From assembly GCA_001179505.1 (NCBI GenBank), contig CDMY01000632.1, positions 1-38,760 of the forward strand: a stretch of DNA of 38,760 nt. The letters are read 5' to 3'. Both the position numbers and the translations under genes were made by a program. The notes beneath the pieces are model-generated. The model was not told where the DNA came from. It worked only from the letters and a program-made list of their open reading frames with translations, and did no database searches. Positions within the stretch are counted from its first letter, which is position 1. Each line of letters starts with the position of its first letter. Positions 1 to 38,760 of this stretch are shown in pieces. This DNA comes from Vitrella brassicaformis CCMP3155. Its lineage: Eukaryota > Protista > Chromerida.

Positions 1-241
1 ATACGTGGACAGAAATAACTTTGACTGATTGGCCAGTCCATCGGTCTTAGTAAAGTAAAAGTACTCTTACTCTGGGACTTACCGCCCAGCAGATCCTCTA
101 TTGAGCTAACTACAGGAAAGGTCCTCACCGGCCTTTTCGCACAGTTCCGTCTGCAGCATTCCCGTCTCCTGTGCGAGCTTGAGATGCTTCAGAATTTGGA
201 TCTTTCTCCGTATCCTCCCCTCCCCCTTGCTCTTGACCACG

Positions 242-2034
<1,793 letters not shown>

Positions 2035-3152
2035 ACTGAGGGGAGGGGAGGCAGCTGGGAGTGGAGTGATGGGTGCGAACATGTTTATGCGAGCGAGGTC
2101 CGTATTAGGACGGATCCATACACATAACATATACATGGCAGTTTGTTTAATGCTCATATATAATTATACCCCCATTCGTCGTGTCGCTCCCACCTGGCCC
2201 AGGTCTTTTTCCCTGGCTTCGTGATGACGACGTGACGTGACGGGGATGGTATGCGTATATACTCACGGACGTAATGATGGGCTGGATTGAGTTGCCTCAC
2301 CCCAAGCCGTGTTTCTCGTCGCTTCCTGCTTTCTGCTTTGTGGCTCTTGCACGCAGGACTTTTTTCCTGCCAGGCTGTGACGTGAGAGAGATTTGCATGA
2401 GTGAGTCGTGGAAGCACACGTGACGTGTGCGGTGGGTAGCTGGGGGCGAGTGTGTGAGTGGCCATGATTCGCTCACGGAATTCCGTTTGCTGTGGATATG
2501 TGCGTGTTCGAGTGAGTGGTGAGGAGTATATTATGTGGTTGGTCGCTTGGTGTGGCTTGAGAGCTGAATGAATGTGTGAAGGATCTAAGTCGGGGTGGGG
2601 GGACAAATCAATGGATGGACGGCACACAAACGAGAAAGATGGATGGAGGGAACAGGTGGTCGGGGAGGCAGGTTTTGATCGACGCATCGGTGTGCAAGCC
2701 TCGTTGCCGCTGCCTCTCTGCCGCCCTCTTGACGCTCGTCTCTTCTGCAATGCAGACACCCTTGACCTGCATTGCATGTGTACACATGTGTCTGCATTGC
2801 ATTGCATGCGTTGCATGTTTGCATCAAAGTGTAGACTTAATTGCATCTCGTTACCACTGAACGAATGGAATGGAATCAATCCCCTATGAGCTCCCAAAAG
2901 GGGATGACCTTAGTAGAAAAAGCTCTCGGATCGAGATCTGATTCATCCTTTCATTGCAAGTTGCACACCGTTGCAGTCGTCAGGTGGAGGCGGATGCAGT
3001 GGCGAGGCGTCATTCAGTCATATAGAGGAGAGTTTCCTCCTCCTTGCCCGGATCGTCTGCGAGCTACCACCAAATGGATCGCGATTCCTTCATGGACTGC
3101 TGAAGGACTCAGCCGACCAGTGGCGCTTTGCTGAGTCAATCGTACAGACAAG

Positions 3153-5491
3153 ATGCAGACGCAGCCGATCGGTAAGGAGGCTGGCAGGCAGGGAAGGCAG
3201 CAAGATGGATGGATAGATGGCTTTGCTTGACTCAGATGGTGACTTTTACGGCGATTTCGATGATGACGACCGGGCGTCGGAATTCTTCGGGCAAGAGGTG
3301 AGATGACCAACCACACATTCGCGTGATTTACTCCTGCTCGCTCATCCACTTGTCCGTATCTGCGTGTGTGTGTCAATCCACCAGGTCGGTCATCTTGTGT
3401 TGGAGGACACTGCTGCTCCCGACCCGCCTCGCTTCGCCATACGCAAGGGCGCCAACGACATCGGACGACGGCATCAGGAGGGGGTCAGCCAACACTGACT
3501 CTGCGCGCAACTGCCTGTGCGTGACTGACGTCTGTTCGTAGTTGTTCCCTGTGGATGGCCACCGTGTGGACCTGCTCGTGGAGGGCGACAGCAGTCTCAC
3601 CATCTCGAGGAAGCATGCAATCATACGTGAGTCAGCGAAGGGAGACCATCCAGGGATGCATCCATCCACGAGCGTGTACGTGTTTCTGTGCCCTTGGATG
3701 TTGAGCGTGACAGCATCGAGACCTGGGACGCCGGCAGCGGCAATGGCACATGGTAGGCCTGCCTGTAACACTCGCAGCCCGCAACGCAACGACCGTCTCT
3801 TGTGTTTTGTGCATTGTGATGTGCGGGTCTGCACGTGTTCAGCTTTGCGAACAGAGATAACAGAGAGAAGCCACTGAAGCTGGGCGTGCGATACGATCTG
3901 TCCGACGGCTGCATCATTCGATTTGGATGTGAGCGGGCGGACACTCCTCACCCCCCTCACTTACATCACGGATAACAACGTCGCTCTTCATGATTGTGCT
4001 CTTCCCTATCGCTGGCAGCCGTCCGCTTTCGCTTCGTCATGGTCCCAGCATTCAAGCAGTGGCTGGACAGTCGGCTGATGCCCTCCCCGCCACCCATGCC
4101 GCACCCACCCCCTCCTCCCGCCGCCAGTGGGGCTGTGTTCGAATTGGTGAGGCAACTCAATCGGGCAAGTGGAGAGGGGGCGGGGTAGGGCAGAAGACAA
4201 CGCATTTTTCGGTCTTTCCATCAGGAGCGTTTGAGGGCAGAGGATGCCTGTTCAACTGTTGCCCAGCTCACCGAGACCATTCGGTGCGAAAAGGTCGACT
4301 CCACTCATTCATCATCGCCTCTCATCCCCTTATGTGCAGGGTGAAGGACAGCGAGCTGCAGCGCCACGTGGCCGACAAGAAGGCCAACGCTGCCCTCCTC
4401 ACCGTCAAGGACAACACCATCACATCGCTCAAGCAGGACAACGCCGCACACCGCACCCGCATCGTCAAACTCGAGCAGCAGATCGCCACACTCGAGAGGG
4501 AGCGCCTCACCGACGAACGGCTGCGTCAGTGTGGGTCTGCAGCTGAGATTGAGTGCCTAATGGGACGGGCGGATGAGGAGATGGGGCGGCTGGCGGGCTT
4601 CAAGCGGCGTGCTGAGGCGCTGCACGACGAGAAGAGGAGGGAAGAGGAAGAGAGCGACCGCATGTGTCTCGCCTGCAAGGGGAGGGAGAAGACCGTCACA
4701 CTGCCGTGTGGTCAGTCAGCAAGAGAGACAGTATGATGACGTTGACCGACATGTGTGTGGACATGCGTGTGTGCAGGGCATGTGTGCTATTGCAGGGAGT
4801 GCTACCGGCGCATCCTCTTAGGCCCACCCGAGAGGCCAGCTGACGGCGATGGCAACGGCGATGATGAAGATGAGGAGATGGCCGAGGAGCCGGTGCCACC
4901 CAGGTGTTTCTGCAAAACACCATTCTAGTGAGTGCCGGCCATCCATGTGTTCATGGAGAGAAGATGCTATCATCAAGGGCGGTCGATGTGGTGTGATTTG
5001 TGTGCAGTGACGTGCTCCCTACGTTTAGCAATGATGGCGATTACGTCCTCACGCGACCGCCTCCACGGTAAGGGCATAAACTGTCTGTCTGTCACACAGG
5101 CATATGCACTAGACATGTGCGACGTGAGTACCATCCTCTCTCTCTCTCTCACTGTCACGTTGTTCTACTGCCGCAGAGGGGTGCGTACTGCCTACATGAG
5201 GGTGAGGATCAAGGAGTCACCCACAGGCCGGCAGGTCCCTCTGTGGGTGCGACGAGAATCCCTCGTGCTTCACGTCAAGGCGGCTTTGTACCACGACATC
5301 TCCAAAATACACCTGATCTTTGGCGGCAAGTACGTAAGGCCTTCACGCAGGCAGGCAGGCAGGGAGGGAGTGTGTGTGTGTGCGTGACTGATGTGCATCC
5401 CCCCTGCAGGACGATTTCGGACGAGTTATTGTTGGCGGAGTACGGCGTACTGGGGGGCAGCACCATCCACATGATCGTCACCAGATGGTGA
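3153..5491 (+). CDS. FHA + Pro-rich + coiled coil + RING-type zinc finger + C-terminal ubiquitin-like domain protein (~13 exons)
   Basis: Spliced reading: MQTQPI|DGDFYGDFDDDDRASEFFGQE|VGHLVLE..KGANDIGR..|..ISRKHAII..DAGSGNGT|..LKLGVRYDLSDGCIIRFG (FHA). Then a coiled coil (VKDSELQRH..KLEQQIATLERE), CLAC..LPC|GHVCYCREC..RCFCKTPF (RING-like), a linking exon 5008-5067, and MRVRIKESPTGRQVPLWV..HLIFGGK|TISDELLLAEYGVLGGSTIHMIVTRW* (UBL). The junction near 3627-3715 is unresolved; in-frame TGA upstream of ATG 3153. Confidence 0.8.
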
Positions 5492-7007
5492 GGGAGGGGC
5501 TGCTAGCTAGCTGAGAGGGAGGAATGAAGGATGGGGCGCAGTGCATGCCAAGCACGGCTAGACCGTCAATGGGTGTGTGTACACAGATATACAGACTGCC
5601 TGGATGCCTGCCATCGCACTGACTCGCTCCATGGCCGTGCTGCATTGCATGCGCGTCTCCTTTTGACTCGATGCATGTCGCTGTGCGGTGCGTGTCCATA
5701 CAGACAGACGTGAACGGCAGTGCATCGCCCGCGTACACACTGAGCATTTCATGTCTAATCCACAAACACATTCATTCTTGCGCCGGCTCGATGCATGATA
5801 ACAAACCGCAAAGGCGGCAGCAATCACGCCGCTGCGATGAGTCTAAATCACTTCGGGGTGACTTGTGGGTTAGGGTTCGTTTGGCCACCCTTTTCACGAA
5901 ATTGTGATTTCATTTCATCTCAATGCAATGAATCGACCGACTATTAAGCGTCTGGAGAGACTCGGTCAAGTGTGCGCTTGGTATCCGAGGCACCGACACT
6001 GATGGCTACAGACCGGCAAATTTGTTGCTGGATGCGGCGCAACAAATGCGATGCAATCACTCTTATCATTCGGTCGTGTTTGGGTGCTCGCTGCTTCCAG
6101 CTTCCGAGTGTCTATTCAGCGAGCGGGTCTAGTGGAGAATGGATGTGTGAAGTGACGAGGCGGATTGGCTTGGTGGCGATGATCTTCGCTGTGGTTGAGT
6201 GAGAGTGACCGATGATAAAGATATCAGTCGCTGTGAACGTCCGTACACACACACTGATAATAGAAAGGACTGTCCGATGGTCAAACAAGCACGAAAGGGG
6301 GAAACGAAGCAACACACAGAGGTCAACCAGTCGGAATAAGGAAGGCGCAAGCGCAAGAAAAAGACAGAGAGACCGTTGCCACTGGGCTGTCTTCAACGGT
6401 CTCTCCTCCCCTGTCTACTCCCGTCCTGTCTCCTCAAGTTTACAAGACGCGGCTAAGCTCGCAGGAGTGGCCTCGCAGCGTCTCATTCATATGCATGAGC
6501 ACATACACATACACGAATCATACAGACCCAGAGGAGTGAAGGCAGACAGTGCACCCCAGAAGCAACCCAAAAAGTGCTCGTGCGCTGATGAAGTGACGAA
6601 TCACCGGCGATGAGGGATCTTCCCTCCCTTCATCAGCGCAGCGATATACACCACAACATGCACGCAAGGCACCACTTTCCTCATGACAGACTCATCATTG
6701 ATGTGTCATTTCTTGCACCCTGCAACAGTCGTCAAGGTTTGGGTATTTACGCAGGTGAGCCGAAGGCGCGAGTGCGGACGCTTTCACGCCGGCACCACAG
6801 CGGCCCACCCGATACGGTACACGTACTTTGCAGATCCAAACACCAAAAGAGCCGAGGCGCGACAGGGATATGCAGCCAGGCCAACAACAGCACTCGTGAC
6901 TGGCCCATCACGCCTGACGCAGGGCAGCACTACGAAGTGCATCCGCCTACGCTTCACAAAGCCAGACGGTCACCGGTGCATCTCTGTCCGCTCCGCGCAT
7001 CTACCTC

Positions 7008-7038
<31 letters not shown>
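7008..7038. repeat. (TCTG)n microsatellite
   Basis: Perfect tandem tetranucleotide run; one of many in the window. Confidence 0.9.
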
Positions 7039-7039
<1 letters not shown>

Positions 7040-10000
7040 AGAAAACACTACCAATCGGTCACACAGAAAGTTGATACGATACCACCTTTCTTACGAAAAT
7101 CCGAGTGAGCGGGGAAATCGAATGTCTCTCTCTGTTTCTTCCTTGTCTTCCTCTCCTTGCCGCCCTCCCTCCCTCCCGCCCAGAACACACGACACGCATC
7201 ATGCCATGCAAGTACAAAGGGTGAGGACGGACGTCATATACACGCATGCACACGCGCACCCATCATGACATGCAACAGTAAACGTGGCTGGACACGACGT
7301 CACACGGCCAACCATATACACACGCACACACATGCACACATGCACACGCGCAAAATGGCTCGGGTTCGTTCGTTGTGAAAATCGGGCGAGCCCATTTCAT
7401 TTGCGGCTTGAAAGTCTGTCTGGAAATGCAGCAAGCAGGCAAGCAAGGGGGGAGGGTGAGAGTGACGGCAGGCAGGCAGGCAGGCAGGGCGAGCTGAGGT
7501 GAGGGAGCAACGACTATTTGCTAAGGGCTAAAGGCTAATATCTTCAGAGTACAGGAAGCAATTCGTGTGTGTGTGAATGTGTGTCGTCCGCCTGGCTGAC
7601 CGCCAGATACGTGTGTGAGTGATGTCGCACAAAATGGACACACCGGCGAGGAAGCTGAGCTGTCTTTCCGTCATGCCGACTAGCCCACGGCTTTCTTATC
7701 CATCTCCCTGTCTGTCTGTCCTCTCCCGTGGCCAACAAACAACCGCCACCAAGGAGACCACGAATTGCTTCCGTCAAGTAGTAGTGAGTGAGACAGTGGT
7801 GAGTAGAGTGGTGAGTATATGTAAGGGATTGGCTAAACCCTATGCCTGCATCGCATCCATGCCATGGACTGGACTGGACGGGGGACGGGTGGACTCTCTC
7901 AGCTCTCTGTCACACGCAAGGCACGCACAGAAACATGAGATGGATGGGACGCCACAAATCAATGCGGCTGGAAAAAAAGCGCGCAGCAAGAGAGAGGAGG
8001 GCAGCAGGGGACGGACGACGGGACGAGACGGCTGGCATGCATGGGTGCGGACGGGTGTGGAAGCGTGGAAAACCTCTGGCGAGGCGATCCAAATAAGACC
8101 GACCGGCAGAGGGCCATGGCATGGGCGGGGAGACGACAGGGTGTGGTGTGGGAGCATCGTATCATGCACTGCATACGTAGAGGCAGGGTAGGTGAGTGAG
8201 TACAAGTCAGTCACTAAAAGCACACAGCCACTGCACGCATCGCATCGCATCCACATACTTTTGAGTGAGTTAGGCCCTACGCATGTACTTAATGCATGGA
8301 CCCCACGTAGGATAGGGTAGGACGAGGAAGCAAGGAGGGAGGCGGGCGGAGCAAAACCCTAAACAAAAAGACAGACAACACATGAACGGGTAGAGGAAGG
8401 GGGCGAGGCCACATGGACTGACTGATCCTGGCTGTGCCCACCTTCTATCTTTCCCCATCCACACACACACACGGCCGTTCCCCTCCCTCCCCCATTGCAT
8501 CGACCTGTCTGGGCTGACCCAGCTGTCTGTCTGTCACCTACGCGTCCGTCTCCTGTGAGAAAGCGGGCGGCGGTATGGTATCAAGTCAAGAAGGCAAGGC
8601 AAGGCAAGCGGAGCGGCAGAAGATGAAAGCCGCAGCGCCCCCCACCACACACACACACACCCCACACACCACACACACACACGTATGGTATGTATATAAC
8701 CTGCCTACGTCACGTACGTACGACACATCTCTCAGGCAGCAGCAATGCAATGCAACTCAAGGCAACTAGTTGCCTTGCTCACAGGACGGGACGGGGCGGG
8801 ACGGGACGGGCAGCAGCAATCGACTCAATCGGTCGCACGGCAGCCAGGTAAGGTAGGAAAGCAATGGGAAGGCGATGAGATGAGATGGAGCAAGGCAACT
8901 ACACCCTACAGAGCGCAAGACAAGACGAGGTAAGGCGAGACGGTTTGTAAGACGGCTGCAAGGCAATTATGTCAGGGCACACAAACAGTCAGTCGGTTAG
9001 TCAGTCACTCGATAGCTCTCATGCATGCAATGCAATGCACAGGCATGGACTACGAACGAAGAAAATCCGGCACAAAACGACATACACGAAGGAAGAAAGG
9101 ACACGACACCCCACCCCCCACACACACACCCAATTCGATACTCACAAACCGCTGACAAAAGTACGTTTGCACGTCAGTCAGTTTGTGGATGGATGGATGG
9201 ATGGATGAGGGCACCCAAACAAAGCCTCATCCTAAAATCTAGGCCCGTTCGACAGACACGGAGGGTGGAGAAGGAAGATGAAAAAGGGACAATCTTCCCT
9301 CTCCATCCCTCCTGTCCGCCGCGCCGAGCGTTGTGGCTTTCCTTTTGGATGAGACCCCGTTTCCCTCCAAGGCGCCCGCACACACACAGGTGAACACACG
9401 CGCCCACACGCGAGTCAGACGCACGCACCTTATGCATTCATTGACTAGACGACGATCGATGTATCCCTCCCTTCCTCCCTCCCTAGAAGCAAGTAGGATG
9501 CCGTGGCGTGGATGGAAGGCAGTGGATGTGAGCTGTGTTGTGAGCACTACTGCAGGCAGGAATCGTTCCCACTGATGTGAAATGTGGGCCTACGGGTCGG
9601 GTCAGTGGCCGAGATGGCCCATCGATTCGTTAGTTAATCCAACTACCGCATTCACCGTCTGTCCTTATGAGAGAATGGAATAGGTGGCGGCGAAAAGATA
9701 AAGCACAAATACCACAGACGGGTTACCAGCTGCCTACCTACCTGCACGCCATGCACAAACACATCAATCATCACCACACAAGGCGCAAACGTCCAGCAAG
9801 CCGCCGCTCCCGCCCCTCCCAATGTATGTCGATTAAATACAGATATGGTCGTGCGAAAGAACGACAACGCGAAACACAGCACAACACAATACAGCCGCGA
9901 AGAAACGATGGTACGACACGACAGCAAAGCGATAAGTCAGCCAAGAGAGTAACTCACTCCCTCCCATGCGCCTCCCACACACTAAGTACCCACGCCGTCC

Positions 10001-10199
10001 CCTCCCCTCCCCCCCATCTAACCCCACCCTCATCAAACAACATCCTGTAGAGCAACCAGTACGGTATGGTGCGCGATTCACGCGCTGGAGAGATACATAT
10101 GCATACCGTCACTCAGTCAGTCAGCCAGTCAGTATGTATGGACGTACGTCAGCGATTCGATTCCCCACCCCCTGTGTCTTCACGTTGTTGGTCTGTCTT

Positions 10200-12049
10200 T
10201 CACAGCCCCCCCTCCTGGCCCTCGTGGTCGTCGAGGAGGCCCCTGGGCAGCGCCAGGCGCTCGCGGTCCGTCAGAGTGGTGTATGGGGTGGGGGTGGCCT
10301 GTCGGTGGCCGTGGGCGGCATCAGCAGAGGCCTGTGGGAAGTGTGAGTAGAATGAGGGCGGGGGGTCCTCGCGCTTGGGCGACTTGGACCACGCCGACGA
10401 GCCAGAACGCGACCAGCTGGAGGATGCACCTGAGCCCATCAACAGAACAGAACCACACACAATACACAATGAGGCGTGACCAGACCGACAGATCAGACCA
10501 CATTAATTACATTGCACGCATCGCATCCCTTCTGGACAGACACCCGTATGCTCTGCTGTGCTCTGCTCACCCTGCATGACGGTCGAGAGGTCACTGTCGC
10601 TCCCCTTGTGTGGGCTGTACCTCTGCACCAGCCGTCGGCACCCGTCCCCACCATCAGCGTCCCACCCACCACCGCCGATGGTGAAGCCCATTCCCCTGCC
10701 CATGCCCATCTGCACGTGGCCGCTATTGGCCTCGTCGTACAGCCCGGGCATATTGAGGTGGTGGGGTGGCGATGACAGCGGGGCCGGCGGGAGTGAGGGT
10801 GTCGAGCCGCTTTGGCTGCTGGTGCGATCGGCCTGGGGCACCGGGTGTTTGCGCAGCGAGTGCAGCACAATGGGCAGGGCCGTCTCGAGAATGGCGGGCT
10901 GCAGGGCCTTGGTGGTCTGGTCGTCGGCCTGCGTGTAGTAGTGCAGCAGGGCGTGCAGTGCCGCTGTCGCATCCTCACTGTTGCTGATGACCAAGTTGGG
11001 GCGACTCGTCGACGCCAGGGGCGCCAGCTCGTTGTCAGGGAGTGACATGGGGGTTGTCGGAGAGGCGTGTGACGACGTATAGGCCGACCCGACCACCGCC
11101 GACGCGCGTGTGGCCTCCTCCTGGCACAGCAGCTGGCCCACGTTGGGGAGGCTCTGCAGGAAATGGGCACGCTCGCTCTCGGGGAGGCTGCGGAGGGCGG
11201 TGAGTATCTTGGTGAGCTGGTCGTTGGGCTGCTGTGGCGGTGCAGTGGGGACCTGGACGGGTGGCTGGGGTACGTTTGGTCTGGTGGCGGCGGGCTGTGG
11301 CATGGGTGGGAGCTGTCGGTTGCTGCTGTTGGGGGGGCCCTCGACCAGGATGACACCCTCGATGGGCGGCAGCTCGATGCCGTCGTTGCGGTGGTACTTC
11401 TGGTACATCTTGTACTGGCGATCGGGATGGTCTGCGTTCCATTCACACAGAGCCGCACACAGATAGGATGTGGCGTTTGTTCGTCAGGTCAAGTGCTGGT
11501 TTGTCTGTCTTGTCGGTTGCTCAGCTCACGTGTGCGGTCCTCAGCGCGACTGTGGATGAAGGGGCAGTAGTACCTCGGGCAGCTCGACATACGCTGGTAC
11601 GACGGGCACTCACGGGTCTTGTAAAACAGCGGGTGGTAGAATATCTCCTCTGATCGTTCACACACACACACACAATACAATCAATGCATTGCACACGTGA
11701 CGGTGACGTGCCACACCTCGCTCCTCCTATCCCCATCTGTCTGTCTGTCCCCGTTGGTAGCTCCCTCACCGGCCGAGTGCGAGTAGGGGCACTTGTCGCC
11801 CATCTTGCAGGTGTTGGACCGAATGGACTCGTTCTCGAAGTCGATCTGGACGTCCGGGCACTTGAGGTGGCAGTACTTGATGGCGTCCTTGCTGTTGTGG
11901 TAAAACACACGCCGTCTCGTCCACTCGGTGTTGTGCGAGTAGGGGCAACGGTCAGCCCCGAAGTCGCAACGGCCCTCTACCAGCCGCTGGCACTTGGACG
12001 TGCGAAACGTCCGCAGATTCTCATCAGACAGGTACTGAGTGCGAGACAT
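10200..12049 (-). CDS. Unkempt-like tandem CCCH zinc-finger RNA-binding protein with a long P/Q/S-rich C-terminal region
   Basis: Exon 12049-11770: MSRTQYLSDENLRTFRTSKCQRLVEGRCDFGADRCPYSH..CPDV..TCKMGDKCPYSHSA. Exon 11649-11530: EEIFYHPLFYKTRECPSYQRMSSCPRYYCPFIH. Large exon from 11431; terminal exon ends ..EGQEGGL* at 10200. The last junction is approximate. Confidence 0.85.
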
Positions 12050-12451
12050 AATGGTCGACGACGTGAGCGACACCAACAGGGAGACGTGGGCAGAACTGAG
12101 CGGCAAACGCCTGGAAAGGCAGGACATGCACCAAGCAAGTGCACCCAGACAGTGATGAAAGGCGCCTTTGTGTGTGAGACACTGCCCACCCCCTGCCTGT
12201 GCCTTTTCGTCTCGTACCGATGACGGGAGGGCTACAAGACACTCACGGCCGACGGACAACACCAGATGTGGCCCTCAACTGGCGTGGTAGCTCGGGAACA
12301 GCCCAGAGCCTGTGGGTGGGCAGATGTTGACCGACAGCACACAAGGCGACTAAGCGTCAGGGAAAGAGAGAAAGAGAGATGGGGAGAGCCGACCGAGGCA
12401 GCCAACAGCACGAGGGAAGAGCCGTGTCAGGAAAGTCCGAACCTACGTCAG

Positions 12452-12471
12452 GGGTTTGGGCTTCAGGGTTT
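12452..12471 (-). promoter_or_regulatory. Paired telo-box-like element (AAACCCTGAAGCCCAAACCC on - strand)
   Basis: Lies between the divergent CCCH and CDC40 genes. The same 20-mer occurs at 27877-27896. Regulatory role is inferred. Confidence 0.5.
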
Positions 12472-12610
12472 TCATTTGTGAGCTCGCGTTGATCTCGCAG
12501 TGCGTTCGGCCTCTCTGCCTGCGGCTGTGGTCAGACCTGGCACGTCTTCGAAGGCTTGAGATAGCAGCTCTTGCAGCGGTTTGTTTGTGACATCCATCGT
12601 TGGGAGGAGG

Positions 12611-15427
12611 ATGGATTGGCTGAATGATTACGGCGACGAGGGCGAGGGCAAGGACAACGGCAGGAAGGAGCAGCCAGCGGCGGAGGAGCCTTCTGCTGCA
12701 CCCGCCGCGGCTCCCGCTCCGTCAGCTCCTTCGCTGGCGGTTGTGAACGTGGCTCCTGATGTGGACACACACGAGGAGGAGAGGGTGGCCATGCACGACC
12801 CTAACGCCAAGCAGATCTACACCAATCCCACAGCCGAGTCGCTGTTCGCGCCGCTACAGGGACCTGTGCACCCGTACAAGGTGAGTCGCCGTGAGAGAAG
12901 TGTTCCTGTCTGCATCACACGCCTGCGTGTGATGTCGTGTGATGTGATGTGATACGTGTCAGGTGGACCAGTTGTATGCGGGTCATCGCAACCACCTGAC
13001 GGGTCACCTGGAGGCGCACAACCTGCCCCACTTCGCATTCCACAGGGAGTACCACACCTTCCACAGCGTCGGTGCCGCAGCCGACCCGTCGGACTACAGC
13101 ATACCGGGGGTGAGGGAGGGGACGGAGGCGATAGGGGTGTACACAGATGCAGCCAGAACTTGCTATGTGTGTGTCGTGTCCCGTTGGCAGAAGCGTCGTG
13201 TGGGTGCCATGGAGGAGCCGACAGAGGGACCCACCAACATGTATGTATGCACCGACAGACACACCGCAGACACGGAAAATGTCACCTGTACTTGCTGGTT
13301 TCAGTTTCGAGAAGGCTCAGCGGAAGGACAGCCGCAAGCGTGTCAAGAACAGCGACCCAGCGTCGGACGACTGTAAGACAAAGAAGCACGCAGGAACCGA
13401 GACAGATCGACCAGAAAAGTCCATGTATGTGTGTTCTTGTGATGTCATGCAGACTTGGGTCCCTGGGCGCCATTCGTGGGGGAGGCGGAGAGAAGGTAAA
13501 GGCACACGCGCACACCAAACGGTGGTCCAGTCCATGGCAGTTAGCCATTGTGCCGGTTGCTGTTGTCTGTATGTTTGTCCATGTAGGGAGGAGTTGATGA
13601 GGGAGGCGGAGGAGAATAAGCAGACGGTGGCTGAGATAGAGGCCGCGGCGGCCGCCTCTCGCCGCGAGAACCTCCCCGAGCCGCCGTCGGAGAGCAGCGA
13701 CAAGGGCGGGGAGCGTGTGACGTCGATCTTCCACGGCAAGTCCGAGAGGGACTACCAGGGCAGGTCGTGGATCGACCCCAAGGGCGACCAGACCATCGAA
13801 CGATCGGGGGACAAGGCCAACTACATACCCAAACAGTAAGTAGACAGACACAGAGAGGGAGGGAGGGAGGGAGGGGAACAAAGGAAAAAGTAGATGGACG
13901 AAAATGCGTGTCATGCTTTGGTTGCAGGTGCATCTACACCTACACAGGTCACACGGCGGGCGTGAATACCGTTCGGTTCTTCCCGAAGACTGGTTGGTGT
14001 ACCGTACACAAAATGAATGATGGACACTCACTCAGACAGGTCGACGCACGCCTACACTAACGTGTGGTGTGCCTGCGTGTGTTTGGATGTGCTGTGCAGG
14101 TCATCTGATGATGTCGGCCAGTATGGACACCAAGATCAAGATCTGGGACGTCTACAACCAGAGGAAGTGAGCAGTCACACACACACAACACTCACACGCA
14201 CACGCACGTGTGTGTGTGTCATGTACCCATTCGTCTCCCTCCCGTTTTGGGTATGGCATGTGTGTGTGTGTGTAGGTGCATCCGCACGTACACGGGTCAC
14301 GACAAGGCCGTGCGTGACATCCAGTTTACCAACGACGGCAGGAGGTTCTACAGGTGCGTGAAGTGCCACCATGCCATACCGACAACAAACACACCTGCAC
14401 ATCTGTCTGTCTGTCTGTCTATGGTGTGTTCAGCTGTTCGTACGACCGCAACATCAACCTGTGGGACACTGAGACGGGCAAAATCATAGGCACATTCACC
14501 AACGGCAAGGTACGGTACGCACACAAGAGAGCTGCGGACGGACATGCATAGCGAGAGACATGTGTGTTGTGAATGTGTGTGTGGGTGTGTGCAGACGCCG
14601 TATTGCGTGACGATCCACCCTGACGACGACAAGCAGAATGTGTTCTTGATCGGGTCGTCCGACAAGAAGGCCGTCCAGTTCGACGCAGACACGGGCCAGA
14701 TCACACAGGAGTACAACGAACACCTGGGGGCCGTCAACACGGTACGCCACGCATGCCTACGGAGACATCAGAGGCATGTCCATGTGCGGCATATGTGTTC
14801 ATGTGCGTGTGTGCAGGTCACGTTTGTCGATGACAACAATCTGCTGGTGACCACCTCTGACGACAAGAAGCTCTTCGTGTGGGAGTTCGGGATACCGGTG
14901 GTCGTCAAGGTGAGTAACCGTACAAGGGAGGCGAGGCTCAAGGGGGTGCTGGTGCATGGCACGAATGTTGTGTGTGTGCCCATCCCATTGCATTGCTGCA
15001 GCACATAGCTGAGCCGTTTATGCAGTCGATGCCCGCCGTCAAGGTCCACCCAAGCAAGCGATACCTTGCCTGCCAATCCATGGACAACCAGGTACGGTGG
15101 ACCACAAGACCCCCCCCCCCCCCCCCNNNNNNNNNNNNNNNNNNNNNNNNNNNNNNNNNNNNNNNNNNNNNNNNNNNNNNNNNNNNNNNNNNNNNNNNNN
15201 NNNNNNNNNNNNNNNNNNNNNNNNNNNNNNNNNNNNNNNNNNNNNNNNNNNNNNNNNNNNNNNNNNNNNNNNNNNNNNNNNNNNNNNNNNNNNNNNNNNN
15301 NNNNNNNNNNNNNNNNNNNNNNNNNNNNNNNNNNNNNNNNNNNNNNNNNNNNNNNNNNNNNNNNNNNNNNNNNNNNNNNNNNNNNNNNNNNNNNNNNNNN
15401 NNNNNNNNNNNNNNNNNNNNNNNNNNA

Positions 15428-15458
<31 letters not shown>

Positions 15459-16043
15459 AGAGAGAGAGAGGGGGGGGGGGCATTCGCATTGACGGATGCG
15501 TGTGTGCTCGCTTGTTGTGTGTATGTCAGATTGTGGTGTACGAGTGTGTGGGTCGGTTCCGCTACCAGGGCCGCAAGCGGTTCAAGGGCCACACCAACGC
15601 GGGATACGGCATTCAGCTGGACTTCTCGCCGGACGGACGATTCATCACATCGGGAGACATCAACGGTGCGAAATCAGGCCCACAGACACTCTCCACAGAA
15701 TGACCGCGGTCTTGCTTGTCTTTCCTTGCTTCAGGAAAGTTGTGGTTCTGGGACTGGAAGACCATGAAGAACTACAGGACACTCAAGGTGAACCGGGTGG
15801 CCCAAGGAAGGGAAGTCTGCATGTCGCACAGAGAGAGTCCCTCATACGTGTCTTCTCTGTGTTGTGTCAGGGTCACGACGGTGTGTGCATCGGGTGCGCG
15901 TGGCACCCCACCATGACGTCACGGGTATGGTATCACACAAGACACCTACAGACCCGCTGAGGAGGTTGCTCACGTCGTCTGATCTGTCGTGTGCACAGGT
16001 GGCCACTTGCGGATGGGACGGGCTGATCAAGTTCTGGGACTGA
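12611..16043 (+). CDS. CDC40: Pre-mRNA-processing factor 17 (WD40 second-step splicing factor)
   Basis: MDWLNDYG start, then [117 protein letters not shown], ending [14 protein letters not shown] (TGA 16041-16043). Many introns; one contains the N gap. Confidence 0.96.
15127..15426. other. Assembly gap (300 N) inside a CDC40 intron, flanked by poly-C runs
   Basis: Run of N with long C homopolymers on both sides. The exons either side (..SMDNQ | IVVYECV..) join in frame. Confidence 0.99.
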
Positions 16044-16636
16044 CTGATCGGTGCCGTCGATTTGCTTTGCATGGGTGTATCTTTGCCTTGGCCGCGAGTG
16101 CTTCTTACATGATCTGATGTATAGGACAGGACCTGCCTCCATGCCTTTTCAATGCACCACTTATCCAATGCAATGCATGTCCGCAAACGAATGCTCGTCA
16201 TTCACGACCCGTCGTCAGTTGTGTCCAATCGGCATGAAGTGTTTGCTTCTCAATATAGTAAGCCACATGTGGAAAAGGAGCGAAGTAGACTGACCAGCAA
16301 GCTTCAAGGACTGACCAGCAAGCCAGCCAGCCAGCCAGCCAGTCACACACACACACACACGCACACAATGATCTTTTGTGTCTGTCTGGGTGATGGTGGG
16401 TGTCCATCCAGGCTTTTATCTCTCTAACCTTGTCCTTCGTCTGACCGTGCGACCGATGCGGCTGGCTGATTCGTGAGGCAACACACGGGTGGCTGGACGG
16501 TGGCTGGGTGAATAATTGGCTGCATTTATGGACTCACGTGAGTACTTACTTCAAAGTGAAGTGTGTCTATGGATACACAGCAGCTCCCGAGACGCATTGA
16601 TGTTCGCACGTACGGGTCAGGACAATCAACGAATCC

Positions 16637-16662
16637 ATGAATGAATGAATGAATGAATGAAT
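16637..16662. repeat. (ATGA)n microsatellite
   Basis: atgaatgaatgaatgaatgaatgaat. Confidence 0.9.
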
Positions 16663-16710
16663 AAATGAGTGAATGAACGGGAGATGTTCGCAAGCTCCCT
16701 AGGTGCCGGC

Positions 16711-16740
16711 CCAAACCCAAACCTCAAACCCAAACCCTGA
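16711..16740 (+). promoter_or_regulatory. Telomere-like AAACCC cluster upstream of ATG 16771
   Basis: ccaaacccaaacctcaaacccaaaccctga ends 30 nt before the candidate start codon. Confidence 0.45.
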
Positions 16741-16770
16741 GCTTGCGTTTTTCTTGGTGATCTGGCGGCG

Positions 16771-17782
16771 ATGGCGGACAGGGGAGCCAAGCGGACGGCC
16801 GCAGAGGCCTTCCTGGACCAAAACGTTGAAAGTCAGCCAAACCTGCCAGAGGGATCGTCTCGCATGAAGTGCGTCTGAGGCGTCCAGTGCCACGCAGTGG
16901 ACCTGCTGCCCCCCCTCCGCCCCCTTGCCCCGCCTGGTTGTTCTGGAGAGGGCTGCTGATGTTTCTATCTCTCGAGAAATAGCTTCATCGCACCGTTGAG
17001 AACGAACCTATTCAGGTGTCACTGAACTCACCCGCCAGTTGTGCACTCATTCATTCATCTGCTGTGGACGTGTGGTGTGTGCAGATGGCTGGCACGACCG
17101 GCACATCGTTTCGTTTGATCCATCAGTCGGCCATGGTATCAACGAGGGACCGGTAAGACCAGCAGGAAGCCAAAGTTGATGCATTCAACAATAGTGGATC
17201 TTCTTGCTGTTGCAGGCTGGGAGGCGTCTGTCGCGCGACATGGTGGTCAACCAACAGGAGGAGGACGACAGTGGCGACAGCGATGAAGGTGAGTGTGCAG
17301 GCGGCCGCCTCCATCTCGGTAGGTCGGTCGGATCAATCGGTGTGTGTGGTGGTGTGCAGCGGAGGGTGTGGACGAGGATAGTGACGATGACGACGATAGC
17401 GATGAGGGACCGGTAAGACCAGCAGGAAGCCAAATTTGATGCATTTGACGATGGCGGATCTTCTTGCCGTGTGTGTGTGTGTCAGACATTGCGTGCGCCT
17501 CGTTACAAGGTCGGCACTCGTGTGTCGGTGGCGGCCGAGGAAAGGAGGGGCGACTCTGTGTGGGTGACGGCCGCTGTGTACGACACGAAGGAGACCGATG
17601 GCGGCACTGTGGTGTTCATGCGGGAGGTGGAGGGGAGGGAGGAGCTCGAGCCGGTCACCGTACCGCACCGGACCAAGCCACCACCCAAGCACAACCAAGA
17701 CCTGGTAGACACCTACACGACAGTCACACGTGCGTTGGACCTCCAGTGCGGATCCCTCACTCTCACTCTCTCTCTCTGTCTC

Positions 17783-17813
<31 letters not shown>

Positions 17814-20091
17814 GTGTGTCCACGTCAGCGAATGGGCGGCAAGACGTTTTCGTGGAAGGGCAAGATTTCGGCTGGGACCACCACCAGAGCACAGGATTCC
17901 ACACCGGTACGCACAGACAAACATGCAATCAATGCACACAGATGGACCAGCTCATGGTCATGGCATTTTTGCTGTTTGAGTTGTCTCCATCCAGGTGGTG
18001 GCTGCTGGTGGCGAGGGCGAGGGCAAGCGTAGACGTGTAGCTTTCGAACCGGCTGCTGCTGCTGCTGCTGCATCTTCCCCATCGCAGGGAAGGCGTTTGC
18101 CGCGTGAGGGCCTCATTCTCATCTCGGGCTATGGCGTCTGGCCGCTCTTCGACAACAGCATCGCCAAGGAGGCCGGGGCTCAGTGCCGCCAGCTCGACAT
18201 TGACTCCTCCCGGGCCGCCGACAGGGCCTTCTGGCAGGCGATGCCCGTCAACGTGGCCAAGAGGTGGGGCGGCCGCATGCCCAAACTCACCCGCATCTGG
18301 TGCTGTCACCCGGACGGCGAAGGCGGGTGGTGTCTGGCCGCTGTCACGGCCCTCATCGAAGGCCACACGGAGGGCCGCACAGCGATGGTCGCGGAGAAGA
18401 GAAGGGAGTCAGAGAGGCGGGGAGAGGCGTCCGACATCCCCGACGGCTCACTCACGACAATCGCCTTCGAGGCGGTTGAGCTCAGCGACGAGGACATGCT
18501 GTCCGTCCGGCGCATCAACCACCTGTCCGTCCGGCGCATCCACCCCTACCTCCCCCCTGTGTGTGCCCCGCCCCCCTCCCTCCCCGCCCTCACATCCATC
18601 AGCGGCCTCACTGCCCGCCACCGTTTCATCGGCAGCCGCCACTGGCGCGTCCCGTCGCTGGAGCGGGTGCAGGCACACGAGCACATCGACACACTGGGGC
18701 CACTCGTCGGCTCGTCGCGGTGCCTGAGGGTGTTCGACGTGCCCTCGACGGTCGGCCAGAAGGCCGAGGTGCTGCAGCAGGTGCCTGTTGCTGCAGAGGA
18801 GGGACAGCCGGGGCCGCTGGCGAACTTGGAGGATATCGGGCCGATTGAGGTTGAGGGTGACATGATGGGGAATTTGGTTGGGTGGGGGTTATGGCTGGCT
18901 ACATTCTGGCGCACTCATAGATTGCAGGTCAGGAGGCTGCTAACACGGAATGGACAACAGATGCAATGATACTGACCCATGTCATTTCCTTTCTTAGGAG
19001 CTGGAGTCGGTCCTCGTGTCACGAGGCTGTCGTCGGTCCCTCAAGTCGCTGAAGGTCAAGTTCGTCGAGCCGGCGATTGTGGGCCACATGGTCTTCGAGT
19101 TCGCCGAGGCCCTGCAGACATTCGCCAGTGCCGTGTGCGTCGACAGCGTCCCCATCAGCTTCACCGGTGCGGCTCGGGGGGATTTCCTGATGACCCTGTA
19201 CAGCTCTCTCTTCCCCGCTGCACCCTCCCCCATCCTCAAGACACTCATGCGCCAGCTGGCAGACCAGGCGACTCGGGTGACAGTGGACTTCAGGTCGTCC
19301 GACCTCGCCACCCCTCCCACACCTGCGATGCTCGACATGGCCAGAGGCCTCGCATTCAACAAGGCCACGAGTGTGCGTGTGTTCGGTGTCGACCAGCCTG
19401 CACAGGCCGCCCTCGCCCCCGCCCACCCTGCCCTCGCCCTCATCGACCAGATCCAGCCGATGCCGCAGGCGTCGGACTTGACAATCAGCAGACGCATGGC
19501 ATTGGCGGCCGGCATCCAGCTTGCCAGCAAGATGCCCAACTTGCGGGTGCTGTACATCCAGGACAGTGTGCTTATGCAAGAGGCGCTGCAGGCCATCAAG
19601 GCGATCGGGTCTGAGCGGGATCTCGACACGGTGACTGTGAGTGACATTTGGGGGGTGGGCAGCGGGGGCATCGACACAGGGGAGCATAGGGAGGGAATCC
19701 CCCAGATCACCAAACTGGTTGTCAGACTCACAGGTGGGTGGATTGCAGGGTAGGCAGCCCCACGGAGAGAGAAAGAGACACAGAGAGAGACCTGTATGTG
19801 AATGTGTGTCTGTGTTTGTGCGTCTGTGTGTCCAATCCCACATCAGTTCCTGGTGGCGTCCCCGACTTAATCGAGTTCGCCTGTTCGAGTGTGAGATCGC
19901 TGCTGCGGCTCAGGTGCAAGACGGTGGACCTCCGGCTGCATGGCCTGGACGCCCACACACGCAGCCTGCTCGAGTCTGCCGTGCCTCCACAACTTGGCAG
20001 CGGGGAGGGCACGACAATTTTGTGCTCGCAGGAGAGGGACACGTGGGACGGTGATTGTCTCAGGATCACTGCCAAGCATGACAGTGGGTAG
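16771..20091 (+). CDS. Lineage-specific hypothetical protein (acidic N-terminus, possible Tudor/SH3-like segment, F-box-like segment, degenerate repeat region); 5' end uncertain
   Basis: Large coding exons ~17994-18928 and ~18997-19733, plus a terminal exon ending ..ITAKHDSG* at 20091, join in frame through canonical sites. Upstream exons encode EEDDSGDSDE|..DEDSDDDDDSDEGP|TLRAPRYKVGTRV. The start may be ATG 16771 (MADRGAKRTAAEAF) or a later ATG; the first joins are unresolved. Confidence 0.7.
17144..17470 (+). repeat. 67-bp direct repeat (17144-17210 and 17404-17470) covering an exon end and an intron
   Basis: By manual alignment the copies differ at 7 of 67 positions and are offset by 260 nt. 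Each begins gagggaccg|gtaagaccagcaggaagccaaa. Confidence 0.95.
17783..17819. repeat. Intronic (TG)n microsatellite at a 3' splice region
   Basis: Long TG run with one interruption, just before the cacgtcag acceptor. Confidence 0.9.
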
Positions 20092-20489
20092 CTACGGGTG
20101 TGTAGCGGCGTGTGGGAATAGGACGCCTTTTCATGTGCAAGCACTCGAGAGGGAGGGGATTGGGGTGTGGATTGACTGACGTAAATGATGGTGGCTGCTC
20201 GAACGCACGTATGAGGTCATGGATGTCGCCTTTTTCGCTTGCTGGCTTGTTGGATGGATGGATGGGTCCATCTTCAATCAATAGCACAAATAGTCGTCCA
20301 GTTCCGTCTCACTCACATGAACACGACCACAAAAAATGCTGACTTGCCAAGACACGACACTGATAGATACACAACAAACCACATGCATCACTCGATAAAG
20401 GCGAGCCCCTTCCAAGGCTATCATCTCCTGCCGCAATCAACCAAGGTGTAGACCCTCCCTTCCCCACCCAGTCAGTCATCAGTCATCAG

Positions 20490-21419
20490 TCATGCTGCCG
20501 TCGTTTTGTGAAGCCTGGCCTCTAAGTGCAGGTATGGCTCCTTCTCTGTCGTGCCCATCCACACACGATAGCTCAAATCTCCACCTTCAGCCCTGATAAA
20601 CTCGCGACGCAGCGACGTGGTCCGCTTGCCCGAGGCGAGCGGCGACCGGACGATGCCCTCCACGCCCGTGGTTGACAGGCTGAGCACTCCCTCGCTCGTC
20701 ACCTTGCCCACCTCCACCTCAGAGAGGCCAAAGGGGTGGCTCAGCGACAGGTCAACAGGCACAGCTGCAAGTGACGACCCTCCAGCAGCGTCCACCAATC
20801 GCATAAAGCCGGTCTCGGTGTGCATAGGGTTGCCCTCGTGCTTGTTCGTGGTGCGGGACGTCCACCCAAACACGCCCGCCTTTGCCGTGGGCTGAATGCT
20901 CAGCACCTCGGTGTACTCCTTGGCCACCGAGCCGTCCGACTTGAACACCTTGCCCTCGCCCTCCCACACGCCTTGCAGCCACTCCACTGCGTTGGTGGTC
21001 ACAGGGACAGCCGCCGGGGTCGACATGGCGTGCTGTTGGTGGTCCTTGCCCCAGGTCCACGGCTGGAAGAGAGATGCCGTCTGCTCCAGGGCCGACCGCT
21101 GGTCCCTCACATGCGCTGCCAGCACCTTCCCAAGCCAGCTCCTCGTAGAGATGCGACCTACCGCTGGTCCGAATCCTCGAGGGAGCTTCAGCTCCACCAT
21201 CTCGTCGTCATCACCCCTCTCACCACTTGAAGGCTCACTGCTGGTCTTGTCTGCGGCCGCATGCCGAAGCACTGGAGCTGGCAGCCTCCTCTCGCGGCTG
21301 AGATGCAGTGTTGGATGAGAGAGTACGGCTTTCGAAGCCCTGGGAGTGACGATAAGGGCTTCCGAAGGTGAGAAGATCAGGGAACTCACCTGTAGCAACT
21401 TCCTGAGGCGCGATGGCAT
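20490..21419 (-). CDS. Nitrobindin / THAP4-like heme-binding beta-barrel protein (DUF1794) with N-terminal extension
   Basis: One ORF of 309 aa. The core from ATG 21026 has WLQGVWEGEG, PMHTETGF, SHPFGLSEVEVG, TSLRREF, LSYRVWMGTT and terminal HLEARL, whose His aligns with the nitrobindin heme ligand. Whether the ORF starts at 21419 is less certain. Confidence 0.88.
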   Translation of the reverse strand: MPSRLRKLLQVSSLIFSPSEALIVTPRASKAVLSHPTLHLSRERRLPAPVLRHAAADKTSSEPSSGERGDDDEMVELKLPRGFGPAVGRISTRSWLGKVLAAHVRDQRSALEQTASLFQPWTWGKDHQQHAMSTPAAVPVTTNAVEWLQGVWEGEGKVFKSDGSVAKEYTEVLSIQPTAKAGVFGWTSRTTNKHEGNPMHTETGFMRLVDAAGGSSLAAVPVDLSLSHPFGLSEVEVGKVTSEGVLSLSTTGVEGIVRSPLASGKRTTSLRREFIRAEGGDLSYRVWMGTTEKEPYLHLEARLHKTTAA

Positions 21420-21817
21420 TGACAGAGATCACGTGTGCCGAGAGGAGCGAAAGGATCTTTGGGGCGCGGGATATGGTTTCTCGGGGGATCGACGGAGAGG
21501 CGAGCTAAGCTCCTGCGACGAGGCGTGGCCCGCGTGAGTATACGAGGTGTGCGTGGCGTTTCCTGAAGGAGCATTGGAAAAGCCCTTCGCGTGAGAGAGG
21601 GATCGTCGTCGGCTGCGAGAACAGGGAGAGATCTGCGTGTTCCGCGTGGAGAGGATTGGGTGCGGTTTTGTCATCAGTGGGGACTGTGTGGTGATCCTGT
21701 TGTCACCTCCCGCTGACGTGTGAGTGACCGGTTGTCTGAGGAGCAGGCAGTCGTTCACTCGGCACCAGCCTTCCCATGTATATATTGGGAGTACTGGGAG
21801 TACTCGCCCTGTTGAGG

Positions 21818-22465
21818 ATGACGCTCGCCAACCACAGCAATGTCAGAGGTCAGCGGAGAGCATCACGACACACAAACGCATCGAAAGGGAGAGATCGGAT
21901 GGAGATGGGAGGAGAGGGTGGTGATTGAAGGTGGCTGTGGTGTGGCCTCTCGTGTGTGTGCAGGTGTCGCATCATCATCAGAGGGCGTGAGGCGCGTGTC
22001 CTCAACCCCTGCGTCAGAAGACACCTCTCTCCCATCGCTTGCCGACTTCCCCGACACACTCCCAGCGAGAAGAAGAGCACAAACAACAGGTAGCATTCCT
22101 TTCCTCTGTCTGATGTGATGTTCATCGCACTTTCCTCTGCATCTGATGCCAAATCGCCTGTCTATCCTATCAGGGGAGGAGCCGTCTGGATCGGGTATGA
22201 CTGGGGACGGTCTGACGAATAGTGTCAGTGAGTCAGAGGGGGCCACCAGTGCTGCTGCTGGGAGGCAGCGGAGCCTGGCGCGGCAGCCGTCACCGGCAGA
22301 GAGGGGGGAGGGCCACTCATCGCGATCCCACAGCCCGCCATTCAGACAACTCCAAGGTACGAAGTAGCTGACGTACGGACGGACCACCATGCAGTAGAGA
22401 GGGTCGGCAATGGTTCGTCGAGTGACGGCTTCGCTGCCTCCCAAAGCAGACTGATGGCCTCCTGA
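21818..22465 (+). CDS. Small Ser-rich low-complexity orphan protein (4 predicted exons)
   Basis: Phase-consistent GT-AG chain: MTLANHSNVR|GVASSSEG..RAQTT|GEEPSGSG..FRQLQ|VERVGNG..LMAS*. No recognisable domain; could be non-coding spliced exons. Confidence 0.4.
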
Positions 22466-25284
22466 GAGGACCCACAGTGCCATGCCGCGCAATGCATTGC
22501 ATGTCTTCACACACAAGCCAGCATCCCTCTCATGTCTGGCGTGGTCTTCTGGTGTGTGTGGTGTGTGTCAGGTTGCACCGCATCTCGGCAGGAGTTTTGT
22601 CGTCGGAACGGCTGTCCACCGGCGTGCTGGATGGACTACGGATGCGACTGCTGACCCACAAAGCGGCCCGGCGACATCATCCAGCCCCCTCTTTACCCAC
22701 AACCACCCCTCTCTGCAACCCCCTCCCCGTCCAACCCTTTCCCCTTTTGTGGCGCACACCATCGGCGGATCGGCGTGTTTATAGGCAGTGTGTGGACCGA
22801 TGGCCGGCAGACGGGCACACACGTTTGTGGGTGGTCGAGGCGCCCGTTCCCATCCCTCTCCCCCCCATTCCATTCTTTCTTCCTGTCGGTGCTATCCATG
22901 CCATGCATTCGGTGGGTCTGCTTGACGAGCGGGCGGCCTCGGCTGGTGGTGTGGCGGGAGTGTGGATATTGTGTAAGTGACATACATACTAGGCGTAGGC
23001 AGGCGGAGCTCACAGGAGGCGGAGCTCATGGCATGGGAGGGGGGGCTTCTTTCTCGCTGTCGATGTGATGTGCATGGGGGTGGGGCTACGTTCCGTCAGT
23101 GTCTGTCGTGTGTTGTGTGTCGTGACTGTGTGAATGTCATAATGTCTGAGGGAGGGGACGCCCTTTTCTCCCTTTTTGTTTGTGTCAAGACCGCTCATCC
23201 ACCTGCCTTGCTCGTGTTCTGACTGACTTGTGCTTTCCTTTGGTACATACTTACTGGCTGACGGCTCTTCCCTCCTTCTGTGTCTGCCTGACCTGATAGA
23301 GAGAGGCTGGCTGTTTGGCTCGTTACACGCCCGTGATCGCACCAACGAATGCATCGCTACTGTGTGCGTGCCTGGTTGTCTCTCTCTCTCACCACCCACT
23401 CGCTCACCCGCCATGCAGGCTTGGCTGCCATTCTCTCTCAGCAGTTGCCGGCCGTCCTTTTTCATCCCTGTCTGTTGATGCGCGCGTCGTAGTATGTATC
23501 GCGTCTATCCTTTGCACACCTTTCTCGCTCTCTCTCTCTCTCTCTCTGAGTGTGTGTGGGGGGGTGGGGGGCTGGCTGGCTCGGGGGCTTACTTCTTGCA
23601 TGTGATATGTGTCTCCCTGCCCACCCCACCCGGATGGGTGATAGGATGCATTGCATCAACGGTCTATCTGCCGCCCCGCCCCGCCCCGCCCCGCCCCATT
23701 TATCTGTACATATCCTTCAATCGCTACACGGGCAGGCAGACACTCCTATCCACTGACGGGCGGGGGCGAAAGGGGACAAGAGCAATCGATGTGTGTGTAT
23801 GGTTGACTGGTCGGCCTGCTGTTCTGCTCTTCCATACGTACGTGTGTGGGTTGTCTGTACAGCTGGCTGGCTGGGGTCGGACGGACGGGATGGATGGGCA
23901 CGTTGGAGGGCAACCGAGACCAGAAAGATCGCTCTATCTATCACCATACCAGTATGTGATTGATGTGTACTGGCTGCCTGGCTACGTATGCATTTTTGGT
24001 CTCAGGTAAGGGAGGCGGACTTCATCCATCGTGTGTGTATTCATGTCACGTGTGTGTGTTCACGTCTGTCTACGCATGTGTGAGTGGTTCGGCTGTCTCG
24101 CTTCGTCACCACTTTTCTTTGTAATCACATCAATCGCACGCACCCATAGTCACACCCCACCCACACAGCCACCTCTGCTGCACTGCATCGGTCGTACTTT
24201 TGCAAGGATGGGCCGGCAGGTGGGTGGCGTTTTTAATCGCACCGACAGCACAGGCCTAATTCGATTCGTCAGACAGGCAGATGGATGGCCTACTACCAGC
24301 AGCATTTCCCTCTCTCTCCTTTCGTAGCCTCTTTTCTGATGGGTGAGTTCAGAGGCTGTGTAGGCCTGAGGCCTGGGCGACGGTGCATTGCATTCCCATA
24401 CACCCTCTCGCCTGGCTGTGCACACACGCCCGGATGGACAGACAGGTTTGCTTCATTTTGTAGTTGCCTGCCTGCCTTTGTTGCTTGCTTTGCCGCGCCA
24501 CACACACTGCATTCCCCGACTGGCTGGATGAACGAATGGATGGATTATGACATGTATGTGTGTGAATGTTGTGCGCTGTCATGTGATGGATGAGTGGATG
24601 AGTGTCTGTCTGTCTGTCTGTGAGACTGAGGGAGAGAGGCTTATCGTCATCCGGGTCTGCGTGTGAGTGTCACTCTCTCCGATCGCCTCGCCTCGCCTGC
24701 CTTTTTTCTGTCGATGATCGATCACAGAGGTCCGCAGACTGACTGCCTCGTCTCACTGCTGCCCGCCCCCTGTGTGTCTCTGTCTGTCTGTCTGTCTGAA
24801 TGTCTGAATGTCTGTGGGTGCGTGTGTACCGAGTCACGGACACATATCCACCCACCCCTCCACCATCGACTGATTGATGTGATTGGTGTCCGGTGTATTT
24901 ATGACCCATCCATTGATGTGTGTGCATGTGATGTGATGTGTCGTGTGAGTGGACAAAGCCCGTGACGTGACTGACTTGTGCTCTCCGTGTCTGATGTGCC
25001 ACTCAACTGAATACTCACTGACATACACGGAGGATGCAGGCATTAAATCGCAGCCACTCAGCCCGTCAGGTGTGTATCATCGACATGCACACGCATGAAG
25101 CTCTCAGGACACACACAGCAACGCGCCACACAGTCAACCACAGTGAGCCGTGGTGGCTGCGAGGGAAGCCATCCCCTCCCGCTAACCAGTCACTCACTCA
25201 TCTGTCTGTCTGTCCTCCAACCCCACCGCTCTACGCTGCACACCGTCAAGATGTTCTCTGACACCAGCATGCATCGCTGCTGTC

Positions 25285-26476
25285 TCAGCAGCCTTCATGG
25301 GCCGCCGAGTGACCATCTGACAGGCGACACACACGGCCAGACAGACAGACACTCAAGGCACGTCGTGGGCCGTGGTGTGTGTGATGTGTGTCGTACCTAT
25401 GTAGCGGCATTGCGGCGCTCGACACACAGCATAGACTCACCGAAGCCCGCCGCTGAGCTGAGCTTGTAGGGCCCGCCGCAGAGGTTGAGGCCCGCCTGCT
25501 GGGCCATGAAGCGCCGCTGGAAGTCGGTGCGCAGGTCATCGTCGAGCAACCTCACACAGGTCTTCTTGTGACCCTGCAGGGCAAAATAGGACGAGCGACA
25601 TATACACATCCAGGGAGCTATGTGTGTGTGGTGTTCTATGTGACGCACCTTGAGCTCGTTGTTGAATGAGATGACCGTTCCCATCACGTTGTCGTAAAAC
25701 TGCTCCAACTGGTCATCCTCTACACCGCCTACAGTGAATGAAAACCAGAGACACCATGCCTGCTCCTGCACTCCCATCCCCCCTTACCGGACACGGTGAT
25801 CGTCACTTTCTCCACCGTCGGCAGCTTGTCGTTGGTGTCCCGCCCCCACAGAGAGGGGCTCCGGTCAGTGTGCACGGGCTCGAAGAATGCACTCGGCCGC
25901 AGATGCAAATCCACGATCAGGCTCCTTTCCCGCCCCCTGCTGACCAGCGCCTTGAGCTCCTGCAGGAATAGCTTGTCTGCACACAACACAACACACACGG
26001 CACACAACCATCCCGGCACAGTGTCTTACCAAGCCACGCATCCGGCTCCCTGTCTGTCTGTCTGCCTATCCGTCCATCCATCCATCCCTCACCCACTGAC
26101 CCACCCACCCGTGTAGATGAGGCCGTATTCTTCCACCTGCCAGGAGCCTGTCTTGCCTGCAGGAATTGACCACACATACACAACACAGCACACGTGCAGA
26201 GCACCACACAAGTGCGTCTGTGCGTACCCTTCTGCGTCTCGAACACGACGCACAGCTCCCCGAACTCGGCCCCACCCTCCTCGTCGCCACCAAACGTGTC
26301 TGCAGATCAGGTCAGATGACGCTCGTACCACACCGCACCGTCTGCTTGTCAGATGTGACCGCTTGCTTACTCAGGTCGAGGCTGATGACCCGGACGGCCT
26401 TCTTCTTGGCGCTCCCTGCGACGAACAAACAACCGGCACGCACCGACCGTATGTATGTGTTCGTGCTGTGGCACAT
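25285..26476 (-). CDS. Lineage-specific hypothetical protein, ~7 exons, start unresolved
   Basis: Phase-consistent exons: SAKKKAVRVISLDL|NTFGGDEEGGAEFGELCVVFETQK|GKTGSWQVEEYGLIYT|DKLFLQELK..SLWGRDTNDKLPTVEKVTITVS|GGVEDDQLEQFY..ELK|GHKKTCVRLL..GF|DGHSAAHEGC*. Confidence 0.7.
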
Positions 26477-26694
26477 CCTTACAGAGGATGAAGCGTCACG
26501 CCTTTCTCCAGCCTCATCCTCACACACCGAGATGGAGATGGCTGGCAATCAGGGAGAGATCTTTGTTGTCGAGGGATGTCAAGCCGGCGCGTCACGTCAG
26601 CGGTTGAGAGCCCGTTCAGTCCCCGCTTGGCCGCACAGCGCCTGTCTTCCCGCCTGTCTATCTGCTTGTCTGTCTGTCAGTCTGTGTCTGTGTG

Positions 26695-27872
26695 TCATGA
26701 TGCGAGGCCGAGCATAGTCAGCATTTGCACAAACAGCTCGGAAGAAAACACAGAAAGAGACCAAACCTCACCCGCAGCCTGCACGCACGGTGGACACACA
26801 CACGTATCCATCCGTCACACAGAGGCATCCATCTTATGTGTCCCAGCCGTGGTGTGCCTGTGTGGCCTGCCTGACCCAGTAAGTGAGCGATAATATTCTG
26901 AGTCGCTTGAGCATGATGTAGCAGCACACGGCCACGAAGAACAAAAAGGAGTACCAAATGAAGGTGCTGTCCATCTCAGTCCTGCACACACCACACACGC
27001 ACACATGTCAACATGCGTTTGTCTGTCTTATTGGAAGGCTCACTTTCGTTTCAGTTTGCTGAGCAGCGCCCCGGCCTTTTGCAGACGCTGCCCATACGCT
27101 GCACTCAAGACAGACAGACAGACAGACAGGAACACGCCCTTCAGCGGCCATTGCATGCAGCACCAAATGCACCCGTACCTGAGTAGGCCTCGTCTGTCTT
27201 GCCGATGGTCGTCGAACCATGATCTGTGTGTGACACACATAACGACAGACACACACATACACAGAGATCACGATACTCTGCTGGCTTGCTCACCGAGTGC
27301 CTCTGTGACTTGGTGCATTCTCTGCAGTTCCGTCTGCATCATCTGGCGGGTCTCACGCAGCCCACTCCTCAACTCCTCATCCCCACCACCGATGCGCTGA
27401 CGGGGTGCCCCCGATGCCGATGCTGACGCCGGCCCGCCGCTGCCCGCCAGCAAGTTGGTCCGCCGGCTCTCTGGACAGGTGCTGCTGCACCATGCCGTAC
27501 CAACGACAAAGCTGATCCTACCTGTGCGGACAAACACACAGTACATTGGATCAGGGCACCAGTCCATCAACAGACACACCTGGCGATTTGCTTCGCTGCC
27601 CTCCCTCGCCAAGGCCCTCTGCAGCTGCGCAATCTGCTCACGCAGGCTCCTGCAAACAAACAGATAACACACACATGGGTCGGCATCTGTCTTCACCTGA
27701 TTGCATATTCGTTGCGTACTGTCGCGTGGCCCCTGCGACATCTGGAGCGACGGCTGCGGGCGAGGGGAGGGCAGAGAGCGCCTCAAACAGGCTCTGGTCC
27801 AACGATGCGACACTCTGCATCGATGTCAACATGTCACGATGGCTCACGCAGATCCAGGGAACCATTGTTCAT
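26695..27872 (-). CDS. SEC20: Sec20/BNIP1-like ER SNARE
   Basis: SNARE heptad ELRSGLRETRQMMQTELQRMHQVTEAL|DHGSTTIGKTDEAYS|AYGQRLQKAGALLSKLKRK|TEMDSTFIWYSFLFFVAVCCYIMLKRL (TM helix then KR). The 5' exons and the final exon are ambiguous. Confidence 0.85.
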
Positions 27873-27876
27873 GTCA

Positions 27877-27896
27877 GGGTTTGGGCTTCAGGGTTT
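27877..27896 (-). promoter_or_regulatory. Paired telo-box-like element, identical to 12452-12471
   Basis: gggtttgggcttcagggttt lies just upstream of the Sec20 start candidates, in a divergent promoter. Confidence 0.5.
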
Positions 27897-28119
27897 CGGG
27901 GAAGGCGAAAGATCCGCGGAGGCCGGCAGCGGTGTTTGTATCGGGGGGTGCGGTATCTGTCCGCATCTGCATCCTGAAGTAGCCGGTGAGGGCCTCACAG
28001 GTGCGCAGACATCAGATCTGTTCTCATGATGCCTGCACGCCCTGAAGCAGCTGGCCTCCATGGTGCTTTGCTGTGTGCGGTGTGGTATAGAGTAGGTCAC
28101 TCATCCGTAGCCTCCTGCA

Positions 28120-31100
28120 ATGGACCGTGACGATAGCGATGACCGCGGGGCTCGTCCACAGGTCAGCCACTCACGGGGCTCTCCACTTCCCTGCCGCATC
28201 TGTGTGGTCTTGGTGGTGTGTTACAGTCGGCAAATGTGGATGACGCCCTTGATCAGCTTGGGAAGGAGAAGCATCGCACCGACACACTCTACCGCACCAT
28301 ACAAACACAAGTGAGTGAGTGAGTGAGTGAGCGAGGGTAGAGTGGCCGTGATAGGCGCGTGGTGGCATGTGTGTATCGTGATGTTTGTGCGTTGTCAGTT
28401 GGCGGCTCAGCGTGCCTCCCTGACGGCCGGCGATGTGGGTAGGGTACTGGGTCACATCACCCGAGGCGGTGATTGTCTGAAGGAGGCCGCCGATTGTCTG
28501 AGCGGACTGACTGAGGTGCGTGAAGACGAGTGGTGTCCATCGACCACACACACGTCAATGTGTGTGTTTGTGTTGTGTGTGCATCATTCAGGGTGACGGC
28601 AGTGTGCGTACGGGAGTGGCGGACAGCTCATGGAGCGTCGATGGCGGTATGTGTGTGCATCGAGGCCAGCCAGAGAGGCTTGGAATGAGTTCCGTTTATC
28701 AGATGCCTTCTCTGTGTGGGTCAATGTGTGTGTGATCAGGTAGCAGCTGTATCGGATAGCAAGCGGGCCCGATTGGATGGTCACTCAGACCATCCTGCTG
28801 CTCCTGCTGCTGCTGCTGCTGCTGCTGCAAGTGCAGGTGGGCGGCGACACAGAAGATGAACCACACACATCAGACGCACTCAATGCCCTCTCTGTCTGTC
28901 TGGTTGTTGTGCAGGTGGTGTGTCGGGCGTCTCTCAGCAAGATGAGCAAACCCAAAACCAGCAGCACCACAACCACCAGCAGCAGGTCAGGCAGACAGCA
29001 CACGGGGCCTGGCCAAGGCAGCAACCAATCAACGGCAGGCTTGTTGACGCCCTCATGTTCTCTGTCCATCTGCGTGTGTACGTGTGTGTCAGGTTGCGTG
29101 TGGGCCGTGTTTGTGTGGCCTTGAGGGCCCGTTGGTGTGCGAGATGGCCTCCTTTCTCACCACCATCGAGGCCACCGTCCTCTGTCTTGTCAACAAGGAC
29201 ATCAACAGCAAGGCCGACTACACCGCCAACACAACCACCACCGAGGACAAGACCGACGACACGCCATTTGGCATCTACCACAACCTGACCATCGCAAAGG
29301 AGGAGTGCAAGACGTGGGCGAACCTCAACCAGCCCACACGCGCACGCCTGAAGACCAAACTGGTGAGGCAGAGTGTGTGCTCATCGTGTCGCCTCATATC
29401 CATGCGTTCGTCTGTCGATATGGTGTCTGTGTGGCTGTTCAGGGCAACGTCAAGACGGCTCGCATCGCGTGGCCCATCGACAGCCCCGGTCGGAGGCGGT
29501 CCTCAGGCAGGAGCGGCGGGCGGCTGGTGGCGGAGTGTCTGGCGGGATCAAAGTCGTCCCTGGAGGACTTGCACATGACATCATGGGACGGGGATCACGG
29601 CAAGAACCCTGGTCGGCTGCCTGCCGTCGTCTTTACCAAGCTGAGGCTGCTCGCCGTTACATCATTTAAATGCCTTACCTACTTCAGGTGAGAGGGAATA
29701 GGACTCATGAATCGATTTGAAATGTCCGTCGGACGTACTGCCATTGTCCATCTTGCTATCCTTCTGCCTTGTCTGTCTGTCCCTCAGGAAGTGCAACTGG
29801 ACCTTCCCGAGCCTCGTCGACTTGCGGGTCAGCACCACGACGGGGAGCCAGCTTCCCGACGTCACCCACATCGTGCGGTCATCCCCCCAGCTGCGCACAC
29901 TCACAACGACCAACAGCTGGGAAAAGATCGACGGCAGGGGCAGCGACTGGTGTGAGTTCGCCAGTGCCCTCGGGCAGTGCCCTCACTTGACGACCATCCG
30001 CGGGCTGGCCATCGGGATCGGCAACGACTGCAGCCACCTGCCTGACTTGCAGAAGGCCCTCGACACCCCTGGGGCAAAGAGGAGAACCGAGGTAGGTGGG
30101 TGGGCTCAGATGGGCAGACAGCCAGCCAGGCAATGCACGTCCTGCGCTCCTCTTCCTGCTTTCATGTTGCATCCCTGCCTCCCATCGTGTAGGCGTCAAG
30201 AAGACCATCGAGTTCGAGTACGACCCCAGCATCAGCTGCACCTTCAGCGACGAGACCCGTCCCCTGCACACCTTCCTCACGTGGGCGGGAGGAGTCCGCG
30301 TGTCCATCGAGTGGCTCGGCGGGAAGGTCAGGATGGATTGCAGCAAGGCTGTGTCGAGCTCTATGGCCCCTCCTGCTGTGCGTGGCCCCGTGGCTGACGT
30401 GGTCAAGCAGATGGCGTCCCAGGCAGCGATAGTAAGTCGAATGACAGTGATGGCATTCTTCCACCCATCTGTCTATCGTGTTGTACACGCCATGGCTGCC
30501 TGTGTGCCTCAGGTGGACTTGTATTTGGGCGGGAGCCGACTGCACGACTCATGGAAGGACCTCCATTTTCCCGCCGCAGACCTGCTCCAAATCGTGGGCA
30601 CCGCAGACCCGCAGGAGGTCATCGAGAGCATCCCCAAATGGCTGCTGGAGGTCGATGAGGACGGCAACAACGTGTGCTTCCCCAAGATAGACTACCTCGA
30701 TATCTCGATGGGGCGTGTGGGGGATGATGGCCCACCTGCAGAGGCCTGGCACTTGCCGGCCGCCCCCAACGCACTCAGTACACTGCTAGGCAGCCTGCGG
30801 ATGGTCACGTCAGTCTGCTTCAACAGGTCTAGTTTGTCCGCCGTGTGTGAGTGCCTGTCACACATGACCGTCGACAAACTAGATACGTTGGAGGTCTCTG
30901 TGGGCGACCATCTGACTGCACTGCCTGACCCCACCCCAGTACACACTGCCGTCTGTGCACCGTCAACTCTTCCCGATACGTGACTGGGGGCGGCCCGCAG
31001 TGAGCAAGGCAGCTGCCTTGTCGTGTATGCGTTTGGCCTCACTCACTCACGCACACGAGGCAGAGTTTGAGTTTTACATAGCGTCAGACCAGTTTGACTT

Positions 31101-31407
31101 CCACCGGGACTATGGGGAGCTAGAGGGATGGGCGGGAGATGATGAAGATGAAGATGACGATGAGGATGCTGTGTGGGAGCGGGAGAGGGAGCTACTAGAG
31201 CAGGCCATGAAGGAGCATGGCAAGGGCTGCATGCGCGCGTTGGCCACTGAGTGCTATGAGGTAGTCAAGGGAGGATATCATCTGACGGACGTAGACGTCA
31301 GCTGTGACGTGGAAGACGACGAGACCACGACGCAGCCGGTGTCCTACGGCCGTTTGCAGCTGAAGGTGTTAGCCAAGGGTGCCACAGCAGGCTCACCGAC
31401 TGACTGA
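28120..31407 (+). CDS. Lineage-specific F-box-like / degenerate LRR-like protein, many exons
   Basis: In-frame chain: MDRDDSDDRGARPQ|SANVDDAL..|LAAQRASL..|GDGSV..|AVSDSKRARL..AAAA|..QQHHNHQQQ|VACGPCLCGLEGPLVCEMASFLTTIEATVLCLVNKDI (F-box-like). Then WTFPSLVDLRV, LRTLT, LGQCPHLTTIRGL, CFPKIDYLDI. The acidic exon ending at 31407 is probably terminal; otherwise the stop is at 30983. Confidence 0.72.
28795..28828 (+). repeat. (CTG)n coding trinucleotide repeat (poly-Ala in the spliced frame)
   Basis: ctgctgctcctgctgctgctgctgctgctgctgc, read as PAAPAAAAAAAA in the frame that splices to the neighbouring exons. Confidence 0.85.
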
Positions 31408-33873
31408 CTGACTGGCTGACTCACTCGCTGCTGACATGTGGATCTGTCTGGCTGTGGATGAAATGCCCGTGTGCATGCGATGTGCACTCGAGTGGAATGT
31501 GTGCGTGTGGTTGCTCAGCTGCAATGATGAATGGGAGTTTTTCGAGACATTAAGAGACACAGACAGCCGTGCGAGTAGTATGTTCATCCTTTGCCGACCG
31601 CCCGATGTAAACGATGAAGATTCATTGAGGCAAGGAACCAATTACGCGTCCACTCCACTCATCTAGCCACGCATGAGACTAGCCAACGATAAATCACCCA
31701 CCTACGCAATCAACGCATCGATCTGATGACGCACGGAGGCACGCACCGCCAAACGCCATCCAGCCAGATACCTGTTACATTCACACCTTCCTTACATAAA
31801 TATGTATGGCCCCCGCCCCCCTTCCCTCCCCCCATGGCTGCCCTGCCCGAGTGTGTGCAGCATGTCATCGATCAGAGCTGACGGGCTCACGAGCTCGACA
31901 CAGCCAAGCAACCAACCAACAAGAAAAGGCCTCACCCAGGCGACCCTTTCTCTTGCATGTTGTCCTGTTCGTTCGTTCATGTCATTGTCACGGTCCGAAA
32001 AACGCACAGATACAGTGAGTGATATGATGCTGATCAGATCAAAGCCATCAATCGATTCATTCATCGATCCATCCACCCGCCCAATTATGTCGAAGCGAAG
32101 ACCCACACACACATGCTAGCATTGCCATGCAATGTCTATCGGTCTGTCTGTCTGGCTGTCTGTCTGTCTCTTTCTCTCCCACCGAGCCCACCACCGACCT
32201 CTCATCGCTTTGAACGAGACAGAAACACACACATAACACACGCATCCATGTAGTGCGGTAGGAATGAGATGGGTATAGCCTTGCCTTGTCTGCGTGTGTC
32301 TGTGTCCTGGAGGCGCACCGCGGCCAATTGGCCACAATGCTGCGAGGCGAGGGAGGGGGACGGGCCTGCAGTCATGCCAGCCAGCGGCTCCCCGCCCTCT
32401 TCCCGACTCCTCTGGTCAGTCAACGGAGGGAGGGATGCACGAGGGAGAAAGCAGCGCTCACTAATGATATGAATGACATGTAGGTATATTGTGGTAGATA
32501 GATGTAGCACGTACACACACAGCTAGTAGCTACGATGCGATAAATGTCGTCAAGTCAGCCAGTTGTTCGGAGGGGGAACGATCACAGCTAACACCATCCA
32601 CACCATACACAGAGGGGGGCGTCAGTCTCCCTCTCTTGAGACAGGAGGAGACACCCATACTGCTCTGCCCTTACGTTACGTGTTGGTGTCAGGTTGCCAC
32701 CTGCCTGCCTGCCTGCCTGCCGGTTACAAACCCACACACACACAGCCCCCTCCAAACAAACACCCCGTAGCTAACTACCTCACATAGGCAGACAGACAGA
32801 CAGGCAGGCGAGTAAATCAACTCATCCCATGCATGCAGAAAGGAACGAACGTGAGCTCAGGTTATGAGTGAAGCCAAGCCGCCGAAAAAATGCTTTCGAT
32901 GCATTCGGATCAGTCAGGTGGTCGGTTCGTTCGGTAAGCAAGCTTTGTGACGTCAGTCGTGTGGATCGATTCATCAAGTCAGTCGGTCAATCCGCAGAAG
33001 GCACGACACGAACAATACAGCAAGTATTCTAACATTCACTCATGTCGTCACAGGCAGCACCAAAACACAATTGATGTGATGACACTTGCACACGACACAG
33101 CACAGAAGAGCACAGGACCACAACACTCACGACACAGACAAACGCATTTTCTCATGAACGACACGTAGCACCAGCAACCATCGAAAAGAACGACAGCAGT
33201 ATACTGAGGGGGAGCCAGCCCAGCCAGGGGACGAGGTGGGTGGGAGACATCAGTCGGTTGCCAGCAGCCAGCACAAGGCGAGAAAAAAAAGCAAGCCAAG
33301 CATGTGTGGCAGGCAGAGGCAACACGACAGGCAGGCAGACCCCGACTCGGCTCGGCTAGCGTGTCCCGTCAAGCTAAGCTGGTCACGTAGGCTCACACCC
33401 ACCCATCCACATGAATCTACAATAGTACGCACCAGAGAGAGAGAGATGGATAAATATCACTCACTCACATCACCGGCATGGCATCATCTGTCTGTCAAAA
33501 GCCACTGACTGCGACACCCATCCTATCGCATCGCATCGCATCGCACCCCACGTACCACGCACGCACCGAAGTGGCTCGCTCCGCTCCCCACACGCACAGC
33601 ACAGCACAGAGACATGTCATGTCGGCGTGGGCGTGTGGGCTGGCTGATCGACCTGCGAGGCTACAGTGGACAGACAGAGAGGTCACGTAGGCAGGTCGGG
33701 TCTAGTACATCTATATGTATGTATCACTGATGCAGGCAGGCATGCACGAGTAGCACGCACGCTCATCCATCCTTCATTTAGTCACGGTCATTGTCTCTTC
33801 TTTCTCTTGGACCGCACCGCAGCAGCGAGGGAGGGGCGGGGGGGAGGGAGAGGGGGGTCGGCTGGTCGGCCGC

Positions 33874-34814
33874 TCAGAGGGAGTAGATGAGCTGGCCACC
33901 GGTCCTCAGCTTGCGGATCCACAGCCACAGGTAGTCCCCTGCAAGAACCACACACACAGACCGAGACACGCCGTGATGTGTGGGAGCAAACGCCGGTGTG
34001 CCCGTGTGTATTATGTATGGACGTACCTGAGAGGAGTGTGTGGAGGAGGTCCGCAACGAAGAGGCCGATAAAGTGCTCGCCGATCCAGTACAGCTGCACC
34101 CAGAAGAGCAACCGCACTGCCCGCGAGCACACCAGCAGACCCACGTAGTGACTTGTCACATTCTCAACCTGAACACCACACAGTTGCAGACGCCACGCCC
34201 ACCATTATCACAATCATGCTGATGGCCTGCCGCCTCTGTTAATGTTACCTACCTCGTGCATCCTCCGCATAAGGTAGAGCTGCGGGATGAGGGCGACGGC
34301 CTCGATGTACATGGTGAAGGCCACCAGGATCTGCACCGTCCACCACTTGTAGCCGGGGTGGAAGAAGAACGCCAACACCAGGGCCGCGGGAATCAGAATC
34401 GTGGCTTTCAGCGGCGAGGGGGCCTGCTTGATCGTCGTGTGCCGGAACTGCCACATCGAGTAGGCCAGCATCAACGCCACGACCGTCGAGCAGATCAGCT
34501 CCATGTACGCCAAGTTCGTCTGAACCAACCAAAACATCACACCACACACACACGTATCTGCCTGCCGTACCCTCCATTTCCTCTCCCCCCCTCCGTCCCT
34601 CTGTGTGTCAGTTCCCTCCCCCCGCGCCCCTCCGTACCTCGATGAGTCTGGTGTACATGGACCAGATGCACCTGCTGATAGTGGCGGCGAGGAGCATATA
34701 CTGGGTGTCGCTCGACAGGCCATAGACGGATTTCTGCTTCTGTATCTTCCTCAGAAGCACGATGGAACCCACGAAGTGGACCAGGTAGCCGAGGATGAAC
34801 AGCCAAATCTCCAT
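33874..34814 (-). CDS. ERD2: ER lumen protein-retaining (KDEL/HDEL) receptor family protein, 4 exons
   Basis: MEIWLFILGYLVHFVGSIVLLRKIQKQKSVYGLSSDTQ..|..FTMYIEAVALIPQLYLMRRMHE|VENVTSHYVGLLVCSRAVRLLFW..|GDYLWLWIRKL..IYSL*. This matches the ERD2 motifs KSxxGxS, YxExxAxxPQL and ExxTSHY, with several TM segments. Confidence 0.92.
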
Positions 34815-35128
34815 CGAACGACGGGCACACGAAAAACGAGCCGAATCGGCGGGACGGGTGTCGGGAAGATGCGAGGGGGAGAGGGGGAGCGGACTGGTGG
34901 CCGGCCCTCCTGTCTTGCCGCCAAGGATAGAAAAACGACGAGGAAAACCGGGCGAGAGGGGCTGGTGCGCGGGTGAGGGAGGCGCTGGTGCTCGTGCGAA
35001 AAGGTCAGAAAAGGCAAAAAGGAAGGCAGGCAAGCAAAAACCTGCAGATATGGAGGGGGGGTGAGCGAAAACGCGAGCAAGACGCACGAGAAGGGAACGG
35101 CCGCAAACGATCGAGCGTCCGTACACTT

Positions 35129-35166
35129 TAAACCCTGCGAGCTAAACCCTACACTTTCTAACCCTA
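35129..35166 (+). promoter_or_regulatory. Telo-box cluster (TAAACCCT, TAAACCCTA, TAACCCTA)
   Basis: Three copies between the divergent ERD2 and phosphatase genes; 35144-35151 is the exact plant telo-box AAACCCTA. Confidence 0.5.
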
Positions 35167-35441
35167 CGGTTTTACCCCACTTCCTGACATCCCAACCAAA
35201 CTACTAGCTCAAATCTGTGTGAGTCTGGTGATCTTGGCAGTTCAGTCGCAGAGTTGTGCGCGCGGCGGATCTGTCATTCAGAGGTACGTCAAAACACGGC
35301 AGACACATTTGCTCAGATGCAGCGCTTTCTGCGCCTGGACGTCTGTCTGCATCATGCTTGCAGGTGCTGACGACAGTGCCGACGGCGAACAACGGGTCCA
35401 CGTGTTTGCGGCAGGTAGGTAGTTTGTGGAGCGGAGGCCGG

Positions 35442-36379
35442 ATGGGTACACCGCTCGTGAGCCGAGGTGAGCGACTGTCAGTGCCTTACGGCGACTTCAT
35501 CTCGAAACTGTACATCGGATCACGCGATGACGCCAAGAACCTTCAGGCGCTGCAAGCCAATCGAATCAGGTAGGAGGGAGGCTCGGGAGGGCAGGTGGGA
35601 AGGATCTGACAGGCAAATCGAGCTCTCAGATGACGTGTGTGTTTTTTCCTGTCCTTCCTTTCTGCTATCTATCTTGTTCGTTCAGGTATGTGCTCAACTG
35701 CACGCCCAGCAAGAACGATGGCGGTGTGGCCAACTTCCATGAGGCTCGGCGCGACGCCTTCGAGTACTTCCGCTGTCCGCTCCAGGACAACCCCTCGCAG
35801 AGCCTAAAGGGCCACCTGGACGACGCATTCGCCTTCCTGCACAAGGCACGCATCCGCGAGGACGGCAACGTGCTCATCCACTGCAACAAAGGCGAGAGCC
35901 GCTCCGTCGCCATCGCCATCGCATTCCTCATGACGCAGAGCAACATGTCCTACGACGACGCCCTCGGCCTCGTCCGCAAGGCGAGACCGCAGGCCAAGGT
36001 CAACGACGCATTCGTCCCGCAGCTACAGCAACTGGCCCAGGACAGCGGGGCGGAGAACGGGGTGGCGTCCCAGTCCGGCGACAGGGATGGGCAGAAGGTG
36101 ACGAGCGAACCTGAGCCCAAGAGGAGGCGGATCGGTCCAACCATGCCCACAGGGAGGACGATTGGCCCCACCATGCCGCCGCAAAGAGCTGCCGACAAGA
36201 AGGACGAGGCACAAGGGGAGGAGAGCAGGCCCGCGCCAGGCGCATTCGCTGGTCCTCCAGAAGCTCCGCCAGATCGAGCTGCTGCAGATGGAGGCGAGGA
36301 GAGGGCTGACGAGGGAGGAGAGGGGGGGCAGGAGGGGGCCAGCACAGAAGAGCCAGGCGCAGTGAGAGTTGGCATATGA
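35442..36379 (+). CDS. Atypical dual-specificity protein phosphatase with acidic/Pro-rich tail
   Basis: KLYIGSRDDAKNLQALQANRIR|YVLNCT..PLQDNP..VLIHCNKGESRSVAIAIAFLM..ALGLVRKARP..NDAFVPQL; intact HCX5RS loop. One intron at ~35570-35686; stop at 36379. Confidence 0.93.
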
Positions 36380-36523
36380 ATAAATGAGATGGGTGAGTGA
36401 GAAAGGCCGTGGCCATGTGAATCGCAGCACCCAGTGGGGTGGGTGTTTTGGTGTACAGCATTTCTTTGCATCTTGGTACAATACAGGTCATGTGCGTGGG
36501 ACAGAGAGATTAAAGGGGGGGGG

Positions 36524-36823
36524 NNNNNNNNNNNNNNNNNNNNNNNNNNNNNNNNNNNNNNNNNNNNNNNNNNNNNNNNNNNNNNNNNNNNNNNNNNNNN
36601 NNNNNNNNNNNNNNNNNNNNNNNNNNNNNNNNNNNNNNNNNNNNNNNNNNNNNNNNNNNNNNNNNNNNNNNNNNNNNNNNNNNNNNNNNNNNNNNNNNNN
36701 NNNNNNNNNNNNNNNNNNNNNNNNNNNNNNNNNNNNNNNNNNNNNNNNNNNNNNNNNNNNNNNNNNNNNNNNNNNNNNNNNNNNNNNNNNNNNNNNNNNN
36801 NNNNNNNNNNNNNNNNNNNNNNN
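36524..36823. other. Assembly gap (300 N) flanked by poly-G runs
   Basis: Run of N between G homopolymers, in intergenic sequence. Confidence 0.99.
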
Positions 36824-37377
36824 GGGGGCGATTACTGCTGTCTTGGAAGCATACCAGTGCGTGCAGTAAGTCATGTGATGGTTTGTCGTCGCGTTCCCTG
36901 CCTCACTGTTTTGTTTGCTGGGTTGACCTCCTTGTCCAAGAAAGGAGCCTCTCCTGGAACAGGAGGTGAGCCGTGGCTTTCTCAAGACACACACAGGCAC
37001 TCACTTACAGCACGACAACGTGTTCTGCTGGATTCCACTACATGCGAGTGATGGATTGCCTTCCTTGATGCACCCACCCACCTGTATGACTTGATTGCTT
37101 TCGCTAAGCGATAGAATGAATGATGACTGACGAATTAACCAACCACAAAAAGACGCGTACATAATTGAAGCCCACACACATACACAACACGTGTCTGTCT
37201 GTCGATCTGTACAAAGACAGGCAGGCACACGGTGTCTTGTCTTCACTCACTACCACACATCGACATCTGACAAATGACGGATGCTCTATCAGCCACCAGC
37301 CGTATCGTATACACACACACATAACTGGCAGCCTGCCTTCTCATCAAAAAGTCGCCCCAAGTCGCCCCTCTCATGGC

Positions 37378-38148
37378 TTATGAGAACCCCACGTCAAAAG
37401 AGTGCCCGCAGCTGCACGTCGTGGATGCAGACTTGTTGCCTTTTACCTGTCAAGAGCACATACATGCCATGGCATACATCCAAACGCGCACGAATAAATA
37501 AAGGGGGCAGACAGACAGACAGACCTGGAAGGACGCTCTGATCATCTCCTCGACGTAGTCGATCTGGCAGTCCTCCAGAAAGGCCAGAGATACGTCGTCT
37601 ATCAGGAGCTTGCAGCCGTCCTGCTGCAACACTCTGAACGAACGCGGAAGGAACAATACACACACAACGACATGACACACCGTGTCAGTCAACGTGACTG
37701 ACGGACACGCGTATTGTCTTATCGAAAGCTTAGCTTACATGTCATTCTCTTGTTGCTTGTCTTCGATGGTGAAGTCGTATTGAAACCCCGAGCACCCGCC
37801 GCTGTTGACCTGCAGCCGCAACAGCTGGGGCCTCGCCGCCTTGGCGGACAACTCATGCAGCCTCTATCATAGAACCGCCGGACAAAGCAAAAGATATGGA
37901 TGAGAATGACACAGAGCACGGCTGGCTCATCTGATCTCATCCTCCCTACCCACCTTGATGGCTGATTGCGTGAGCTGCACCTTCCCTTCCAACGAGTAAC
38001 TTGACGAAGGCGGTGCTGATGTGGCATTGCTGGATGCCTCGCTGCCGAATGCACGCCATCTCGTCATGGGCATCAGAGGAGCACTGCGGGAGAGCCGCAA
38101 ACAAGCGAAACGCCGCCCGATGCGACGAAGAGCATCCAGAGATGCCAT
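37378..38148 (-). CDS. ISCA2: Mitochondrial iron-sulfur cluster assembly protein IscA2/Isa2 (HesB family), 4 exons
   Basis: Arg-rich presequence MASLDALRRIGRRFACLRLSRS, then VQLTQSAIK|RLHEL..LRLQVNSGGCSGFQYDF|..IDDVSLAFLEDCQIDYVEEMIRASFQ|VKGNKSASTTCSCGHSFDVGFS*. All three conserved Cys are present. Confidence 0.95.
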
Positions 38149-38760
38149 CAAGTCGGCGTCTTCGTTGGATTTTGTGCTTGATCCAATGATGGAGAGCGCG
38201 TCACGGCAATGTTAGGCACAAAGGGCTCCTTCTCAAGGGAAAGCTCGCAATTGCGAGCTCAGGATATTTCTGACTGATGGGTTCGGAATTCCAAGTAAAG
38301 GGCCCCCGCAAGCGGGTGCCCTTAGAGCCGCGAATCGGGCGGGGAAGGCGGCAGTGGTGCTTGCAGTGGCAGTACGATGATGAGTGGCACGAGTGGCTCC
38401 AATGGCCGTCGAGAGGTATCATCGCTTCATCTCATATATGGTCAGGTCCGCAATGAGCTCAGTGAATTCTGTGGCGTGTCAAGTGCAGGAAGGAACTCGC
38501 TAGGATTACACTCATGCCGACAGGCAGGCGAGTGAGACACGGGGTCAGTCCGAGAGAGCATGGAGTATACGTGTGAAGTATGTGTGTGAAGGATGTATGT
38601 GTCATGTGCATCTTACGATGTGCCCTCCCAACTCACACTAATGATATACCCACACAATAATTCATGATGGGATGGATTGAAACATAACATATCCATGTAC
38701 ACGTGCACACATGCAGGGGCACACAGTCATACGTCACACAGTCAATACGTCTTAGCTTGC

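What the first reader, a model, noticed from the sequence alone, without database searches (positions are those of the whole stretch)
3153..5491. Single protein with FHA - coiled coil - RING - ubiquitin-like architecture
Seen: hand-splicing joins an FHA domain, a Pro-rich linker, a long coiled coil, a RING-type finger and, via a 60-nt exon (5008-5067) that bypasses the TAG at 4926-4928, a C-terminal UBL without a di-Gly end. Established: FHA+RING E3 ligases (RNF8, CHFR, yeast Dma1/2) read phospho-Thr and ubiquitinate targets in DNA-damage and mitotic checkpoints, and they carry no terminal UBL. Inference: a possibly undescribed phospho-dependent E3 with a built-in UBL for proteasome, p97 or E2 engagement, or for autoinhibition. 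Skipping the splice at 4928 would give a UBL-less isoform.
Basis: partly seen in the sequence, partly recalled or inferred. Interest (0 to 1): 0.72.

Follow-up and report, generated by a model that had tools for sequence, protein, structure and literature searches.

The report
Mosaic FHA–RING–ubiquitin-like gene in Vitrella
The alga Vitrella brassicaformis has an expressed, already annotated gene pieced together from three sources (FHA module, coiled-coil RING core, ubiquitin-like tail); its RING-to-ubiquitin-like splice is real, but every assembled transcript breaks the FHA reading frame, so the four-domain ligase may rarely or never be made.

Summary
The window is a whole scaffold of Vitrella brassicaformis CCMP3155. 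On that model Pfam finds FHA, RING (zf-C3HC4_3) and ubiquitin, all above their cut-offs. Spliced RNA contigs confirm 4927/5008, 5067/5177 and 5329/5410, so RING and UBL lie on one transcript and the TAG is spliced out.

Three points weaken the "new phospho-dependent E3" reading:
- **FHA frame.** Every transcript assembly seen splices at 3626/3714. The model needs 3630/3714, the +5 GT of a perfect GTGAGT donor. With the observed joint the ORF from ATG 3153 stops after 112 codons, and FHA no longer passes Pfam.
- **RING.** The last zinc pair is C-x-C. All six relatives compared have C-x2-C.
- **Origin.** The gene is a mosaic. Only residues 169-367 match a Vitrella-only coiled-coil RING family. 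The UBL exons sit in a ~655-nt insert in the former 3' UTR, and splice from a GTGAGT that overlaps the ancestral stop codon.

Verdict: real and expressed, probably a young gene, with doubtful output. I found no other FHA+RING+UBL protein, but FHA+RING and UBL+RING are each known. The scan noted another RING-ubiquitin fusion elsewhere in this genome (s1-215901), not this gene.

The parts
3103..3171 (+). Exon 1: 5' UTR and start codon ATG 3153
   Evidence: L003 1-69 is identical to the window. P0009 starts MQTQPI.
3236..3297 (+). Exon 2: acidic N-terminal stretch
   Evidence: L003 alignment; P0009 residues 7-27.
3385..3483 (+). Exon 3: first part of the FHA, with Gly54-Arg55; donor GTCAGC at 3484
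   Evidence: L003 alignment; motif positions.
3542..3626 (+). Exon 4 as seen in RNA (FHA Ser82..His85). The public model extends it to 3630.
   Evidence: Joint 3626>3714 in X1 and X6 and in L003 and L004. The model with 3630 equals P0009.
3627..3636 (+). Tandem donor GTGAGTCAGC. The first GT (3627) is the one used in transcripts. The second GT (3631) is needed for an in-frame FHA.
3714..3752 (+). Exon 5: FHA GSGNGT motif (Asn100)
3843..3928 (+). Exon 6: end of the FHA. In the observed mRNA the ORF from ATG 3153 stops here at TGA 3875-3877.
4019..4146 (+). Exon 7: Pro-rich linker. Homology to the paralogue family begins inside this exon at about 4129 (GAVFEL).
4225..4283 (+). Exon 8: start of the helical / coiled-coil region
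4340..4710 (+). Exon 9: coiled-coil region and first half of the RING (C303, C306, C317, start of Gly318)
4777..4927 (+). Exon 10: second half of the RING (H319, C323, C326), an acidic insert, and the last pair C361-F-C363 at 4905-4913
4926..4933 (+). TAG stop (4926-4928) overlapping the donor GTGAGT (4928-4933). Paralogues have TCG TGA GT here.
4957..5611 (+). Insert of about 655 nt that is absent from paralogue P0014 (L006) and from L002. It carries an acceptor, three exons, the stop codon and part of the 3' UTR.
5008..5067 (+). Exon 11: 60-nt linker exon
5177..5329 (+). Exon 12: first two thirds of the ubiquitin-like domain
5410..5756 (+). Exon 13: end of the UBL (to 5488), stop TGA 5489-5491, and 3' UTR. 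From 5629 (blastn; 5662 against L006) to 5808 the sequence is again homologous to the paralogue's 3' UTR.

Best explanation
This is an expressed mosaic gene of Vitrella brassicaformis, probably young, and it is already in the public annotation as CEM27199.1.

Shown:
- Its middle part (residues 169-367, coiled coil plus C-terminal RING) is a copy of a Vitrella-only gene family.
- Two annotated members of that family, including the closest, carry an N-terminal UBL. None carries an FHA.
- The 5' part (FHA plus Pro-rich linker) has no counterpart in the paralogues. The join lies inside an exon at about 4129.
- The 3' part came in as an insert of about 655 nt in the former 3' UTR. It supplies a splice acceptor and three exons.
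- The GTGAGT that already overlapped the ancestral stop codon is used as the donor, so the RING exon splices to a linker and a ubiquitin-like domain without Gly-Gly.
- All assembled transcripts cut exon 4 at the first GT of GTGAGTCAGC (3627). That puts the two halves of the FHA in different frames and ends translation after 112 codons.
- Eight AUGs precede the next in-frame Met (Met139).

Inferred:
- The main mRNA is unproductive for the RING and UBL.
- The four-domain protein can come only from a minor splice form that uses the GT at 3631.
- Together with the shortened last zinc pair (C-x-C), this points to a recently assembled gene under relaxed constraint. It is either on its way out or kept at a very low level by unproductive splicing.
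- If the full protein is made, it would act like RNF8 or CHFR: a coiled-coil RING E3 aimed at phospho-Thr targets by the FHA. The UBL, which keeps the Ile44-type patch (LIFGGK) and H-M-I for H68-L69-V70, would be a docking or self-regulating handle.
For: Gene model and identity:
- P0009 is CEM27199.1 / A0A0G4GD61, on a contig of 38760 nt.
- The joined exons are identical to P0009.
- Pfam finds the three domains.

RING-UBL transcript:
- The RNA contigs X1 rec5 and X6 rec25 carry joints 4709/4710>4776/4777, 4927>5008, 5066/5067>5176/5177 and 5329>5410.
- L003 and L004 agree.

Frame break:
- Joint 3626>3714 is seen in X1, X6, L003 and L004.
- The resulting ORF is 112 aa, with its stop at 3875-3877.
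- On the transcript's own reading frames, FHA is absent or reduced to a half (E 0.08).
- Eight AUGs lie upstream of Met139.
- No transcript-derived full-length protein is in the 15-billion-sequence collection. The cluster holds only P0003, P0009 and P0010.

Mosaic origin:
- P0009 and P0014 align only over residues 169-367 against 249-464.
- The DNA homology blocks are 4129-4234, 4255-4941 and 5662-5808.
- The breakpoints are mapped.
- L002 also lacks the UBL block.

Family:
- P0004, P0011, P0014, P0007 and P0015 are all from Vitrella.
- P0014 and P0011 have an N-terminal UBL.
- The paralogue transcript runs unspliced through the latent donor.

RING and selection:
- C-x-C in the window against C-x2-C in six relatives.
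- dN/dS is 0.33-0.59. Introns 7 and 8 are more alike than the exons between the window and L002.
Against: - The spliced ORF stays open for 447 codons across nine introns, and the UBL exons are open and in frame. This argues for selection or a very recent origin, not for long decay.
- The FHA keeps Gly-Arg, Ser-x-x-His and Asn-Gly in one frame if the GT at 3631 is used.
- GTCAGY donors do work elsewhere in this gene (3484 and 4711), so a productive minor isoform is plausible.
- All the RNA evidence is assembled contigs, which drop rare variants. Five joints were not listed.
- L003 and L004 may come from the same libraries as X1 or X6.
- The direction of the 655-nt difference (insertion here, or deletion in the relatives) rests on parsimony. 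The tree does not resolve the order.
Confidence: 0.6

Rival explanations
1. A working FHA-coiled coil-RING-UBL ligase. The public model is the real product, made from a splice form that uses the GT at 3631. It reads phospho-Thr and ubiquitinates targets. The UBL engages the proteasome, p97 or an E2, or autoinhibits. The choice between donors 4 nt apart could set its level.
For: - All three Pfam domains pass their cut-offs on P0009.
- The FHA ligand-binding residues G54-R55, S82..H85 and N100 are present.
- The ORF is long and open.
- The Atlas's nearest clusters are RNF8 and CHFR.
- The UBL aligns with ubiquitin residues 7-71 and keeps the I44 and K48 equivalents.
- GTCAGC is a used donor at 3484.
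Against: - No assembled transcript has the 3630/3714 joint.
- The GT at 3631 is the +5 GT of a perfect GTGAGT. In human data only 0.7% of such delta-4 tandem donors are confirmed alternative (PMC2878309).
- The last RING pair is C-x-C.
- No orthologue or second protein with this architecture was found.
Confidence: 0.25
2. The main mRNA makes a 327-residue coiled coil-RING-UBL protein from Met139. The FHA exons serve only as a long leader.
For: The ORF from the AUG at L003 461 is 327 aa and holds the RING and the UBL.
Against: - Eight AUGs come before it, the first in a good context (A at -3) with a 112-codon ORF. Reinitiation after an ORF that long is unlikely on established knowledge of scanning.
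- Half an FHA lies in frame upstream of Met139, which makes no sense as a leader.
Confidence: 0.1
3. The UBL is a separate gene with its own start (ATG about 5197), and the RING protein ends at TAG 4928.
For: An ATG opens the UBL (MRVRIK, residue 395). The TAG at 4926-4928 would end a canonical family-type protein.
Against: - Single RNA contigs run from the RING exon through the 60-nt exon into both UBL exons (X1 rec5 and X6 rec25; L003).
- No unspliced form of this copy was seen at 4927.
- The contig that reads through there belongs to paralogue P0014.
Confidence: 0.03

Closest known systems
RNF8 (also CHFR, and yeast Dma1/Dma2): FHA + RING E3 ligases
   Same: N-terminal FHA and a RING further on, as in the Atlas clusters named RNF8 and CHFR, which carry the FHA and RING Pfam families and are the nearest by features (0.83-0.85). 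That RNF8 places a helical/coiled-coil middle between FHA and a C-terminal RING, and that this RING is of the C3HC4 type, is from my own knowledge. RNF8's FHA binds phospho-sites on MDC1 (PMC3705210).
   Different: There is no sequence kinship beyond the domains. The coiled coil-RING core belongs to a Vitrella-only family whose other members have no FHA. This gene has an extra C-terminal UBL. Its last Cys pair is C-x-C. Its FHA is out of frame in the assembled transcripts.
Vitrella paralogues P0014 and P0011 (CEM19669.1): UBL - middle domain - coiled coil - RING
   Same: 75% identity with P0014 over the coiled coil and RING. They share the acidic insert in the RING. Both combine a ubiquitin-family domain with this RING.
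   Different: In the paralogues the UBL is N-terminal and unrelated in sequence to the one here. They end C-x2-C-[RN]-K-P-F plus stop, and they have no FHA.
PRC1 RING1B / BMI1 (RING + C-terminal RAWUL ubiquitin-like domain); parkin and UHRF1 (UBL + RING-type ligases)
   Same: A RING ligase with a non-conjugatable ubiquitin-fold domain in the same chain. RAWUL is C-terminal to the RING (PMC2447854). Atlas clusters that carry both ubiquitin and RING Pfam families exist in fungi and oomycetes.
   Different: None of these has an FHA. RAWUL is a divergent fold family, whereas the UBL here matches ubiquitin and NEDD8 directly. The parkin and UHRF1 domain order (UBL N-terminal) is from my own knowledge.

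Membership tests
FHA domain (PF00498) | Profile match above Pfam's gathering score | tested here: met
   P0009 scores 25.6 bits and P0009:1-140 scores 28.4 bits, against a cut-off of 20.7, covering profile positions 3-67 of 67. This holds only for the annotated junction 3630/3714.
FHA domain (PF00498) | Conserved Gly-Arg, Ser-x-x-His and Asn-Gly of the phosphopeptide site | tested here: met
   G54-R55, S82-R-K-H85 and N100-G101 in P0009. That these are the defining residues is from established knowledge.
FHA domain (PF00498) | The domain is encoded in one frame by the mRNA actually seen | tested here: not met
   Joint 3626>3714 in X1, X6, L003 and L004. The 112-aa ORF has no Pfam match. The long ORF matches only profile positions 33-67, at E 0.08.
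RING finger, C3HC4 (PF13920 zf-C3HC4_3) | Profile match above the gathering score | tested here: met
   30.8-33 bits against a cut-off of 27, but only profile positions 2-33 of 49 are matched.
RING finger, C3HC4 (PF13920 zf-C3HC4_3) | Eight zinc ligands with a final C-x2-C pair | tested here: not met
   The ligands are C303-x2-C306, C317-x-H319 and C323-x2-C326, then C361-F-C363. P0004, P0007, P0011, P0014, L001 and L002 all have C-x2-C.
RING finger, C3HC4 (PF13920 zf-C3HC4_3) | E2-dependent ubiquitin transfer | not testable with these tools
   Needs an in vitro assay.
Ubiquitin family (PF00240) | Profile match above the gathering score and alignment to ubiquitin | tested here: met
   32.5-37 bits against a cut-off of 25.4, covering profile positions 6-70 of 72. 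phmmer to PDB gives NEDD8 at E 6e-4 and ubiquitin chains down to 1e-6 and below, aligned to ubiquitin residues 7-71.
Ubiquitin family (PF00240) | C-terminal Gly-Gly, needed for conjugation | tested here: not met
   The protein ends ...HMIVTRW followed by the stop at 5489-5491. It is a UBL domain, not a modifier.
RNF8 / CHFR family | Sequence kinship beyond shared domains (orthology) | tested here: not met
   HMMER against 1.84 billion representatives with the coiled coil-RING exon found only Vitrella-type relatives. The word search with P0009 found 3 proteins, all Vitrella. The Atlas likeness of 0.83-0.85 is a lead only.

The most novel reading that the evidence does not exclude
A minor splice form that uses the GT at 3631 yields a true FHA-coiled coil-RING-UBL ligase. 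This would be a domain combination found nowhere else in my searches. The 4-nt choice between the two GTs of one donor would act as an on/off switch (unproductive against productive splicing) for a phospho-dependent E3 with a built-in ubiquitin-like handle.
Probability: 0.2. Interest if true: 0.55.

Novelty: new variant of a known kind. Interest (0 to 1): 0.35.

Why it matters
If the full protein is made, it would be the first FHA-RING ligase with a ubiquitin-like tail that I could find. It could be used to ask what a cis-linked UBL does to an RNF8-type enzyme.

As it stands, its clearest value is as a dated example of how new multi-domain genes arise:
- A stop codon that sits inside a latent splice donor.
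- A ~655-nt insert that brings an acceptor and three ready-made exons.
- An in-exon fusion to a foreign 5' module.
- A perfect GTGAGT donor whose first GT breaks the frame.

It is also a warning that the public gene model rests on a splice junction that no assembled transcript supports.

Tried and rejected
- **Pfam exon by exon, by reference.** Only the last exon gave a weak ubiquitin match (E 0.003). The domains are split over exons, so this route is nearly blind.
- **Joined model.** I sent no typed joined model to any search tool. I used the database protein P0009 and the transcript contig L003 by reference. Exons were joined only inside scripts, to read frames and to check identity with P0009.
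- **Rfam on the window.** No match.
- **phmmer of the FHA region against PDB sequences.** No match.
- **phmmer of UBL exon 12 alone.** No match.
- **AlphaFold2 without an alignment.** Residues 290-465 gave pLDDT 44 and residues 20-145 gave pLDDT 54. Both are too poor to use, and the Foldseek hits on the second (cupins, CBMs) are meaningless.
- **Source genes of the UBL and FHA blocks.** The word search with residues 368-465 was blank. JGI metagenome scans with residues 1-168 and 368-465 were blank. These are limited by query length and by what the collections hold, so they do not show absence.
- **A 37-nt intron (3674-3705) giving a longer FHA hairpin.** Rejected by the RNA joint 3626>3714.
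- **Start at ATG 3217.** Rejected. The transcript skips 3172-3235.
- **Order of duplication and speciation.** The tree leaves a trichotomy.
Full report
**What the window is.** The window is a eukaryotic scaffold, 57% G+C, with short GT..AG introns. An exact look-up shows the 465-aa protein P0009 = CEM27199.1 / UniProt A0A0G4GD61, named "Ubiquitin-like domain-containing protein", from Vitrella brassicaformis CCMP3155. It lies on a contig of 38760 nt, which is the window's own length. Joining the exons in a script reproduces P0009 letter for letter. My literature searches found no paper that describes it.

**Check of the observation.** I first searched the model exon by exon, by reference. Only the last exon matched ubiquitin weakly (Pfam E 0.003; PDB ubiquitin/NEDD8 residues 50-72). 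On the database protein P0009 Pfam finds three domains:

| Domain | Residues | Bits | Cut-off |
|---|---|---|---|
| FHA | 53-131 | 25.6 (28.4 for the N-terminal part alone) | 20.7 |
| zf-C3HC4_3 | 300-330 | 30.8 | 27 |
| ubiquitin | 403-463 | 32.5 (37 alone) | 25.4 |

- The UBL aligns with ubiquitin residues 7-71. It keeps the L-I-F-x-G-K stretch (the Ile44 and Lys48 equivalents) and ends at TRW without Gly-Gly.
- The region between FHA and RING gives only weak hits to coiled-coil families. I ran no coiled-coil predictor.

**RNA evidence for the RING-UBL link.**
- Two of the public runs that hold this stretch (X1 and X6, from different studies) behave as RNA. Their contigs skip GT..AG intervals that the DNA runs X2 and X3 cover without a break.
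- One contig in each run goes from the RING exon through 4927>5008, 5067>5177 and 5329>5410 into the 3' UTR.
- Two JGI transcript contigs, L003 (1709 nt) and L004, give the whole exon chain from 3103 to 5756.
- RING and UBL are therefore on one transcript. The TAG at 4926-4928 is removed because its G is the first base of the donor GTGAGT.
- A separate UBL gene is not supported.
- L004 and its product P0010 retain the last intron and would truncate the UBL.
- These assemblies may share libraries. At least two studies are involved.

**The frame problem in the FHA.**
- All four transcript assemblies end exon 4 at 3626 and resume at 3714. The public model ends it at 3630.
- The sequence there is ATAC|GTGA|GTCAGC. 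The used site is a perfect GTGAGT, and the model's site is the GT at its positions +5/+6.
- With the observed joint the Ser-Arg-Lys-His strand and the Gly-Ser-Gly-Asn-Gly-Thr loop fall in different frames.
- The ORF from ATG 3153 ends after 112 codons, at TGA 3875-3877.
- Neither frame of the transcript gives a passing FHA match: no match for the 112-aa ORF, and E 0.08 for the C-terminal half in the long ORF.
- The long ORF (447 open codons) has its first Met at residue 139 of P0009, behind eight other AUGs.
- The 90% cluster of this protein holds no transcript-derived full-length member.
- In human data, delta-4 tandem donors are very common by sequence, because the consensus itself contains the second GT. 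Only 0.7% of them are confirmed alternative (TassDB2, PMC2878309).
- On the other side, GTCAGC and GTCAGT are real donors in this same gene (3484 and 4711). Contigs drop rare forms, and five joints were not listed. A minor productive isoform therefore cannot be excluded.
- Inference: an Arg codon CGT followed by GA|GT makes a GTGAGT by itself, so one base change could have created the stronger upstream site.

**The RING.**
- The ligands read C303-x2-C306-x10-C317-x-H319-x3-C323-x2-C326-x34-C361-x-C363.
- Every relative I could compare has C-x2-C followed by [RN]-K-[PT]-F at the end: P0004, P0007, P0011, P0014 and the contigs L001 and L002.
- The window's copy is three bases shorter there. The DNA and RNA contigs agree with the window.
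- The final C-x2-C is part of the RING definition, so that feature is not met. Whether the finger still binds zinc and an E2 is untested.

**Where the gene came from.**
- HMMER over 1.84 billion representatives with the coiled coil-RING exon found only eight proteins. Six are Vitrella-type relatives and one is the window's own product: P0009/P0003, P0004, P0005/P0011, P0007 and three metagenome ORFs, P0001, P0002 and P0006 (P0006 resembles P0005/P0011). The eighth, P0008, is a weak tick protein.
- The word search with P0009 added P0014 and P0015.
- P0014, the closest, is 465 aa: N-terminal UBL, a middle domain, coiled coil, then a RING ending GPRCGLCRKPFS.
- P0011 has the same order.
- P0007 starts with a C2H2 finger.
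- P0015 reads past the family's usual end into a long tail.
- P0009 and P0014 align only over residues 169-367 against 249-464, at 75% identity.
- At the DNA level the P0014 locus (L006, same genome) matches window 4129-4234, 4255-4941 and 5662-5808 and nothing else.
- The 5' limit lies inside exon 7, at the codons for GAVFEL.
- At the 3' side the paralogue and the metagenome contig L002 run straight from ...CATGTGTTCATGA into CCATCGCAC.... The window has about 655 nt between these two strings, roughly 4957-5611. This stretch holds the acceptor at 5007, the 60-nt exon, both UBL exons, the stop and some 3' UTR.
- In L006 and L002 the stop is TCG TGA GT, so the GTGAGT was already there.
- The paralogue's transcript is in the RNA runs, matching 16/16 and 6/6 variant letters, and it runs through that site unspliced.
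- The UBL here is unrelated in sequence to the N-terminal UBLs of P0014 and P0011.
- I could not find the source genes of the FHA and UBL blocks.
- The core tree leaves window, L006 and L002 as a trichotomy, so the age relative to the split from the metagenome relative is open.
- dN/dS against relatives is 0.33-0.59. Against L002, introns 7 and 8 are more alike (96-97%) than the exons (89-93%). This indicates weak or diversifying constraint, on small numbers.

**How it most likely works.**
- Shown: the gene is transcribed and spliced at twelve introns, and RING and UBL are joined in the mRNA.
- Shown: the main mRNA cannot give the four-domain protein.
- Inferred: the main mRNA is unproductive.
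- Inferred: if a minor form uses 3631, the product would be an RNF8/CHFR-like coiled-coil RING ligase. Its FHA would aim it at phospho-Thr sites, and the UBL would serve as a docking or self-regulating handle.
- I put the "young mosaic gene with mainly unproductive output" reading at 0.6 and the fully working ligase at 0.25. A Met139-initiated coiled coil-RING-UBL protein is at 0.1, and a separate UBL gene at 0.03.

**Comparison with what is known.**
- By architecture the nearest are RNF8, CHFR and Dma1/2. The Atlas feature search returns RNF8 and CHFR clusters at 0.83-0.85 and no cluster carrying FHA, RING and ubiquitin together.
- RING plus a ubiquitin fold in one chain is known. PRC1 RING1B/BMI1 have a C-terminal RAWUL domain (PMC2447854). 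Parkin and UHRF1 have an N-terminal UBL (my own knowledge). Atlas clusters with ubiquitin plus RING families exist in fungi and oomycetes.
- The scan noted another RING-ubiquitin fusion elsewhere in this genome (s1-215901, not tested here).
- The triple combination was not found anywhere else, but I could not query a domain-architecture database.
- The gene is not a member of the RNF8/CHFR family by descent. It works, at most, like one.

**Verdict.**
- Observation: confirmed.
- Interpretation: partly supported.
- Novelty: a new variant of known kinds, restricted to one species, already in the annotation but undescribed.
- Function: in doubt.
- Interest: 0.35, mainly as a clean case of gene birth by exon capture and as a correction to the public model.

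Noticed in passing
L006:5040-5200 (P0014 locus, same genome): The annotated paralogue model needs two GC..AG introns (donors CAG|GCAAGT and CAG|GCAAGC). In the window's copy a T>G change made a new GT donor (TTG|GTGAGG at 4147), 18 nt upstream of the first of these. The two following exons are fused by deletions.
   Followed up: partly
P0015 (JGI transcript) and L001:780-900: Another family member has lost the stop after the RING (a 12-nt gap where the others have the stop and GTGAGT). It reads on into a tail of about 270 residues with two copies of a repeat of about 90 residues that has no Pfam match. This is a second, independent C-terminal extension in the family.
   Followed up: partly
window 6029-6400: DNA contig depth is 10-18 times the neighbouring level in X2 and X3, and RNA depth is also high. 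This is probably a dispersed repeat or mobile element. No second copy lies inside the window.
   Followed up: partly
window 5330-5409 (last intron): GGCA and GT microsatellites give very high depth and many loose ends in all runs. This intron is retained in transcript L004 / protein P0010.
   Followed up: partly
window 4284-4339 and 4711-4776: Introns 7 and 8 are 96-97% identical to the metagenome contig L002, while the flanking coding exons are 89-93% identical. This is the reverse of the usual pattern. Possible causes are gene conversion or fast protein evolution.
   Followed up: no
window 2600-2873: A strongly expressed neighbouring transcript ends at about 2873 (X1 record 1, 1380 nt). It sets the upstream limit of this gene.
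   Followed up: no
window 15127-15426 and 36524-36823: Two runs of 300 N each (scaffold gaps).
   Followed up: no
L001, L002 (ENA metagenome assembly ERZ893784): An environmental metagenome holds contigs of a Vitrella-like organism. L002 is syntenic with the P0014 locus over 3.6 kb at 85-93% identity. This is a possible source of comparative data for chromerids.
   Followed up: partly
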